From a virus: 64,000 nt of DNA. The notes under the pieces were generated by a model, which was given only the letters and a program-made list of their open reading frames with translations, was not told the DNA's origin and made no database searches. Both the position numbers and the translations under genes were made by a program. The DNA lies in the IMG/VR virus record IMGVR_UViG_3300010397_000043, positions 1 to 64,000 of that record; one strand, written 5' to 3'. The stretch's first letter is position 1. Each line of letters opens with the position of its first letter. Of this stretch, positions 1 to 64,000 are shown in pieces.

Positions 1-2924
1 GCCGCCATCGCAATCGCCGTGTTCAGCACCGGGGCGGTGAACGTGGTTACGCACTGCAGCGTTGCCTGCAGCGGGATGATCGTGTTTAGCGCCGCAGCCA
101 GAGTCGTCTGGGCGAACGCACTCGCCGCCATCGGGATGGCAGTCGTGAGCGAGCCGCTAACCGTGGTCGTGGACTGCACCAGGGCCTGCAGCGCGGCAGA
201 CAGCGGGGCCTTCGTTTCCAGGCTACCAATCGGGCGGAAGTACCGGCCCAGGCTCCACGGGCCACGACCCGGTCGGTTGCGCGACAGCGACTCCATCGCC
301 ATCAGCGAGGTGGTCGAGTCCACAGTGTCCAGTGGCTGGTCGAGCACGCCCGGCCACGGGATCGGGTTGCTCGACGCGATGAACTCCGTCGCGACCATGA
401 ACGTGTCGGGCACCCCCGGGCTGTTCGGGTCACGGTTCGTGTCATACGCACCAAACCACAACGCGCCGTGCTGCGTGGCCGTCATCGTGACGTTGGTGGC
501 ACTGATGATCTTGACCGGGTTGTCGCCCGGTCGGCCAGCCCAGAACTCAACCGTCGAAGTCGGCGTGTTGGCCGTGCCGCGCACGACGCGCAGCATCAGG
601 CAGGTCCAGCCATCGGGCACGAGGTACGGCACGCCCGAGGCAACGACGTTCGGGTCAGGGTAGCCCTGCGCGTAGATGTCGCCCGGGTTCGGCCATTCAC
701 CCTTGTTCGGCAGCGTGAAGCCCGGGGTGTTGTTCTGGTAGAGCTGACCGTACCGGCGCGCGTACTCACTGTCCGTCGTGGGCGTGGCAGGCGTACCGGC
801 ATCGATGGCCGGCGTGATGCGGAAGTTGCTGCTGCCAGTGTTCGGGGTCGTCGCCGGGGTGTTGAAGTCCTGGAAGCCGCCCGCGTTCTGGTAGTAGGGC
901 ACCGGAATACCAGCGAAGCCCAGGTTGGTCGTGACGATCTCGGCGTCGGTGTTGCTGCTGGAGCCACCGCCCGAAACCCACAGAAGCTTGAGCCCGCCTT
1001 CACCGCCCGCGCTGTGCGTCGGCTTGTAGCGCAGCAGAGGTTCCGGCGTGTAGACCAAGCACTGATAATACGTTTCCGTACCCGGGCCGCGACCCACGGT
1101 TGAGCTACCCGAGGTGCTATCCACACCGTCGAGGCGCAGGCGGATCAGGCCCGAGGCCGCGCCGTCGCTTGCCAGCTTCGTGAAGCGCACCGCACCCGCG
1201 CCAGAGCGCTTGATCGTGTTGTCCCACGACACGCGGCTAGCGGTGGCATCGGGCCACGTGTTGTTCGACACGGACCCAGCGGTGTTGAAGTTCTGGGCGA
1301 AGAACACGCCCGAGCCGGTCGAGCGATTCGTCCAGTCCTGGTCCAGCGTCGGGCCGGACGTGGTGAACGGCGCGGTGACCGTGGTCGCGCACTGCACGCT
1401 CGCAGCCAGGGCGATGCTCGTGGTCAGGTCGCCAGTGACCGTGGACAGGCAGTTGATGCCAGCCGTAAGCCCAGGCGCGGCTGAGTAGTTCAGCGCGCCG
1501 ATCTGGCGGAAGTAGTTGCGCGAGCTATACGGGCCGCGACCCGGGCGATTGCGACGCAGGTCATCCATCACCGTAGCGATGGCCGAGCTAGTCGCGTGGC
1601 TCGCAGTCAGGTCAGCGGTGACCGTCGCGATGGCGGTCAGGTCCGCGAACAGGAACGTGAAGAGCGGAATGTCGCCCGAGCAGGTAACGACGCACGAGAT
1701 GCTTGCGGCCAGCGGAATGGCCGTGTTCAGCGTCGTGACCGTCATCGTGGTCACGCCCTGCAGCGTCGCCTGCAGCGTGATCGAAGTGGACAACGCCCCG
1801 ACCATCGTCGTCGCGCACTGCACGCTCGCGGCAAACTGGTTCGGGAAGATCAGCGTGCCTGACGCAGTGGTCGAGCACTGCACCGCCGCCGCGAGGCGGA
1901 TCGCAGTCGTGAGTGACGGCGTCACCGTCGTCTGCGCCTGCACCGATGCAGCAGGCGTGATCTGCGTGGTCAGCGCACCAACCACAGTCGTCTGGGCCTG
2001 CACCGTAGCCGCAGGGGTAATCTGCGTGGTCAGCCCAGGCGTCAGCGTTGCCTGTGACTGCACCGCCGCAGCCATCGTGATCTGCGTCGTCAGGTCCGCC
2101 GTCGAAGTCGTCTGCACCAGCAGGTTCGCCATCCACGGCGGGGTCGGGCTGGGCACCATCGAGCCGATCTGGCGGAAGTACTTACGCGAGCTATACGGGC
2201 CACGACCAGGGCGATTGCGCGACAGGTCGTTGAGCACCGTGCTCGTGTTGATGCCACCGCTCGCAGCGGCAACTTCCTTGTAGACGACGCCGACGATGGC
2301 GAACGGGTCGGACGTAATGCTGCCAGTGGAAATCGTCTGGCTCGTGCCAGTCGAGACGATCTTGTATTCGACGCATCCAGGCTCGTGCGCGCTGGCGTCC
2401 GTCTCGGTCCAGATACTCGTGAAGCCCGAGCCAACGCCTAGGCCAGTGTTGCCCGAGCCTTCGACAGACGTTACGCCGAAGAAGATAGCGGGGCCCGCAC
2501 TCGTCAGCGACGAAGTAGCTTGCGTGGTCGTCGCGCCCTGCGCATTGGTGTGCTGCTCGACACGCGACGAATCCCACCCGGAGGTGGATGCGAATTCCGA
2601 AATGCCCAGCGCGTAGTAACTGCCCGCCGCGCCGGCAACCGTGATCGTCAGCGAGCCAGCGCCCGTGACGATGGCGCTCCAAACCGCAGCCGTGACGTTG
2701 TTGCCGGTCGTTTCGTGCTTGACCTCGTCCAGCGTGAACGCGCCAATCGTGGCTGTACCCGCACTCTTCGTGCAGTCACCGACAGCAAACGTGTGCGTCG
2801 GGTCGTACTTCGAGCACCCGATAACGATCAGGCTACCCGCAGCGACGTTCGACGCGAACGCCTTTACCGCTGACGCAGCGTTGTCAGTGGTGATGCCAGT
2901 TACTTGAAGTGCGGTGATAGTCAC
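1..2924 (-). CDS. Large modular tail fibre/appendage protein (3' end outside window)
   Basis: GTG start abuts the stop of the upstream gene (MTITALQVTGITTDNAASAVKAF...). The frame is inferred open to the window edge because the ORF track lists no stop-terminated ORF in it. Thr/Ala/Gly-rich, with three RNRPGRGP(Y/W)SxxxYFRxIG motifs and ~19-20 aa LTTQIT.AA.VQ repeats. Confidence 0.7.
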   Translation of the reverse strand, partial: MTITALQVTGITTDNAASAVKAFASNVAAGSLIVIGCSKYDPTHTFAVGDCTKSAGTATIGAFTLDEVKHETTGNNVTAAVWSAIVTGAGSLTITVAGAAGSYYALGISEFASTSGWDSSRVEQHTNAQGATTTQATSSLTSAGPAIFFGVTSVEGSGNTGLGVGSGFTSIWTETDASAHEPGCVEYKIVSTGTSQTISTGSITSDPFAIVGVVYKEVAAASGGINTSTVLNDLSRNRPGRGPYSSRKYFRQIGSMVPSPTPPWMANLLVQTTSTADLTTQITMAAAVQSQATLTPGLTTQITPAATVQAQTTVVGALTTQITPAASVQAQTTVTPSLTTAIRLAAAVQCSTTASGTLIFPNQFAASVQCATTMVGALSTSITLQATLQGVTTMTVTTLNTAIPLAASISCVVTCSGDIPLFTFLFADLTAIATVTADLTASHATSSAIATVMDDLRRNRPGRGPYSSRNYFRQIGALNYSAAPGLTAGINCLSTVTGDLTTSIALAASVQCATTVTAPFTTSGPTLDQDWTNRSTGSGVFFAQNFNTAGSVSNNTWPDATASRVSWDNTIKRSGAGAVRFTKLASDGAASGLIRLRLDGVDSTSGSSTVGRGPGTETYYQCLVYTPEPLLRYKPTHSAGGEGGLKLLWVSGGGSSSNTDAEIVTTNLGFAGIPVPYYQNAGGFQDFNTPATTPNTGSSNFRITPAIDAGTPATPTTDSEYARRYGQLYQNNTPGFTLPNKGEWPNPGDIYAQGYPDPNVVASGVPYLVPDGWTCLMLRVVRGTANTPTSTVEFWAGRPGDNPVKIISATNVTMTATQHGALWFGAYDTNRDPNSPGVPDTFMVATEFIASSNPIPWPGVLDQPLDTVDSTTSLMAMESLSRNRPGRGPWSLGRYFRPIGSLETKAPLSAALQALVQSTTTVSGSLTTAIPMAASAFAQTTLAAALNTIIPLQATLQCVTTFTAPVLNTAIAMA

Positions 2925-3632
2925 TTAGGCGCTCCCAGCCGAGAAGGCGCTGATCGTGTGCTTCGTGAACGTATCGGACGAGCTACGCGAGAAGAACCCG
3001 ATGCCAGGGCTACCGCTCGTGATCTTGCCGGTCTGCGTGTCCGTGACCTGCCAGACCTGTGTGCTGTTCTTGAACACAGTCATCACAGGGCTACCGCTCG
3101 TGGCGTCGTAGACTACCTTGAGCACGTCGTTGTGCGCAAGGGTCGGGATTGACCCCGACAGCGTGGTGAACCCACTGGTCGTGAAGTCGCCCTGCGCGCC
3201 ATTCCAACGGGCGAGCAGAATCGTGCCATCGTAGATGACGTCGAATTCGTACCCCTTGGCGTTGCCCGACGCAATCGTGAAGCCGACAAGGCACTCGATC
3301 TCCAGCGAAGTGCTGGGTGGCGTGTACGCACCGTCAGGCCGGTTGCACTTGATCTGCGCGAAGTGCTTGTTAGCAGTGAACCGACCTTGGATCGTGGCGA
3401 TGTTGTCACTGTAGTCCGAAGGCGAAGCCGCCGTGGCATACGCTCCGTTGGTCGGGTCACAGCGCACGTTGTTCCAGCTACCACCAGTCGCCAGACCGTT
3501 GGTCCAGATACTGCCTTCGCTGATCGGGTTTTCCGTCACGGCGAACGTGGTCGAGTACGGGTCAAAGTTGCCCCCGCCCCCAGAGGCCGCGACGACCGTA
3601 TTCCGGTACATCAAAGAAGGAACGATGGACAT
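2925..3632 (-). CDS. Putative virion appendage/receptor-binding protein (lectin-like beta-sandwich)
   Basis: 235 aa, Ser/Thr/Gly-rich, beta-strand pattern ending GSPGIGFF; lies in the fibre operon. Confidence 0.55.
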   Translation of the reverse strand: MSIVPSLMYRNTVVAASGGGGNFDPYSTTFAVTENPISEGSIWTNGLATGGSWNNVRCDPTNGAYATAASPSDYSDNIATIQGRFTANKHFAQIKCNRPDGAYTPPSTSLEIECLVGFTIASGNAKGYEFDVIYDGTILLARWNGAQGDFTTSGFTTLSGSIPTLAHNDVLKVVYDATSGSPVMTVFKNSTQVWQVTDTQTGKITSGSPGIGFFSRSSSDTFTKHTISAFSAGSA

Positions 3633-3645
3633 GCCGGTCCTCCGG

Positions 3646-4818
3646 TTAGGGTTTGTAGAAGTAGATCGACCCGCTGGACGAGTTCAGCAGCGAGTACCCG
3701 CGCACAGTCGAGTTCGGGCTGTACGCGAAGCGCCCATAAGTACCGTTCGTCTGCGCCGCGCTCGGAGTCGCGCCCGTCGAGGGGTTCACACTGCTCCACG
3801 TCCAGGCGTTGCCGCCTTGGTACGGGCTGGTCGTTGGCGGCGTCAGGAACCAAAGCTCCTTGCCGTTGTTGCGCCACATGACGAACCGGTCGGCCACCGG
3901 GTCGTAACACATGCCAGAACTTCCATTGGTCGGGCCCGTGCCAGTCGTGGTCGGCGTGTAGTAGTCATTGGCGCTGGGATTGCGGCAATCGAAAAACTGC
4001 ATGCCATCCTGCGACGAGTAGAAGGCGATGATGTGACGGTTGTAGTCCATCGCACACGACGAACCGCTCGTGTGATTGTTCGGGCTCTTGAAGATGTAGC
4101 TATTCGCGGTGTTCGACGAAACTCCGTAGCTGGCGATCAGGCTGTTACCGGCCACGTAGTTACCGAAGATCGTGTCGAGCCCGGGGTCATACCCCGCCAT
4201 CCACATGGTCGTGGGCGGCGAGGCCGAGGCCTTCGACCAGGGCTGGGACGAGTTCGGGTTCGGCTGGTTGAAGTCGAGAATGTGAATCAGGTTCGAGTCG
4301 TTGGCGTCCGAGTACCGGCCACCACCGCCGACCGTGATCATTCGGTTCGAGCCAGGAATGTAGACGAGACTGCCGTAGGTATGCCGGCTCACCGGGTTGC
4401 CCGAGCCATCTTCGCTGACGTTGTTCGGTGCAGGCACCGTGCGGTCACGCGGGCGATACCACTGGGGCGTGTCGCTCTCGAATGGACCGAAGGCGTAGTA
4501 CTCGTTGCCCGAGTAATCGCCGTGGCCCCCGCCCCAGATTACGAGGAACGTGCCACTCAGGAACGTGCTACCGACATAGAGGCCGGTGCTGTTGATGATG
4601 CCGCCACCCCAGGCGGTAAGGATCGAGTCCGCGCCCGACTGCATCACGCCGCTGGCCGCGAGCGTGCCACCGGGTAGCGTGCCCCATGTGCCGGATGCCT
4701 GATTCGCGTACCAGTTAGGCGTCCCCGGCGGAGGCGGGGGCGGCGAGGGAGCAGGCGGGGGCGGGGGCGGTACAGCAATGTCGCGACATTTGTATTGCAG
4801 AGATCGCGCGATGGGCAT
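3646..4818 (-). CDS. Putative beta-propeller receptor-binding protein with polyproline N-terminal linker
   Basis: 390 aa; PPPPPPAPSPPPPPP linker, WGGGHGDYSGNE and PVSRHTYG motifs, repeated (Y/L)DP blade-like turns. Confidence 0.55.
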   Translation of the reverse strand: MPIARSLQYKCRDIAVPPPPPPAPSPPPPPPGTPNWYANQASGTWGTLPGGTLAASGVMQSGADSILTAWGGGIINSTGLYVGSTFLSGTFLVIWGGGHGDYSGNEYYAFGPFESDTPQWYRPRDRTVPAPNNVSEDGSGNPVSRHTYGSLVYIPGSNRMITVGGGGRYSDANDSNLIHILDFNQPNPNSSQPWSKASASPPTTMWMAGYDPGLDTIFGNYVAGNSLIASYGVSSNTANSYIFKSPNNHTSGSSCAMDYNRHIIAFYSSQDGMQFFDCRNPSANDYYTPTTTGTGPTNGSSGMCYDPVADRFVMWRNNGKELWFLTPPTTSPYQGGNAWTWSSVNPSTGATPSAAQTNGTYGRFAYSPNSTVRGYSLLNSSSGSIYFYKP

Positions 4819-4848
4819 GACACGCCCTCCCCGGCAGTTGGGTTTGTT

Positions 4849-5424
4849 TTAGTTGAACAGGCCGATGACGCCAGCTTCCAGACGAATCGAGTTGGAGGCG
4901 TTCGCGGTGCTCCACTTCGCTTGGATGTCGATCAGTTGCGCAGCGGTCGTGTCGAACCCGTTGCCCGCCGTGCCCGGCGCGGTGTTGTACGGGGTCATTT
5001 GGCTGGTGGCACCGCCAGAGCCGACCGCCGCCGCACCGATCACCGCACCCGACAGGAAGTGCCCGACACCCGCGACGTTGCCGTTGGTGCCGCTGCCCAG
5101 CGCGCGAGCGAAGAGCATCACGTCCAGCATCCACTGCACGTTGGTTTGCGCCGTGGTGTTGAGCGTCATTGCGCCGCTGTCGAAAACGTCAATCGAACCG
5201 AAGCGGCAGGTCAGGTTCAGCGTGCCGGGCGAAGTCACCACAGTGCTGATGCGACCATACAGGCGAAGCCAGAGCGGCTTGCCGGTGCGCTCGAAATAGC
5301 CAGCCGGCAGCGTGGGCTGTGAACCCGTGACACCGGTGAACAGGCTGGCCTGCGTGGTGCTGTTCGTGACAGCCGAGCCAGCGGTCGGAATTTCCAGCCA
5401 GCTTTCCAGAAAACCCTTGGACAT
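4849..5424 (-). CDS. Virion structural protein (beta-rich)
   Basis: 191 aa with AGGAG RBS; Thr/Gly/Ser-rich; structural operon context. Confidence 0.55.
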   Translation of the reverse strand: MSKGFLESWLEIPTAGSAVTNSTTQASLFTGVTGSQPTLPAGYFERTGKPLWLRLYGRISTVVTSPGTLNLTCRFGSIDVFDSGAMTLNTTAQTNVQWMLDVMLFARALGSGTNGNVAGVGHFLSGAVIGAAAVGSGGATSQMTPYNTAPGTAGNGFDTTAAQLIDIQAKWSTANASNSIRLEAGVIGLFN

Positions 5425-5456
5425 GGTTTAGCTCCTTTAAAGCAGTTGCGCGAAGA

Positions 5457-5897
5457 TCAGTTGTCGATCTGGATGGTCAGCGCGGCAGCCGCGAAGCTCG
5501 GGGCCGGGTCGCCGTTGTTGACCGTCTTGCTGGTGGTCAGCGGTGCCCAGAAGAGTTCGTTGCCGCTGGTGCTGGCGTCGTAGATCGCCATGCCAGTGAT
5601 CGAGCCCCAGTTGGCCGAGGGAGACGGGAAAGTGATCGCACCGTTGTTGGACGTGGTGCCGTTGTTGCCGCTGGAGGCGGACGTGCTGCCGGCGGATTGG
5701 GTGCCGGCCCAGTTGGACAGAGACGAGCTGACCGCGACCCGGGCGTAGGAACCGCCTGAGACTTCGGTGCCGCCACCAGTGTCACTCGGGTTCGCCGTGT
5801 AGAGGGCGATGTAGACGGTGGTGGGTGCGGTGAAGGTCTGGCCCCGCAGGAGCCAGTCAATCAGCTTGTTTTCGAGATAGTCGCTCATGTGCGCCAT
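5457..5897 (-). CDS. Small tail-fibre-associated structural protein, paralog 1 (MSDYLENKLIDWLLRGQ family)
   Basis: Strong similarity to 8219..8674; YIALYTANP, EVSGGSYARV and GNELFW motifs; AAGGTG RBS before the ATG at 5897. Confidence 0.7.
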   Translation of the reverse strand: MAHMSDYLENKLIDWLLRGQTFTAPTTVYIALYTANPSDTGGGTEVSGGSYARVAVSSSLSNWAGTQSAGSTSASSGNNGTTSNNGAITFPSPSANWGSITGMAIYDASTSGNELFWAPLTTSKTVNNGDPAPSFAAAALTIQIDN

Positions 5898-6020
5898 GGT
5901 GAACACCTTTCAAGGGAAATTGATGGGGTGATCGCTCTGGCGTAGAGAATCCAGAACGTGGCGCGAAATGTAGCGCAAGATGACGGTTCTGTACAGGCTA
6001 CAATGACCGGCCTTTGGCTA

Positions 6021-6053
6021 TTAGGGTTTACCCTAACGATTACCGGGGGTAAT
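6021..6053. promoter_or_regulatory. Composite operator-like site upstream of the fibre operon
   Basis: TTAGGGT-TT-ACCCTAA (6021-6036) plus ATTACC-GGG-GGTAAT (6039-6053); both motifs recur at 28616 and 55595. Confidence 0.6.
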
Positions 6054-6178
6054 GCGGGCCCGCTACGGGGCGCGCGACCCTGGGGGCGCGGGGTGGGGTG
6101 CATGCCGAGGGCGCGAGCGCGCTGGCGGGCCGGCTAGGGCCCTGCGCGGGCCATCGGCGGGTTAGGGGTGCCCCTAAC

Positions 6179-6217
6179 AAAAAGGGCCCCGCCAACGCTG
6201 CTCAGGTTGGCGGGGCC
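6179..6217 (-). terminator. Intrinsic terminator after the lysis cassette
   Basis: GGCCCCGCCAAC/GTTGGCGGGGCC stem followed by CTTTTT on the minus strand. Confidence 0.75.
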
Positions 6218-6268
6218 ATCGAAACCGGCTGGAACTCGCTCTGCCTATCCCCCCAGCCGGCAAACCAT

Positions 6269-6760
6269 CTAGGGCGTTACTTGCGGCTTGCCGCCGCAGG
6301 CTTCGTAGATTTGTCGTCGGCTTTCTTGGCAGGCTCCAAGCTCGATGCGGAGTCGCTCGGCTCGGGCAGCTTCCCCTGCAAGAAATTGTCCATCCTGTCG
6401 GTAAAGCTGGGCCCCAGTTGCGCCGGAGCAGGCAGCGGAGGCAGAGGCGGGCACTGCGGGGCGAGGGGCGCGCTCTGACAAGCGCACAAGAGCAGCGCTG
6501 AGAGCACCATTGAGAGCATCGATTTGCGCATCTTTCTTCTCACTTACGGTGTGCATGTCGCGTGCCAGTTGATCACCCTTCGCGCGGGCTTCGTCGGCGG
6601 CACGCTTGTCCGACGCCTGCCATTCGGCGCGCACGGCATTTGCGCCCCGGTCATAGGCCCAGTCATAGGCCATGTAGACCGCAACCGCGAGCACTGCAGC
6701 CACGATGGCGTAGAGGGCAATGCGTAGGGTCGGTGGGGCTAGGTCAAACAGGTCGGGCAT
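6269..6760 (-). CDS. Rz: Rz-like inner-membrane spanin
   Basis: GGAGG RBS; N-terminal TM segment (IALYAIVAAVLAVAVY), coiled-coil body, C-terminal Cys residues; downstream of endolysin. Confidence 0.8.
   Translation of the reverse strand: MPDLFDLAPPTLRIALYAIVAAVLAVAVYMAYDWAYDRGANAVRAEWQASDKRAADEARAKGDQLARDMHTVSEKKDAQIDALNGALSAALVRLSERAPRPAVPASASAACSGATGAQLYRQDGQFLAGEAARAERLRIELGACQESRRQIYEACGGKPQVTP
6277..6543 (-). CDS. Rz1: Rz1-like outer-membrane lipoprotein spanin embedded in Rz
   Basis: Lipobox LLLCAC followed by Pro-rich CPPLPPLPAPA, nested in another frame of Rz; exact start uncertain. Confidence 0.75.
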   Translation of the reverse strand: MRRKMRKSMLSMVLSALLLCACQSAPLAPQCPPLPPLPAPAQLGPSFTDRMDNFLQGKLPEPSDSASSLEPAKKADDKSTKPAAASRK

Positions 6761-6947
6761 CGAAGCCTCCTTCTTTGTTCCATTGGGCCGCGTAGTGCGT
6801 GGCGACTTCGGGCGAGTCAAAAACGCGGGCAGGGTTGGCAGGGTCAGCCCATGCCAGCCGCCCAGCCGCGTCAAGAACACACCACGCATCGCCGCACCCG
6901 ATTGCTCGCCAAGGACCTTGTTTCGTTTGCTGCCAATCGACGATCAC
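6744..6947 (-). CDS. Hypothetical protein in lysis cassette (67 aa)
   Basis: GTG overlaps the endolysin stop (GTGA coupling); fills the gap to Rz. Confidence 0.5.
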   Translation of the reverse strand: MIVDWQQTKQGPWRAIGCGDAWCVLDAAGRLAWADPANPARVFDSPEVATHYAAQWNKEGGFDARPV

Positions 6948-7516
6948 TGCAGCACCCCCAATGCGGCGCGGGCGCGAGCCCACAGCATGCGACGATCAGC
7001 CAGACCATTGGGTTCGCCGGTAAGCCGGTTGACGCCGTTGATGCGCTTGCTGATCTTGAGGAACGAGTTGTCGTCGTTGATGTCGGCCAGTTCGTTCAGG
7101 CCATGCCAGTACCAGAACGCGCCCGCCGAGGCGACGCACCAGCGGGGCTCGCAAAGCTCCTCGGGGTCGTCCTGAAAGTCGGGTACATCGGTCCAGCCCA
7201 GCTTCTCGATCTGCACGCCGATGGCGGCATGGTTGGCACGCCCGGTCACCTGGATGAAGCCGTGCCCCTTGTAGCGCACGCCGTCGCCCTGCTTCACGTT
7301 GCCGAGGTCCATGCGGCCCTCGTACTGCGAACCCGAGGCAAGCTCCTTGGTGTAGGCAAGGCACCCCGACTCGTGCGCCACCTGGGCTAGGAACGCGGCT
7401 TGTCGAATCGCCGTGTTGATCTGGCACATGGTGAACGTCTCGTCGAAGTAGTTGGCGTACCGCACTGCGTTGAGAATCGAGCAGGGCATCACGAGCCGAA
7501 GAAGTTCAGGCGTCAT
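6944..7516 (-). CDS. Endolysin, glycoside hydrolase family 19
   Basis: AAFLAQVAHES, DGVRYKGHGFIQVTGRANH and INGxxxxxxxxNGLADR motifs. Confidence 0.92.
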   Translation of the reverse strand: MTPELLRLVMPCSILNAVRYANYFDETFTMCQINTAIRQAAFLAQVAHESGCLAYTKELASGSQYEGRMDLGNVKQGDGVRYKGHGFIQVTGRANHAAIGVQIEKLGWTDVPDFQDDPEELCEPRWCVASAGAFWYWHGLNELADINDDNSFLKISKRINGVNRLTGEPNGLADRRMLWARARAALGVLQ

Positions 7517-7805
7517 GTGAGTACTCCTGCCACCGTTTCTGCAGCAGGCTGATGCACTCGATGCCGGAAGCAGCCGCCATCATCATCAGGCCGAACTCGA
7601 CGGCAATCGGCACTGGGATGTCGTGCTTGTCGAACAGCATCCACCAGAAGTGCAGCGACATCAACGCATACGCACACACCATCAATCGCCGGCCTGCGGT
7701 GTACGTGTGTGGCTCCTGGATGCACGTGTCTCGCAGCACCGCGAAGTTGAGCAGGCCTACCATGGTCACAACAACCACGAGAAGGGTGTCGATCAGCGCG
7801 TTCAT
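7506..7805 (-). CDS. Membrane protein (holin/antiholin candidate)
   Basis: 99 aa with three hydrophobic segments, directly upstream of endolysin. Confidence 0.6.
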   Translation of the reverse strand: MNALIDTLLVVVVTMVGLLNFAVLRDTCIQEPHTYTAGRRLMVCAYALMSLHFWWMLFDKHDIPVPIAVEFGLMMMAAASGIECISLLQKRWQEYSHDA

Positions 7806-8200
7806 TGCTTACCTCCATCGTTATCACTCGGCGGCGGAGGCGGAGCTTGCACCCTGCCGCCACGAATCGAAGTCCACACATCCATGAGGAACTTCATCGG
7901 GTTAGTTGCAAAGGCTTGGAACAGCACGATTACGCCGGTCAGCAAGTCGTCGGCCACGTAAGCGCACAGGCCGACAATGGCGTATTGCTTGGTGGGGCTC
8001 AGCCCACTGTCGGCAATAGCGAGGCCGACCAGCACTGAGGTGATGACTGAGGCAACTGCACCGCGCAGAAAACCTGCCAAGCCACCATGCCGGTTAGAGA
8101 TCAGGCCCCGCGCAATGCCGACAGCGAGCCCAGCCACTCCGCTGGCAGCTACCGCCGCGAGAACTTTGTCCAGGTCACTATCGGGTTTATCCACGGTCAC
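7802..8200 (-). CDS. Holin candidate
   Basis: 132 aa, about three TM segments, charged/Pro-rich C-terminus; first gene of the lysis cassette. Confidence 0.65.
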   Translation of the reverse strand: MTVDKPDSDLDKVLAAVAASGVAGLAVGIARGLISNRHGGLAGFLRGAVASVITSVLVGLAIADSGLSPTKQYAIVGLCAYVADDLLTGVIVLFQAFATNPMKFLMDVWTSIRGGRVQAPPPPPSDNDGGKQ

Positions 8201-8218
8201 ACTCCTTAGTTGAGCTTG

Positions 8219-8674
8219 TTAATCAAGAGCGAAACGCAAGGTCGCAGCCGAGATCGTCACGGGGTTGCCCCCGAGCAAGCTCCGCGACACGGGGGTCACA
8301 CCATCCGAACCTACCAGCGGGCCCCAGAAGAGCAGGTTGCCGCTGGTCGAAGCGTCCATGATGATGATGCCGACCACAGGACTCGCCACATCGGACGGCG
8401 GGGTCGGAAAGGTAATCGTGTTGTTATTGCTGATCACGCCAGAAGTGCCACTCGACGCACTGGTCGTCGCATCGCCCTGCGTGCCGCTGATGTTCGACAG
8501 ACTGGGCGTGACCGACTGCCGGGCGTAGCCCGAGTATGCAACCTCAGTGCCAGCAGACGAGTCACTGCCAATGGTCGTGACGAGACCAACATAGATCGGC
8601 GTCGGGGGCGTAAACGACTGGCCGCGCAGCAACCAATCCAGAATCTTATTCTCGAGGTAGTTCGACATGCTCAT
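8219..8674 (-). CDS. Small tail-fibre-associated structural protein, paralog 2
   Basis: MSNYLENKILDWLLRGQ...DASTSGNLLFW; paralog of 5457..5897. Confidence 0.7.
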   Translation of the reverse strand: MSMSNYLENKILDWLLRGQSFTPPTPIYVGLVTTIGSDSSAGTEVAYSGYARQSVTPSLSNISGTQGDATTSASSGTSGVISNNNTITFPTPPSDVASPVVGIIIMDASTSGNLLFWGPLVGSDGVTPVSRSLLGGNPVTISAATLRFALD

Positions 8675-8686
8675 AGCGAATCTCCA

Positions 8687-11600
8687 TTAACCAAAGAAGA
8701 ACGACGGCACCCAGCCACCGCCGACCACAACGTAGCCAACGTCCTGCACGACGCCGCCTGCGACGAGGCGGATCGAAACCTTAAAGCCGTAGTTGAACAA
8801 CTGGCCCGAAGCGACGGTCGGTGCCACGGTCCAACGCAAGATGCCAAGCGTACCGAGGTTGAACCACGTGTTCAACGACGGGCCGGTCAGCGCGCCAGTG
8901 AACGTGCCAACGTCGCCGGTATACCCAGGCACCAGCGCGGCCTCAACCTTCACCTCGAAGCGTGCGGCAATGTCGGAGGTGATCGGCTTCTGGAGCAACC
9001 ACGCGGCCGGCACTTCCTCGATCACGTTGTTCGGGATTGGTGCTTCACCAGAGAACGGTTGTGGCAAGCCGCGCAGCCCATACATGGCCCCGTTTGGCCG
9101 AAGCTCAAAGCCCGCATACCGAGTCGCAAGCTCGGCGTCCGTAGGCCCGGCAATAGGATCGCTGCCCAGCGGATTGGTCGTTTGGTTGTAGCTGACCGTA
9201 GCGTCAAGGTTTACCGGCGCGTCGGGCAGGTTGACCTCGTAGAACGCATCGAAGTTGGGGTCGTCCGGGTCCGGCGTAAAGCCACCCCCGCCCCCACCAA
9301 GCACAGGCGTGGTGGGACCAGTGGGGTCAATGTTGCCGACGAACAGGTCTGCAGTATGCACGCGGTTGTCCTCGACCACAGCGACGATACCGATCTCTTC
9401 CATGCTCCGCGGCGTAATGCCCAGGATGCGGATGTTACGTGCGATGTTCGTGGACGGGCCGAAGCTGAACGCGGTGCGGTCGTAGTCACTACCCGTGTTG
9501 GGAAAGAAGCCATCGGTGAACGTCATCGAGGCGTGCACGTAGATGGTCATCGGCTCTGGGTGCGGGTAGGCCGGGTAAGGCCCCTGGTACTTGCCATCCT
9601 TCGTCTGGAACACGATGTAGTTCTGCCCAGCCTGGAAAGCCACAGGCTCGGACAACCGCATGGCGAACACCAGCGCGCCGCTGACCGTCACGGGCGGCTG
9701 GTTGATATCGAAGTACTCAACCTCGCCACGGTACGCCCCGAAGGCCGGCACGTCATGCGACAGCGCGCACAGGTCACCCAGAGCCGGGATGAAGCCATCC
9801 ATCTCGGTCGAGAATGAAACGACCTTGCGCCGGTACAGGTTCGCCGCCAGGGTGTAGTACGCCTCACGGGCCGCGTGCGAGCGCGTGGTGATGCCCGGCA
9901 TCTGCACCCGCTGAGGGTTTTGTGGCGGGGTATCGCTATTGAGCAGTAGCTTGGCGTTGCCCAGCGTGTAGTAATCCTCGGCCCACGTGTACCGGTTGAA
10001 GAACTGCACCTCGATACCATCGGGTGAGTCTTCGGTCGGGATGATGTATTCGAGGCTCAGCGAACCACGGTTGATATTCCGCGAGCTGAACAGCGTCACG
10101 GGCGTGGTCTGCTGTTCGTCGCGCACGAACGTAAACACGCCGCCTCGCATGAATCGAGTCGTGCGGGCGGTGCGGGCGATCAGGGCGAGCGCGTCCCAGG
10201 TGGTCGTGCGCTGGTCGAACACGTAGTCAAATTTGTCGCCGCGGATGTCGGCGTTCTGGGCTTCGCGCAGCAGGGCCAGCGTATCCACGCGGAAGCCCGG
10301 CACGTTGCCGCCATAGTCAACGTTGATGAGGCAGTCCAGCGCAGCCCAAGCCCAGTTGCGAGTCAGTACCGGCGCGCTCAGGCCAGTCACCGGGTTCCAG
10401 ATCGGCAGCTTGCGCTCGGCCAGCACGGCGATTCGCCGCTGAGACAAGCCATTCAACTGCTCGGAAGCCTTGATCGCTACAGCGATGTACGTGGCCCGGG
10501 GGTCCAGCGGCGCGGGCTGATCCAGGTAACAACGCAGCGCAGCCCAATTGACTTTATGCGCGGCCTTGATGTCGTTGATCATCTCGGTATCCATGCGCTT
10601 CACGCGCACTTCGTACCGGCCACTCGGCACACCGTACACCCAGGTCTGGCGAATAGGCGTGAAGCTCGCCGCCGCCTGCGTCTCGGTCGAGATGATGAAC
10701 CAGCCAGCGGTCGGGTTGCCGAACGTGTCCACTGGGCGGGCGTACACGCGCCACGAGATGCTTAGCGGCCCGATGCTGCCATCGTCAAACTGATAGCCGA
10801 TGCCAACCGGGAAGATGATGTCGAGGCTCAACACACTCGTGGTCAGCCCGCCGCCACAGGCGGTAAACGGGCCGATCATCGTGTCCGTGTGCAATTCCTG
10901 CCCGCTGACTTCGACTGCGGTCACCACATTCGGGTTCACCAGTGCGGTCACATCGGTCGGGCTACCGATAACGACCTGCACACCCTCAAAGTGGTCGATA
11001 CGCGTATCGTCGATGAACACGTTCGACATGAGGATTTGGTACTCGCCCATGCCGACGCACATGAGTGCGAAGTAGTATTGGTCGCCCGCGCTGTCGTAGA
11101 TAGAATACGGCTGTGCCGCGAAGTCGGGATAGGTGATGTGGCTCCCGTAGATCACAGGGATCGGGTTGTTCAGCTTTGCCGAGTTGCCTTGGAGCGCAAT
11201 GTCGTAGACGCTGCTGCCCGCCGTGCCAGTGGCCGAAGGCGTCGCGGGGTTGCGGATCGGCAGCGCAAGGTTGATGAGCGCGTTGCCAACGATGATGATG
11301 CCGATCTGCAGCAGTGCGGTCACCTGCGAGCCGGTCAGGCCAGCGGTAAAGCCGTTGAGGATCAGCTCGGGCGCGAACTCGGGTGCGAAGATCATGGCCG
11401 CTGCGATCACGACCAGTTGCAGGATCGTCCGCAGCGGGTTCGATCCGCCGGCCCCGCCGCCACCCTCGATCAGCTCGACAAAGCACACACGGTCGCCAGC
11501 AACCGGCGCGTAGTCCCAGTCTTCTTGCAGCACAGGCTCGCCGTCGAGCAGGCAAACCCGGCGCGGCGTGCGCGACTCCGCCGCCATCTGGCGGAGGGTC

Positions 11601-11746
11601 ATGCCAAGCTCGAAACCCTCCATGCGCTTGTGGCGCGAAGTGATCTGGTCGCTGAGGAAAAGCACGGACAACTTGCCGTCCGCGTCCAAGTCTGCGAGTT
11701 GACCCCGCAGGTCGAGCAGTTCTTGAACTTCATCGTGCGGTTGCAT
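8687..11746 (-). CDS. Central tail tip/host-specificity protein (lambda gpI+gpJ-like)
   Basis: ~1020 aa; GGGG...NPLRTIL gpI-like segment, PIPVIYG..YPD motif, GRYEVRVKR, FTFVRDE; follows NlpC/P60; GAGG RBS before the ATG at 11746. Confidence 0.88.
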   Translation of the reverse strand: MQPHDEVQELLDLRGQLADLDADGKLSVLFLSDQITSRHKRMEGFELGMTLRQMAAESRTPRRVCLLDGEPVLQEDWDYAPVAGDRVCFVELIEGGGGAGGSNPLRTILQLVVIAAAMIFAPEFAPELILNGFTAGLTGSQVTALLQIGIIIVGNALINLALPIRNPATPSATGTAGSSVYDIALQGNSAKLNNPIPVIYGSHITYPDFAAQPYSIYDSAGDQYYFALMCVGMGEYQILMSNVFIDDTRIDHFEGVQVVIGSPTDVTALVNPNVVTAVEVSGQELHTDTMIGPFTACGGGLTTSVLSLDIIFPVGIGYQFDDGSIGPLSISWRVYARPVDTFGNPTAGWFIISTETQAAASFTPIRQTWVYGVPSGRYEVRVKRMDTEMINDIKAAHKVNWAALRCYLDQPAPLDPRATYIAVAIKASEQLNGLSQRRIAVLAERKLPIWNPVTGLSAPVLTRNWAWAALDCLINVDYGGNVPGFRVDTLALLREAQNADIRGDKFDYVFDQRTTTWDALALIARTARTTRFMRGGVFTFVRDEQQTTPVTLFSSRNINRGSLSLEYIIPTEDSPDGIEVQFFNRYTWAEDYYTLGNAKLLLNSDTPPQNPQRVQMPGITTRSHAAREAYYTLAANLYRRKVVSFSTEMDGFIPALGDLCALSHDVPAFGAYRGEVEYFDINQPPVTVSGALVFAMRLSEPVAFQAGQNYIVFQTKDGKYQGPYPAYPHPEPMTIYVHASMTFTDGFFPNTGSDYDRTAFSFGPSTNIARNIRILGITPRSMEEIGIVAVVEDNRVHTADLFVGNIDPTGPTTPVLGGGGGGFTPDPDDPNFDAFYEVNLPDAPVNLDATVSYNQTTNPLGSDPIAGPTDAELATRYAGFELRPNGAMYGLRGLPQPFSGEAPIPNNVIEEVPAAWLLQKPITSDIAARFEVKVEAALVPGYTGDVGTFTGALTGPSLNTWFNLGTLGILRWTVAPTVASGQLFNYGFKVSIRLVAGGVVQDVGYVVVGGGWVPSFFFG

Positions 11747-12185
11747 TCTCAACCTCGGCGAGTTTCTTGTTTCGCAGGAAGCGCGTATAGCCCCATCCGT
11801 GAGCACCGAACGATTTTACTGGCTGCAAGACCACACCGCCACCCGAGCCCGCGACGGTGAACGGCTGCAGGCTGTGCAGCACCCGATCAGGGGTCACCCA
11901 CAGGCCGCAATGCACCGGGAATGAGCTACGCCCGAGTAGGATGACGTCGAGTGGCCGCAGGGTCTTTACCTCGATCCAGTTATCGCGGCTTTCCTGCTCT
12001 TCGGAGAACACTTTGGCGAAGTCGCGCAGGTTCTGCCAATCGGCGGGCGCGAAGTCGGGCAGGTCAATGCCGAACCGTTCCAGATAGACAGCCTGCACAA
12101 GTCCCCAGCAACTAAAGGCGTCCGGCCCCTTGGCGCCGGGCATCCATGGCTTGCCGAGATAGCGATAGACCCAATCGTTGTCCAT
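11730..12185 (-). CDS. Tail tip assembly protein, NlpC/P60 (gpK-like)
   Basis: YLGKPW..GAKGPDAFSCWGLV, HCGLW and VLHS motifs. Confidence 0.9.
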   Translation of the reverse strand: MDNDWVYRYLGKPWMPGAKGPDAFSCWGLVQAVYLERFGIDLPDFAPADWQNLRDFAKVFSEEQESRDNWIEVKTLRPLDVILLGRSSFPVHCGLWVTPDRVLHSLQPFTVAGSGGGVVLQPVKSFGAHGWGYTRFLRNKKLAEVENATAR

Positions 12186-12188
12186 GGC

Positions 12189-12758
12189 TTACCTCGCCGT
12201 CAGGCCAGGGAATCGGGCCACCGTGTAGTTGAGGTACGGGAACCGCCTGTTCGTCAAGCTACCGAACCCGCACCGAGCCGTGACCCGAAAGTCGTCGGTC
12301 TTGATGTTATTGATTGTCATGATCAACGGCGGGCTAATGTGCGGTGCGCTCAGGTCCGTTGACAGGTAGGGCCGGTAGTACACCTGAATTGGTGCTTCCG
12401 ACACGGCTGCAGCTTCCAGGTACCCGTGCAGAAACTGCACGCAGTTGTCGATGCTCAGCACAAGCTCGCCCGGCGAGCCGCCGTCGTCCTCGGTCGGCAA
12501 GGTCAACTCGAATGGGATGGCGTAGAACGTAACCGAGCCACCCGGATTTACCGGGGCGTTGAATTCGAGCGTGGCCGTCAGGTTGTTGTAGTCGTTGACG
12601 ATGCGAGCGGCGGTCCGAGCCCCCGCACCATCGTAGAACGAGGGGTGGTGCAACTCCAACGTGTGGAAGATAACAACGTCCGAAGGGGCCGAAGCGTAAG
12701 CCTCGGCCAGCGCCTGCGAGTAGCTGACGCCCTTCTTGATAGGCTTGTAGACAGGCAT
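12189..12758 (-). CDS. Minor tail protein (DUF1833/gpL-like)
   Basis: EAYASAP, TLELHHPSF, LSIDN, YRPYLSTDL and FPGL motifs; position before NlpC/P60. Confidence 0.82.
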   Translation of the reverse strand: MPVYKPIKKGVSYSQALAEAYASAPSDVVIFHTLELHHPSFYDGAGARTAARIVNDYNNLTATLEFNAPVNPGGSVTFYAIPFELTLPTEDDGGSPGELVLSIDNCVQFLHGYLEAAAVSEAPIQVYYRPYLSTDLSAPHISPPLIMTINNIKTDDFRVTARCGFGSLTNRRFPYLNYTVARFPGLTAR

Positions 12759-12767
12759 GCGAGTTCC

Positions 12768-14963
12768 TTAGGGGATGTAGGTCGTGTGCCACGTTCCGCC
12801 ATCGTAGTAGCGCGGTGCGCCGCCGGGAACGGCAGACGTTGAGCTGCTGTTTACGTTTGAACCCCAGTTCGTGATGATCGAGGTATTCGGCACGTAGGAC
12901 GCGCCCATATTGATCGCGTTGTACTGGATCGTGACGCCGGTAAAAGTACCAGAGTAGTTGTACGCCTGGATGCCCGAGGTGTAGGCGTTGTACTCGATCA
13001 GCACGTTACCGGAAGCACCGAACACACCAGCGGGCACACCGTTCGTCTGCTTAAACACGTTGCCCGCGATATAGTTGTCATGGCCCGGGTCGCCACCGCC
13101 AGCATCACCCATAGTCATCGCCGCGGAGTTGTCCGAGTGCGAGTCACCAGTCGCCATCGTGACTTCGATGTAGTTGCCCATGAACTTACACCCACTCGAT
13201 TGGTAGAAGCTCACCGAGTCACTGTGGTAGCTCGTGCCGTAGACGAGGTTGTCGCGGACGACGTTGTTGGTCGTGTTGTCGAATTCCAGGGCGGTCGATT
13301 GCGGGAACACGCCGTTGCTGAAATCGTCGAGCACGTTCTTCTGCACGAGGTTGTCGTGGCAACCCGATCCGCTACCGAGCACGCCCCGGTTGCCATGCTT
13401 GATGTTGTTGTACTCGATGGTGCAGTGATCGCCGTAAAGTTCAATGCAGGCGTTACCCCGAGACTGCTGGAAGTCGCAGTCGCGAATCTGCACACCAGTC
13501 ACGCCACTGTTGATCAGGATGCACGAGCTGGTGGTGAAGCTGCCGGTCGGGAACCGCTTGCCGCTGATGACTTGGTTGTTAGTCGCAACGATCTGCGTGG
13601 TCTGGTTGGTGAAGCTCGTGACCCGGGGGCCAGGAAGCGTGCTCGTACCGACTTGCAGATTCGCGCTGATCGTGGTGCGACACTGCACCGTTGCGTTGAC
13701 TGCAGGCGGGGCAGGCGGAGGCGGGGGCGGCGGAGGCGGCGGCGCACCCACCAGCGGCGGGGGCACAACACCAGCGTCCCAGGTCGTGAACCGGGTATGC
13801 GCGATCTTGAACAGATCATACGGCGGCGGGGGCACCGTCGGATCGTTCGCATAGCAGGCTCGAATCACCGACAGCAACTTACCGTCGCTGTTGATATTGG
13901 GCACCGTATGCGTGGCGATCACGCTCGTCAGGTTCTCGATTGTTAGCAGGCCATTACCAACGGTAATCGCAAGCGAATGTGTCGCGGCCGGATTCGGGAT
14001 CGTGTGATCGTAGTTGACCACGTCCCAGAGGCCAGGGTTGCTGCCGTTGCGCGACCAATACGAGGTGCGGAAATCAGCAGACCCATCGGGTCGAAGCATA
14101 CGAATCACCCACACCGCGATGATGTTGTTTCCGATGCTGTCGTAGACCTCGAAGCTAAACTCAACACCGACGCGAGAACCGAATGCCAGACTGATCGGGT
14201 AGGTCGAAGCTGAGTACGCCTTGTTTAGGGTCGCCGTCTGCTCCATACGCACGTACTGCTTCACAGGAATCTGCACGCGATGCGAGCCGTCCTGGAAGTC
14301 TTTAATCATTGCCGCCGGCTGCGCCGAGGGGTTGTCCGTGTAATTCGGCACGAGGAAACCCGCGCCGTCGATCTTCATGTTCGAGACGTTGTGCCCGTAC
14401 GGATGGAAGCCGTAGATCGTATTCGGCGTGTGGTTCCAAATGTCCGTCGAGGTGCCGTCGAAGTAGTCCTCGTACAGCACGACCGAGGCATGCGAAGGCA
14501 GGGGCGGCGGAGGCGGGGGCGGCGCAGGCGGCGGCGCACCAGGGAAGCCACCCGCACCACCCAGACCCGTCGAGCTACCCGTAGCGCGGCGACGAATCTC
14601 CATCTTCATGGTCAGCGTCCAGCCTGACCCGCCGAGCGGGCTGGCTTGGTACGGCTCGCTGATGCGGCAGTACATCCACTGCAGACCGAGCCCAGTCGGG
14701 ATCAGCGCGATAAACCAGCGACGGCCATAGCGCAGCGTCGTTTGGAACGCGCTGTAGAAAGTGATGTACTCGTCGTCGTGCAGTGTGTACGTCACCTGCA
14801 CCGTGCCGCTCTTGGTGCTGGACTTTAGGCGCGCGTTGCCCCAGATGCCTTCATCTTTGGGCTCGATCTTGGCCGTGGGGTACAGGTCAAAATCGAACGA
14901 GCTTGGAACGAACCAGTCCGGCGCGACCGGCGGCGAGGAAGTCGTCCAGGTGGGCGAAGACAT
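12768..14963 (-). CDS. Distal-tail-like protein fused to carbohydrate-binding and beta-helix (depolymerase-like) domains
   Basis: N-terminal ~125 aa resemble gpM/Dit (FYSAFQTTLRYGRRWF, GWTLTMKMEI); polyproline linkers; C-terminal parallel beta-helix repeats (TIEYNNI, LVQKNVL, VVRDNLV, FMGNYI, IAGNVF). Confidence 0.7.
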   Translation of the reverse strand: MSSPTWTTSSPPVAPDWFVPSSFDFDLYPTAKIEPKDEGIWGNARLKSSTKSGTVQVTYTLHDDEYITFYSAFQTTLRYGRRWFIALIPTGLGLQWMYCRISEPYQASPLGGSGWTLTMKMEIRRRATGSSTGLGGAGGFPGAPPPAPPPPPPPLPSHASVVLYEDYFDGTSTDIWNHTPNTIYGFHPYGHNVSNMKIDGAGFLVPNYTDNPSAQPAAMIKDFQDGSHRVQIPVKQYVRMEQTATLNKAYSASTYPISLAFGSRVGVEFSFEVYDSIGNNIIAVWVIRMLRPDGSADFRTSYWSRNGSNPGLWDVVNYDHTIPNPAATHSLAITVGNGLLTIENLTSVIATHTVPNINSDGKLLSVIRACYANDPTVPPPPYDLFKIAHTRFTTWDAGVVPPPLVGAPPPPPPPPPPAPPAVNATVQCRTTISANLQVGTSTLPGPRVTSFTNQTTQIVATNNQVISGKRFPTGSFTTSSCILINSGVTGVQIRDCDFQQSRGNACIELYGDHCTIEYNNIKHGNRGVLGSGSGCHDNLVQKNVLDDFSNGVFPQSTALEFDNTTNNVVRDNLVYGTSYHSDSVSFYQSSGCKFMGNYIEVTMATGDSHSDNSAAMTMGDAGGGDPGHDNYIAGNVFKQTNGVPAGVFGASGNVLIEYNAYTSGIQAYNYSGTFTGVTIQYNAINMGASYVPNTSIITNWGSNVNSSSTSAVPGGAPRYYDGGTWHTTYIP

Positions 14964-14972
14964 GCGAACCTC

Positions 14973-15503
14973 TTACACCGAGAACCAGGGAACATAGCCG
15001 ACTGTGCCGCTGTCGTCGCACACCTTGATCCACTTGCGAACAACCAGGGTGGCCGGCGCATTGCTGGCGCTGAACGTGGCGCCGCTCGACCCGGTGAACA
15101 TCATGCCCTCAAGCATGAACGTGCCCGTTTCGGTCTTCAGCTTCACCTTGTCGCCCGAGGCGCGGAGGATGCCCTTCGCGGTCATCGCACCAGCCGTGTC
15201 GCGGGCCTCGACCGTGAACGACGAGTAGCCGTTGGACGCGTACATATAGCACGTGCCGCGGACGGTACTGTTCACGGCCGTCAAGCTAAAGATGACGCCA
15301 GCGTCGGTCGTATCCGGGCTCGCGCTGATCATGTCGATGGAGTGCGGCAGGCTCGAATCGAAGCTGAACCAGCCGGGGATGATGAACGCCTTGATCTGGT
15401 TGGGCGTGACTTTCACGTTGCCGCCCGACTGCACGCCGGCCAGCAATTCCGTACCGCCCAAAGTTGCTGCAGCAGAGAAAGCGCTGATTTTGGTATCTGC
15501 CAT
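14973..15503 (-). CDS. Short tail fibre-like protein
   Basis: N-terminus MADTKISAFSAAATLGGTELLAGVQSGGNVKVT, typical of phage fibre starts. Confidence 0.6.
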   Translation of the reverse strand: MADTKISAFSAAATLGGTELLAGVQSGGNVKVTPNQIKAFIIPGWFSFDSSLPHSIDMISASPDTTDAGVIFSLTAVNSTVRGTCYMYASNGYSSFTVEARDTAGAMTAKGILRASGDKVKLKTETGTFMLEGMMFTGSSGATFSASNAPATLVVRKWIKVCDDSGTVGYVPWFSV

Positions 15504-15506
15504 GGT

Positions 15507-16118
15507 TTACTCCGTAAGAACCCTGCCGCTGCTTTCCAGCAGAATATTGTCACCACCTTCGGTCAACATAGAACCGCTGCCACCGCTGCCGCCGACTGGT
15601 GTACCCGATGGGAACACGTGGACGACGCTACCCGTCGAAGCGAGCAGGCCCGCCAGCCTCACACCGACGTTAAGGCTAGCACTCACGCCCATGGAGGCAC
15701 CCATGCTCGCCGCCAGCACGGTATCGAACACCGGCGACGTGATCGCCCCACCAATGGAGAGCAGCCTAGCTGACACGCTCCACGTGTTTACCTCTGGCCC
15801 GGTTTTGTTGGCCTTGTACAGCCCGAAGAACTGGCAGTTGTGCCAAGCCAGTCCAGCTTGCTTGTCGGATACCCGCATGACGAAGCCGAGCACACCGTTG
15901 AACAGGCTGTCGTGGAAAAAGGTCTCGAAGGCGTCGTACTGCTCGTCCGTCAGCGACCAGGAAACCTCGAACAGATCGGGCGGTGCCGAGTAGCACGGAC
16001 GTGACCGATCCTCACCCTGGTCGCGCGGCGTGCGCTTCTGCATCGGGGCGTGCGACTCCGCATACCCCGACTTGGTAGGCGGGGGCAGGTTGGTCGGGAA
16101 GATGATCGTGTCGGCCAC
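15507..16118 (-). CDS. Distal tail protein-like (gpM-like) with C-terminal LTE motif
   Basis: FPTNLPPP, VSWSLTDEQYDAFETFFHDSLFNG, WSVSARL; directly after tape measure. Confidence 0.75.
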   Translation of the reverse strand: MADTIIFPTNLPPPTKSGYAESHAPMQKRTPRDQGEDRSRPCYSAPPDLFEVSWSLTDEQYDAFETFFHDSLFNGVLGFVMRVSDKQAGLAWHNCQFFGLYKANKTGPEVNTWSVSARLLSIGGAITSPVFDTVLAASMGASMGVSASLNVGVRLAGLLASTGSVVHVFPSGTPVGGSGGSGSMLTEGGDNILLESSGRVLTE

Positions 16119-16120
16119 GA

Positions 16121-18592
16121 TTAACGCGCTCCATAAGCCCGGTTGAGACCGTAGCGTTGCTCGATGGTGCGGGCCACCCCGCGACCGCTGTTCACGTCGC
16201 TATTGATGATGTCGCGCACCTTCTTGTCCAGGTACACGTCCACTTGCTGTTGACCATCGGGGCCGGAGCGCGTCTGCGTCGAAACCTCGCTCGCGTCGCC
16301 GGACGAGTAGATGTTGATAATCGGCGCAGCCGACTTGCCCATGCTGACCGGGATCGAGCGCCCATCGGGCAGGGGCACAAAGGCTTCCGGCCGCGAGCCC
16401 TCGCCATACATGGCAAGCTGAGGCGTGTGCGCGATCCCACCACGGGAGTAACGCTTCAAGTCCATCGGGCCAAACCCGGTCATGATGCCGCCGTTCGCCT
16501 GCGCCCACGCACCCATGTTCGTGAAGATCTCCTGGAAGCCACTGAAGATGGCCGACGCCCCACCAGCATCTTGCGCGGAGGTGTAGAACTGGCGAAGCTG
16601 CGCGGTCAGGAAGTCGCTGATAGTCAAGCGCACCAAGCTATTCATGATATTGGTGATCATCTTACTAAAGCTCGACTGCGTGCCCGTGATGAAGTCTGTG
16701 AACTCGCCGGCGATGTTGTCAATAGCCTTCTGGAAGTTCTTCTCGAAAATCTTGCTAAGGGATGCCGACTGGTCAACGAAGTTTTCGAGCTTACCGATCT
16801 CTGCTTCCAGGAACTTGCGCTCGGGCTTGGTGAGCGTCGGGTCGGCCATCAGTTTGTAGAGTTCAGCAAGCTGGTCCGCAGCGTCTGCCGCTTTTTTCTT
16901 GAACTCATCCAGCGACTGGTCTGCCAGGAACAGTGGGTTTTGCCCAGCCTGCGCGGACACTTGCTCGGCAAGCCGCTCCATCCGCTTATTGGACTCTTCA
17001 CTTACGTGGTACGTGTCCACCCTGGCCGCGGCATCGAGGGCCGCGAGAAGTGTTTGAGTTTCGTTTTCGCCGACCTTGAGCTTGCCGGAAATGACGGCGT
17101 TAACCAACTTTTCGTAATCGGTCTCAGCCTTGCCCGAAAGTGAGTCCAGCTTATCTGCAAGGTCAAGCCCCTTAGCAATTTCGGCCTGCAGGTAGTTTTC
17201 CAGTGGCGTGTCACCGGGCTCTTTCTTCACACGATCTGGCTTAGGGGGCGGCTTGGGCGGGAAATGGTTCTGGCTGAACCTGCGAGCGGTTTCGTTCGCA
17301 TTAATCTCATCCAGGCCACCGGGCATCGTGCGGTTGTTCAGTTCGCTGAGCCGGTTCAGCGCAGCCTGCCGGTCCCTGATCTGGTTCTGAATACGAGATA
17401 GGCGCTCGGTAGCCGCTTGCTCCTCACGCTGGCCCAGGCTACCAGACGCGATCTGGTCGTTCAGTTTCGCCTCGACCTGCTTCAACCGGTCAAGCTCGGC
17501 GTTGATCTTCCCAATATCACCGACAATACGATCCGTCTGGCTCTCGGGTTCTTGGTCACCATAGATAAGCCGACGAATCAAGCCGGACGGCGTCATCTTG
17601 CCAAGCTCGTTGAGCATCCACTTAAAGCCATTGACGATGCGGCCGACGTTGCTGTCCCCGCGCGCTTCTGACTCGTCAGCCAGTTGGCGAAGTTCTTTAC
17701 GCAGGCTACCGATGCTATCCGTGAGTGCCTTGAACGGGTCGCCACCGATGCCGCCCGTGAGCAAACGTGCGAGTTCGCCGATAGCACCGGTCGCCTCACT
17801 CTTGAGCCCTTCAAACGACTGCGCGAAGGTCTTTGGAATTTTTGCCGCTGCTTCGTTTAGCCTGTCCAGCATCGAAACGCCGTCCTTGCCACCATCTAGC
17901 ATGGCCTTGATTAGCGTCTCAACATCCAACTTACCTTCGGTACCCAGCTTGCGAAGCTCGCCAAGCGTCACGCCCAGGGCCTTCGCCAGAGCGTTCATGA
18001 AGGCCGCGTTGTTCTCGGAGATGGAACGGAATTCGTCTCCAGCGAATCGGTTCGATACCAACGCCTGACCGAACTGGATAAGCGCCGCGTTCGCTTCCTG
18101 GGTACTCGACCCAGACAAACGCAACGAAGCCGCGAAGCCTTCGGTGACTTTGGTCGCTTGCGCTTGAGTCAAGCCGTAGTTCTGCCCCGCGCGAGTGACC
18201 TTTTCGTACAGCTTCGCGGTACTGTCCAACTCGCGGCCGGACTCGCGCGAGATGCGGATAATTTCGTCGGTGGCCTTCGCCACAGCAGACTCGCCGCCAA
18301 GCACCAGCTTCAGCCGGCCTTCTAGAATCGCGTAAGACTGCGCAGCCTCGATGATGGCCTTGCTGTACGACAAAATCTGGTCCGTGGCGAAGAAGCCCGC
18401 CGCGAACGCCCCCAGCTTGGTTGCGAACCCAGAGAGGCTACTGAATCCAGACTCGACGTTCTTCTGCAGCGCAGCGGTGTTTTTATCCACCTGCGACATA
18501 TTCGTCGCGAGAGCCTTGATGTTGGCAGAGGCTTCCTGCGACGCGATGACGTCGATCCGAATGATCTTCTCGACAACTTGTTGTTCAGCCAC
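16121..18592 (-). CDS. Tape measure protein
   Basis: 823 aa, helical; ALIQFGQAL...GDEFRSISEN motif; C-terminal ANGG...GEGSRPEAFVPL. Confidence 0.95.
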   Translation of the reverse strand: MAEQQVVEKIIRIDVIASQEASANIKALATNMSQVDKNTAALQKNVESGFSSLSGFATKLGAFAAGFFATDQILSYSKAIIEAAQSYAILEGRLKLVLGGESAVAKATDEIIRISRESGRELDSTAKLYEKVTRAGQNYGLTQAQATKVTEGFAASLRLSGSSTQEANAALIQFGQALVSNRFAGDEFRSISENNAAFMNALAKALGVTLGELRKLGTEGKLDVETLIKAMLDGGKDGVSMLDRLNEAAAKIPKTFAQSFEGLKSEATGAIGELARLLTGGIGGDPFKALTDSIGSLRKELRQLADESEARGDSNVGRIVNGFKWMLNELGKMTPSGLIRRLIYGDQEPESQTDRIVGDIGKINAELDRLKQVEAKLNDQIASGSLGQREEQAATERLSRIQNQIRDRQAALNRLSELNNRTMPGGLDEINANETARRFSQNHFPPKPPPKPDRVKKEPGDTPLENYLQAEIAKGLDLADKLDSLSGKAETDYEKLVNAVISGKLKVGENETQTLLAALDAAARVDTYHVSEESNKRMERLAEQVSAQAGQNPLFLADQSLDEFKKKAADAADQLAELYKLMADPTLTKPERKFLEAEIGKLENFVDQSASLSKIFEKNFQKAIDNIAGEFTDFITGTQSSFSKMITNIMNSLVRLTISDFLTAQLRQFYTSAQDAGGASAIFSGFQEIFTNMGAWAQANGGIMTGFGPMDLKRYSRGGIAHTPQLAMYGEGSRPEAFVPLPDGRSIPVSMGKSAAPIINIYSSGDASEVSTQTRSGPDGQQQVDVYLDKKVRDIINSDVNSGRGVARTIEQRYGLNRAYGAR

Positions 18593-18601
18593 GTGGCCCC
18601 C

Positions 18602-19504
18602 TTACGCGAGGATGTTCACCAGACGCGTCGCGCCTTTGCGACCCATCTGCACTGACACGGACGGCACCCGATCATCCTTGCTGTGTTTGCCCCACGACCG
18701 CGCAGGCGGAAAGCTCACCCAGTTATCGCTGATGAACAGGCCAGCAAAGGCCCGGTTGCCTCGCATGATGCGACGAACGATCTGCCCTGCGCCCTCGACC
18801 GTGCCGGGCCGCTGGGCACGCAAATGGCTCAGGCGGGCCGCTGCATCGGGCCCCGCACGATTCGCGAGCCTGCGCAGCGTGCGGTCCGAAAACGGGCGGA
18901 AGCGCGGCGCGTACTTGCTGCCGTACACGAAGCGCGACCGACCAGACGCAAGGTTGGTCACCTGCTTCAGTTGCAGAACCGCATTGCGGCCAATCGGGCT
19001 CCAGTACAGCTTGCGGCCATAGTTGACCAGCGGGCCGACCACACGCAGCACAGTCTTTTGGTCCAGCTTGTTCGGATCGAGCCGGCGCAGCGCACCCGGG
19101 AGTTGCCCCGCCAGCTTGCCGTTGACCCATAGGAAGAAGTTCTGCCGGGCGACGATTGCGTTTTGCGGCGGCGACTGGATTCGCGTGATGCGCTGGAGCA
19201 GGTTGTAGACCTCCTCGATAGCTGCGATGAGCAGCTTCGCATCGGTGAACCGCATGCTAACAGCACGCATGGCTTGGTCAATGCCCCGATTGCCCACGGC
19301 ACGACCGTCTACGAGGATTTGCGTCGGCGGGTTGTTGATCGCAACCTGCCCGGCAAGCTCTTGCTGAGCGGTGCCACGCAAGACCTTCAACAGGTCCTGC
19401 GGCAGCACCTCCAACACGTACTTCTCTAGGGTTGTCTCGATCTGCCCGTTTTCGAGACCGTAGGCGCGGGCGCTGAGGCTTCCTTTAGCTTGGTACGTTG
19501 CCAT
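18602..19504 (-). CDS. Hypothetical basic protein, possible tail completion/neck protein
   Basis: 300 aa Arg-rich ORF coupled between the chaperone genes and tape measure. Confidence 0.55.
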   Translation of the reverse strand: MATYQAKGSLSARAYGLENGQIETTLEKYVLEVLPQDLLKVLRGTAQQELAGQVAINNPPTQILVDGRAVGNRGIDQAMRAVSMRFTDAKLLIAAIEEVYNLLQRITRIQSPPQNAIVARQNFFLWVNGKLAGQLPGALRRLDPNKLDQKTVLRVVGPLVNYGRKLYWSPIGRNAVLQLKQVTNLASGRSRFVYGSKYAPRFRPFSDRTLRRLANRAGPDAAARLSHLRAQRPGTVEGAGQIVRRIMRGNRAFAGLFISDNWVSFPPARSWGKHSKDDRVPSVSVQMGRKGATRLVNILA

Positions 19505-19770
19505 TTGGATACCTTCGATTGTGCGTTGCTAACCACGTCCCACAGGTACTCAGGGTCATCGAATCCGAATGTTTGAGCCCAAGCCCAACAGTCAGCCAGC
19601 CTTACTATTCCACCTTCTACAATGTCCATGTAACAACGAGATGGGGCGATCAAGTGTTCTGGCAGCGTAGGCTTGTCGTCAAGGGCGGCTACCCGCTGGC
19701 CTGTGGCCTGGACCGCCTGCAGAAACTCAAGCTGATCGCCCCACTGCAGCCACCAGATCAGGCTTTTCCC
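19426..19770 (-). CDS. Tail assembly chaperone GT extension (reached by -1 frameshift)
   Basis: Open frame GKSLIWWLQWGDQ... begins at the GGGAAAA slippery site. Confidence 0.75.
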   Translation of the reverse strand, partial: GKSLIWWLQWGDQLEFLQAVQATGQRVAALDDKPTLPEHLIAPSRCYMDIVEGGIVRLADCWAWAQTFGFDDPEYLWDVVSNAQSKVSKWQRTKLKEASAPAPTVSKTGRSRQP

Positions 19771-20174
19771 AGGGCTTCGCCGTCCTCCTCGACCTGCGCG
19801 TCCTGGAAGTTCCTCATGTCCTCGCAAGCCGTGCGAAACGCTTCCCAGAAGTCGGGCAGGTCAGACATCAGCTTGATGAAGTTGTCCTTGCAGAACTGCA
19901 TCACGTTGCCGTCGCGGTCACGCACGTTGTCCCACTCGATGAGCACCGCCTCGAAGTACACCTCCATCAGCAGGTGCTTCGACTTGTCGGGGTCCATCGT
20001 GCCGGCCTGGATGGCGCGGGCGTAGGGCTTTGTGAGCCGCGAGAAGACCGAGGCGAAGCGGCGATTGCTGCCACCCGCCCGGCGGACCTTGAACTTGGAA
20101 ACGCCAAAGTCGAGGACCACACCCTCGGTCTCGTAGTTGACGTTGGTCCCGAATTGTTGATAAAGCGAGTTCAT
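19758..20174 (-). CDS. Tail assembly chaperone (gpG-like)
   Basis: FKVRRAGGSN, VLIEWDNV and LPDFW motifs; downstream of tail tube. Confidence 0.85.
   Translation of the reverse strand: MNSLYQQFGTNVNYETEGVVLDFGVSKFKVRRAGGSNRRFASVFSRLTKPYARAIQAGTMDPDKSKHLLMEVYFEAVLIEWDNVRDRDGNVMQFCKDNFIKLMSDLPDFWEAFRTACEDMRNFQDAQVEEDGEALGKA
19764..19770 (-). other. Programmed -1 ribosomal frameshift site
   Basis: G GGA AAA at the end of the chaperone gene, like lambda G/T GGGAAAG. Confidence 0.8.
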
Positions 20175-20263
20175 TGGGATTCCTTTCTAATGTAGGTTAC
20201 GCCGGTTACGTTATCCGGCGCTGGTCAAGCCAGCCGTCACTACCCTGGCAGGGCCCTCTCGAA

Positions 20264-21259
20264 TTAGGTTCCGATGACGCGCGTGCAACGCACGGTGAAG
20301 CCCCAGGTCGGCGCGTACAGGGCCTGGAAGCTGACGTTCTGGACCACGTCCTGGCCGGTGCCAGCCGCGTTCGCCCCACCCGTCTTCAGCTTGCAACGGG
20401 GGAAGAAGAACGTGTACTGGTTCGGAGTGGTGCTCGTGTCCGCAAGCGTTACGGTCACAGGCATTTCCAGTTGGTCGATCAGGTCTTGCAGCATCTCGTT
20501 CGACGCGAGGTAGCACGAGCCTTCGATGGATGCTTCAAAGCGACCGATCACCTGCTCCTTGAACCCGAGCGTGCCGATACACTCGACGCCGCGCACGTTG
20601 CTGTTGAAGTTCATCGTGAGGCTGTTGAAGCACAGCGTCATGGGAACCGCACCAACGTTGACCGAGGTCACGTGCGGGGCAGTGAATACCGGCTTTGTGC
20701 CAGGGTCCGTGTACGTCGCGCCCGAACGCGCCGACGTTGCCAGCGTCATCACGCCGCCGGACAGCGCCACGGAACTCGTGATCGGGGCATTCGGCGCGAT
20801 GCGAATGGACATCGAGTCCACCGCCGTTTGGTCGAAGCGGTGGTAGAGCACGCTGCCAGTCGGAGGCGTGAACTTCTTCTCGATCTCGAACAAGCTGAGC
20901 GTCTTGCCCTGGATGAGCTCGTTCGCACCCACGGCGGTGAACGCTGAGCCGGTGCCATCGCCCTCGGTGCCAGTAGCCCACAGGTTGCGGAACACAGCCT
21001 GCAGCATGCGCTCCCAGAACGGGTGCTTCGTCAGCTCCATTTCGATGGAGCCGGTCGATTGCGCCCCGGTCAAGATCGAATCGCGAAGCTGGCCCGAGGG
21101 GTCCAGTTCGTTCGAGATCGTGGTCTGCGGCTGGAAGTTCAGCGATTCACCCGTCAGGCGGGCCAGCATGTACGCAGGCGAAGACGGGGTGGTCGGCGGG
21201 GGTCCGCCAGTTTGCTCGACTGCGCCGAGCTGAAACACGTCTGACGAGATGACGGTCAT
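20264..21259 (-). CDS. Major tail tube protein
   Basis: RLTGESL, SNELDPSGQ, FEIEKKF, YTFFFPRCK; GGAG RBS before ATG 21259. Confidence 0.88.
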   Translation of the reverse strand: MTVISSDVFQLGAVEQTGGPPPTTPSSPAYMLARLTGESLNFQPQTTISNELDPSGQLRDSILTGAQSTGSIEMELTKHPFWERMLQAVFRNLWATGTEGDGTGSAFTAVGANELIQGKTLSLFEIEKKFTPPTGSVLYHRFDQTAVDSMSIRIAPNAPITSSVALSGGVMTLATSARSGATYTDPGTKPVFTAPHVTSVNVGAVPMTLCFNSLTMNFNSNVRGVECIGTLGFKEQVIGRFEASIEGSCYLASNEMLQDLIDQLEMPVTVTLADTSTTPNQYTFFFPRCKLKTGGANAAGTGQDVVQNVSFQALYAPTWGFTVRCTRVIGT

Positions 21260-21271
21260 GATGTACTCCAA

Positions 21272-21715
21272 TTAAGCGGTGCCACGCACCGTATCGAACG
21301 TGTAAGAACACGACACACTGCCAAGAAACCAGTTGCCGTTTTCCGTAGACTCGGTGTTAGGCGGGTCTGCCGCATCGAGCATCAAGAAGCCGACATCTGA
21401 ACCAGTACCGTAGGGCACGCTGACGTGGATTCCGAAGAATGCGTTGCGTACCCTTTCGGCCAGATCGACCACGGGGCCATCACCGACGCCAGACTTGCCG
21501 ACAGCGATGATAACCACGTTGCCGAATTCACGAAAGCACGCCCGGGTGCCCAGGCTCGTGCGGTTTTCAGTCGCATCATGGAACTCGATGGTGAGCCACA
21601 ACTCGGGCAAGCCCTTTTGCTTCTCAATCGTGTTCACCGTGTCGTAGTAAGGCACGTCATCGACGCGCGCCTGCAATTCAGCGCGGAACCAATCGCGGAC
21701 GGCTTTGCTGCTCAT
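21272..21715 (-). CDS. Tail terminator-like protein
   Basis: 147 aa immediately upstream of tail tube; FREFG..GKSGVGD pattern. Confidence 0.65.
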   Translation of the reverse strand: MSSKAVRDWFRAELQARVDDVPYYDTVNTIEKQKGLPELWLTIEFHDATENRTSLGTRACFREFGNVVIIAVGKSGVGDGPVVDLAERVRNAFFGIHVSVPYGTGSDVGFLMLDAADPPNTESTENGNWFLGSVSCSYTFDTVRGTA

Positions 21716-21720
21716 GGCGT

Positions 21721-22077
21721 TCAGCCCTTCACCAGGATGCGGTATCCGAACACCGTGCCCAGCAAATCAACCTGTGTGACGCTGAGCACGGCATGTTCTT
21801 CGTCGTCCCAGACAATGCGGTCGAACTTCGACGGGGCAAAGCCGGCAAGGTCCTGCGCCTTGACCAGCACTAGGAAGCGCGTCTGGTCGTAGCTTTGCTC
21901 GCCCCGGTCGAACAAGCCCATGATCTTCGGGCGCTTGCAGAACGCGCGGATATTCAGCATACGCGAGCCGTCCAGCGACTCGAAGGTCACTAGACGGCCA
22001 AACTTTTCAATCGACTCGTCCCACGCCGATTTGGCGATGGTGAGTGCGCTGGCCGGGATAACAGGGATGCGGTTCAT
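21721..22077 (-). CDS. Head-closure/head-tail joining protein
   Basis: ATGA overlap with the adaptor gene; 118 aa beta-rich; neck position. Confidence 0.6.
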   Translation of the reverse strand: MNRIPVIPASALTIAKSAWDESIEKFGRLVTFESLDGSRMLNIRAFCKRPKIMGLFDRGEQSYDQTRFLVLVKAQDLAGFAPSKFDRIVWDDEEHAVLSVTQVDLLGTVFGYRILVKG

Positions 22078-22706
22078 GCGAGCACCGGACCTTCCATCTT
22101 GTACTGGTCGAGCACAAACGACCACTGCGCGAGCAGACCCGCCGGGTCGCCCTGGGTCACCGCTCCAGTCGGCACCTCGAAGGACATACTCATCGCGTCG
22201 AACATGGTCATCGACTTGAGCGCGCCGGTCGGAGCCACGCCCGAGCCCGACAGGTTGCCGCCCTGCGTGTAGATCGCGATGGAAATGTTGAGCAGTGCTT
22301 CGTGCAGGTCGTCGGGGCAGGTCTCCCAGCCGGACGTGTACTCGACATGCAACGACGAGGCCCACGGCAGGCACGCGCCCCCGTAGCCGCGAGGCCAGTT
22401 TGCGACTCCGAACACCAACGCGCCGGCCTTTTTGTCCAGGCGGTAGTCGGTGAACGGCGCACCGTCCTTCTCGAAAACCTCGACTGACACGACAGGGTGG
22501 TGTGGCAGGTAGTACCGGTGAACGTAGTCCACGTCCAACTGGTCGTACTCCTGAGGCGTCTCTTCGATGGGCCCCTTGATGTACGACTCCACAAGCCGCT
22601 GAGCCATGGTGATCGACATATCCAACTTGGCCGACGTCTCTTCGTCCAGCGTGTCGCTGTCGAGACCGAGCCCGGTGCAGACTTCGTCGATGGTGATGAC
22701 CGCCAT
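22074..22706 (-). CDS. Head-tail connector (gp6-like adaptor)
   Basis: LVESYI, PVVSV, VEYTSGWETCPDDLHEA and LDQYK motifs. Confidence 0.8.
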   Translation of the reverse strand: MAVITIDEVCTGLGLDSDTLDEETSAKLDMSITMAQRLVESYIKGPIEETPQEYDQLDVDYVHRYYLPHHPVVSVEVFEKDGAPFTDYRLDKKAGALVFGVANWPRGYGGACLPWASSLHVEYTSGWETCPDDLHEALLNISIAIYTQGGNLSGSGVAPTGALKSMTMFDAMSMSFEVPTGAVTQGDPAGLLAQWSFVLDQYKMEGPVLA

Positions 22707-22717
22707 GACACTACCCC

Positions 22718-24628
22718 TTATTGAATGTAGCCGAGCATTGCCCACGAGTCGGACGACGTACCCTGCGCGCGCTCGGGCGGGGCCACCGTACCCAGACGGC
22801 ATTGCCACGCACGATTGTGGAGGTGCAGAAAGTCACCCTTGCGGTAGTGCCGGCCTTCCTGGTGACCCACGAACAGTTCAACGCTGCGACCGTTCTCGCC
22901 GTCCTTACCATCCCTGCCGTTGCGACCGCACTTGACAGCCAGTTTCCAGCCGACGAGATCGGTCTTGGGCTCGCCGGGGTTGGCCTTTTGCGCGACCCAG
23001 ATCGAGCCATCGTGCGTGACCATGTTGCCGGGGGCGTAGGCAGTCTTCTTGTCGTAGACGCCACGGTAGGCCGCGACCGGCAGCGGAATTTCCACGCTCG
23101 CTAGTTCAGTGCGATCCTCGGCGAGCGCCTTGACAGTCACCGCAGTGCCGTCCGCGTTCACGTCCATGGCGAGATCGACTGCCAGCGAAACCTGCGGGGC
23201 CATCGGGTCGGGCATCACCGGCATCTGGATATTGGAGATGGCCTTGGCAATGTCGGCAGGCGTAGCGAAGTCGTCCAGCCGGGCGCGCACCTCCGACACA
23301 GCCAGTTCGAGCGGCGCGAGGTCCACCGGCTCGACTACGACAGGCGCAGGCGGCTCAGGCAGCGAGGCGATGGCCTTGGCAATGTCCTGAGGCGTCGCAA
23401 ACTGCTCAGCCGCTGCCGCCAGTTGGGCGCGCACCTCGGCAATGGCCGAATGCACGGGGGCGAGGTCTACCGGCTCCGGCAGCACGACAGGCGCAGGCGG
23501 CTCAGGCAGCGAGGCGATGGCCTTGGCAATGTCCTGAGGCGTCGCAAACTTCTCGGTCGCTGCGGCCAGCTCACCGCGCAGTTCGACAAGCTGGTTCTGC
23601 AGTGGCACGAGGTCCACCGGCTCCGGCAGCACGACCGGCGCAGGCGGCTCAGGCAGCGCAGCGATGGCCTTGGCAATGTCCTGGGGCGTCGCGAAGGTCT
23701 CGGTCACTGCGGCCAGTTGGTCGCGCACCTCGGCAATGGCCGCATGCACCGGCGCAAGGTCCACCGGCTCCGGCAGCACGACAGGCTCCGGCAATTCGGG
23801 AATAGACGCACCGACCGCCAGAATGCGCGTGTTCAGTTCAGCTTCTACTGCGAGCACATGCTCTGCCAACTGAGCGTGTTCTTTCGCCAGTGCCGCTTGG
23901 CCCTCCGACAGCGAGGTCAGGTCCACAGGCTCCGGCAACTCGGGGATCAGCGCCCGCACCTCGGCAATGGCCGCATGCACCGGGGCAAGGTCCACCGGCT
24001 CCGGCAGCACGACAGGCTCCGGGATACTGGCGACAACATCGATCAGCTTGGTACGAAACTCCTCGGTGAGGCTTTGGTACTGCGCTTCGGTCAGCTCACT
24101 CAGCGACTTGAACAGGTCGTGCAGCTTGGCAAGCTCAGCCTCCAGCGGTGCCAGATTGGCCGGCGCAGGCACCATCTGCCGCAGCGCCGTCACGCTTTCG
24201 GTCACAACGCCGATGCGGCTCGCCAGGGTTGTGAAGTTATCAGAGTGGACTACGCTGTCCGCTTCGAGTTGCCCCTTCAGCTCCGCGATCTCGATATGGG
24301 CCGCGCGCGTCGCCTCGGCCACACCTTCCGTAGCCGCGTTCGCCTCTTCGATGCGCGTGTTGAGCGTGGTCTCCAGCCCTTCGATGCTGGCCCGCGTGTG
24401 ATCTAGTTGCTGCTGCAGGTACGTGCGGTCTTGCGTGGCGAGCTTAATCCACTCGTCATGCACAGCCTCGTGTTGCTCTTTGAGCTGAGCGATCTCGGCC
24501 GCAGTCGCCTCGCGCGACTTGTTGACCATGCCCTGCACAAAGGCGGGGATCGCTTTCAGCTCAGCGGCGTGCTCAGCGATTGCTTCTTGAATCGCAGTGA
24601 GCGCAACCTTTAGCAGTTGCCAATTCAT
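22718..24628 (-). CDS. Coiled-coil/Pro-rich repeat protein with C-terminal collagen-like and carbohydrate-binding-like motifs (head-associated)
   Basis: 636 aa; repeats PEPVVLPEPVDLAPVHAAIAEVR and FATPQDIAKAIA; YRGVY..YAPGNMVTHDGSIW and GRNGRDGKDG. Confidence 0.65.
   Translation of the reverse strand: MNWQLLKVALTAIQEAIAEHAAELKAIPAFVQGMVNKSREATAAEIAQLKEQHEAVHDEWIKLATQDRTYLQQQLDHTRASIEGLETTLNTRIEEANAATEGVAEATRAAHIEIAELKGQLEADSVVHSDNFTTLASRIGVVTESVTALRQMVPAPANLAPLEAELAKLHDLFKSLSELTEAQYQSLTEEFRTKLIDVVASIPEPVVLPEPVDLAPVHAAIAEVRALIPELPEPVDLTSLSEGQAALAKEHAQLAEHVLAVEAELNTRILAVGASIPELPEPVVLPEPVDLAPVHAAIAEVRDQLAAVTETFATPQDIAKAIAALPEPPAPVVLPEPVDLVPLQNQLVELRGELAAATEKFATPQDIAKAIASLPEPPAPVVLPEPVDLAPVHSAIAEVRAQLAAAAEQFATPQDIAKAIASLPEPPAPVVVEPVDLAPLELAVSEVRARLDDFATPADIAKAISNIQMPVMPDPMAPQVSLAVDLAMDVNADGTAVTVKALAEDRTELASVEIPLPVAAYRGVYDKKTAYAPGNMVTHDGSIWVAQKANPGEPKTDLVGWKLAVKCGRNGRDGKDGENGRSVELFVGHQEGRHYRKGDFLHLHNRAWQCRLGTVAPPERAQGTSSDSWAMLGYIQ
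23236..24022. repeat. Intragenic tandem repeat units
   Basis: Recurring AGGTCCACCGGCTCCGGCAGCACGAC, CGCACCTCGGCAATGGCCG and GATGGCCTTGGCAATGTC blocks. Confidence 0.85.
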
Positions 24629-26118
24629 TGGGGAACCCCTTCTCGAATTGCGGAAACGCCCGCGTTGGAGGAAGTATTACGAATCAGGTTCGCCAGGAAG
24701 TCGTCTGCCTCGGCGTCGATCAGGTCGTCGCCATCTTTCTTGCTGCCAGCGGGCGCGGGCGCGGCGTTGGGCTCGGGGGCCGGCGCAGCGGGCGGCTTGG
24801 CAGCGACAGGCGCGAGCGGGTTCGGAACCGGCGTGTCCACTGGCACGTACTGCATCTGCACGCGCGGGATTTCGCCACCCTTCACCGGGGGCAGACCTTC
24901 CTTGGCACGCGCTTCGTTGATCGACAGCACGCCGGCTTGAATACCCTTCTGGTACGTGTCGTAGCGAACATCCGACTCCATACGGAACAGGGCTTCCAGG
25001 TCAAAGGCGCAGTAGACGCCACGACTCAGGCCCAGGTCCTTGTCAAAACGGCGCTCGGTCGATTCCAGGTGGTACTGCAGGCAACCCTGGAAGTACGCAC
25101 GCGCCATCTGTTCGCTGTTGCGGAACGTGGTCTTGCCCAGTTCGGCCAGCATGTAGAGCGGCACGCGAAACACGCGGGCAACGTCTTCGATGGTCCAGCG
25201 GAGTTGCTCGATCAGTTGTGCATCGACAGCGTTGATCGCGAGCGGCTCCCAGGTCAGGCCATCGCCCAGCACCGCAGTCTCGCCCAGCTTGCCACGCTGG
25301 CTAAACCGGTTCTGCCATTCCTCTTTCAGCCGAGTGGCAGTCTCTTTCGCGATGGTGCCCGGCGCGGTCAGGATGCCGCCCGGTCGGCAGTAGTTCGCGA
25401 AGAACTCCTCCGACTGCATCATGATGCGACCACCAGTCATCGCGCTGTAGGCAGCGGCGGTGATCGGGCTCACGCCCAGCAGGGGGTGCCACAGGCAGTT
25501 GATGCGGTCGTTGATGATGAAGCGCGCCGGGATGACGTTGTTGGGCCCCATCTGGTCTTCGGGGAACAGGTACGAGCCACCCGTCCCGTAGTTGACTTGG
25601 TAGAAAATGGCCTTGGTTTCGTTGTCGATCAGGGGCAGCACCCGGCCCACCGGCAGCAAGTGCATCTCGCGGCACACGCCGCGCTGGTCCAGCACCATGT
25701 AGATGTACGAGTTGCCCGTCATCAACTTCGCTGCCATGTGCTGTTGCATGAACTCCAGCATCGTCTGGTACGAGTTGGGGTTCTCGAACAGCAGTTGAAT
25801 CGGGTGCTGCATGGAGACTTCGGGCACGCCCTTGTCCCCGGTCTTCATCACGTTTAGTGGCAGCTTCGCCACGTCCTCCGAGATGATGGTGACGCAGGCG
25901 TACACGGCGCTAAACGCCATGATCACCGGGTCGTCCTTGCCGCTGCCCGACAGGCCGCGCTGCCACGCTTGCAGGAACGGCTCGCGCACCCCGGGGATGT
26001 ACGTGCTCACGCTCGACGCGACGGCGAGGCTCTTCTCCTCCTCGGCACGGAGCGATTGCTCGACCCGCCCGCGAAACGGCGCGCGGACAAAGCCCTTGAG
26101 TGCATTAATCAGGTCCAT
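24625..26118 (-). CDS. Portal protein, HK97 family
   Basis: AVYACVTIISEDVAKLP, PNSYQT, GNSY, GVSPI, VARVFRVP, SINEARAKEGLPP. Confidence 0.95.
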   Translation of the reverse strand: MDLINALKGFVRAPFRGRVEQSLRAEEEKSLAVASSVSTYIPGVREPFLQAWQRGLSGSGKDDPVIMAFSAVYACVTIISEDVAKLPLNVMKTGDKGVPEVSMQHPIQLLFENPNSYQTMLEFMQQHMAAKLMTGNSYIYMVLDQRGVCREMHLLPVGRVLPLIDNETKAIFYQVNYGTGGSYLFPEDQMGPNNVIPARFIINDRINCLWHPLLGVSPITAAAYSAMTGGRIMMQSEEFFANYCRPGGILTAPGTIAKETATRLKEEWQNRFSQRGKLGETAVLGDGLTWEPLAINAVDAQLIEQLRWTIEDVARVFRVPLYMLAELGKTTFRNSEQMARAYFQGCLQYHLESTERRFDKDLGLSRGVYCAFDLEALFRMESDVRYDTYQKGIQAGVLSINEARAKEGLPPVKGGEIPRVQMQYVPVDTPVPNPLAPVAAKPPAAPAPEPNAAPAPAGSKKDGDDLIDAEADDFLANLIRNTSSNAGVSAIREGVPQ

Positions 26119-26125
26119 TTGCACC

Positions 26126-26350
26126 TCAACGGCGGCTGTGCTTACCTTGATGGTGTTGCTGCTTCGTGACGACCGCACCGACTGCCACCGCTTGCTTTTC
26201 CTGCTTCGTGGGCTCGCTACGCGGGGCTAGCGTACCCATCTGCAGAGCGATGTAGTCTTCGGCGTCTCGGTCGGTCATTTCCACGACTTCGCCACGGGCG
26301 TACCAGCGACCACCGTAGTTGAGTCGCTCGCCAAGTTGGACTGGAGTCAT
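26126..26350 (-). CDS. Small head-associated protein
   Basis: 74 aa with AGGAG RBS, between capsid and portal. Confidence 0.6.
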   Translation of the reverse strand: MTPVQLGERLNYGGRWYARGEVVEMTDRDAEDYIALQMGTLAPRSEPTKQEKQAVAVGAVVTKQQHHQGKHSRR

Positions 26351-26369
26351 TGCTATTCTCCTTTATGCG

Positions 26370-26400
26370 AAAAAGGCGGCGAGCCTTGCAGCCCGCCGCC
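26370..26400 (-). terminator. Intrinsic terminator after major capsid gene
   Basis: GGCGGCGGGC/GCTCGCCGCC stem followed by TTTTT. Confidence 0.8.
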
Positions 26401-26423
26401 TGCCCTTGTGGTCGGTTGCCCGA

Positions 26424-27791
26424 TCAGTAGGTCACAGCCGTGATGACAGCGAAGGCCGCATCGCGACGGCGCAGCCAGTGCATGAACCGCTCGGCACGAA
26501 TACCGATCAGGTTGTTCTGCCAGAGGCTGGTCAGCGTGCCGGAACCGGTCGAGTCCATCGCCACAGCCGCTTCTTGCGAAGCGTCGAGCATCACCTGACC
26601 GTCATCGGCCAGCAGGGTCTCCGGCGCACACACGAGGCCAATGTAGGACTCGTTGGTGCCGACGCCCAGGTTGGTCACGATGCCGGTGGAGACGATGACC
26701 GGGATGCCACGGAACGTCGGATTCGCGTTGTCCTGCAGACCCGGGAACGCCCACACGTCTTGCGCCGTGCGAAGCGAGCTGAGGTACAGGAAGGTACGCG
26801 GCGACATCACCCAGTACAGGCCGGCGAGGTCCACGTTGGCGTTGGCAATGTGCGTCATCGCCGCCGTGGTGTCGGTCAGGATCGCCGCAACGGTGGTGCC
26901 GGATTGCGGGATGCTGCCACCAGAGGTGACGCTGTTCAGCACGGAGGCCGGCGACACGTTCGCAGATGCAGCCACCGACGGATCGATGAACTGGGCATCC
27001 GTGAATTGCGCGATGGTCGCGATCAGGTCCGATTGCACCAGGGCTTCCGCCGACGGATCGCTCAGTCGGGCAAGTTCCTGGGTGATGACCACGATACCCG
27101 CGACCTTGGTCAGCGGGATGGTCACCGAGTCGAACTGCAGCTTCGAGACCGGCTTGCCGCCAGCCTGTCCGACCCAGCCGACCGTCGCACCGGACGTCTG
27201 GCGCGGGATGCGCACGTTGAACGGCACGCGGCGGAAGCCGGCCATCTTGCCGATGATGGTGGCGGGACGCAGCAGGTCGATGAACTCGTTCGCGGCGATC
27301 TTGTAGTCCGCAATCGGCTTCGCCCAGTTGGTGTCCGTCGTGGTACCGGCAGCGACCGCAGACTTGAGGATGTTGTAGACCTCAGGCGTGCTGTCACCCC
27401 AGTTGTTCTTCGCCATCTCGGCGGCGGCGGTCAGGTTGCCCTTGGAGGCAGCGAGCGCCATCGCATAGCGGGTGAAGACGGTGCCCTTCGGCAGATTGCG
27501 CTCCACGCTGATGCGGGGATTCGCGCGCTGGCCCACGACCACGGAAGTGCCGGTGGGTTCCACGACAGGCTTGAGCGTGTCGCTGTTCGCCATCAGCTTC
27601 TCGACGCTTTCGGTCGAGGCGATCTGCTTGTCCAGCGCCTTGATCTCAGCTTCGCAGGTGTCGAACGCGGACTGCTCCGCTTCGGTGAAGACGCGGGCCT
27701 CGGCGGCAGCGCCTTCGTGGAGTGCCGCCATCTTGGCGACGGTTGCCTCGCGTGCCTTACGCAGCTTGGCGAGATGTTCAGCAAAGTTCAT
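26424..27791 (-). CDS. Major capsid protein, HK97 family
   Basis: Coiled-coil delta domain, EFIDLLRP, WVGQ..KP, SLWQNNLIGIRAER. Confidence 0.95.
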   Translation of the reverse strand: MNFAEHLAKLRKAREATVAKMAALHEGAAAEARVFTEAEQSAFDTCEAEIKALDKQIASTESVEKLMANSDTLKPVVEPTGTSVVVGQRANPRISVERNLPKGTVFTRYAMALAASKGNLTAAAEMAKNNWGDSTPEVYNILKSAVAAGTTTDTNWAKPIADYKIAANEFIDLLRPATIIGKMAGFRRVPFNVRIPRQTSGATVGWVGQAGGKPVSKLQFDSVTIPLTKVAGIVVITQELARLSDPSAEALVQSDLIATIAQFTDAQFIDPSVAASANVSPASVLNSVTSGGSIPQSGTTVAAILTDTTAAMTHIANANVDLAGLYWVMSPRTFLYLSSLRTAQDVWAFPGLQDNANPTFRGIPVIVSTGIVTNLGVGTNESYIGLVCAPETLLADDGQVMLDASQEAAVAMDSTGSGTLTSLWQNNLIGIRAERFMHWLRRRDAAFAVITAVTY

Positions 27792-27819
27792 GAAAAGCTC
27801 CTAAGAGGTGAAAGGAAAG

Positions 27820-28404
27820 TCACTTGCTGCTCGTACCGCCGAGCTGAAGAATCTTCAGACGCCGTTCCCTTGCAGCCGCTTGGACAATCGCGTCCTGGCT
27901 GAAGAGTCGGTGCATCGTCCGATCTGAGGTGCCCCACGATTTCGCGAGGCTGAGTGCGTTCGGGTTCGAGGGGATCGAAACGATGCTGATTTCCAGCAGT
28001 TCCTGCCCGATGAACTCGAAACCCGAGAATTGATCTTGCTTGTCCCGGAGGATTTGCGGCTCCTGGGTGACCGCGAAGCCCACGCTGACAGCGCGGACAA
28101 TCTTTTGGTCGATCAGCTTGCGGAGCGTGTCGATGAACTCGCTCGTACCGAAGTCGGCCAGCTTGATATCGCTCACAAGCTGCGTGCCCTCGACCATGGT
28201 CTTGGGGCTGTACCCGACCGGCAGCTTGCCGTCGTGGCCGAATAGAACGATGGGGTTCTTCTTGTACCGACGGAGGTCCCAGCCCGAGGCGCGAACAATG
28301 TCGCCGTGACCATCGACTGACTCATCGCTGGCGACAAAGCTCAGCATGCCGTCAGGCGACGCCTTCGTGATCTGGACTTCCTTGAAAACGGTCTGCACTT
28401 CCAC
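27820..28404 (-). CDS. Prohead protease, HK97 family
   Basis: DGHGDIV, NPIVLFGHD, AVSVGF, ELLEISIVSIPSNPNA. Confidence 0.93.
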   Translation of the reverse strand: MEVQTVFKEVQITKASPDGMLSFVASDESVDGHGDIVRASGWDLRRYKKNPIVLFGHDGKLPVGYSPKTMVEGTQLVSDIKLADFGTSEFIDTLRKLIDQKIVRAVSVGFAVTQEPQILRDKQDQFSGFEFIGQELLEISIVSIPSNPNALSLAKSWGTSDRTMHRLFSQDAIVQAAARERRLKILQLGGTSSK

Positions 28405-28575
28405 GGTGTACGGCTCCAGCTATCTGGCCGGTTCGCCGGTGGCATTGCGCCGCCCGACTTCCACCGTTGCCGTGGGTGTAACTCTTACTCAGTCGGAAAT
28501 TCCCGTTCTTCGCGGTCGCGTTCGCGCTCACGTTTTCCGGGTCGGTTACGGCTGTAGAGTTCCATAGATGGCGGC

Positions 28576-28604
28576 AATGTACCACAGCCCCCGCGCGCGA
28601 GCAA
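28576..28604 (-). promoter_or_regulatory. Sigma70-like promoter for head genes
   Basis: TTGCTC-17 bp-TACATT with extended TG; palindromic sites immediately upstream. Confidence 0.55.
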
Positions 28605-28615
28605 GAGGGCCAGCC

Positions 28616-28652
28616 ATTACCACTGGTAATTTGTAACTAGGGTTTACCCTAA
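28616..28652. promoter_or_regulatory. Composite operator-like site
   Basis: ATTACC-ACT-GGTAAT, TTGTAAC, TAGGGT-TT-ACCCTA. Confidence 0.65.
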
Positions 28653-29008
28653 TCTCGCCCAGGCATGTCGGGCAAGGGCACGGTCTGCCCTGCGAGGCCA
28701 TGGGTGCAGTCGCCAAGGAACACGATGTTCCCGTCGATGATGTACGAGTGGCAGATACGCCGCACCTTCTGCTGAGGCCACGGGTTCTGTTCAAACTCTT
28801 TGTAGTTCTCGTAGGTAACTGGCGGCTCGTAGTTGTAGCTGTCCAGCAACAGGCTGGGCGTGAACGTTGGCTTTTCTTCGTTGCCGTTGAACGCCCAGGC
28901 TAGACGACCCTTTGTCCACACTGCATGGATTTCGCGGCACCCCGGGCACCAGAACGTATACCCGTCGTTGGAGTCGTCCGGGCTGGCGAAGCGTTTCATG
29001 ATCGGCAT
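28649..29008 (-). CDS. Zn-binding DUF6527-like protein
   Basis: FWCPGC..H, WxFNG..EKPTFTPS, CHSYIIDG, DCTH motifs. Confidence 0.7.
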   Translation of the reverse strand: MPIMKRFASPDDSNDGYTFWCPGCREIHAVWTKGRLAWAFNGNEEKPTFTPSLLLDSYNYEPPVTYENYKEFEQNPWPQQKVRRICHSYIIDGNIVFLGDCTHGLAGQTVPLPDMPGRD

Positions 29009-29016
29009 AGGTCCTC

Positions 29017-30621
29017 CTACAAAAAGAACAGGCTCGATTCGGTGACCGGGGGCTTGCCCTCCTCCGGCTTCTCGTAGAAACCGCCCGTAGCCATCACAGC
29101 AGCGACCATGGGGTCGATACGGGCGCTCGACTTCGCCTTCTCGAGCTTGCGGTTCTTGGCTGGGTCGAGCGCGACGACCGCGTTAGCCGCCGCCATGTTG
29201 AGCAGAGGGTTGTCGCCGTGGGCGAGCTTTTCCTCCAGTAGCAGTGTCTCGAAAAACTCGACGCGCGGCGACATGTCACGAAAGCCCTGGCCCACCGAGT
29301 ACCACTGGTCTTCGGGCAGGTCCTGCAGAAAGCCCTCGGCCGCAGCATCCATCTTGAATTGGCTGATGCGCCACCGGTCGAAGTGCAGGCCGGCAATGCG
29401 CATGCCAGTCAACTGCATCTTGAGGTACTGGCAGACCATGGCGTAGCTGATGATGCGCCCAGGCAGCGCGATCAGGTGGCCTTGCTTCACCCAGGTCTCG
29501 TACGGAACCCGGTCTTGCTTGGCCCGCTCACGCAGGCCCACGATGGGCGTGAATGCAAAGCACTTGAGGTGCATGACGCCAGTGTCGGGGTGCCGGGCCG
29601 CAAGCACCGCCGCAGTCAAGTCCCGGTTCTGCGACAGGTCGAGTCCGATATGCACGTCCACGCCGCTTGTGAACAGGTCCTCGTCCACCTCGCCGGCTGC
29701 GGTCTTCCAGACGCTGGGGGCCACGAACAGGGTCAACAGCGAAATGCGCTGGTTCAGGTACAGGTTGCGGAACGTCGGCTCGAAGGAGCTGATGCGCCTA
29801 GCCCGCTCGGCGGCTTCCTTGAACTCCTTCTCACTGCGGAACTTGCCCAGTGCGAAGTTCACGGTCTGCCACACCACCGGGTCGAAGATGTCGGAATCTT
29901 TCGCCGCTGCGTACAGCCGAAGAACCGTTTCCGGCGTCGGGTTCATCATCGCGTCGTCGATCAGCACACTCAGCAGGTCTGTATCACTTGCGGCCTGCGT
30001 GCTGATGATCAGCGATAGGGGTTCGTGCTGCGCGCCACCGGCGGTTTCCAGGGCGTCGTACAGTCCATCCACCGGGCCAATCACCTGCCCCAGTTCGTCG
30101 TGGATGGTCAAGGCCGGGGACAAGCCGTGAGCCGTGGTCGCATCCGCGCTCAGCGCCCGGTAGACCGTTCCCATCGCAAGGCCCTTGATGGTCTTGTACG
30201 AATCGGTGATCTGTACCAGATTGCCCAGGTCGTTGCGCAGCCGAAGTGACTTGGCGAGGTAGTTGAAAATCAGCGCCGCTTGGTCCCGACTGCGAGCCGC
30301 AGAGTACAACTGAGCGTTGGCCCTGGCTTCGGGTCCGATCAGGTGCCCCGCCAGAAGGGCCGCAATCAGGCCCGTTTTCCCATTCTTACGGGCAATCGAC
30401 AGGATGCCCCGCCGAGTAATCAGGGCCCCGAGCGGGTCCACGTTGTCATATACAGCCTCAACGAAGTCGGTCTGCTCCGGTAGCAGCACCATCGGTTGCC
30501 CGACCAGCATGCCGTCTGGCACGAGGATGTACTTCTCGATGAACCGCTGCATGCGCGAGGCACGCAGGGAACTGACCAGCGGCTTCTGCGCCGGTAGAGC
30601 AGCTTTGCGGCGAGGCATCAC
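29017..30621 (-). CDS. terL: Terminase large subunit
   Basis: Walker A ARKNGKT, Walker B IHDELG, IISTQ, GLDLS...DLTA, RIDPMVA. Confidence 0.96.
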   Translation of the reverse strand: MMPRRKAALPAQKPLVSSLRASRMQRFIEKYILVPDGMLVGQPMVLLPEQTDFVEAVYDNVDPLGALITRRGILSIARKNGKTGLIAALLAGHLIGPEARANAQLYSAARSRDQAALIFNYLAKSLRLRNDLGNLVQITDSYKTIKGLAMGTVYRALSADATTAHGLSPALTIHDELGQVIGPVDGLYDALETAGGAQHEPLSLIISTQAASDTDLLSVLIDDAMMNPTPETVLRLYAAAKDSDIFDPVVWQTVNFALGKFRSEKEFKEAAERARRISSFEPTFRNLYLNQRISLLTLFVAPSVWKTAAGEVDEDLFTSGVDVHIGLDLSQNRDLTAAVLAARHPDTGVMHLKCFAFTPIVGLRERAKQDRVPYETWVKQGHLIALPGRIISYAMVCQYLKMQLTGMRIAGLHFDRWRISQFKMDAAAEGFLQDLPEDQWYSVGQGFRDMSPRVEFFETLLLEEKLAHGDNPLLNMAAANAVVALDPAKNRKLEKAKSSARIDPMVAAVMATGGFYEKPEEGKPPVTESSLFFL

Positions 30622-31160
30622 TGCACCATGCGGGGCGGCAAGCCAGACGCACCGGCCAGCAGGCTATCGTCACCGTCGTCGCCGTCTTCGTTGATCTGTT
30701 TGGCGGCGCTCGTGGCGTTTTTCTTCTTTTGCTGCTGAGCCTTGTCGTTGTCAATGTCAAACCGGGAGGTCGGCTGCGCACGCAGCTTCGTGGACAGCGA
30801 CATCAGCCGGGTCTCGGCGATGCTGCGCACCACGATCTTGGGGTTCACGACCATGTCCCCCTTGGCGTTCTCGATGAGGTCGCCTTCTTCCTGAATCTGC
30901 TTGTCCAGCCGGTCGATATCTGCCGCCGCTCGGCAGTACAACTTCAAAAGCGGGTGGTCGCCCTTGTTGAAGTAGTCGTGCGGCTTGGAATTTACAAGCT
31001 CACACCAGTACTTCTTATGTGCTTCGGGCAGGCCCGGCGGGAACGGGTAGACAGGCACGTCGGGATTGGCCTCGATCTCAAGCGCGGCCTTCAATTCTGT
31101 GCCTTTACGATCCCCATAGGTCCCAGCCTTCTTGGCGGGCGTTTTCTTGGCGGCGGGCAT
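30618..31160 (-). CDS. terS: Terminase small subunit (P27-like)
   Basis: LKLYC, VVNP, L..KL...PTSR; overlaps the terL start. Confidence 0.85.
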   Translation of the reverse strand: MPAAKKTPAKKAGTYGDRKGTELKAALEIEANPDVPVYPFPPGLPEAHKKYWCELVNSKPHDYFNKGDHPLLKLYCRAAADIDRLDKQIQEEGDLIENAKGDMVVNPKIVVRSIAETRLMSLSTKLRAQPTSRFDIDNDKAQQQKKKNATSAAKQINEDGDDGDDSLLAGASGLPPRMVQ

Positions 31161-31161
31161 G

Positions 31162-31467
31162 TTAAGAGCCTTTCTCGATATGGATGGGATAGCCGTCTTC
31201 GCCAGTAATGACCCAGCGTTCGACAGGAGCAGCTTGGCGCGAGTCTAGCTTGCCAGTCTTCTGCGAGTGGTGCCTCTTGCACAGGCCGCGAAAGTTGCGC
31301 GGGTCGAGCGGGGCACCACCCTTGTTGATGGCGATTATGTGGTCCACCTCTGCCGCACGTGTCTGCAGTCGCAGCAGTGTGCAGACCTGGCACCAGGGGT
31401 TTAGGCGCAGGTACTTCCCCCGGGCGTCGCGCCACTGTCGGGAGGTGTAGAACGAATCGTGCGGCAT
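31162..31467 (-). CDS. HNH endonuclease (terminase-associated)
   Basis: FYTSRQWR, CQVC, VDHI, NFRGLCKRHHSQKT. Confidence 0.92.
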   Translation of the reverse strand: MPHDSFYTSRQWRDARGKYLRLNPWCQVCTLLRLQTRAAEVDHIIAINKGGAPLDPRNFRGLCKRHHSQKTGKLDSRQAAPVERWVITGEDGYPIHIEKGS

Positions 31468-31689
31468 AGGTGGGCCCGGTGTATAGCACAGGTCAGTCTC
31501 AGGTCACAAGAATTGCTGGTATGTTCACGCGCTGATCGCGATCAGGCGCGCGAGGATCAGCTATACGTCGAAAAACAGGATTGCACATTCAACTAGGGGT
31601 ATGGAATTAGAGTAGAAGTGGAATAAGAGACTCTTACGTAGAAAAACAGCATTCGTTTAAAAACGTGGCCGGCGGCGGCAATTTCGGTT

Positions 31690-31763
31690 TTGTTAAATTT
31701 TCTTTTTTACCCGCCCCCCCGCTCTTTTCTGCAAAATATTCCGCACTCTTTTCTGCACTCTTT
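31690..31763 (-). repeat. Left AT-rich short-repeat array (TGCAGAAAAGAG on minus strand)
   Basis: CTCTTTTCTGCA occurs twice plus partial copies; borders the DGA-free island. Confidence 0.7.
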
Positions 31764-32396
31764 ACAGCGAATCGAGTGCGAGTGCATCGCGTGCGATAGG
31801 TCGGGTGCGTGCCCCTCGTGTGCGAGTGTGTCGTGTGCGATAGGTGCGGCACTGCACCACACACCAGGGCGGGGGCACCAGGGCGAAGGGCGGGCCCGAG
31901 TGCTCGGCTCGTAAGCACGAAACAGCGCAGCATTACAAGCCCTGTAACCTAGGGGTACAGTGTGGCACGGTATATGCAAAGGCAAGTACCGGTCCACGTT
32001 AGTACACACTTCGTAAACGGGGCAGTGCCGGCGGGCACCCTTGCGAAACGGGCGCAGGCAACGCGAACGGGCATGCGCCAAGGGTGTATGCACACATGCG
32101 CCGATGCGCGCCAGGGCGGGCCCGCTAGGGGCCTTTGCGGGCATGGCCGAAAATGGCTAATCGTTGTGCGGCACAGCATGTGTAACCGATCCCCCTTAAA
32201 TGCGGGGGGTGGTGCAACACAGGGTTTGTAATGCCCTGCCCTGTCGCCTAGGGTATGCGTGGGGGCGCCCATTGGGCCCCCTGGGCAGGGGCCCTAAGCC
32301 CCACCCCCTCGCAGCTTTAACAACCTAGTGCCACGCAACCATAGGGGGTTCGCATGGGCCCGCCATTCGCGCACCTAGCACGAAGGCAGGCACACC

Positions 32397-32849
32397 ATGG
32401 CAACCACCAAGCAAACCACGAAGCAAACGAACCAAGCGCGCGCCGCACTGGCGCAGCGCGCATCGAAGGCGAAGGCGAAGGCTGCGAAGCCTGCGCCCGT
32501 CGAAGTCGAGGCCGACGAAAGCGAAGTCGAGGCCGACGAAGGCAACGAAGGCGGGTCGCAATGGGCCCGCGAACGCGAGCGCATCGCCGATGGCAAGGGC
32601 AGTGGGCAGCGGTTTACCGCACTCGCCGCCGCGATGCTCGAAGCGCAGCAAGCCGGCAAGTCGCATGCGACCTTTGCCGACATTGCGCAACGCACGGCAG
32701 CGCACACGCGCAACGGCAAGGCCCTTACCCGCACCAGCGTTGCAAGCTGGCGCACATTGCTGCAGCGCGCGAAGCAAACGCCCCTTGGGCCCGACCTTGC
32801 GAATGTGCGTATCGACGAAACCGGCTTTTCGTTCGCGAAGGCCGAGTAA
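32397..32849 (+). CDS. Hypothetical early protein (basic N-terminus, acidic linker)
   Basis: 150 aa; AAGG..CACACCATG start context; duplicated EVEADE. Confidence 0.75.
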   Translation: MATTKQTTKQTNQARAALAQRASKAKAKAAKPAPVEVEADESEVEADEGNEGGSQWARERERIADGKGSGQRFTALAAAMLEAQQAGKSHATFADIAQRTAAHTRNGKALTRTSVASWRTLLQRAKQTPLGPDLANVRIDETGFSFAKAE

Positions 32850-33016
32850 GCAAACCCCGCTGCGAAGGCCCCTAACGGGCCCGTAGCGGGCCCCGTAGTA
32901 CCCGAGCAGTACCCCAGGGCCCCACAGGGCCCGCAACGCCCCAAAACCCGCGCGAATCGATGCGGGCCCATGCGAACCCCTAGTGCGTGGCACACACCCC
33001 ATACGAAAGGCAAACC

Positions 33017-33157
33017 ATGCGCAACCTACGAACCCTCGCAACCGCGCTCGCACTTGTGCTCGCCGCACTCGCGCCCGCGCTACTCGGCGCAATGCTCGCA
33101 CCCGACACAACGGGCGCACACGCATTCGCGCTACTGCTACTGCAACCCCCGCACTAG
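33017..33157 (+). CDS. Small hydrophobic protein (46 aa)
   Basis: MRNLRTLATALALVLAALAPALLG...; CGAAAGGCAAACCATG start context shared with neighbours. Confidence 0.55.
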   Translation: MRNLRTLATALALVLAALAPALLGAMLAPDTTGAHAFALLLLQPPH

Positions 33158-33168
33158 CGAGGCACACC

Positions 33169-33297
33169 ATGGGCACCCACCTTGCAAACTTCGTTGCGTG
33201 GCAGTGCTATCGGGCCTTTACCTTCGCCCGAATCGAGCACGCTGCGTACTGCCCCATTAACCCGCTGCAGCGGCTCGCGCGCTGGCAGCGCCACTAA
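33169..33297 (+). CDS. Small hypothetical protein (42 aa)
   Basis: CGAGGCACACCATG start context. Confidence 0.5.
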   Translation: MGTHLANFVAWQCYRAFTFARIEHAAYCPINPLQRLARWQRH

Positions 33298-33359
33298 GCC
33301 CCCAAGGCCCGCGCAACGCGGGCCGCTACGGGCCCACCAGGGCCCACGAAAGGCACACC

Positions 33360-33683
33360 ATGCGCACCCCGTACACACCCTGTGCAGCCGACCCCATGCC
33401 CTGCCGACTCGGCGCGCTGCGCACCCCGCCAGCGCGGCCCACTGCCAAGCAAGTCGAAGCGCACGCGAATTTGCAATTCGAGTTAGCCGACTGGCAATAC
33501 ACCCCGTATACGCTGGCACGCTTCGACAGCTTCGACTGGCGCGGCGAACTCGAAAGCGAAATCGGCGCCGACGACTGGCCCGCACCCGAAGCGCCACACC
33601 AGGGCCGCACACCCCCGCGCTTCGACAACGCCGACGAAAGCTTCGCGACATGGGCTGGCATCGATGCCAGCCACGACGAGTAA
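33360..33683 (+). CDS. Hypothetical early protein with acidic C-terminal half
   Basis: 107 aa; CGAAAGGCACACCATG start; followed by a terminator. Confidence 0.65.
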   Translation: MRTPYTPCAADPMPCRLGALRTPPARPTAKQVEAHANLQFELADWQYTPYTLARFDSFDWRGELESEIGADDWPAPEAPHQGRTPPRFDNADESFATWAGIDASHDE

Positions 33684-33702
33684 AGCCCCCACGCACCCCC
33701 TT

Positions 33703-33741
33703 ACGCCCCGACAGGCATACCCTGTCGGGGCGTTTTGCTTT
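33703..33741 (+). terminator. Intrinsic terminator ending the island operon
   Basis: 13-bp stem ACGCCCCGACAGG/CCTGTCGGGGCGT followed by TTTGCTTT. Confidence 0.8.
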
Positions 33742-33761
33742 GTGCTGCAAGTTTTGCCGGT

Positions 33762-33965
33762 AGAGTTTCGTGCAGAAATCGGTGCAGTAAAGAATTCTTT
33801 GCAGAAAATCTTGCAGAAATTGTAGATTTTGCAGAAAATCTTGCAGAAATTTTTTCTGCAAAGAATTCTTGAAAAAATCTCTGTAAAAATTTCTTGCATG
33901 AGTTCTGCTGGGTACCGGGAATTCTGCAATCCTCTTAAGAGATTTTCAGAAACTTTTCGTCAGAG
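33762..33965 (+). repeat. Right AT-rich short-repeat array (TGCAGAAA[A]T), A-tracts about one helical turn apart
   Basis: TTTGCAGAAAATCTTGCAGAAATT twice, plus further TGCAGAAA/TTCTGCA copies. Confidence 0.85.
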
Positions 33966-34266
33966 ATCCCGGCAGACCCTATAGGGCCGACTTTGCGAAA
34001 CTCTATTTCGCTAAAGGCCAAACCCTGCAGAAATGGCGCTCGCCCTGGGCGCTTCGCAGGGCCCGATTTGTAACAATCGACCGATTTAAACGCCCTAGGC
34101 GCGATTTAAACGGGGTGGGGTGCCACTACCCCCTTAGCCATGCCCGAAAAACGCCCATGGGGCCCGATTTAGGGCCTTGGCGCGGCATCGGCCTATGTGC
34201 CCGACCCCCTACCCCGCAAATAGGGCCCAAAACGGCCCTAGGCATGAGGGTTCGCCCGCAGGCATG

Positions 34267-34300
34267 AAAAAACCCCTGGTGGCCGAGGCCAGCCAGGGGC
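34267..34300 (-). terminator. Terminator of the leftward early operon
   Basis: CCCCTGG...CCAGGGG stem followed by TTTTTT on the minus strand. Confidence 0.75.
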
Positions 34301-34356
34301 AAACTCACACGAAAGGTGCCGACACTCCTGCAGCGGTCGGCGGGCTGCAAACTTCC

Positions 34357-34935
34357 CTATCGGCTGTGTAGAGCCCTATCGCCATTCTGGGGCCCTATCG
34401 GCTTCCCATTCTCTTTTCGAGGGCCCCATTCCTCGACAAGGTCCCCGCCAAGCACGTAGGGCTTGAGGCCAGACTGCCAAGGCCATGCGACGTAGCTGAA
34501 ACTGCGTTTGGTGTTGAGCACCCAACCATGCACCCGCCAGATGGGACAGGTGACGCAGCGCACGGCACCGCGTGCCACATGAAAGCCACCGAGTGTGAAG
34601 TAGCTGAAATTTCGCAGCACCTTAAACTCCGCCTCGCCGAACTTCAGCGGCTTGCGATTCACCCACAGCCACGCGACACCTTCGTACTCCCATTCGCGGT
34701 CGATGAGTATGCGGCCCTGTTCGCACAGAACGTTGAACTTGTCGAGCGCCTCGCCATGCTCTTGCTCAAGGCGGTGGTGGTACTCGACGTCCTTGTTCAG
34801 GCGGGCCACCACACGCTGCATCGCCCGCAACTCAGGCTTGGTGATGTAGACGAAGTAGTGGGCCGAGCCTTTGTCTGTATTCAAGCAGCGGTCGAACATT
34901 TCACGCAGCGGCTTCCCGATCTCGAGCTTGCTCAT
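34357..34935 (-). CDS. Hypothetical protein
   Basis: 192 aa, AAGGAG RBS. Confidence 0.7.
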   Translation of the reverse strand: MSKLEIGKPLREMFDRCLNTDKGSAHYFVYITKPELRAMQRVVARLNKDVEYHHRLEQEHGEALDKFNVLCEQGRILIDREWEYEGVAWLWVNRKPLKFGEAEFKVLRNFSYFTLGGFHVARGAVRCVTCPIWRVHGWVLNTKRSFSYVAWPWQSGLKPYVLGGDLVEEWGPRKENGKPIGPQNGDRALHSR

Positions 34936-34947
34936 GGTGGTTGCTCC

Positions 34948-35148
34948 TTACTTGCCGTAGGACACACGAAGCCACACATCCCCGTGGATTTCGGGGTCGG
35001 CCTTAAAGACGACGGTGCTGAAACCTGCGCGCTTGAGGTCACCCGGCATATTGCGGTCACCCCAACGCCGGGCCTGCGCTACCGTCATGCGCACAGGCAG
35101 GCAACCCGCCACGCCGACACGCACCTCATATTGCGGTTCTTGTTTCAT
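34948..35148 (-). CDS. Hypothetical protein (66 aa)
   Basis: AGGAG RBS; MKQEPQYEVRVG... Confidence 0.65.
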   Translation of the reverse strand: MKQEPQYEVRVGVAGCLPVRMTVAQARRWGDRNMPGDLKRAGFSTVVFKADPEIHGDVWLRVSYGK

Positions 35149-35159
35149 GGCGGTTGCTC

Positions 35160-35573
35160 CTACTTGCGAAGTTGGCGCACATTCAGCGCCAGTTGCACAC
35201 GCACGTCCTGCGCAGCGCGCAGACAACTCGGGCAGGTTCGCTCCTCGGGGAAAAGCAGGCCGAGCACCTTGCGATTCCACGTAATGCGCTTGCAGCTTGG
35301 GCAGGCCAAGACAACATCGGGCAGGTTGAGCATGGCGAGCACGGGCCGGTCGAGGTCTGCCTCACTGCACTGCGGCAATTCCTTGCCCAGGTTGCACACC
35401 ATGCCGCCCGCAGGCATGTTGAGGTCCGTATCGAGCAGCACCTTCACGAAATCGTGCCGGTAGAACTTCGGGTGCCACTGAATGTGGACTTTGGCCCCGG
35501 CGACTTCATATGCCGCACGCAGCCAGAAGTCCCCGCCCGGCTGGTCGCGCTCGAACAGTTCGAGTGCATTCAT
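35160..35573 (-). CDS. Hypothetical protein with C-terminal CxxC-CxxC zinc ribbon
   Basis: GAGGAG RBS; CPSC...CPSC. Confidence 0.65.
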   Translation of the reverse strand: MNALELFERDQPGGDFWLRAAYEVAGAKVHIQWHPKFYRHDFVKVLLDTDLNMPAGGMVCNLGKELPQCSEADLDRPVLAMLNLPDVVLACPSCKRITWNRKVLGLLFPEERTCPSCLRAAQDVRVQLALNVRQLRK

Positions 35574-35577
35574 GGCG

Positions 35578-36444
35578 TTACTCCTCGCCGGTAACGATAA
35601 CGCGCATCTCGTAGCTGACTTGCGAAAGCGCAGCCGCGAGTTCACGGGTTTGGTAGCTCTCCATGCCGTTCGACATGAACCCGCCGTCAATGAACACTTC
35701 GTACTCCTCGTACATCGTCTCGATGCGCTGCCCCGTAATGCTCTTTCGCACGTCGAGCACTGAATGCTTGGCGACGCAAACCACGCACTCCTGCAAGTCT
35801 GGGTTCATGACAACCGCACGAACGATGACTTCCCGCTTTGGCAGCGCAGCGCCGAACTTCACATCGCAGCGGGCCTTCACCTCGTCGGCGATGCCCTGCG
35901 CTATGCCGTCGTCGAAAGCGGCCCAACACTCATCGGCGTCGTCGCGGCTGTTGAACTCGTGTGCCGTGAACTCGAATGGCGTGAAGCTGCGGTCGCACTC
36001 TTCGCTGGCATTCGCGCTGTCAATTACGAATTCTTCGACGGCTTCCCTGTCACGCAGATCGTAGGCACTCCCATCGGCGTAGCTGGTGACACATTCGCCG
36101 ATGACGGGGATGTCCTGCCCCGACGCCATGTTGCGACCGCGCGTGTACCCGCGCAGCCGGCACTCTTCGTAGTAGGCCTGCTGTTCAGCAGTGGGCCCAC
36201 ACGGCACCGTCCCCCACCCCCCGCTCTCGTCGCTGTTCTCGTACGTCCCGTCGTCTGCCAACTCGTCTTCGAAGCGCACGGTCACCTTGTCGTCGAAAAT
36301 CAGGCCGAACGTCTCAGCGAGTTGCTTGCGAATGCTTTCAAGGTGGTCGCGGTCTTGGTACTCGAATTCCTCGAAATCAACCGTCGCGCTCAGGGCGTTA
36401 ATGCCAGTCGTGGGGTCGCCCCGGCCATTGATGTAAACCTTCAT
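35578..36444 (-). CDS. Acidic hypothetical protein
   Basis: 288 aa; AACCACACGAAGGAG start motif. Confidence 0.7.
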   Translation of the reverse strand: MKVYINGRGDPTTGINALSATVDFEEFEYQDRDHLESIRKQLAETFGLIFDDKVTVRFEDELADDGTYENSDESGGWGTVPCGPTAEQQAYYEECRLRGYTRGRNMASGQDIPVIGECVTSYADGSAYDLRDREAVEEFVIDSANASEECDRSFTPFEFTAHEFNSRDDADECWAAFDDGIAQGIADEVKARCDVKFGAALPKREVIVRAVVMNPDLQECVVCVAKHSVLDVRKSITGQRIETMYEEYEVFIDGGFMSNGMESYQTRELAAALSQVSYEMRVIVTGEE

Positions 36445-36477
36445 GGTGTAACTCCTTCGTGTGGTTGTGGGTTGAGC

Positions 36478-37176
36478 TCAGCAGCTACCATCGTCGTACT
36501 GAGTCGGGTCGATCTGGCACCGCGCGAACTGCGTGGCAAAACTGTCGTGCTCTTCGGGCTTTAAGCTCTCGTGCCACTTCACGAGGTCCTCGCCGTACAC
36601 CACGACGTACAGCACGTCGCCGTACCCGGTGAGGTTGCCGTTCTCGGCGAACTTCGCAATCTCGCAGTCACCCGCGAGCGTCGGCGCATCGGTGGGTGCA
36701 TGCGCGCTTTCGCTACTCAGCAGCCCGTGCCAGTCGGCGGCGAGCTTCTGGGCCGCAGCCATCGCAGCTTCTGCCGTGTCGAAGTCTTGTTCGTAGGTAA
36801 CGCCAGTGTCGCCACTCTGCACGTGCCACTTGTCGAGCCGCAGCACTTTCGCGCTGGCCGGGTCGTAGAACCAGCCGTTCTGGCGCACCCGCCAGAATTC
36901 GTGCGCAACTTGCTCCTTCGTGAGTTCAAGCTCGGGGCTGTGCTCGAAACCCTTCTGGTCGATAAGCGCCGCGACCGCGTTGCGCAAGTCTTCGAGCGAG
37001 TCGGGTGACTTGCAGAACGGCAACAGGTCCTCGACATACCGTGGGGCCATTTCTTCGAGGTAGTACCGCAACCCCCGCATGTCATACATGAGGTTGGGCT
37101 TCACCTTGCCCGAATCGATATCCGCTTGCAGCTTCGTGCGGGCAGCGCGAATGCTCTCGATTTCGTTTGCGTTCAT
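36478..37176 (-). CDS. Hypothetical protein
   Basis: MNANEIES start after AACCACACGAAGGAG. Confidence 0.7.
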   Translation of the reverse strand: MNANEIESIRAARTKLQADIDSGKVKPNLMYDMRGLRYYLEEMAPRYVEDLLPFCKSPDSLEDLRNAVAALIDQKGFEHSPELELTKEQVAHEFWRVRQNGWFYDPASAKVLRLDKWHVQSGDTGVTYEQDFDTAEAAMAAAQKLAADWHGLLSSESAHAPTDAPTLAGDCEIAKFAENGNLTGYGDVLYVVVYGEDLVKWHESLKPEEHDSFATQFARCQIDPTQYDDGSC

Positions 37177-37226
37177 GGCAATACTCCTTCGTGTGGTTGG
37201 GGGGGCCGAAGCCCCCGAGGTTGTTC

Positions 37227-37739
37227 TTACGGCTTGGCAATCGTGCAATCGACGCGCGAACCCGGCTCGCCGGCGTAGTAGAGCACGGGCAGGTAATCGC
37301 CAATGACGAAGATCGCCGTGTGGTCGATGTAGCTGCCGGTCGTGTGCAGAAAGTAGACCGCCCGCCCAGTCTCGTCGCGGCACTGCTCGGCGATGCCACT
37401 TACCGGGTTGTCGAAGAAGCCAGACTCGCACTTGTCGCGGACAACCGTAAACTCCCACTCATTGTCGAATTCCCCTTCGTATGGGGTCTTGTACATACAT
37501 GCCTGCGGGTCGTCGTGCCGCACGTAGTACGCCACTGGGGCTTCATCGAGTTGCATGGCGAGCGCCTCGATGGTTTCGGTTCTGTAGTAGTCGAGTTCTG
37601 GCAGCAACTTCTCGGGCTCGTCGATGGCGCGTTGCTTGTCGCGCTCGAATGCCTCGACAGACTCATAGTCGGCAGCATCGAGCCCGACCATGAGGTCCTG
37701 CGCCAACTGGCTGAGCGCGAACTTCGTATGTGACTTCAT
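37227..37739 (-). CDS. Acidic hypothetical protein
   Basis: 170 aa; AACCACACGAAAGG start motif. Confidence 0.7.
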   Translation of the reverse strand: MKSHTKFALSQLAQDLMVGLDAADYESVEAFERDKQRAIDEPEKLLPELDYYRTETIEALAMQLDEAPVAYYVRHDDPQACMYKTPYEGEFDNEWEFTVVRDKCESGFFDNPVSGIAEQCRDETGRAVYFLHTTGSYIDHTAIFVIGDYLPVLYYAGEPGSRVDCTIAKP

Positions 37740-37764
37740 GTTCTACCTTTCGTGTGGTTAAGGG

Positions 37765-38040
37765 TTAGCGCGGTATGAAGCTGAACGCTTGGCAGATTGC
37801 GTAGTTAGAATTCGGGTCGTGAATTCGGGTACACGGGACAACCGTGCCGTCGTTGAGCGTGACCTCGATGGCGTCGTACTTGACTGGCATACCAGCCATG
37901 TCGTAACCATCGAACACGCCGATGACTTCCATTTTGCCGAGTGGTGTGTCGGGCGCATCGAAACACGCGACAGTGCCACCCTCGCACTCGAAAGTGAGCG
38001 TTGGCAACAGACGTGCCTTCGGGAACGGTGTTTTGAACAT
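37765..38040 (-). CDS. Hypothetical protein (91 aa)
   Basis: MFKTPFPK start after AACCACACGAAAGG. Confidence 0.65.
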   Translation of the reverse strand: MFKTPFPKARLLPTLTFECEGGTVACFDAPDTPLGKMEVIGVFDGYDMAGMPVKYDAIEVTLNDGTVVPCTRIHDPNSNYAICQAFSFIPR

Positions 38041-38105
38041 GACTTCTACCTTTCGTGTGGTTTGCGCCCCCACGCGACCATGCGCAGGGGCACCCGTAAT
38101 GTGAA

Positions 38106-38468
38106 TTACAAGGCTTCGTTCCCCAGGGCTTGCCGACGAACGGCGAAGTCCCGCAGCGCCTGGGCGTTGCGCAGCAGCCACTCGATGAAGTCTGGGCTCT
38201 CGACCAGCAGCAACGCGAAGTCGATGTCTACGATTGGCACGACGTCACCTTCGCCGCCCGGGTGGGCCATCGATAGCCAAATGTTCTCGCTTTGGTCTTG
38301 CCAGCACTGCACCGGGACGTCATCGATTTCGGTTTCGAGGTTCAGGTTTGGTGTGCGCTCCCCCGTAGCCGCGTTCACGCGCTCGCCAGTGTCGTCGTCG
38401 ATCCAGAAGTTGTCGGGGTCGAACGGGTCAGGCGAGCCAGACCAAGTTTGCTCTGCGTTCACGTTCAC
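38106..38468 (-). CDS. Acidic hypothetical protein
   Basis: GTG start after AACCACACGAAGGAG; DPFDPDNFWIDDDTGE. Confidence 0.6.
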   Translation of the reverse strand: MNVNAEQTWSGSPDPFDPDNFWIDDDTGERVNAATGERTPNLNLETEIDDVPVQCWQDQSENIWLSMAHPGGEGDVVPIVDIDFALLLVESPDFIEWLLRNAQALRDFAVRRQALGNEAL

Positions 38469-38578
38469 TCTCCTTCGTGTGGTTGGGTCTGCTCGTACAG
38501 CTTGGCGAAGTAGTCTGCGACGGGGTCTGGCACGAGCAGGCCGATTACGAACCCGAGCAGCACGACGATGGCTTTCAT
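38465..38578 (-). CDS. Small membrane peptide (37 aa)
   Basis: MKAIVVLLGFVIGLLVPDP...; GAGGAG RBS; coupled to both neighbours. Confidence 0.5.
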   Translation of the reverse strand: MKAIVVLLGFVIGLLVPDPVADYFAKLYEQTQPHEGE

Positions 38579-39219
38579 GCACGACTCCTCTTGTGGGCGG
38601 TTTTCTTGGCCGGCGTCGGCGTGTGCAGTTGGGCACGCACAACCTCAGGCGAGCACACGAAACCCTTGCCGTCGTACCGCCGCCGAATCTTTACCGAATT
38701 CTTCGACCGGCCAGGGGCCACACCGACGACCTCATACACCTTGTCGTGCAGCACGATTTCTGCGCCGTACCACTCTGGTTCGAGCCCGATGGCCGGCGCC
38801 CACCTCTCGAAGTCGTCGCGGGCCTGCGTCGCCAGCGCGCCAGGGTCGGCCACCTTGACCTGCAACTTGAACGTGGCCTGGAGGTCATCGAACGTCGCAC
38901 CCCCGCACGAAATGGTCACCTTGTGCTTGGCCCCAACTGCGGCCAGGGCAGCGTCGATATCTGTACGAAGCTGGCGAAGAACATCGCGGTCGATTCGGTT
39001 GGTGGTCATGGTGGTAACTCCGGTTGTCAGGTCGAGTCGGTAGGTGGTGGTCGGGCGCTGCGCGTTGTTGGCCTTGCTCTTGCAGCAGGGGCCAATGTCT
39101 CGCCCGTAGGGGTGCGCGTCGCTAGGCTCTTCGTACAGCAAGTCCTGTATGCGCACCCAGCCTCTGCAAATGTGGCAGTGCTGCCACTGCACGCCGTTCT
39201 CGTCGATTACGCCGCTCAT
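38575..39219 (-). CDS. Hypothetical protein with a second in-frame start at 39009
   Basis: RBS before both ATG 39219 and ATG 39009. Confidence 0.65.
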   Translation of the reverse strand: MSGVIDENGVQWQHCHICRGWVRIQDLLYEEPSDAHPYGRDIGPCCKSKANNAQRPTTTYRLDLTTGVTTMTTNRIDRDVLRQLRTDIDAALAAVGAKHKVTISCGGATFDDLQATFKLQVKVADPGALATQARDDFERWAPAIGLEPEWYGAEIVLHDKVYEVVGVAPGRSKNSVKIRRRYDGKGFVCSPEVVRAQLHTPTPAKKTAHKRSRA

Positions 39220-39290
39220 GGTGGTTGCTCCTTAGTCGTCGTTGTCTACCCATCGGGCGACCGGGCCAAGCTCTTGGCAAAGCTTCATAT

Positions 39291-39593
39291 TCACTCTCCT
39301 TCGACAGGGCCAAGGTCGATGCCGAGCAACGACTTGTGCAGCGGGTCGCTCTTAAACTCCTCGACCGAAGCAAACGGGCCGATGTAGTCGTTCTGCACGT
39401 CCCATTCGCCACCGCCCATGTAGCAAAAGTCCACGGCGACGAACTCCCCTGGTTTCTCTTCGTCGGCGAACAAGATGCCAAACCAGTCTTTGGCCTTGCG
39501 CACTGCGAGCGCCTTATCGAGCGTAAAGTCCTCGCGAAAGCCGTAACCCTCGAACGCATCGCGCACGCCAGCCGGTATGTTCAGCTTTGCCAT
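39291..39593 (-). CDS. Hypothetical protein
   Basis: AAGGAG RBS; MAKLNIPAG... Confidence 0.65.
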   Translation of the reverse strand: MAKLNIPAGVRDAFEGYGFREDFTLDKALAVRKAKDWFGILFADEEKPGEFVAVDFCYMGGGEWDVQNDYIGPFASVEEFKSDPLHKSLLGIDLGPVEGE

Positions 39594-39808
39594 GTTCACT
39601 CTCCTTTGCAGCACTCAACCTGCGCCAAACTCAACGGGTACACCTCTGTTTCTGTACACACCCAATTTGGCGAACAGGTTTCATGCACAAGCCGGCGAGC
39701 ATAGCCCTGCCGGCGCCAGTGGTTCAGGCTCTCGACAGCCTGCGCTTTGTCTGCCCAAGTGCTAAGTCGAATCATCTTTTGCCACGACGGCATACACGTA
39801 AACGGTTT

Positions 39809-40243
39809 TCATGCTTGGCCTCGCTTCGCCTTGAGTTGGGGGGCATCGGGCATCGCGCCCGGGGTGGGGCTATGCCGCTCGAAACGCCACGCGGGGCCCG
39901 CTTGCGGGGCGTAGGTGGGGGGCAGGGGTGCCCCGCGCGCTTTGCGGGCCTTGGCAGGGCGCGCAGGGGCCTTGGCAGGGGCAGGGCGGGGGGTGTACCC
40001 CTCGCCCCCTGCGCCACGCAATACGCGCGACGCACGCGAGCGCGGCGCGCACCCTTCGAGGGCCGCAAGGTTCAGCGGGCCGGTGGGGGGTTGCACCTCG
40101 CGCTTCTGCACTTCGACCAATTCGCCTTCGACTTCTTCGACGGCCAAAGTCACGATGGTCGTGCTGGTGTGGTTGTACACAACGCAGGGCCCGCTCTGCT
40201 GTTGGGCCTTGCGCCACGACGGGGCAATTTTTCTGTTGCTCAT
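39809..40243 (-). CDS. Hypothetical protein with Pro/Ala/Lys-rich C-terminus
   Basis: AAGGAG RBS; 144 aa. Confidence 0.55.
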   Translation of the reverse strand: MSNRKIAPSWRKAQQQSGPCVVYNHTSTTIVTLAVEEVEGELVEVQKREVQPPTGPLNLAALEGCAPRSRASRVLRGAGGEGYTPRPAPAKAPARPAKARKARGAPLPPTYAPQAGPAWRFERHSPTPGAMPDAPQLKAKRGQA

Positions 40244-40256
40244 TGGTCGGTACTCC

Positions 40257-40514
40257 TTACAGGCACTGCAGCAGGTTGCGGTAAAACTCAGCGAACAAAA
40301 CCGAGGTCTTCGGCTTCGGGCCTTCGCATGCGAACACTTGCGCGTAGTCGTCGGCAGGCATCGCGACGAGTTCTGCTTCGATGGCGTCGAGTTCTCGCCC
40401 GGTAAAGCCGACCGTTACGCGCTCGAATGCGCCTTGCGCTTCGTTGCGGTCGTAATCGCACTCCACCAGCGTGTCGCCGCACAGTTGCAAAATCTTGGCG
40501 TACTTCATGTTCAT
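40257..40514 (-). CDS. Hypothetical protein
   Basis: AAGGAG RBS; 85 aa. Confidence 0.65.
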   Translation of the reverse strand: MNMKYAKILQLCGDTLVECDYDRNEAQGAFERVTVGFTGRELDAIEAELVAMPADDYAQVFACEGPKPKTSVLFAEFYRNLLQCL

Positions 40515-40525
40515 GGCGATGCTCC

Positions 40526-40855
40526 TTAGCGGCTAAAGTTCACGACGGCGACCATTTGTGCGCGCCCCTCGGGCGTGCGCCACATGGCAACGATGGCGGC
40601 GTAGTCCTCTTGGCTCAGGCCCTGGTAGCACGCGCCCGACCACGCGGGGTCCATGCGGTCAGCATCGATGCAAAGCTCTGCGATGCCTTCTTGGTCGGGC
40701 TCGGCGAGGCCGAGTGCTTCGAGGCCTTCGTACAGGTCTGGCGCAATGGCGCAGTACACGTGGTATGCCGCCTCGTACCACTTCTCGAGCAAGGTCTGTG
40801 GCCTTTCGAGCCGAACCGGCTTCTTGGCAGGCAGCTTTCGCTTGGCGATGCTCAT
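40526..40855 (-). CDS. Hypothetical protein
   Basis: AAGGAG RBS; MSIAKRKL... Confidence 0.65.
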   Translation of the reverse strand: MSIAKRKLPAKKPVRLERPQTLLEKWYEAAYHVYCAIAPDLYEGLEALGLAEPDQEGIAELCIDADRMDPAWSGACYQGLSQEDYAAIVAMWRTPEGRAQMVAVVNFSR

Positions 40856-40857
40856 GG

Positions 40858-41058
40858 TCAGGCTCCTTGCTCTTCGACGATGCGTGCGGCACCCGGGCCG
40901 TACACGTCTACGTTGCGGTCGTCCTCTGCCAGTCTGGCGTCGAGGTATGCCTGGGCTTGCGCACGGGTGTCGAAACGCCGAGCGCCGAAGCGGGGGGTCC
41001 GCCACACGCGCCGCGTGCCCGCAGCGTTGGCGTTGCGAAACTGAATTACGAACTTCAT
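40858..41058 (-). CDS. Hypothetical protein (66 aa)
   Basis: Tightly packed within the operon. Confidence 0.6.
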   Translation of the reverse strand: MKFVIQFRNANAAGTRRVWRTPRFGARRFDTRAQAQAYLDARLAEDDRNVDVYGPGAARIVEEQGA

Positions 41059-41060
41059 GG

Positions 41061-41450
41061 TCAGGCCCCTTCGCGCTTGGTGTAGGTGCCGACTGCACTC
41101 GTGGGTTCTTCGGCGGTGGCGGCAGCGGGTGCCTCAGCCGGCAAGTCGATACGCACGAACCCCGCGCGCAGCATGTCGTGCCACATGCGGCGCGCATCGG
41201 CGACAGCGAACACGCCGTTGGGTTCATCCTCACACCGCCAGTTGGTCGCGCGAATGCGCACCCATTCGGGGTGGCCCTTCACGTGCTCGAAGGTGGCCGA
41301 CACTGCCCACCACTCGCTCTGGTATTCGAGCCGCCAAGCGGGCCCGTCGTCGAGTTGCACTTCTGGCGAGTACAAGTTCACCGCCTCGCGCATCGTGTGC
41401 GCGTACTGCCGCACTAGCGCGCTGGCCTTTTGGTGGCCTTCTGTTCTCAT
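41061..41450 (-). CDS. Hypothetical protein, first gene of the leftward early operon
   Basis: CACACGAAAGGCAGG start context; MRTEGHQK... Confidence 0.65.
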   Translation of the reverse strand: MRTEGHQKASALVRQYAHTMREAVNLYSPEVQLDDGPAWRLEYQSEWWAVSATFEHVKGHPEWVRIRATNWRCEDEPNGVFAVADARRMWHDMLRAGFVRIDLPAEAPAAATAEEPTSAVGTYTKREGA

Positions 41451-41829
41451 GTTTGCCTGCCTTTCGTGTGTGCCGTGCGCACCGTGCGCGCGACACTCGA
41501 AGGGTACAACGGTTGTAATGTGACTAGCAACGCCCATGGGCGCGTGTCGATTACCAGTGGTAATTCCCGAACGCGGGTGGTAGCGTGGCCCGTGGCCCAG
41601 TGGGCTGTGCTCCGCCGTGGGCAAATTCAATTGCTCATGCGGCAGCAGCCCGGTGGGGCAGAGTAGGTGTAGGAAGTCAGGCTGCGAGAAGTCCGCCGGG
41701 AGGCTGGAGTTCTTGGCAGAGGGGCCGGCTCGCGCGTATGCGAGCGGGCAGGAGGATGCGTAAAATCCGGCCTCGGCGAAAAGCCTAGGAATGTCTTAAG
41801 AGATTTTCTGCGGCTTTGGGGCTTGGGAG

Positions 41830-42157
41830 CCACCGGCCTCAGTAGGCCTTTGGCGGGTTGGACGTAGAACGAGCACTCTCAACACACGTTCGACGCCAAC
41901 CCCGCTACTCAGCTCGTCAGGTACTGCGCTTCACAACGCAGGGTCCGCCAGTCGTTGCTTGGACGCTTCGTGGACCAACGACTCGGGACGAACCTTGTGG
42001 AGCTACCTATCACCGCTGCTGTGGACTGCCGGGGGCAACCACGCAAACCCCAAATCCACTTGCGGTGACCGGCATGCAGGCTCCACTTACCTGACGCACC
42101 CCGCCGTTGAACCCACCGGGGCTTGTCACCACAACGACCGGTCAGTCGATGCGATGG
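41830..42157 (-). ncRNA. Putative structured ncRNA / long leader RNA
   Basis: No convincing ORF; at least six nested helices; downstream of a sigma70-like promoter. Confidence 0.55.
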
Positions 42158-42162
42158 GCCGA

Positions 42163-42191
42163 ACTGTGCCACAACCCGCCGGGCTTTGCAA
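42163..42191 (-). promoter_or_regulatory. Sigma70-like promoter
   Basis: TTGCAA-17 bp-CACAGT with extended TG. Confidence 0.5.
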
Positions 42192-42334
42192 GACGTACCC
42201 GGCCCGCCCCGCAAACGGCCCGCCGGGGCCCTATCGCCATCCTATGCCCTATCGCCATCTTGAGAACCATTTCGATCCGCCCCGCCATTCCCCCGACCAG
42301 ATGTATTGAATTGGTTAGTGTGGGCAAAACCGGG

Positions 42335-42423
42335 GTGTTGAGTGGGTAGGGGTAGTGGGTATGGGGATGGGGGGCCCTTTAGGGGCCCTCCCATACCCAC
42401 ATACCCCTACCCACCTACAACAC
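42335..42423. other. Long imperfect inverted repeat, candidate replication origin
   Basis: GTGTTG..GTGGGTAGGGGTA.GTGGGTATGGG..GGGCCC arm pairs with the C-rich arm; 30 bp after the primase-helicase stop. Confidence 0.5.
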
Positions 42424-42451
42424 TACATCCCGGCGCGGAGAAATATGGAGC

Positions 42452-44554
42452 TTATGATTCGAGGGGTGGCGCATACCGGAACCGATTCGCCTTACCCCCT
42501 TCGTGCTTGAATCGTTCAATACGCAATTTGCCTTCGTCCACTGCCTGTTGCAAATGGACGCGCAAACCCATGGCGTTCGTGAGCCCAGCGTTCAAGATAT
42601 CGGGGTGGTTTTGGATCGAACCCAGCACTCCACTTGCACTCGCAATGGTCCAGTGCCCCTGTGCGTATTTTTCCAGCACCGTGCGGACCACCAGCGACTG
42701 CTGAAATTCCTGTTGCCCGGTGCCAGTCGGTGCCGCGCCGATCTCGTCACCCATCGCCAAAATGCCTGCATTAACATTCCACAACCAGCGCCCGCCATGC
42801 GACGTTGCACCGTAGTTATTCTTCTCCACAATAAGTTCCGTATTGCCGCGTTCGTCGCGCTTTAGACTCCATCGAGCCCGAGCCGAATTGTGCCATTGAG
42901 TAGAACCGCTATACCCATCCCCCGCCTTGCTATCGTGACCCAGCAAAAGCACGGCAAGGTCGTGCTCAATCGCAAGTGCCGCCAGTCCCGAAACGAACTC
43001 GTCCACCATCGCCCGGGCGTTCTCGTTCGCCATGTAAAACTTGGACAGGTTGTCGAGGCATACGTAGGAGTAATTGCCCTCCTCGATGATCTCCTTCAAG
43101 CGGTCGAACTGCACGGTAAATTCGCCGTCTCGAAAGTCCTCGCCGATGTAGAGCGCCTTTCTCGTAATGTGGGCCAGTCCCTTCACGTCGAGCCACTTGC
43201 GCAGCCGCTTGATCGAGATTCCATAGTGCTGGCATATTCCCCAAAGTCGATGCGAAACTTCGTTCAGCTCGTCTTCGGCACCGATGTAGAGCACACGCCC
43301 CCTAGTAACCGGCGCTCCAAACCAGTCGAGCCCCATCGCCACCCGGGCGCAAAACGTCAGCGTGGAGTACGTTTTACCCGCACCGCCATTGGACGAAAAC
43401 AGCACCACGGTCTTGCGGTACATCCAGTTCTTGACCAACGGTTCGGCCCCGGGCGGGCGCTCGGTCGCCTGCTCCATCATGTTCCAGTCAATGTCCTGCC
43501 ACGGCAACGCTTCAACTTCGGCGTCCTCGTCGTCAACACCCGTCGAGCGCACTTTCGACCGCTTCAAGCCCCAAGCCTTCATGGTCTTGTCGGACACCTT
43601 GCAACCGTTGTCAAGGGCCTTGTAGACCAGCGACTTCATGGTTGTCAGGTCGTCCCGGCCATGATCGTGCGAAAAGCCGGCCTCCCAACGCTTCCGGTTA
43701 TTCTCGTAGTCATACCCTTCCCGGGTCGCTGACCACTCATCGAGCACCTCCCACGCAGCCTCCGCCCCATCGAACTGCATGTGCAGCGCAGCCGCCGCGC
43801 GATACCATGTGCCCTCCCCCGGTGCGCCCCACTCGGCGGGCAGTCGCTTCAACACCGCACGGGCCTGTGCGAGCGTAAAGTTGGGCAGTCCCACCGCGTT
43901 CAACGACACGAGCCCTTCCACGGGCTTGCCCCCTGCCGTCGATGCCTTTCCACTACCGACCGAGCCCATGGCCTCGGTCAACTCGCGCTTGATGCCAAAC
44001 GGCATGCGGCGCACCTTGCCCACGTTGTCGAGCAGGTCCTTGATCGCGTTGCCCGTGAACGTGGTGTACGCCGCGCCGCAGTACACCTCTACCCGCTCGC
44101 CATTCGAGATATGGAAGTTGCGCTTTTGTCCCGGGATCAGCGCCTCGCGGTACACCGCGCGCAGGCCACGCCCCGACGGTGACCGCTCGGCGTACACGCC
44201 CGAGTCCACAATGTCGTTGGCGAATTCGCTCAGCTCGCCGTTCTCGTCGATGCAGTTGTCCAGGTCGATGATTGTAAGGTTTTGCTCGGGCAGCACGGCC
44301 AGCCCGACGCCATCAAACTTGCGCTTGCGGGCGTAGGCCAGCGCGGCGTCAAAGGGGGCAAGCTGTTCAACATCCTTTTCCGACCCCAGCACGCCGTACC
44401 GCTTTCGCCCGTTGACGTAGTACGGCACCTTGAGTTGCTTTTTGGCGGGGTCGGGATTGTCCTCGTAGCGCCACACGACCCAGTGATCGAGTTCGCGCAG
44501 CAGTGCAGGGATGTTCTCTTCGTTAACCTGGGTAGTGGCGGTTTGCTTCGACAT
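42452..44554 (-). CDS. Primase-helicase fusion (AEP primase, PriCT-like domain, AAA_25/RepA-type helicase)
   Basis: WVVWR..KVPY, IDLDNC, AERSPSGRGL, EVY; Walker A SNGGAGKT, LLLGHDSK, YSGSTQW...AR, VEKNNYG. Confidence 0.88.
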   Translation of the reverse strand: MSKQTATTQVNEENIPALLRELDHWVVWRYEDNPDPAKKQLKVPYYVNGRKRYGVLGSEKDVEQLAPFDAALAYARKRKFDGVGLAVLPEQNLTIIDLDNCIDENGELSEFANDIVDSGVYAERSPSGRGLRAVYREALIPGQKRNFHISNGERVEVYCGAAYTTFTGNAIKDLLDNVGKVRRMPFGIKRELTEAMGSVGSGKASTAGGKPVEGLVSLNAVGLPNFTLAQARAVLKRLPAEWGAPGEGTWYRAAAALHMQFDGAEAAWEVLDEWSATREGYDYENNRKRWEAGFSHDHGRDDLTTMKSLVYKALDNGCKVSDKTMKAWGLKRSKVRSTGVDDEDAEVEALPWQDIDWNMMEQATERPPGAEPLVKNWMYRKTVVLFSSNGGAGKTYSTLTFCARVAMGLDWFGAPVTRGRVLYIGAEDELNEVSHRLWGICQHYGISIKRLRKWLDVKGLAHITRKALYIGEDFRDGEFTVQFDRLKEIIEEGNYSYVCLDNLSKFYMANENARAMVDEFVSGLAALAIEHDLAVLLLGHDSKAGDGYSGSTQWHNSARARWSLKRDERGNTELIVEKNNYGATSHGGRWLWNVNAGILAMGDEIGAAPTGTGQQEFQQSLVVRTVLEKYAQGHWTIASASGVLGSIQNHPDILNAGLTNAMGLRVHLQQAVDEGKLRIERFKHEGGKANRFRYAPPLES

Positions 44555-44664
44555 AGTAGAACCTGATGAATTACCGGTGGTAATGGGGGCGGGTTTGTTA
44601 CTTGCTAGTCCGGGCCCGGCGGCGTACCATGGGCGCATCGCTTCGTTGCCTGCCTAGCGACTTC

Positions 44665-44700
44665 GCCCCCAGTGCCTAACCGCACCGGGGGCTTTTCTTT
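44665..44700 (+). terminator. Terminator-like hairpin upstream of the primase gene
   Basis: GCCCCCAGTGC/GCACCGGGGGC stem followed by TTTTCTTT. Confidence 0.5.
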
Positions 44701-44735
44701 GCCCGCAGTGGAACACTCCACCGAGGGGGACGCAA

Positions 44736-44890
44736 ATGCTAAGGGCGTGCAAGCCCTGGGCGCAAGTCGTTTCCGCGGGCCCCCGTAGGGGGCCCGAAAT
44801 CCCCCCGCACGCACCCATGCGTACACGCGCGCCTGCCTGGATTAGCAGGGTCGGCTCGACTTGCAGTCCGGTTACAGCCTTTGTTAAAGT
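44736..44890. promoter_or_regulatory. Divergent sigma70-like promoters (primase leftward, paralog array rightward)
   Basis: Minus: TTGCGC-18-TAGCAT (44765-44736). Plus: TTGCAG-18-TAAAGT with extended TG (44861-44890). Confidence 0.45.
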
Positions 44891-44931
44891 AGGGGCACCC
44901 ACCACCCCCGACTTGTAACTGGAGGCACCCC

Positions 44932-45327
44932 ATGGATATCGAGCGGCTTCAAGAACTGCGGCGCGTCATCGTCGAAACGCCCGACGAGCGTGTTGACCTC
45001 AATGGCTGGGCGCGGTCGTGCGGCACCATCGCCTGCGTGCTCGGCTGGGCCTGCAAACACCCGCCGTTCGTGGCCGAGGGACTGCACCTGTTCGAGGACG
45101 AGGGCGCGTACACGCCTTGCTTCGGCAATTTCATCAACTACGAAGCGGGCGGGGAGTTCTTCCGCCTGTCGTACCCCGACGCCGAATTCCTGTTTGGGCC
45201 GCGTTCGTGGGGCGACGCCACGGGCCGCGCCGACATCACCGACAAGCAATTGGCCCTGCAGCGCATCGATGAACTGCTGGGCACGCGCCGCAGCCCGTAC
45301 ACCGATTGCTTTCCCTGCGACGACTGA
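44932..45327 (+). CDS. CGTIAC-motif paralog 1
   Basis: MDIERL..., CGTIACVLGWAC, AGGEFF, KQLALQRIDELL; most divergent copy. Confidence 0.85.
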   Translation: MDIERLQELRRVIVETPDERVDLNGWARSCGTIACVLGWACKHPPFVAEGLHLFEDEGAYTPCFGNFINYEAGGEFFRLSYPDAEFLFGPRSWGDATGRADITDKQLALQRIDELLGTRRSPYTDCFPCDD

Positions 45328-45367
45328 ACCCCATTACCACTGGTAATTCACAATCTGGAGCACAACC

Positions 45368-45802
45368 ATGCACCTCGACCGACTCAAGACCCTGCGCGAC
45401 CTGATGGCGGCGACGCCCGACGACAAGATCGACATGAACTACTGGCGGCGCGAACCCGGCGCCATCTTCGACCCCAACACTCTCAATGCACCCACGTGCG
45501 GCACCGTGGCCTGCATGCTGGGCTGGGCGTGCATGAACCCTGAGTTCCAGACCTTGGGCCTGCACTTTGAGCACGACAGCGTTTCGTTGTACCCGGAGTA
45601 CAACGGCAGGTCTTCTGCCGGGGCCGGTGCTGAGTTCTTCGATCTAGAACCCAAGATCAGTCGTCTGCTGTTCGACGCGGCTTCTCGTCAGGAACTGGCG
45701 GAGCGCGGCTCGCACAAGGCTGTCGCACTGGCCCGGCTCGACGAACTGCTCGAAACGGGCACGCTCCACGACCCCGACTACTACGATCCCAGTGGCGACT
45801 GA
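45368..45802 (+). CDS. CGTIAC-motif paralog 2
   Basis: CGTVACMLGWAC; same conserved blocks. Confidence 0.85.
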   Translation: MHLDRLKTLRDLMAATPDDKIDMNYWRREPGAIFDPNTLNAPTCGTVACMLGWACMNPEFQTLGLHFEHDSVSLYPEYNGRSSAGAGAEFFDLEPKISRLLFDAASRQELAERGSHKAVALARLDELLETGTLHDPDYYDPSGD

Positions 45803-45847
45803 ACCCCATTACCACTGGTAATCGCACTCCTAAACCACGAGGCACCC

Positions 45848-46285
45848 ATGAACATCGAACGACTCAAGACCCTGCGCGACGTGCTGGCCGCGACGCCCGA
45901 CAAGATGGTCAACCTGGACGGCTGGCGATACGACGAAGGGGAAATCTTTTGCGCAACTGGCGACCCCTCCAAGCCCGCGTGCGGCACCATCGCCTGCGTG
46001 CTCGGCTGGGCCTGCATGGTGCCTGAATTTCAGGCAGCAGGACTCAAGCTGATCATCCACGACGGCGAGTTCATCCCGACGTACCAGAAGTACTACCTTC
46101 GCTTTCGTGCCGGCGAGGAGTTCTTTGAACTGGAGACTGACACCGCACGCAAGCTGTTCCGCGCCTCGGCGACGTGCGTCGAGCCAAAGCTCCACAAGCA
46201 GATCGCTCTGGCCCGGCTCGACTGGCTGATCGAGCACGGCGATTTCGACGGGTACAACGAACTCAACCTGGAGCTGCAATCATGA
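45848..46285 (+). CDS. CGTIAC-motif paralog 3
   Basis: MNIERLKTLRDV, CGTIACVLGWAC. Confidence 0.85.
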   Translation: MNIERLKTLRDVLAATPDKMVNLDGWRYDEGEIFCATGDPSKPACGTIACVLGWACMVPEFQAAGLKLIIHDGEFIPTYQKYYLRFRAGEEFFELETDTARKLFRASATCVEPKLHKQIALARLDWLIEHGDFDGYNELNLELQS

Positions 46286-46719
46286 ACATCGAACGACTGC
46301 AAACCCTGCGCGACGTGATCGCAGCCACACCCGACGAAGCCGTGGAGCTCGACCGCTGGCAGCGAGAAAGCCCTATGTGCGGCACCATCGCCTGCGTTCT
46401 CGGCTGGGCCTGCGCGGTGCCCGAGTTCAAGGCCGAGGGCCTGCACTTGGCCCCCACCAGCACCTTTGACAAAGCGCCGTGGTACGACGGGGCGTGCGAG
46501 TACCTCGCGGGCGCCAAGTTCTTCGACATGGAGTACTACGACGCGAGGAAGCTGTTCTCGTACCGTGGCGTGCTGTGGGACGATGACGGCGAGGGGTACG
46601 GGCATGCCGACGACCGAACGGACAAGCAAGTCGCGCTTGACCGGCTTGACCACATGCTCAAGCACGGCACCATGGCCGGGTGGGATCAAGATTCTGAATG
46701 CTACGTGCCCCAGGAGTAA
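46282..46719 (+). CDS. CGTIAC-motif paralog 4
   Basis: ATGA overlap; MNIERLQTLRDV. Confidence 0.85.
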   Translation: MNIERLQTLRDVIAATPDEAVELDRWQRESPMCGTIACVLGWACAVPEFKAEGLHLAPTSTFDKAPWYDGACEYLAGAKFFDMEYYDARKLFSYRGVLWDDDGEGYGHADDRTDKQVALDRLDHMLKHGTMAGWDQDSECYVPQE

Positions 46720-46722
46720 ACC

Positions 46723-47196
46723 ATGCACATCGAACGACTCAAGACTCTGCGCGACGTGATTGCAGCGACGCCCGACGAAGCCGTCAACATGGGCACGTGG
46801 CGGTGCGACCCTGGCGGCTGGGCTAAGGACCCTGCCAAGCCCGAGTGCGGGACCATCGCCTGCATGCTCGGCTGGGCCTGCATGGTGCCTGAGTTTCAGG
46901 CAGCGGGGCTTAAGTTCCTGGCGTTCGCGAACGTGCCAGAAGGCTTTCGGCACCTGGACTTTATTCCGTCGTATGAAGATGATATTTCCTACAGTGCGGG
47001 CGAAGCGTTCTTCGAGCTTGACCCTGGCGTCGGGTACGCACTGTTCAAGACCGCTGAAGCCGGGCTCAACCAAAAGGCCGTCGCCTTGGGCCGGCTCGAC
47101 TACCTGTTGAAGGAAGGACACCTCGGCGGGTACTTCGACCCGCAGCCGCCGGCTGACCCCGACGATGACCAGACCTGGATCGACGACTGGAGCTGA
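46723..47196 (+). CDS. CGTIAC-motif paralog 5
   Basis: MHIERLKTLRDV, CGTIACMLGWAC. Confidence 0.85.
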   Translation: MHIERLKTLRDVIAATPDEAVNMGTWRCDPGGWAKDPAKPECGTIACMLGWACMVPEFQAAGLKFLAFANVPEGFRHLDFIPSYEDDISYSAGEAFFELDPGVGYALFKTAEAGLNQKAVALGRLDYLLKEGHLGGYFDPQPPADPDDDQTWIDDWS

Positions 47197-47230
47197 ACTC
47201 GCCAACCCAACGGACGACTTGGAGCCGACC

Positions 47231-47632
47231 ATGAACATCGAACGACTCAAGACCCTGCGCGACGTGATCGCCACTACGCCAAACGAGAACATCGACCTAT
47301 CGTATTTCATCAAACCGCACGTCTGTGGCACGATCTGCTGCACGCTCGGCTGGGCCTGCGAAGTGCCTGAATTTCAGGCAGAAGGTTTGCGCATGGGCGT
47401 GGACCCTGAGTATACAGTCCTATCCCCTGTGTACGAGGGCCACGTCGGCTTTGAAGCTGCTGTTGCCTTTTTCGAGTTGAGCGGCCTGCACGACGCGTAT
47501 CGCCTGTTCGACGCTGCCGCGCCGCACACCGGCAATAACCACAAGGCGCTCGCCCTGGCGCGGCTCGATTACGCCATCGCGCACGGCTCGATGAACGGGT
47601 ACACGAACTCCGAAGACTGGGCTGTGGAGTAA
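47231..47632 (+). CDS. CGTIAC-motif paralog 6
   Basis: GGAG RBS; CGTICCTLGWAC. Confidence 0.85.
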   Translation: MNIERLKTLRDVIATTPNENIDLSYFIKPHVCGTICCTLGWACEVPEFQAEGLRMGVDPEYTVLSPVYEGHVGFEAAVAFFELSGLHDAYRLFDAAAPHTGNNHKALALARLDYAIAHGSMNGYTNSEDWAVE

Positions 47633-47636
47633 TACC

Positions 47637-48071
47637 ATGAATACCGAACGACTCAAGACCCTGCGCGACGTGATTGCCGCAACACCAGATGACTACGTGG
47701 ACCTCTCGTGGTGGCAGCAGTCCGGCGACTGCGGCACCATCGCCTGCATGCTCGGCTGGGCCTGCGAAGTGCCTGAATTTCAGGCAGCGGGTTTGCGCAT
47801 GGAGCACTACCCGGGCTACGGCGACGCATTCCCTACGCTCGACCAGAAATTCGGCTACGAGGCCGGCGCGGCGTTCTTTGGGCTGGACTACGCAGACTCG
47901 GCGATGCTGTTTTGCGGGCGGGGCTGCAGGTTCAGCACCGAGAATGACGACCGCACGGACAAACAAGTCGCGCTCGACCGGCTCGACCATTTGCTCACGT
48001 ATGGCAACTTCACTGCCATGCGGTTCGCCAGTCGTCCCACCACCAAGCCCCGTTACTGGAGCCAGCCATGA
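47637..48071 (+). CDS. CGTIAC-motif paralog 7
   Basis: MNTERLKTLRDV, CGTIACMLGWAC. Confidence 0.85.
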   Translation: MNTERLKTLRDVIAATPDDYVDLSWWQQSGDCGTIACMLGWACEVPEFQAAGLRMEHYPGYGDAFPTLDQKFGYEAGAAFFGLDYADSAMLFCGRGCRFSTENDDRTDKQVALDRLDHLLTYGNFTAMRFASRPTTKPRYWSQP

Positions 48072-48493
48072 ACATCGAACGACTCAAGACCCTGCGCGAC
48101 GTCATCGCAGCGACACCCGACGAGGTGGTGGACCTGGACCGCTGGCAGTTGACCAAAGACTGCGGCACCATCGCCTGCATTCTTGGCTGGGCCTGCGAAG
48201 TGCCTGAGTTTCAGGCAGCAGGGCTCAAGCTGGTCCCCCACCAAGGCAACCCAGCGCGTTGGGTGCCCGAGTATGACCTGATGTACCGTGAGTTCCGGGC
48301 GGGTGCCAAGTTTTTCGGCCTGTCGTCGGACACTGCACGTCTGCTATTCGGCCAGCGGGCGGCGGACCTCGATACCGAAAACAAAAGGACTGGCGACGTG
48401 CGCACAGATCGGGAAGTTGCATTGGACCGGCTCGACCATTTGATCAAGCACGGCAACTTCAACGCGCTGTTGCCGGAGTGGCTGCACGAGTAA
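48068..48493 (+). CDS. CGTIAC-motif paralog 8
   Basis: ATGA overlap; CGTIACILGWAC. Confidence 0.85.
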   Translation: MNIERLKTLRDVIAATPDEVVDLDRWQLTKDCGTIACILGWACEVPEFQAAGLKLVPHQGNPARWVPEYDLMYREFRAGAKFFGLSSDTARLLFGQRAADLDTENKRTGDVRTDREVALDRLDHLIKHGNFNALLPEWLHE

Positions 48494-48509
48494 CCCAGGA
48501 GACACAACC

Positions 48510-48752
48510 ATGTCTACCGCCATCGTGTATCGCAAGCGCACCCTCGTGAACACAGACCCACAGCGGCGCTGCTACAACGGGTGCTACTTCAGTGCTGAGC
48601 TACGTTGGACTCCCTGGGAGGTGCTGGAAAGCATGTGCTTTCTGAAGCCCGGTACAGACCCCGAGGGGCGGCTGAAGTTCTGGCGCGAGCTGAACGACTA
48701 CGCAGTAAGCCAGCGTGGCGAGAGTGCCCGCTGTGAGTTCAAGCTGTCTTGA
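48510..48752 (+). CDS. Hypothetical protein (NTDPQRRCYNGC motif)
   Basis: AGGAG RBS; 80 aa. Confidence 0.7.
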   Translation: MSTAIVYRKRTLVNTDPQRRCYNGCYFSAELRWTPWEVLESMCFLKPGTDPEGRLKFWRELNDYAVSQRGESARCEFKLS

Positions 48753-48773
48753 CCCCCACCAGGAGACACGACC

Positions 48774-48959
48774 ATGCACCCGCTTGCGTTCACGTTCCTT
48801 TGCATCTTCCTGATCTTGATCATGCTCGGCAGCGTCGTGGCCGGCGCGTGGCTAATCGGCCACGAGCAGGACACGTGCGTGCAGCGCGGCGGGGTGCCCG
48901 TCGTAATCAAGGGCAGGTTGCTGTGCCTCGACCCCACCTCGCTCAAGAAGCTCGCCTAA
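48774..48959 (+). CDS. Small membrane protein
   Basis: N-terminal TM segment; CxxxGG..C motif. Confidence 0.65.
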   Translation: MHPLAFTFLCIFLILIMLGSVVAGAWLIGHEQDTCVQRGGVPVVIKGRLLCLDPTSLKKLA

Positions 48960-48973
48960 CCGGAGACAACACC

Positions 48974-49354
48974 GTGAGCAACTACACCGTTCTTTTCATC
49001 GGCACGTTCGTCATCGTGCTGCCAGTGCTCTATGTCGTGCATTCGATCTTCGGCGAAAAGACGCTCGTCAAGATGCTGAGCGCCGAAGTCGAAACGCTCG
49101 CCAAGCGCAACGGCGAGCTGATCAAGGACAACATTCGCCTGCGCCGCGAGCACGCCGAAATGAAGGCCCGCCTGCCTTCGCACGAGCGGCCCGTGAGCCC
49201 CGGCCCCAAGTCGGTAATCACCGACCTGTGGGATAAGCGGCGCGAAAAGGAGACCAAAGCAGACAGTTGCTACGTGGAGCCGCCCGCCCCCTGGCCCCGC
49301 ACGCCCGCACCAGACTACGTGCCGGGCAAGCCCAGCACCGACCCGTGGGAGTAA
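48974..49354 (+). CDS. Membrane-anchored coiled-coil protein
   Basis: GTG start with GGAG; TM segment followed by coiled coil. Confidence 0.6.
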   Translation: MSNYTVLFIGTFVIVLPVLYVVHSIFGEKTLVKMLSAEVETLAKRNGELIKDNIRLRREHAEMKARLPSHERPVSPGPKSVITDLWDKRREKETKADSCYVEPPAPWPRTPAPDYVPGKPSTDPWE

Positions 49355-49357
49355 GCC

Positions 49358-49822
49358 ATGGCTGAGGATGTATTCCTGGACCGGCTTGTCGAATACGCCA
49401 ACGAGCGGTCCTTCTGGTGGGGGCGTGCGCAGGCGATGGGCTTCAAGCTCGGGCCCGTATCGATGGACTACTGGGAGGGCTACGGTGACTACGCTATGCG
49501 TGGTGTGTTCACGTGCGTATGCGGCAGGCAGGAGCAATATCTCTTCGTACTCGAGAACGCGCTGCGTGTGACCGAACTGCCACAGGAGTTTTTGATCGAC
49601 CTGTGCGACCCGGCGCTACGGCTCCACAACTCCGGCTCGTTCAGCCGTGCGCACTTGCTCGAAGACGGCTACACCGAAGCACAGGTCCAGGAGATCATCG
49701 CGAAGGGCACCGTTTACGACCTGGAGCACGACCGACTGCCCTTCGAGCCCGAAGAGCGTAGGGCTTACCTTCAACAAACGTATGGAGATCCCTATGGGTG
49801 CGCGACACAACTACGCCGCTAA
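49358..49822 (+). CDS. Hypothetical protein
   Basis: 154 aa, GGAG RBS. Confidence 0.65.
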   Translation: MAEDVFLDRLVEYANERSFWWGRAQAMGFKLGPVSMDYWEGYGDYAMRGVFTCVCGRQEQYLFVLENALRVTELPQEFLIDLCDPALRLHNSGSFSRAHLLEDGYTEAQVQEIIAKGTVYDLEHDRLPFEPEERRAYLQQTYGDPYGCATQLRR

Positions 49823-50099
49823 GGTCAACCGCAGTGCGCAGCCCTGCCATGTGGCATGCCAGGGCGACGCCGAAGCCGCTGCCAAGTGGCGCAGCGTGCG
49901 CGAGCCCGACACGCTCGTAACGTGTTACGAGGGCGACGCCCTTTACTGGGTGCGCGCCGAGCCCGACCCGCCACCCGAGCAGGAGCATGTGATATTGAGC
50001 CAGTGGCGCAACGGTGTGCAATTGCTCGAAGCGCCGACCGCACCACGCAAGACCACCGAAGCTGACCGCCACGAAACCGACACCGACGAGTGGTGGTAG
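49794..50099 (+). CDS. Hypothetical protein
   Basis: GGAG RBS before MGARHNY. Confidence 0.55.
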   Translation: MGARHNYAAKVNRSAQPCHVACQGDAEAAAKWRSVREPDTLVTCYEGDALYWVRAEPDPPPEQEHVILSQWRNGVQLLEAPTAPRKTTEADRHETDTDEWW

Positions 50100-50141
50100 A
50101 ACCCCATTACCACCGGTAATTCAAAAAACGAGGTATCAATT

Positions 50142-50426
50142 ATGAAACACAAACTCCCTAACCTTAGTTTCGACGCGCCAATTGATTGGCCTTTCGTGGG
50201 CATGTTCTTGGCTGTAGTAGTGGGCTTGGTAGTCGTTGTCTGGGTAGGCGCTGCCTCTAGCAAAGCCAGCTTTGCGGAGCACGAGCGCGCCTATCAAGCC
50301 CAGGTCGCCGCGTTCAAGGGTGCCATGTGGGACCAAGACTGCAAGGTAACTTCCTTCGTGGCGACACGGAGCCAACCCCGCGCCGTGTGGACTTGTCCCG
50401 ACGGCCACGTTGAACTGGAGCCCTAA
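50142..50426 (+). CDS. Membrane-anchored small protein
   Basis: GAGGT RBS; TM segment; C..WTCPDG. Confidence 0.65.
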   Translation: MKHKLPNLSFDAPIDWPFVGMFLAVVVGLVVVVWVGAASSKASFAEHERAYQAQVAAFKGAMWDQDCKVTSFVATRSQPRAVWTCPDGHVELEP

Positions 50427-50428
50427 TC

Positions 50429-50617
50429 ATGATGCGCAACTTGGCCGAGGCCATGTACCAACGTCAGCAGGCAATCGAAGACGCGTTCTGGCTGTGCGCG
50501 ATAAACGTCGTGGCCTGGGTCGCCGGCACGACCTTGCTCAGCATCGAGTTCGGTTGGAAGATCGGGTGTGGCGTGGCACTGCTCGTGCTATTCCACAAGC
50601 AACCGGATCGCGTTTAA
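50429..50617 (+). CDS. Small two-TM membrane protein
   Basis: 62 aa, hydrophobic. Confidence 0.55.
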   Translation: MMRNLAEAMYQRQQAIEDAFWLCAINVVAWVAGTTLLSIEFGWKIGCGVALLVLFHKQPDRV

Positions 50618-50632
50618 ACAGGAGCAGCAACC

Positions 50633-51175
50633 ATGCAAACCATTCTTCTCTACGCGGATATCGTACTGTCCGCCATCCTCGCCTTCGTGGCGTATCGCGA
50701 ACACGTGAAGGGCCGGCGCTACCTGGACGCCCTGAACCACGAAGCACTAGAGAACGAAGAACTGCGCGACACCATCGCCCGGCTCAGGCGGCGGCTGAGC
50801 GAAAAGCCAGATATCAACGTTTCGACTTCCGGCTACAAGCGTGCCGAGTCCACCTCGAATCGACTCGTTCAGCGCGACGATGCACCGCCGTCCACGTTCG
50901 TGGCGAGCGCCCCGCTCGCACCGATTGCTGATTCAAGCTGGGTGTTCCCACCGCCAGCACCAGTGCAGGCCTCGTTCACCTCGGGTGGTGGAGGTGACTT
51001 TGGCGGCGGGGGTGCGAGCGCAACCTGGGATGCACCGGCCCCATCACCAGCGCCCGAGCCGCCTGCACCAGCCCCGAGCTACAGCAGCAGTGATTCGTGC
51101 TCGTCGTCTTCGTCGAGCTACGATTCATCGTCGTCCAGCAGCGATTCGTCCTGCTCGTCTTCGTCGTTCGACTGA
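50633..51175 (+). CDS. Membrane-anchored protein with GGGGDFGGGGAS motif and Ser-rich tail
   Basis: AGGAG RBS; TM, coiled coil, low-complexity C-terminus. Confidence 0.75.
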   Translation: MQTILLYADIVLSAILAFVAYREHVKGRRYLDALNHEALENEELRDTIARLRRRLSEKPDINVSTSGYKRAESTSNRLVQRDDAPPSTFVASAPLAPIADSSWVFPPPAPVQASFTSGGGGDFGGGGASATWDAPAPSPAPEPPAPAPSYSSSDSCSSSSSSYDSSSSSSDSSCSSSSFD

Positions 51176-51186
51176 GGAGTACCAAC

Positions 51187-51525
51187 ATGCCCTGCAACGA
51201 CTGGATCGAAACGTCCACCCGCACCGTCGCGGTGCAAGTGGAAAGCCCGTTCATGAAAGCCGCCCTGTGCGCCGCGCTGCGCTACTTGGTCCACATCAAC
51301 CACTACACGCACTTCATCGCATGGGTGCGCAAGGACAAGGAAGCCGGCGTCAAGGCCAGCGCAGTGCAAACGTGGTGGAGCGACCACATGAAGGCGGACG
51401 AGGCACGCCGTGAAGCCGAGCGCGAAGCTGAAGCCAACAAGCTCAAGCGCAAAAAGCTGGCCATGCTTCTCAAACAGCACGGCTACTCGACGTCAGCCGC
51501 CAAGCGTCTCTTGAACGAGGAGTAA
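51187..51525 (+). CDS. Hypothetical protein (MPC..., ALCA, WW..H..AD motifs)
   Basis: GAGGAG RBS. Confidence 0.7.
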   Translation: MPCNDWIETSTRTVAVQVESPFMKAALCAALRYLVHINHYTHFIAWVRKDKEAGVKASAVQTWWSDHMKADEARREAEREAEANKLKRKKLAMLLKQHGYSTSAAKRLLNEE

Positions 51526-51676
51526 GCCATGCACCGCTTTCGCATCACGCTTATCGCGCTGGCCCTGCTGTTGCTCGCAACGCACGTAATGGAGGTATCG
51601 AAATGAAATGGGTCGTGGCCGCGATACCCGTCGTGGCTCTCTTGATTTATGCCCTGTGGGGCTGGGGGGTACTGCT

Positions 51677-51970
51677 GTGAGCCCACAAGAGCGAAAGCTG
51701 CGGGAGCTACTGGCGATCCGTATCGCAGGGGCTGCGCTTTACCGGGACGACGGCGAGCTACAGGACAACTCGGTCCGGCCGTTCATCGACTTTCTACGCG
51801 ACACGCCCGAGGTGATCGAGGCCAAGGTGATCGACCGGGCCATGCGGGCGTTGGAAACGCGCGAGCGAAGACTGCAGGACGCCATCGAGGGCGAGTGCTT
51901 CGGCCTTGCAATCACCGAAGCGCAGGCCACGAAGATTCTGAAGTACCTCGACAAAGGGGACAAGTCGTGA
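51677..51970 (+). CDS. Hypothetical protein (YRDDGELQD...IDFLRD motif, phage accessory type)
   Basis: GTG start; motif recalled from phage accessory proteins. Confidence 0.6.
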   Translation: MSPQERKLRELLAIRIAGAALYRDDGELQDNSVRPFIDFLRDTPEVIEAKVIDRAMRALETRERRLQDAIEGECFGLAITEAQATKILKYLDKGDKS

Positions 51971-52173
51971 GCACCCCGCCACCCGTCCAGTGCGCCGTAT
52001 GCAAGAAGGACCCGGCGCGTCGCAACAACACACTCGCTGAGTGTTCGCACGTCGAGTGCCCGCACCGCTCGTCCTCGTGGTTCGACGCGATCCCCGACGC
52101 ACTGGAAGACGATGACGACTTCGACCCGCTTGACGGCATGTTCGATTCGCTAAAAGGAGAGAAGGATGAGTGA
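51967..52173 (+). CDS. Small Cys-rich/acidic protein
   Basis: GTGA overlap; CAVC...CSHVECP. Confidence 0.55.
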   Translation: MSTPPPVQCAVCKKDPARRNNTLAECSHVECPHRSSSWFDAIPDALEDDDDFDPLDGMFDSLKGEKDE

Positions 52174-52540
52174 CCACTACTGCTGCAAGTCCTGCGGTCA
52201 GCGGTACGACAAGTGCCGGTGTGGCGGGAATGCCGAGAAGAAGCTGCCCGTGAACCCAATCCAGAAAGCGCACAAGCTGCCTGCCCGCAAATCGTCTTTG
52301 CGAGAAATGCTCGATGCAGCGAATCTGAAACCGTACAAGCCCGGCCGCGATGTCGTTGAATCCGCTGTGCCCACTGACGAAGAAATTCTAGAGCTGGCAC
52401 GGCTGTTCGATATCAACGTACCCGCCGGTCGCCTGCTGACGTTCGCGCGCTGCCTACTCCCCGCACAGCCCCGGGCCGACATTGCCAGGGCGTACCGAAC
52501 CATGAAGGCCGAAGGGCCTGGGTCTGGGGGCATACTATGA
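52166..52540 (+). CDS. Hypothetical protein with Cys-rich N-terminus
   Basis: CCKSCGQRYDKCRC. Confidence 0.6.
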   Translation: MSDHYCCKSCGQRYDKCRCGGNAEKKLPVNPIQKAHKLPARKSSLREMLDAANLKPYKPGRDVVESAVPTDEEILELARLFDINVPAGRLLTFARCLLPAQPRADIARAYRTMKAEGPGSGGIL

Positions 52541-52971
52541 GAGTCTACCGCAAAGTTCCGCTACCGCAGGCAGCTATGCGTGCAGCGCCTACGGGTAAAG
52601 AGAAGTGGCCTTTCCCGAAGACTGACTACTTCACAGAAGAGCAGTTGCGCGCTTACGCCCGCGATTGTGTCGAAGCCATTGGACCCATCGACATGGTGCT
52701 GCACTGCCCGAAGTGCGGGAAGCAGCACATCGACGCGCCGGAATGGGTGGACGACCCGCACGATATCGAGCAAGGGCAGATGCGCGTATGGGACAACCCG
52801 CCGCACCGCTCGCACCTGTGCCACGGCTGCGGTCACGTGTGGCGACCGGCTGACGTACCGACCAATGGCGTCGCAGCGGTGAAGACCAGGGGCAAGGCCG
52901 ACAGCCCAATCAGCGAGGCGGGTGGCCTACAGGGCGCTTTTGTCAAGTGGCTAGCGGGGGGTTCCAAATGA
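52537..52971 (+). CDS. Zinc-ribbon hypothetical protein
   Basis: LHCPKCGKQHID...HRSHLCHGCGHVWRP. Confidence 0.7.
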   Translation: MRVYRKVPLPQAAMRAAPTGKEKWPFPKTDYFTEEQLRAYARDCVEAIGPIDMVLHCPKCGKQHIDAPEWVDDPHDIEQGQMRVWDNPPHRSHLCHGCGHVWRPADVPTNGVAAVKTRGKADSPISEAGGLQGAFVKWLAGGSK

Positions 52972-53291
52972 GAGTCTACCTCAACGGCACCAACACCGTG
53001 ACCGGCAACCGCGCCGGCATGGCGACACTGGTGGACATCATCGTGTGCGGCGAGCCACTCGACATGGCGCGCGCCCTGAAATACTATGGCGACTTCGATG
53101 GTCCGAAGGTCGCACGAAAGCTTCAGCGGTACACGCGCCTTGTGTTCAAGCGTGACAGTGGGGGCTATGTGGTGGTGCCAGAGATTCCGCGAAACCGGGG
53201 CTATTGGGTAGTCGTTCACGAAGACGACAACGCGCAGGAGTCGCAGTCATGCAATACCCTCACCCAGCCAGCGAAGAACCCAAGAGTATAG
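52968..53291 (+). CDS. Hypothetical protein
   Basis: ATGA overlap with the previous gene. Confidence 0.55.
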   Translation: MRVYLNGTNTVTGNRAGMATLVDIIVCGEPLDMARALKYYGDFDGPKVARKLQRYTRLVFKRDSGGYVVVPEIPRNRGYWVVVHEDDNAQESQSCNTLTQPAKNPRV

Positions 53292-53426
53292 CGCAGCTCA
53301 ACGCCATGCGCTTGGCTATGCTCCGACAGACGGGTTACACCATCTCGCCGCACTGCCTACTTCAACTGATCGTACTGATCGAAGCCGATCTACACGTGGC
53401 CTACATCACAGGCTTGGAGCACAACG

Positions 53427-53663
53427 ATGCAACGCGACCCGAAGACCCTGTACCTCCAGTCGTACCTGGTCCTGGACTATGAACTCGACCGCTGGGGCTA
53501 CGCATATTTCAACGTGCTCGGGTCGGTGTACGCCGCCACCCCCGCACACGCCATTCGAGAGGCCAAGCAACATGGATTCCGCTGTCCGATTGTCCAAGAG
53601 CAGCGAACGTTTCAGCGCCAGCATCGGCCACCCCAACACGTGCAACCTGCCACGCAACCGTAA
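53427..53663 (+). CDS. Hypothetical protein
   Basis: GGAG RBS; 78 aa. Confidence 0.5.
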   Translation: MQRDPKTLYLQSYLVLDYELDRWGYAYFNVLGSVYAATPAHAIREAKQHGFRCPIVQEQRTFQRQHRPPQHVQPATQP

Positions 53664-54003
53664 GAAGCGGGTTTGCATCAATGCGTCATCACTTGCCAAG
53701 CTGGTCTGGGCCCTCGCAACCGGCCAGCACACGGCAAGCGAACTCGTCCACCACACGGGCCTGGGACTAACTACCGTGAAGCGATACGTCCACCGCATGC
53801 ACGAAGAGCAAGCCGTGCGCATCGCCGACTGGGAGACCGATGGCCGGGGTGCTTTCACGGTCCCGGTGTTCGCGATGGTCTACCCGAATGGCCCAACGGA
53901 CGACAAGCGCAGGCCCAAGCCGCTGGCTGCAAACGAACGGTCAAGGCGTTACCGCGCCCGCAAGAAGGCAGCTAAGAACGCAACGCACCTGTACTGGGGG
54001 TAG
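53479..54003 (+). CDS. Winged helix-turn-helix DNA-binding protein (true start probably downstream of 53479)
   Basis: TASELVHHTGLGLTTVKRYVHRM HTH pattern; basic C-terminus ERSRRYRARK. Confidence 0.6.
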   Translation: MNSTAGATHISTCSGRCTPPPPHTPFERPSNMDSAVRLSKSSERFSASIGHPNTCNLPRNRKKRVCINASSLAKLVWALATGQHTASELVHHTGLGLTTVKRYVHRMHEEQAVRIADWETDGRGAFTVPVFAMVYPNGPTDDKRRPKPLAANERSRRYRARKKAAKNATHLYWG

Positions 54004-54007
54004 CGCC

Positions 54008-54235
54008 ATGATCCTGATCGACCCGGCCACCGGCCAAAAGTTCAAGACCTGCGGCACGTGGCACAGCACGCGCGGCGGGCACGGCGACTGCTGGATCGAT
54101 GTTGGCCGCGTCGAGGACCAAGCCACCGGCATGCAATACCCGCTGCACAGGCTGGGCAGCGCCGTTCAGTACCGCGCCATAGATATCGCGGGTCCGTACC
54201 ACGCCTACTACATCAACCTGGAGAAAGTGTCATGA
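54008..54235 (+). CDS. Hypothetical protein
   Basis: MILIDPATG...; packed in operon. Confidence 0.5.
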   Translation: MILIDPATGQKFKTCGTWHSTRGGHGDCWIDVGRVEDQATGMQYPLHRLGSAVQYRAIDIAGPYHAYYINLEKVS

Positions 54236-54415
54236 TCACCTACGTCGTGTGTTTCGTCGCCGGCTACATCGCCCGCGCTGTGGCCCCTGAGCCTGCCGCT
54301 GCCTTGCAGTTTTTGAAACTCATGGGCAAGGAGTACCCGAGGGCCCGCGTACTGCTGGGTCCGCTGCGCGCCCTGTGGGCCGCATTCCAATACGCACGTA
54401 CTGGAGGCAAGTGAA

Positions 54416-54700
54416 ATGGGTGATCGGAGTAAGGACCTGCGCAACGCCAAGTACGGCGTTACCATCGCCAATGACGACGGCGGCGTCAAGCGCAAGATGA
54501 CGCTGGTGCGATTTGCCGAAGATGGCGGTTACGGCGTCATTTTGGAAACTGACTGGTGCGACGGCACGCCGCCTGTACGGACCAAGTTCCTGCTCGGGCA
54601 AGTCGGCTTCACAATGCTGACTGAGCTGATGAGCTTGGCGCACGACCTGCACAGGTACAAGATTACGGACGAGGCCGACGGGCCGAACGACCTGGAATAA
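54416..54700 (+). CDS. Hypothetical protein
   Basis: GGAGG RBS; 94 aa. Confidence 0.6.
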   Translation: MGDRSKDLRNAKYGVTIANDDGGVKRKMTLVRFAEDGGYGVILETDWCDGTPPVRTKFLLGQVGFTMLTELMSLAHDLHRYKITDEADGPNDLE

Positions 54701-54720
54701 CCCGATGTGAACAGGTTTAT

Positions 54721-54792
54721 GGGGCGGCTGAGGGCGTGACCCTCTGCGGACCTGCTGGGCAGCAACAGGCTAATAGCTGCACCGCCCCACCA
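54721..54792 (+). ncRNA. Possible 72-nt tRNA-like structured RNA ending in ACCA
   Basis: GGGGCGG/CCGCCCC 7-bp stem plus ACCA, internal hairpins, no canonical T-loop. Confidence 0.35.
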
Positions 54793-54812
54793 GATAGATG
54801 GAGAGGCACGCC

Positions 54813-55424
54813 ATGATCACGATCCCACTCAACCACGGCAAGCTGGCGCTTATCGACGACGAGGACTACGATTTGGTGTGTCACTACAAATGGCTAACGC
54901 GACCGCTGCTTTACAAGGGCGTTCATGAGTACTGGTACGCCGAGGCGAAAGACCCCCTCAATAGGAAACGAACCGTCTCACTCCACCGTGTGGTCATCGG
55001 TGCCCAGCCCCACCAAGCCGTTAGCTTCTTCGACGGCAACACACTCAACTGCCAAAAAGCCAATCTGACCCTGGGCACGTCCCACAAGCACCTTCGCCGG
55101 ACGCGGGACCTAGACTGCATACAGCTACGCCACCAAGTACGAGGCGACGTCTACTGGACACGGGTCATGTTTCGTGGCAAGTTCTACACGAAAACATTCA
55201 AGACCGCCGAAGATGCAAAGCAATGGCGTGACGCGACGAGGGCCCGCCTGTGGGGGCATGAAAAAGGGGCGACTGAAGCCGCCCCTACATTGGTTGAAGT
55301 GCCTACCGGCTTAGAAGCCGAGCATGGCCGCGATGACGTGGGCGAACCCGAACACTGGGGGACCACGATAGCCGGTGCCGCCGCTGTCCACCCCGCCAGC
55401 GAGGGCGACGATGCACGCGACTGA
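54813..55424 (+). CDS. HNH-AP2-type homing endonuclease-like protein, apparently degenerate
   Basis: IPLNHGKLALIDDEDYDLV, LHRVV, DGNTLNCQKANL, AP2-like FKTAEDAKQWR. Confidence 0.75.
   Translation: MITIPLNHGKLALIDDEDYDLVCHYKWLTRPLLYKGVHEYWYAEAKDPLNRKRTVSLHRVVIGAQPHQAVSFFDGNTLNCQKANLTLGTSHKHLRRTRDLDCIQLRHQVRGDVYWTRVMFRGKFYTKTFKTAEDAKQWRDATRARLWGHEKGATEAAPTLVEVPTGLEAEHGRDDVGEPEHWGTTIAGAAAVHPASEGDDARD
55260..55288 (-). terminator. Terminator for the small minus-strand gene
   Basis: AGGGGCGGC-TTCA-GTCGCCCCT followed by a T run. Confidence 0.65.
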
Positions 55425-55454
55425 CAACGCAGCGGCAACAACAGTTCTCTTCAT
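55311..55454 (-). CDS. Small hydrophobic protein (47 aa), antisense to the HNH C-terminal extension
   Basis: GGAG RBS; MKRTVVAAALSVACIVALAGG...; own terminator. Confidence 0.45.
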   Translation of the reverse strand: MKRTVVAAALSVACIVALAGGVDSGGTGYRGPPVFGFAHVIAAMLGF

Positions 55455-55594
55455 GCTGCATACTCCAGAATAAACCCGAATCGGGCCGGGCCAGTATGCG
55501 AGAGTATTCCACACTCGGCAACCGATCCGCCTGGGTTTTGTGCTATGCAGCAAGCCCGCCCCCTATGTAGCAGCACGCCAGCCCTGAGCGGACC

Positions 55595-55628
55595 ATTACC
55601 ACTGGTAATTGTAACAGTGGGTTTACCC
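55595..55628. promoter_or_regulatory. Composite operator-like site upstream of the ParB-like gene
   Basis: ATTACC-ACT-GGTAAT, TGTAAC, GGGT-TT-ACCC. Confidence 0.65.
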
Positions 55629-55739
55629 TGCCCAATTCACGTTACAAAGGGTGTATACTGGCGGGGCCCAACGGGTTTGGATTGGGTAGTACGGGCCGAC
55701 CCTTGGGTGGACGAACCACACACTTTAGGAGCACTCAAC

Positions 55740-56930
55740 ATGTCAACGAAGCAAACAACCAAGAAGGCTGCCAAGGCCCAAGAGACATCAGGCAGGTTGG
55801 AGCGACACCCCCTTTCGGAGCGCTTCGCCCTGCCGACGACCGACGAAGAACGATTGGCGCTCGCGACCGACATGGCGACGAACGGCCAGCATCAGGAAAT
55901 TCTGCTGTACGAGGGCAAGGTCCTCGACGGGTGGGAACGCTACATGGGGTGCATGCAAAAGGGCATCACCCCCAAGTTCAAGGAATACACCGGCATTGAC
56001 CCCGCTGCCACGGCATTCGGGGTCAATGTCATTCGACGGAAGCTTTCGACCGTCCAGAAGGCGTACTTCGGCGCCGTCTACTACAAGTACGTGCTGGAAA
56101 CGCAGGGCCCGAAGGTGACGCAGGCCCAGATCGCCAAGATGGTGTGCGTGGGTCTCACGAAGCTGAACCTCATGTCGCAACTGCTGCAGTCGCGGCACCC
56201 GGCTGCAGCCGGCCATATCGAGACGCTGGGCACCGACAGCGAGGTCACGAATGCGCAGTGGCTGGCGATGTTGGTCGAGTGCGGCATTCAGGAGGAAAAG
56301 CCCAAGGGCAAGCCCAGCAACTTGCAGATCGGCGGTGTGGACGACATGCTCATCGACGACGCCGATGCCGAAGCCGACGAGCACGACCACGATGCCGCTG
56401 TGGACGACCTGACCGGCGGCACCATCGACGACCTGCTCGACGAAGACGACGACATGCCCCTGCCCAAGCGTGCGGGCGGCGGGGGTGGTGAAGCTGGCGG
56501 CAGCGACAACGTGGTGGAAATTTCGTCGCGTGGCGGTCGCATCGGCCACAACCACCGCAGCACCGAGACCCCGGCCAGTGCCTGTGCCAAGAACTTCAAG
56601 GGGCTGGCCGAACCCGAACGCCTCGACTTCGTGAAGTTCGCGTGGGCCACCCTGCGCCCCGCCATCGAGCGCGCTATGCACGAAGGCCGCATCGACTGGC
56701 CCAACCTGGGCGAACTCGTGACCGAGGCCACCAGTGACCCCGGCAAGGCCGCGCTCGCCGATGCTGCCTTGGCGCTCGCCGGCAAGCCTGCCAAGGGCCC
56801 CGCCAAGCCCACCGCTGCCCCCGCCAAGCCCGCGAAGGCCCCCGCCAAGGGCAAGCCCCCTGCCAAGCCCGCCAAGGCCCCCACCACGAAGGCCCCCGCC
56901 AAGCCCGCCAGGGCCCGCAAAGCCGCCTAG
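55740..56930 (+). CDS. ParB-like protein with HTH, acidic linker and PAK-repeat tail
   Basis: HP...E...LATDMATNGQHQEILLYEGKVLDGWERY..C (ParB N-terminal-like), N..RRKLS..QKA, HTH TQAQIAKMVCVG; AGGAG RBS. Confidence 0.75.
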   Translation: MSTKQTTKKAAKAQETSGRLERHPLSERFALPTTDEERLALATDMATNGQHQEILLYEGKVLDGWERYMGCMQKGITPKFKEYTGIDPAATAFGVNVIRRKLSTVQKAYFGAVYYKYVLETQGPKVTQAQIAKMVCVGLTKLNLMSQLLQSRHPAAAGHIETLGTDSEVTNAQWLAMLVECGIQEEKPKGKPSNLQIGGVDDMLIDDADAEADEHDHDAAVDDLTGGTIDDLLDEDDDMPLPKRAGGGGGEAGGSDNVVEISSRGGRIGHNHRSTETPASACAKNFKGLAEPERLDFVKFAWATLRPAIERAMHEGRIDWPNLGELVTEATSDPGKAALADAALALAGKPAKGPAKPTAAPAKPAKAPAKGKPPAKPAKAPTTKAPAKPARARKAA

Positions 56931-56970
56931 TGCGTACCAGGGCCCACCCGGGCCCGTTTGCGCGCCTGTA

Positions 56971-57002
56971 GGCCCCGCCTAGCCCCTTGGCGGGGCCTTT
57001 TT
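56971..57002 (+). terminator. Intrinsic terminator
   Basis: GGCCCCGCC/GGCGGGGCC stem followed by TTTTT. Confidence 0.8.
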
Positions 57003-57125
57003 GCTGGCCCCTGTACCGCCTACCCCCTGTTACACCCATCCGCGAGCCCGAAAATGCCCCCACCAAAGCCGCCGCGTATGTCTGCCAACCCGCCCCGCCA
57101 ACCGCCCCATAACCAGGGCAACGTC

Positions 57126-57611
57126 ATGTACCGCGACACGTTCGCGCATCGTGAGTATCGCTCGTCCATCGACTTGGTGAACGAAGTGCTGCGAGCGAAC
57201 TCCATGGCGGTGCATGTGCTGCAGTTCCCCATGCCGCCGAGGTTCATGGTTCCGTACCTGCGCGACCAGTACCTTCAGCGCGACTTGGCAGGCGCGACCA
57301 GATTCAAGCGGGTTACGCTCATTAGCGAACTCGACACCGAACGCATCCACCCCGACACGCTCATCCACAAGCACTTCCATGCGAGGCTGCACTTCTCGTG
57401 TACGATTCCGCAGAACGTAACGTACCTGTACGGCGTTTCGCGCCTGCTGCCCCCCGACTCGACCGCATCGCCTTGCTGGGACGTATCCGTCTACGAGAGC
57501 TATCGCGAAGGCGTGTGGGCCAAGGGGACTTACTACTTGCTGCGCATCGAGTCCGACCACGTGTTCGCCCAGGACGTGGACCTGCTTTACTTGTTCAAGG
57601 CCCTGCCCTAA
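57126..57611 (+). CDS. Hypothetical protein
   Basis: 161 aa between two terminators. Confidence 0.55.
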   Translation: MYRDTFAHREYRSSIDLVNEVLRANSMAVHVLQFPMPPRFMVPYLRDQYLQRDLAGATRFKRVTLISELDTERIHPDTLIHKHFHARLHFSCTIPQNVTYLYGVSRLLPPDSTASPCWDVSVYESYREGVWAKGTYYLLRIESDHVFAQDVDLLYLFKALP

Positions 57612-57642
57612 GTTAAAGTAGGCTTCCCTACCCCGAAACGGT

Positions 57643-57669
57643 TGCCGGGTCCGATACCCGGCATTTTTT
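57643..57669 (+). terminator. Intrinsic terminator
   Basis: TGCCGGGT/ACCCGGCA stem followed by TTTTTT. Confidence 0.75.
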
Positions 57670-57688
57670 ATCCCCGGAGAGTAAGAAT

Positions 57689-58453
57689 ATGAAGGCATCG
57701 ACACTCGCCAAACTCGACGCTGTGGTTGAGGCGCTCGAAGAACTGACGGAGGCCCTCAAGAATGAGGGCAACAAAAGCGGAGGTGACCCTGATGATGAGG
57801 GTGCTGGCGAAGTACCCCGATCCTCAGGCAAGGCTGGCGTGGCCCGGAAAGCTCTACCTGCTAAGGGGAAAAAACCGGCTGCAGCCGACCCCGACGACGA
57901 AGACGACGACCCGCCCGCCAAGCCGGCGAAAAAGGCCAGGGCTGTAGACCCCGACGACGAGGACGATGACCCCCCGGCCAAGCCCAAGGCAAAGGCGAAG
58001 GCCAAGCCCGCCGACGAGGATGAGGACGAAGACGACGACCCGCCCGCCAAGCCGGCGAAAAAGGCACGGGCTGTGGACGCCGACGACGATGATGACGACG
58101 TGCCCCCGCCCAAGAAGTCGGCCGCGAAGCCCGCCGCCAAGGCGAAGGCCAAGCCCGCCGCCGACGAGGATGAGGACGAAGACGAGCCCAAGCCGAAGAA
58201 GGGCAAGAAGGACACCGACCCCCGCGACGAAATCCGCGAGATGATGGTGGCCTACATCGACCCGAAGCGCAAGACGTTCAATGCCGATCTCAAGAAGGCC
58301 ATCCAGTCGGCGCTCAAGAAGGCCGGCGTTGCCGCCGTCGCCGAGCTTGAGGACGAGGACGTGCCCGCGTTCAAGAAGAAGGTCGCGCGGCTGATCGAGC
58401 AGTACGTCGATGCCGACGAGACCGAGTCCGAGGACCCTGACGAAGACGAGTGA
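57689..58453 (+). CDS. Low-complexity protein with alternating acidic/basic repeats and a helical C-terminal domain
   Basis: DDEDDDPPAKPAKK repeats; ALKKAGVAAVAEL C-terminal domain typical of the gene before DUF2800. Confidence 0.75.
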   Translation: MKASTLAKLDAVVEALEELTEALKNEGNKSGGDPDDEGAGEVPRSSGKAGVARKALPAKGKKPAAADPDDEDDDPPAKPAKKARAVDPDDEDDDPPAKPKAKAKAKPADEDEDEDDDPPAKPAKKARAVDADDDDDDVPPPKKSAAKPAAKAKAKPAADEDEDEDEPKPKKGKKDTDPRDEIREMMVAYIDPKRKTFNADLKKAIQSALKKAGVAAVAELEDEDVPAFKKKVARLIEQYVDADETESEDPDEDE

Positions 58454-58490
58454 TAATCGCCCTGCCATCAACCTAACTAGGAGTTACGAA

Positions 58491-58775
58491 ATGTCTTTCT
58501 CTTTTCAAGTTCGCGTAAAGACCAAGGACGAGGCCAAGGCCTCTTGCGCGTCGCAAATGGCGACCATCGTCGCCGGCCAGCCGCCCCATGCCATCGATGA
58601 GCAACTCGTCGTCACCCTGTGCGGCGCGTACATCGATCTGCTTGCCGACAACCCCGACAAGGAGATTCAGATGTACGTCTCCGGCTCGCTGGGCGGAACG
58701 TGGCTCGACGGCAACCTGACCGACGTGAGCACTGCGACCGTGAACGTGCAGGCCTCGCTGCAAGACCCGATCTAA
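58491..58775 (+). CDS. Hypothetical protein
   Basis: AGGAG RBS; MSFSFQV... Confidence 0.65.
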   Translation: MSFSFQVRVKTKDEAKASCASQMATIVAGQPPHAIDEQLVVTLCGAYIDLLADNPDKEIQMYVSGSLGGTWLDGNLTDVSTATVNVQASLQDPI

Positions 58776-58858
58776 AACGTTCAATGGGTGTGACCGGGCA
58801 CGCGCTCGGGCCTTATTGGGGGCTGCGTAACCACACTGCCCCCTGCCCGCCAACTTGG

Positions 58859-58882
58859 AACCCGGCCAAGCGCCGGGTTTTC
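58859..58882 (+). terminator. Terminator-like hairpin
   Basis: AACCCGGC/GCCGGGTT stem followed by a short T run. Confidence 0.5.
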
Positions 58883-58886
58883 TAAT

Positions 58887-60107
58887 ATGGCCGAAGAAAA
58901 AACTCACGCCGTACTTTCCCCAAGCGGGAGCGCCCGCTGGTTGCAGTGCCCCGGCAGCGTCGCGGCTGAGGCTGCGGCCAAGTCCCAGGGCGAGGACGAT
59001 AGCAACCCCGCCAGCCGGCTAGGCACCGTGGCGCATGCCCTGCTCGAAGAGGCGTTGATCTGGGGCTACCCGCCGGAACTGTTTATCGGGTGCTACCTGC
59101 TGCCCGAGCCCCACCCGCCAGTGGACGAAGCCATGTGCAACGCGGTGCAGGTTGCCATCGACTATGTTGAGGAATACCGCGAGACCTACGGGCGCAACAA
59201 CATCAAGATTCGCATCGAGTACAAGCTGGAGAAGATTGGCTCGACGTTTCTCGACCCGGACGACGCCGATGCCTGCTCGGGCACGACCGACATACTGCTC
59301 ATGCACAACGACATGTCCATGTGCAACGTGGCGGACTACAAACACGGCTCGGGCGTGATGGTCGAGGCGCGCGAGAACCCACAGCTCATGCTGTACGCGG
59401 CAGGCGCGTTTGCTGAATTCGGCAAGTTCAAGAAGTACCGGGGCACGGTCATCCAGCCGCGCGTCGCCAAGCGTCGGCCCATTGACGAGTGGGAGTTCAC
59501 GCACGCCACGCTGCTCAAGTTCATCAACAACACGGTGCGCCCCGCCGCCGTCGCTGCCCTGCTGCCCAACGCCCCGCGCAATGCGGGGGAGCATTGCCGC
59601 TGGTGCCGTGCCGCGCCTTCGTGCAAGACCTACCGGGCCAAGGCACGGGCCATCGCTGGCAGTGAGTTCGACCCCATCGAAACGGATGCCGACCTGCTGG
59701 ACCCCGACTCGTTCGGCCCCGAGGACTACGCCCGCTTGCTACTGGAACTGCCCATACTCAAAGCCTGGATCAAGACCGTCGAGGCCCGCGCCCTGCGCAT
59801 GGCACAAGCCGGCACGAAGATCGAAGGCTTCAAGCTGGGGTGGGGCAAGCGCACCCGCCAATGGGACAGCGAAGCCGCCGTGGTCGCGTGGTGCAAGCGC
59901 AAGAAGCTAAACCCCGAGGACTACAGCCCGCGTGGCCTGCTGTCGCCATCCGAGCTGACCAAGTTGATCAAGAAAAAGAAGATCGTCGAAACCAAGCGGG
60001 GCGAGGAATTTGTAAACCCCCTGGACGCCTTTATCAAATACAGCATCCCCGCCCCCAAGGTTGTGCCGGTGGGCGGCAGCGAGTTTGACGAGATAGACGA
60101 CGAATAA
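58887..60107 (+). CDS. Cas4-like PD-(D/E)XK exonuclease (DUF2800 family)
   Basis: HAVLSPS..RWLQCPGS, GTVAH, GTTD, DYKHG, NPQLMLYA, IQPR, GEHCRWC...C. Confidence 0.9.
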   Translation: MAEEKTHAVLSPSGSARWLQCPGSVAAEAAAKSQGEDDSNPASRLGTVAHALLEEALIWGYPPELFIGCYLLPEPHPPVDEAMCNAVQVAIDYVEEYRETYGRNNIKIRIEYKLEKIGSTFLDPDDADACSGTTDILLMHNDMSMCNVADYKHGSGVMVEARENPQLMLYAAGAFAEFGKFKKYRGTVIQPRVAKRRPIDEWEFTHATLLKFINNTVRPAAVAALLPNAPRNAGEHCRWCRAAPSCKTYRAKARAIAGSEFDPIETDADLLDPDSFGPEDYARLLLELPILKAWIKTVEARALRMAQAGTKIEGFKLGWGKRTRQWDSEAAVVAWCKRKKLNPEDYSPRGLLSPSELTKLIKKKKIVETKRGEEFVNPLDAFIKYSIPAPKVVPVGGSEFDEIDDE

Positions 60108-60120
60108 CGGGCATGCCTCC

Positions 60121-60149
60121 TTGCGGATTCCGCGAGTGCGTGCTAAATT
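60121..60149 (+). promoter_or_regulatory. Sigma70-like promoter
   Basis: TTGCGG-17 bp-TAAATT with extended TG. Confidence 0.55.
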
Positions 60150-60187
60150 TTCCACGCCTACCCCCAGCCACCAAATAGGAGCCATAA

Positions 60188-60781
60188 ATGGCAACCAAAA
60201 AGGAACGAGTTTCCCTGCAGACCCCGGTCGGCATTGCGACCTTTGTTCACGTGTTTGAACCACACGCCCACGACAACGACGACGGCGAGAAGAAGCAACC
60301 GATGTACTCGGTGATGCTGGTGTTCACGCCCGAGCAGAAGGACGACCTCAAGGAGCTTCGCCAGCAGTGCATCCGCGCCGCGAAGGCCTTCTTCGGCGAG
60401 CGGTACGAGAAGCTGAAGGAAAAGGGCAAGATGCGCTTCCCCTGGCGCGATGCCGGCGAGTACGAGGAGTATGGCGAGCCCTTCGTCGAGGGCAACACAA
60501 TGATCAACTTCAAGTCGAAGGACGAGCCGGGCGTGGTTGATGCGCGCGCCAAGCCGGTCATGGATCGCAAGGTGATCTTCCCGGGTATGGCCGCACGTGT
60601 GTCCTACGGAGTGTGGCCTTACGAGACGAAGGGCAACACCGGCGTGACCTTGTTCCTCAACAACTTGCAGAAGGCAGGAGATGGTATGGGCCGACTCGCG
60701 GGCCGTGCCGCTGCTGAAGACGAATTCGACGCTATCGAAGGTGCGGACGGTAGCGACGATGGAGATGACGACGAGATCTAA
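60188..60781 (+). CDS. ssb: Single-stranded DNA-binding protein (DUF2815/gp2.5-like)
   Basis: HVFEP, YSV, PWRD, GNTGVTLFLNNLQK; acidic tail. Confidence 0.88.
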   Translation: MATKKERVSLQTPVGIATFVHVFEPHAHDNDDGEKKQPMYSVMLVFTPEQKDDLKELRQQCIRAAKAFFGERYEKLKEKGKMRFPWRDAGEYEEYGEPFVEGNTMINFKSKDEPGVVDARAKPVMDRKVIFPGMAARVSYGVWPYETKGNTGVTLFLNNLQKAGDGMGRLAGRAAAEDEFDAIEGADGSDDGDDDEI

Positions 60782-60832
60782 AGTCGCTCAGTGCCGCCCA
60801 CAACTCAACTTATCCCTTACCTGGAGAACATC

Positions 60833-61291
60833 ATGGCAAAGAAGAATGCCCCTGCCGCCGAAAACAACGTGGACGATCTGCTCGCCGGTGGCGATGCCGA
60901 AGCGGCCCCCGCCGCGAAGCCCAAGGCCAAGAAGGCTGTGAAGGTCGAAGGCACCGACGAGGTCAAGCCCAAGGCGAAGGCCAAGCCCGAAGCCGCCGCC
61001 AAGCCGGCGAAGAAGGCCAGCAAGCCCAAGGCCGAGCCGGAAGCGAAGCCCGCCGCCAAGCCCAAGGCAAAGGCCAAGGGTGGCAAGCCCCGTGGCGAGC
61101 GTGCCGAGTCGCGCGTCGAGGACATCACGGCGGCGCTGCTGAAGGTCAAGAAGTCCACGAGCTATGAGGACCTCGCGGCCAAGGGTGGTTTCGACATCCG
61201 CGCTGTGCGTCGCACCGCCCGCAAGCTGCGTGACGACGGGCAGATCGGCCTCGAGAAGGAAGGCACCAAGGTCTACGTGACCGCTGCCTGA
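60833..61291 (+). CDS. Lys/Ala-rich DNA-binding protein with C-terminal winged helix
   Basis: KPKAKAKP repeats; SYEDLAAKGGFDIRAVRRTARKLRDDG. Confidence 0.7.
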   Translation: MAKKNAPAAENNVDDLLAGGDAEAAPAAKPKAKKAVKVEGTDEVKPKAKAKPEAAAKPAKKASKPKAEPEAKPAAKPKAKAKGGKPRGERAESRVEDITAALLKVKKSTSYEDLAAKGGFDIRAVRRTARKLRDDGQIGLEKEGTKVYVTAA

Positions 61292-61313
61292 CCGCAACAC
61301 CAAGGCAAGTATC

Positions 61314-61652
61314 GTGGAACTCAAACTTGGCTTGGTTCTTTCCAAGAGGGACAAGAGGAAACTCGAAGCCCTCGTTCACAGCTTCAATGAAAGGTTCGAT
61401 TCGATGTCCACTCAACTCGAAGCACTCGTCGCCCAGGTCCAAGCCACCAACGGCGTCATGGAATCGGCGGTCACGCTCATCAATGGCCTGCAGGCCCAAC
61501 TGGCACAGGTGCAGGCCGATCTGGCTGCACAGGGCGTGACCAACGCCCAACTGGACGCGCTGACCACTCAGCTCAACCAGGGCGACGACGCGCTGCAGGC
61601 CCTGCTCGCGGCGAACAGCCCGGCCCCCGCGCCGCCGCCGGCCCAGCCGTGA
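61314..61652 (+). CDS. Coiled-coil protein
   Basis: Gln/Ala/Leu heptads; start uncertain. Confidence 0.6.
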   Translation: MELKLGLVLSKRDKRKLEALVHSFNERFDSMSTQLEALVAQVQATNGVMESAVTLINGLQAQLAQVQADLAAQGVTNAQLDALTTQLNQGDDALQALLAANSPAPAPPPAQP

Positions 61653-61661
61653 AAGACCAAC

Positions 61662-61738
61662 GGCCACATAGCTCAATCTGGTAGAGCGTCGGTCTCCAAA
61701 ACCGAAGGTTGGGGGTTCAAGTCCCTCTGTGGTCGCCA
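61662..61738 (+). tRNA. tRNA-Trp(CCA)
   Basis: Canonical cloverleaf; TCGGT-CTCCAAA-ACCGA anticodon arm, GGTTCAAGTCC T arm, encoded CCA. Confidence 0.95.
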
Positions 61739-61742
61739 AGTT

Positions 61743-61958
61743 AGGAGGGTTCTTTGTTGGGCAGTAGCTCAGGGGTCTGTGGAGGTACGGTGGAGGGAAC
61801 GCCATCGGTGACCACAGAGGCAGGCGGAAAGGTGTAGTCGGTGATCGGGCAAGGACCACCCACGATGCCGGCATCGCCGAGTAGCATGCCTAGAGCGGCT
61901 GGTATATAACCAGAGGGTCGTTGGTTCGATTCCAACCTGCCCCACAAAGAATCCTCCT
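61743..61958 (+). ncRNA. tRNA-scaffolded ncRNA with a ~115-nt structured insertion in the D-loop and an extended acceptor stem
   Basis: GGGCAG-TA-GCTC...GAGC, CTGG-TATATAA-CCAG, GTTGG-TTCGATT-CCAAC-CTGCCC; flanks pair for 15 more bp. Confidence 0.75.
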
Positions 61959-61968
61959 TAAAGCCGAA

Positions 61969-62000
61969 GCCGGCTGGCAACCCCAGCCGGTTTTTCTTTT
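61969..62000 (+). terminator. Intrinsic terminator after the RNA genes
   Basis: GCCGGCTGG/CCAGCCGGT stem followed by TTTTCTTTT. Confidence 0.85.
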
Positions 62001-62017
62001 GTACCTGCGAATCCATC

Positions 62018-64000
62018 ATGGCCCTGGACCTCGACTTCGAGACTTTCTGCGAGCTGAACGTCCGCACGGTGGGCGCGTACCGGTACGCCAGCCACCCAAG
62101 CTGTGAAGTGCTGGTGTTGTGCTACTCCATTGACAACGGGCCGGTGCGCCGCTGGGTGCCCTACGCCGATGGCCCGGACGCACCCCCGCGCCCGCTGCCC
62201 AGGGCCCTGCGCCGCTACATCGAGGACACCGATGGTGAGCTGATCGCGCACAACAGCCAGTTTGAAATGTGCATCTGGCATTACGTGATGGAGCGGCTGC
62301 ACGATGCCCCGCCCATCGCGCCGCATCGATGGGTATGCACTGCGGCCATGGCGGCGGCATGCGGCTTGCCCCGTAGCCTGGACGGTGCAGCGATGGCGAT
62401 GCAGTTGCAGCACCAGAAGAACAAGGAAGGCGCACGACTGCTCAACATCTTCGCCAAGCCGCGCAAGCCCACGAAGCTGAACAAGGCGACCCGCACCTAC
62501 CCCTGGGACCGGCCCGACGAATTCGAGAAGCTGTGCGAGTACTGCGAGGACGACGTTCGTGCCGAGGCCGAGCTTTATGAGCGCCTGCCGAAGCTGTCCA
62601 AGTACGAGCGCCGGGTGTTCGCCAAAGATATTGAGATGAACAGCCGTGGCCTGCCGCTGGACGTGCGGGCCGTGAAGACCGGGTTTCGCCTGCTGACCGA
62701 ACTGGAGCGGCGGAACAAGAACCGTGTCGAGCAGTTGACCGGCGGTATACGTGCCACGCAGCGCGACAAGATGCTGGAGCATTTCAAGTCGCTGGGCGTC
62801 GAACTGGAAAACCTGCAGGCCAAGACGATCCGCGACCTGATTACGGCCCAGAAGGAAATACTGCCTGACGCGGCGGTCGAGCTACTGCTGCTGCGGATCG
62901 AGGGCGGCAAGGCTTCGACCAAGAAGCTGAAGAAGATGCTGGAGGTCATGCTCAAAGACGGGCGTGTCCGAGGTGCCTTCCTGTACTGGGGTGCGCACTG
63001 TGTACCCGGGGATACCGAAGTGCTGACCCGTAGCGGCTGGGTGCCTATCAAAGACTGGGATGGCAAGAGTGAGATCGCGCAAGTAAACGAGCAACTCGAA
63101 ACACAGTTCTTGCCCGGCAAGAAATTTGTCGGCCCAGTAGCAGATCGCTGGCTTCAAGTACGAACGGAGATGTTTACGGGGGACTTTACGCTCGGGCACA
63201 CGATGCCATACTTCCATAAACACAACGGTTCCTTCCAGTATGAAAAAGCTGGTGTGTTCGCCACTCGGGCCCGTCGCAGTGTCCCCGTATCTACTGTTAT
63301 GCCTAGCACCGGTGCGTTGAACGCAGTGCAGATGCGTGTGCTAACAATGGTCCAGGCCGATGGGCACTTCGCCAAAGGCAAGAACCAGGGCATGCTCCTC
63401 TTTACGTTCAAAAAAGAACGGAAGATCGAACGCTGTCAGAAACTTCTTGCGGAAGCTGGTATACCGTGTCGGGTGCGTGGCCCATACGCGAGCGGCAACG
63501 TGGCTGTGAAGATAAGCCGAAAAGACGTTCCGCATTGGCTAACCGAAGAACGTAAATCGTTTGGCCCATGGGTACTTGATAGTACCCCTGCGGCTCGACT
63601 TGCATTGATCGAAGAGGCAGCGTTCTGGGATGGATGTACCGACCCGCGCAACGAGTTCTTTTCGTACAGCTATTCAACTACGGACCCTGTAAGTGCCGAG
63701 TGGCTGCAGACGGTAGCGCATTTGACTGGGTACAGGTCTTCAATTACGATGCGTGATCGCGGACGCGAAGGCTGGAAGGATTCCTATCGAGTACATGTCT
63801 GGCAAGGTAATAGTGCTGACGTCCGTGAACATCACATGGCTGTTGTTACCGAAAGGCGTAAGACGTACTGCGCAGAAACGCAGACTGGGTATTGGCTTGC
63901 TAGACACAACGGTCATATATTCGTTACTGGGAATACGGGCCGGTACGCCGGCAAGCTAATCCAGCCGCAGAACTTCACGCGCGGCGAGTACACGCCGTAT
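62018..64000 (+). CDS. polA: Family A DNA polymerase (intein-containing, truncated by window end)
   Basis: LDFET and AHNSQFE exonuclease motifs, LPRSLD, YCEDDV, MNSRG, YWGAH/TGRYAGKLIQPQN. Confidence 0.93.
   Translation, partial: MALDLDFETFCELNVRTVGAYRYASHPSCEVLVLCYSIDNGPVRRWVPYADGPDAPPRPLPRALRRYIEDTDGELIAHNSQFEMCIWHYVMERLHDAPPIAPHRWVCTAAMAAACGLPRSLDGAAMAMQLQHQKNKEGARLLNIFAKPRKPTKLNKATRTYPWDRPDEFEKLCEYCEDDVRAEAELYERLPKLSKYERRVFAKDIEMNSRGLPLDVRAVKTGFRLLTELERRNKNRVEQLTGGIRATQRDKMLEHFKSLGVELENLQAKTIRDLITAQKEILPDAAVELLLLRIEGGKASTKKLKKMLEVMLKDGRVRGAFLYWGAHCVPGDTEVLTRSGWVPIKDWDGKSEIAQVNEQLETQFLPGKKFVGPVADRWLQVRTEMFTGDFTLGHTMPYFHKHNGSFQYEKAGVFATRARRSVPVSTVMPSTGALNAVQMRVLTMVQADGHFAKGKNQGMLLFTFKKERKIERCQKLLAEAGIPCRVRGPYASGNVAVKISRKDVPHWLTEERKSFGPWVLDSTPAARLALIEEAAFWDGCTDPRNEFFSYSYSTTDPVSAEWLQTVAHLTGYRSSITMRDRGREGWKDSYRVHVWQGNSADVREHHMAVVTERRKTYCAETQTGYWLARHNGHIFVTGNTGRYAGKLIQPQNFTRGEYTPY
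62999..63934 (+). mobile_element. Intein with LAGLIDADG homing endonuclease (312 aa)
   Basis: Starts CVPGDTEVLTRSGW, ends FVTGN followed by +1 Thr; MVQADG and AFWDG motifs; lower GC than flanks. Confidence 0.92.

Follow-up and report, generated by a model that had tools for sequence, protein, structure and literature searches.

Closest described systems

Few molecules are known to be as constrained as transfer RNAs. Phage T4 encodes two RNAs beside its tRNA genes, rnaC (species 1) and rnaD (species 2), which the available text of PMC9697503 still gives without assigned function. The element described here is likewise encoded in a phage beside a tRNA gene. The fold of rnaC contains an acceptor-like stem, a canonical T arm and a hairpin of ~60 nt in place of the D arm, but it has neither a D stem nor a 7-nt anticodon loop, whereas our element has the full cloverleaf and a domain in the D loop. 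Compared by eye, the two share only an 8-mer, and no Rfam match links them.

According to the available part of PMC11464382, phages counter tRNA-cutting defences with non-cleavable tRNA variants. The T5 tRNA-Lys that neutralises PARIS/AriB is, like the element, an extra phage copy with an anticodon stem-loop unlike that of the host; however, it functions as a tRNA of normal size in which only the stem is altered, and it has neither A33 nor a D-loop domain.

Lak megaphages were reported to carry 'enigmatic' tRNA introns, which are short and without a recognised ribozyme, as is the insert here (PMC6784885, available part). As far as the text shows, they were predicted with the eukaryote settings of tRNAscan and are taken to lie at the anticodon-loop position, whereas the D-insert class carries 64-128 nt in the D loop. 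As far as the available text of PMC3241643 goes, archaeal non-canonical introns are the only established interruption of tRNA genes in the D arm or loop; they have a bulge-helix-bulge, which the junctions of our element lack, and the host of this phage is bacterial in style.

YrlA and tmRNA resemble the element in holding tRNA-like modules within larger stable RNAs, and in YrlA, as here, the two ends of the RNA pair into a long stem. Engineered tRNA scaffolds and aptamer-tagged tRNAs also place a foreign folded RNA on a tRNA body, but their insert replaces the anticodon or variable arm, whereas the present case is natural and uses the D loop (PMC7590224, available part). Supplementary files aside, we found no published description of large D-loop inserts or of A33 in phage tRNAs; an eLife paper on phage tRNA anticodon-loop mutations mentions neither U33, positions 33/32, the D-loop nor insertion, and a 2020 review of non-canonical tRNAs does not mention phage.

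Locus and gene context

The window, i.e. the whole stretch of 64,000 nt analysed, belongs to a soil phage record of 87.5 kb with an estimated completeness of 84%. The element (61743-61958) lies at the 3' end of a replication-gene operon, with an ordinary tRNA-Trp on one side and a terminator on the other. Both neighbours named by the earlier note were recovered: ARAGORN and Rfam place tRNA-Trp at 61662-61738, and a hairpin plus T run of intrinsic-terminator type spans 61966-61994. Only 4 nt separate the end of tRNA-Trp from the start of the element, and the two probably share one transcript, which would come from the upstream replication-gene operon. The host appears bacterial in style, as tRNA-Trp has G73 and an encoded CCA and the terminator is intrinsic. 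The DNA polymerase gene 3' of the terminator had its nearest match in a Rhodoferax phage.

This location between tRNA-Trp and terminator might suggest an operon 3'-end structure acting in cis, which protects the transcript or directs cutting by RNase P or RNase III and has no role in trans; the near-continuous helix of 22 bp would be a plausible RNase III substrate. However, a terminator hairpin is already present downstream, and the relatives found elsewhere lie within tRNA arrays, 16 of 18 without the closing stem. We consider this explanation highly improbable.

The minus-strand ORFs 61146-61874 and 61741-62067 had no PHROG match. A small ORF of 26-27 aa with start at 61754/61757 and AGGAGG ahead was also noticed; the region is accounted for by the RNA reading.

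Table 1. Features of the element and its flanks in the window
Feature	Position	Strand	Evidence or remark
tRNA-Trp(CCA), ordinary, CCA encoded	61662-61738	+	ARAGORN; Rfam RF00005 70.7 bits
5' strand of 15-bp leader-trailer stem, extends acceptor	61743-61757	+	sequence, MFE, duplex -23.5 kcal/mol
Acceptor 5' strand	61758-61764	+	sequence; ARAGORN 5' end = 61758 after in-silico insert deletion
U8 A9, D-stem GCTC, A14 G15, G18 G19 (AGGGG)	61765-61775	+	sequence
Insert hairpin H1	61777-61817	+	MFE fold, both constrained to the cloverleaf and unconstrained
Insert hairpin H2, long irregular	61818-61891	+	MFE fold
A21 and D-stem 3' strand GAGC	61892-61896	+	sequence
G26 and anticodon arm, stem GCTGG/CCAGA	61897-61914	+	sequence; partial tRNA match 20.5 bits; ARAGORN
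Variable loop GGGTC and T arm GTTGG-TTCGATT-CCAAC	61915-61936	+	sequence; partial tRNA match
Acceptor 3' strand CTGCCCC and A73, CCA not encoded	61937-61944	+	sequence
3' strand of leader-trailer stem	61944-61958	+	sequence, MFE, duplex test
Intrinsic-terminator-like hairpin and T run	61966-62000	+	ends transcription unit before DNA polymerase gene

Anatomy of the cloverleaf

The element is a tRNA-Ile(UAU)-type cloverleaf (Table 1), and the parts listed in the earlier note could be read directly in the sequence. The acceptor GGGCAG/CTGCCC forms 6 bp (61759-61764 with 61937-61942); U61758 stands opposite C61943, a U.C mismatch at 1:72, which leaves the stem at 6/7 pairs. The D stem GCTC/GAGC is paired at 4/4, yet the D loop measures 122 nt against about 7-11 nt in canonical tRNAs. 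The T arm is complete (5/5, loop TTCGATT), and the anticodon stem reaches 4/5 with a G27.A43 mismatch. The anticodon loop TATATAA at 61903-61909 corresponds to U32 A33 U34 A35 U36 A37 A38; it has the normal 7 nt and a purine at A37, and A33 replaces U33, the absence of which had been pointed out before. All tertiary-contact bases are kept: U8, A14, G15/C48, G18 G19, A21, G22/G46, G53-C61, T54-A58 and C56. As the earlier reading also held, CCA is absent from the encoded 3' end, and the acceptor is extended by 15 bp (61743-61757 with 61944-61958), one of them a G.U pair. A MITE or repeat origin of this inverted repeat was rejected, as just its own two arms were found in the 87.5-kb record.

For the complete 216 nt the predicted folding energy is -102 kcal/mol (z = -5.3), a stability reached by 0/200 shuffles. 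The leader-trailer duplex of -23.5 kcal/mol was matched by none of 200 shuffled trailers. The insert alone has an unexceptional fold (z = -1.5; 15/200 shuffles equal it).

ARAGORN called no tRNA on the native element, with the intron option on or off, whereas tRNA-Ile(tat) was called in 6/6 in-silico deletions of 113-115 nt. The Rfam tRNA model scored 20.5 bits over 61880-61938, below its gathering score of 29, and no ribozyme or intron family of Rfam matched the element at E <= 10.

In agreement with the earlier note, tmRNA and YrlA were excluded. ARAGORN finds no tmRNA, an anticodon arm exists, and 3:70 is G-C and not G3.U70. The best match to YrlA (Rfam RF02553) reached 14.8 bits and lay on the D arm of tRNA-Trp, and the record contains no Ro/TROVE gene. 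A group I intron does not agree with the D-loop position (instead of the anticodon loop), the 115 nt (vs ~200+) or the absence of Intron_gpI at E <= 10. For an archaeal-type intron, inspection showed that the junctions open straight into hairpins, with no 4-bp helix with 3-nt bulges.

The D-loop insert

The insert consists of about 115 nt in two hairpins directly after G18-G19. The size given by the earlier note stands, but its placement at 61774-61888 is better given as 61776-61891. Hairpin H1 has an outer helix CTGTGG/CCACAG, an internal loop and an inner helix CGGTGG/CCATCG. Hairpin H2 has a base helix (A)GGCA.GC/GC.TGCC(T) and an inner helix TCGGTGAT/ATCGCCGA; the latter pairs at 8/8 with one G.U, and the former, proposed as GGCAGGC/GCATGCC, is present but pairs at 6/7 with one G.A. 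Searching by eye, we found at most GGG/CCC or GGUGG/CCACC as kissing contacts between the tips of H1 and H2, and nothing convincing as a second anticodon-like loop within the insert. The 8-mer CGAGTAGC is common to this insert, locus L088 and T4 rnaC, but it stands in differing helix contexts and a relationship is unproven.

The arrangement is AGGGG / insert / (T)A, with A14 and A21 undisturbed. In 8/8 genes with inserts of at least 105 nt the insert abuts G18-G19 with A14 and A21 kept. The retention of G18-G19 does not discriminate between a kept and a spliced insert, because an intron would need these bases likewise.

Relatives in phages and metagenomes

Because every pattern scan required the most frequent D stem, GCTC/GAGC, together with the T loop GGTTCGANTCC, the numbers below are minimum counts. 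With the anticodon loop left free, one of three matches to the D-insert pattern was true, namely L085, which is identical to the element at 24/27 unconstrained positions, A33 included. Through the A33 scans, which preselect A33 and give no rate of A33 with insert, we found at least 12 loci in viral contigs, four of them with 109-126-nt D-loop inserts, and at least 18 loci in metagenomes. Among the latter, ten loci, representing 6 distinct sequences, pair fully in the acceptor (7/7) on either side of inserts of 64-128 nt; a further locus is a truncated homologue. The scan without position 33 fixed gave at least 23 distinct candidates with 45-75-nt inserts; 36 of 67 loci were dropped for an acceptor below 6/7, as were five duplicated-fragment cases. 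After removal of 7/23 for a poor anticodon stem in fixed register, normal U33 was present in 12 of the 16 D-insert genes with a parsable anticodon arm. We left out L104 (= L113), L109, L116, L119 and L120, for which no 5' half was found, L112, which ends at a contig end, and L126, with 3/4 of the D stem and without U8 A9. In bacterial genomes none of 13 matches was a convincing D-loop insert.

Searches were also made with the DNA itself. In cultured phages the best 40 of 295 matched records cover query positions 15-104, which is tRNA-Trp only; exact 19-nt and 23-nt strings of the element had 0 matches in viral contigs; and the best blastn match beyond the window's own DNA was 23 nt long (E = 0.01). 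Synteny through the DNA polymerase gave 81 loci, the best at 58% identity, with the element in none. For L088 and L183, matches in cultured relatives were confined to the tRNA body.

The relatives keep the acceptor at 7/7 and the D stem at 4/4 across the insert (6/7 and 4/4 in the element), and the inserts lie in one or the other of the two places where D-loop length is variable, ahead of G18 or behind G19. The A33 subclass has the loop T-A-N-N-T-A-A, with TATATAA in the window and TATTTAA or TATCTAA in relatives, and Lys(UUU) is the commonest anticodon among the A33 genes found. Among ordinary phage tRNAs called by ARAGORN, A33 occurred in 1/343 and U33 in 331/343. Both long-insert genes found without requiring A33 (the element and L085) carry it. 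The long closing stem is no feature of the class: it is present in only 2/18 genes examined, and in the other 16 the duplex was no better than shuffles. This stem and U1.C72 are particular to the window copy and may seal the ends or guide end-processing.

On this evidence the element very probably belongs to a class of tRNA genes with D-loop inserts. These are recurrent phage genes with a whole tRNA core and a 50-130-nt D-loop domain, one subclass of which drops U33. The earlier proposal is supported in part, by the recurrence in phage and metagenome contigs, by the absence of any Rfam family covering the element or its D-insert relatives, and by our finding no published description. One such gene lies unannotated on the minus strand of the cultured Lactobacillus phage Lb, at 21170-21299 of NC_047983, and current annotation pipelines overlook all D-insert tRNA genes.

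Compensatory changes and the state of the gene

The homologue collection and covariation check suggested earlier did find relatives, and three other insert types keep their helices by compensatory change. Pairs changed on both sides numbered five between L098 and L105 (three in the acceptor, two in the insert), seven among L133, L146 and L156 (three in the insert) and nine between L103 and L183 (six in the insert). Judged from these comparisons, the insert helices are under selection in relatives with homologous inserts. The insert of the window had no homologue in any scan, so its own helices have no covariation support.

Alternatively, insertion or rearrangement may have broken a tRNA gene that is now dead or decaying and without function. 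The window copy has the defects U1.C72, G27.A43, A33 and no CCA, and its insert is without relatives and unexceptional in fold. In L085, the nearest architectural twin, the acceptor has decayed (4/7) and the insert is flanked by an 8-nt direct repeat, and duplicated 5' pieces in 5/28 distinct scan matches indicate that rearranged fragments occur in phage tRNA regions. However, G27.A43, G26 and A33 are common to relatives and do not look like random damage, and every tertiary-contact base and T-arm pair is kept. Relatives with homologous inserts keep acceptor pairing by compensatory change, and a perfect 15-bp closing stem is improbable in decaying DNA (0/200 shuffles). We regard loss of function as improbable. 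Because similar genes exist in other phages, we take the element for a tRNA relative that is non-standard but probably functional.

Fate of the insert and possible function

The insert might be intron-like: host or phage nucleases would cut out the ~115 nt and an RNA ligase (e.g. RtcB) would reseal the D loop, giving a ~73-nt tRNA-Ile(UAU) that reads AUA. The exons alone are a cloverleaf that ARAGORN accepts, and AUA is a rare codon in the phage, used 59 times in 95 crude ORFs (2.4 per 1000). Large phages with D-insert genes also carry, in the same loci, tRNA genes with ~50-nt anticodon-arm inserts similar to the Lak 'enigmatic' introns (PMC6784885, available part). Many relatives have canonical U33 loops and end in an encoded CCA, and look like decoders, for which excision or tolerance of the insert fits better than mimicry.

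On the other side, A33 would cripple the spliced product regardless, the junctions show no bulge-helix-bulge on inspection, and no group I or other ribozyme matched. Genes for RtcB, Rnl2-type or Rnl1-type ligases were not found in the phage record (phage DNA only, estimated 84% complete), nor was an RNA ligase gene in either of two complete small phages with D-insert genes, one of them 46 kb long with terminal repeats, the other Lactobacillus phage Lb; host RtcB could act on the insert. To our knowledge, protein-dependent tRNA splicing is not known in bacteria. In the probable source-sample assembly (contigs only), one contig covers the element without differences, indels or joints, and no insert-free DNA form was seen among the contigs. 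Excision thus weighed seems unlikely; if the domain were removed, bacteria or phages would have a tRNA splicing route not previously shown.

If the domain is kept, the product might still decode, as a tRNA-Ile(UAU) in which A33 and the elbow domain resist host tRNA nucleases. The cloverleaf and tertiary bases are intact, the inserts occupy the two pockets where D-loop length varies anyway, and it is established that an altered anticodon stem-loop lets phage tRNA variants avoid cleavage (PMC11464382, available part). Yet U33 is near-universal in phage tRNAs, and a ~115-nt elbow domain should clash with the ribosomal elbow contacts seen in established ribosome structures. Most engineered tRNAs to which hairpins or aptamers have been added lose activity, and aptamer-hairpin fusions usually lose translational activity (PMC7590224, available part). 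The window copy also has no CCA, paired ends and a mismatched 1:72. A protected decoder of this kind is distinctly unlikely.

We tentatively favour a third reading, in which the domain remains attached at the elbow of a tRNA paralogue that is specialised and does not decode. The RNA would adopt the usual L-shaped fold, and the additional domain, which would not be removed, would protrude at the elbow. With the U-turn base missing and the elbow bulky, this RNA would not decode on the ribosome. As a stable tRNA look-alike it might occupy some tRNA-binding factor, the likeliest being a host enzyme that attacks or handles NNU-A37 tRNAs (Lys, Arg, Ile). Retained domains would make these genes natural tRNA scaffolds or look-alikes and could bear on the phage-host conflict over tRNAs. 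For the subclass with A33 and a 100-130-nt elbow domain, seen here in phage and metagenome contigs only, we might speculate that the paralogues are non-decoding, uncleavable baits or adaptors against host enzymes acting on Lys/Arg/Ile-type tRNAs. This conjecture is doubtful at present; if true, it would mean a new kind of anti-defence RNA.

Against the favoured reading, no canonical tRNA of matching anticodon was seen in the examined parts of arrays L097 and L085, and ARAGORN found no canonical Ile(UAU) tRNA in the phage record. In its favour, D-insert copies are often extra copies: three of the five large arrays, i.e. loci with at least nine called tRNAs, also contain a canonical U33 tRNA with the anticodon of the insert copy (L087, L088 and L101).

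Genomic location and anatomy of the element

The phage record (87.5 kb, 61% G+C) is uncultured and estimated to be 84% complete; the single sequencing run listed for it, probably of the source sample, carries the label soil metagenome. The tRNA-shaped element is located at the 3' end of the replication module. A search of 60700-62300 revealed no sigma-70-like promoter, from which we infer that tRNA-Trp and the element share one transcript.

Features of the phage locus and of related genes
Feature	Coordinates	Strand	Evidence or position
Replication module: exonuclease, Gp2.5-like single-strand-binding protein, two small ORFs			upstream of tRNA-Trp
tRNA-Trp(CCA)	61662-61738		ARAGORN and Rfam
Element	61743-61958		directly after tRNA-Trp(CCA)
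Insert hairpin H1	61777-61817		fold
Insert hairpin H2	61818-61891		fold
Terminator-like hairpin and T run	61966-61994		3' of element
Family A DNA polymerase gene	start 62018		3' of terminator-like hairpin
125-151-nt tRNA genes with anticodon-arm inserts	L087:9495-9620, 9679-9805, 949-1073, 3336-3474; L095:4666-4816		
Phage Lb 130-nt tRNA(GAU)-like gene, 62-nt D-loop insert	L197:1501-1630 = NC_047983.1 21170-21299	minus	

All features that the earlier note had read from the sequence were present, with small corrections. The acceptor contains 6 bp and a U1.C72 mismatch, the D stem pairs 4/4, the T arm 5/5 with loop TTCGATT, and the anticodon stem 4/5 with G27.A43 mismatched. The anticodon loop reads TATATAA (U32 A33 U34 A35 U36 A37 A38) and the variable loop GGGTC; A occupies position 73, CCA is not encoded, and the usual tertiary-contact bases are all there. 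The D loop is composed of AGGGG, about 115 nt and (T)A, the extra sequence folds into two side-by-side hairpins, and a 15-bp leader-trailer helix prolongs the acceptor stem. None of 200 shuffles folded as well as the whole element (z = -5.3) or formed as good a leader-trailer duplex, while the insert folded alone was not far better than shuffles (z = -1.5).

Detection by tRNA and RNA-family tools

ARAGORN did not call the element with the intron option on or off, nor did Rfam at gathering score. After in-silico deletion of 113-115 nt, ARAGORN called tRNA-Ile(tat) starting at 61758 in all six variants. A permissive Rfam scan gave only a partial tRNA match (20.5 bits) over the 3' two-thirds, and no match to ribozyme, intron, tmRNA or YrlA. 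The element lacked what defines a canonical tRNA, a tmRNA and a YrlA RNA, and equally a group I-interrupted tRNA (no ribozyme core) and an archaeal-type tRNA intron (no bulge-helix-bulge).

The nearest described objects are T4 rnaC and rnaD, tRNA-cluster RNAs of unknown function (PMC9697503). In the fold of rnaC a long hairpin takes the place of the D arm, and an acceptor-like stem and a T arm are present, whereas the element keeps a full cloverleaf. Neither large D-loop inserts nor A33 in phage tRNAs were found in Rfam or in the main-text literature searched. The element belongs, as a variant, among phage tRNA and tRNA-like RNAs, and the D-loop-insert tRNA class to which we assign it is real and apparently undescribed.

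Relatives in phage and metagenome contigs

No relatives came from BLAST searches of cultured phages, from scans for exact strings or through polymerase synteny; they were recovered by degenerate patterns of the tRNA body (loci numbered L). Requiring only a D arm, a 100-130-nt gap and a T arm, we obtained three stretches, two of which were adjacent tRNAs in arrays. The remaining one, L085 in a 350-kb phage contig (4103-4300), has the architecture of the element with A33, anticodon UCU and an insert of about 126 nt, and is identical to the window at 24 of 27 pattern-free positions, including A33 and G27.A43. Its acceptor is decayed and pairs 4/7, so decay does happen in such genes; that the window's element is itself a decaying gene seems quite improbable, given that most of its departures recur in the family and that the 15-bp stem is intact. 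In L085 an 8-nt direct repeat, GTACTAAC, occurs at the insert start and again past the T arm, and an HNH-like ORF was noticed downstream by eye.

Viral contigs contained 12 loci matching the A33-loop pattern, four of them with D-loop inserts of 109-126 nt. Limited to TATNTAA in metagenome contigs, the pattern gave 18, of which ten (six distinct sequences) showed a 7/7 acceptor spanning a 64-128-nt insert; the rest were one homologue cut by the contig end, three without the 5' half and four with an ordinary D loop. Among one genome per species of about 185,000 prokaryote species, 13 A33 loci contained no convincing insert (nine ordinary D loops, three without the 5' half, one weak parse only). 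Three bacterial MAG contigs (L122, L124, L125; a Flavobacteriales bacterium, 'Candidatus Gallibacteroides' and Octadecabacter) carry ordinary-length tRNA genes with loop TATGTAA (A33, UGU anticodon).

With a free anticodon loop and a 45-75-nt D-loop gap, 67 loci were found; the acceptor paired at least 6/7 in 31 (28 distinct sequences), leaving 23 candidates after removal of five duplicated-fragment cases. In the latter (L131, L137, L143, L144, L185) an ordinary tRNA gene has a copy of its own first ~15 nt, the acceptor and D-arm start, about 50 nt upstream; a rearrangement scar of this kind can be mistaken for a D-loop insert. Position 33 was U in 12, C in three and A in one of the 16 candidates with a good anticodon stem in the fixed register used. 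D-loop inserts thus extend more widely among phage tRNA genes and are not bound to A33. An unannotated member, 90% identical to locus L146 across 130 nt, is present in the cultured Lactobacillus phage Lb, lying between a DUF722 and a DUF2829 gene with a terminase small-subunit gene just past.

The interpretation in the earlier note is partly supported, in that the element is no isolated case and is neither a tmRNA nor a YrlA RNA. The long closing stem is not a class trait, being present in only two of 18 genes examined (window and L155).

Insert position, A33 and compensatory change

Short D-loop inserts mostly lie ahead of G18-G19, and inserts of at least 105 nt directly after G19 (8/8: window, L085, L087, L088, L095, L097, L098, L105). 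A33 occurs in every known long-insert gene, the anticodon being UUU, UCU or, in the window, UAU. Most were recovered by requiring A33; the window and L085 were found without it, and only one of 343 ARAGORN-called tRNAs in the 45-75-nt-gap, free-loop loci has A33, so the link between long insert and A33 looks real, though with just these two unbiased cases behind it.

G26, G27.A43, GGGTC and TTCGATT are common to the window, L085, L095 and L097. L103 and L183 share G26, G27.A43 and the anticodon stem with the window, with variable loop CGGTC instead; L183 has T loop TTCGAGT and the same UAU anticodon, but normal U33. The inserts split into unrelated sequence types, and that of the window matches none and has no relatives among the scanned loci.

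Changes on both sides preserved three acceptor and two insert pairs in L098/L105, three insert pairs in L133/L146/L156, and six insert, two acceptor and one T-stem pair in L103/L183. These comparisons, of two or three sequences each and hence support rather than statistics, suggest that the fold is under selection in insert types other than the window's.

In L156 (2074-2190) the insert hairpin loop TTGATCA resembles a GAU anticodon loop and could form a second, pseudo-anticodon arm; the main anticodon loop is CTGAGAC. A CUA (amber-reading) tRNA adjoins the A33 D-insert gene in both L098 (354-429) and L105 (7425-7500). The large-phage arrays of L087 and L095 also contain tRNA genes with anticodon-arm inserts of about 50-75 nt.

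Possible function

Excision of the insert, as one proposal of the earlier note had it, would leave exons forming a good tRNA; many relatives resemble decoders, anticodon-arm inserts occur in the same big phages, and Lak phages have unexplained tRNA introns (PMC6784885). We consider it unlikely, since the element has neither ribozyme core nor bulge-helix-bulge and the phage record no RNA ligase gene. RNA ligase was also not found in the two complete small phages with D-loop-insert tRNA genes (a 46-kb phage with terminal repeats and phage Lb); a 359-kb phage encodes two kinds of it.

At three of five loci with at least nine called tRNAs, the array also includes a canonical tRNA of the same anticodon, which makes the odd copy additional. 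Translational activity is mostly lost when hairpins are added to engineered tRNAs (PMC7590224), and that the element keeps the domain and still works as a decoder we regard as rather a long shot.

Because of the missing ribozyme core, bulge-helix-bulge and ligase, the A33 and the extra copies, we tentatively favour a tRNA look-alike in which the full ~115-nt domain would stay in the RNA and which would not decode, A33 taking away the U-turn base. By analogy, a bait or adaptor role against tRNA-cutting defences would be plausible, because phages field variant tRNAs against them (PMC11464382).

Other features of the phage genome

The polymerase ORF (62018-64000 in the window, continuing to 64942) has an insert of about 310 aa missing in 24 homologues, probably an intein with homing endonuclease because it starts CVPGDTEV and a LAGLIDADG_3 match lies at aa 440-489. 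Outside the window, ARAGORN called a 76-nt 'tRNA-SeC(tca)' at 79911-79986 of the record, which could be an opal-suppressor tRNA. Over 95 crude ORFs of the record, TGA was the commonest stop codon (39), followed by TAA (30) and TAG (26).
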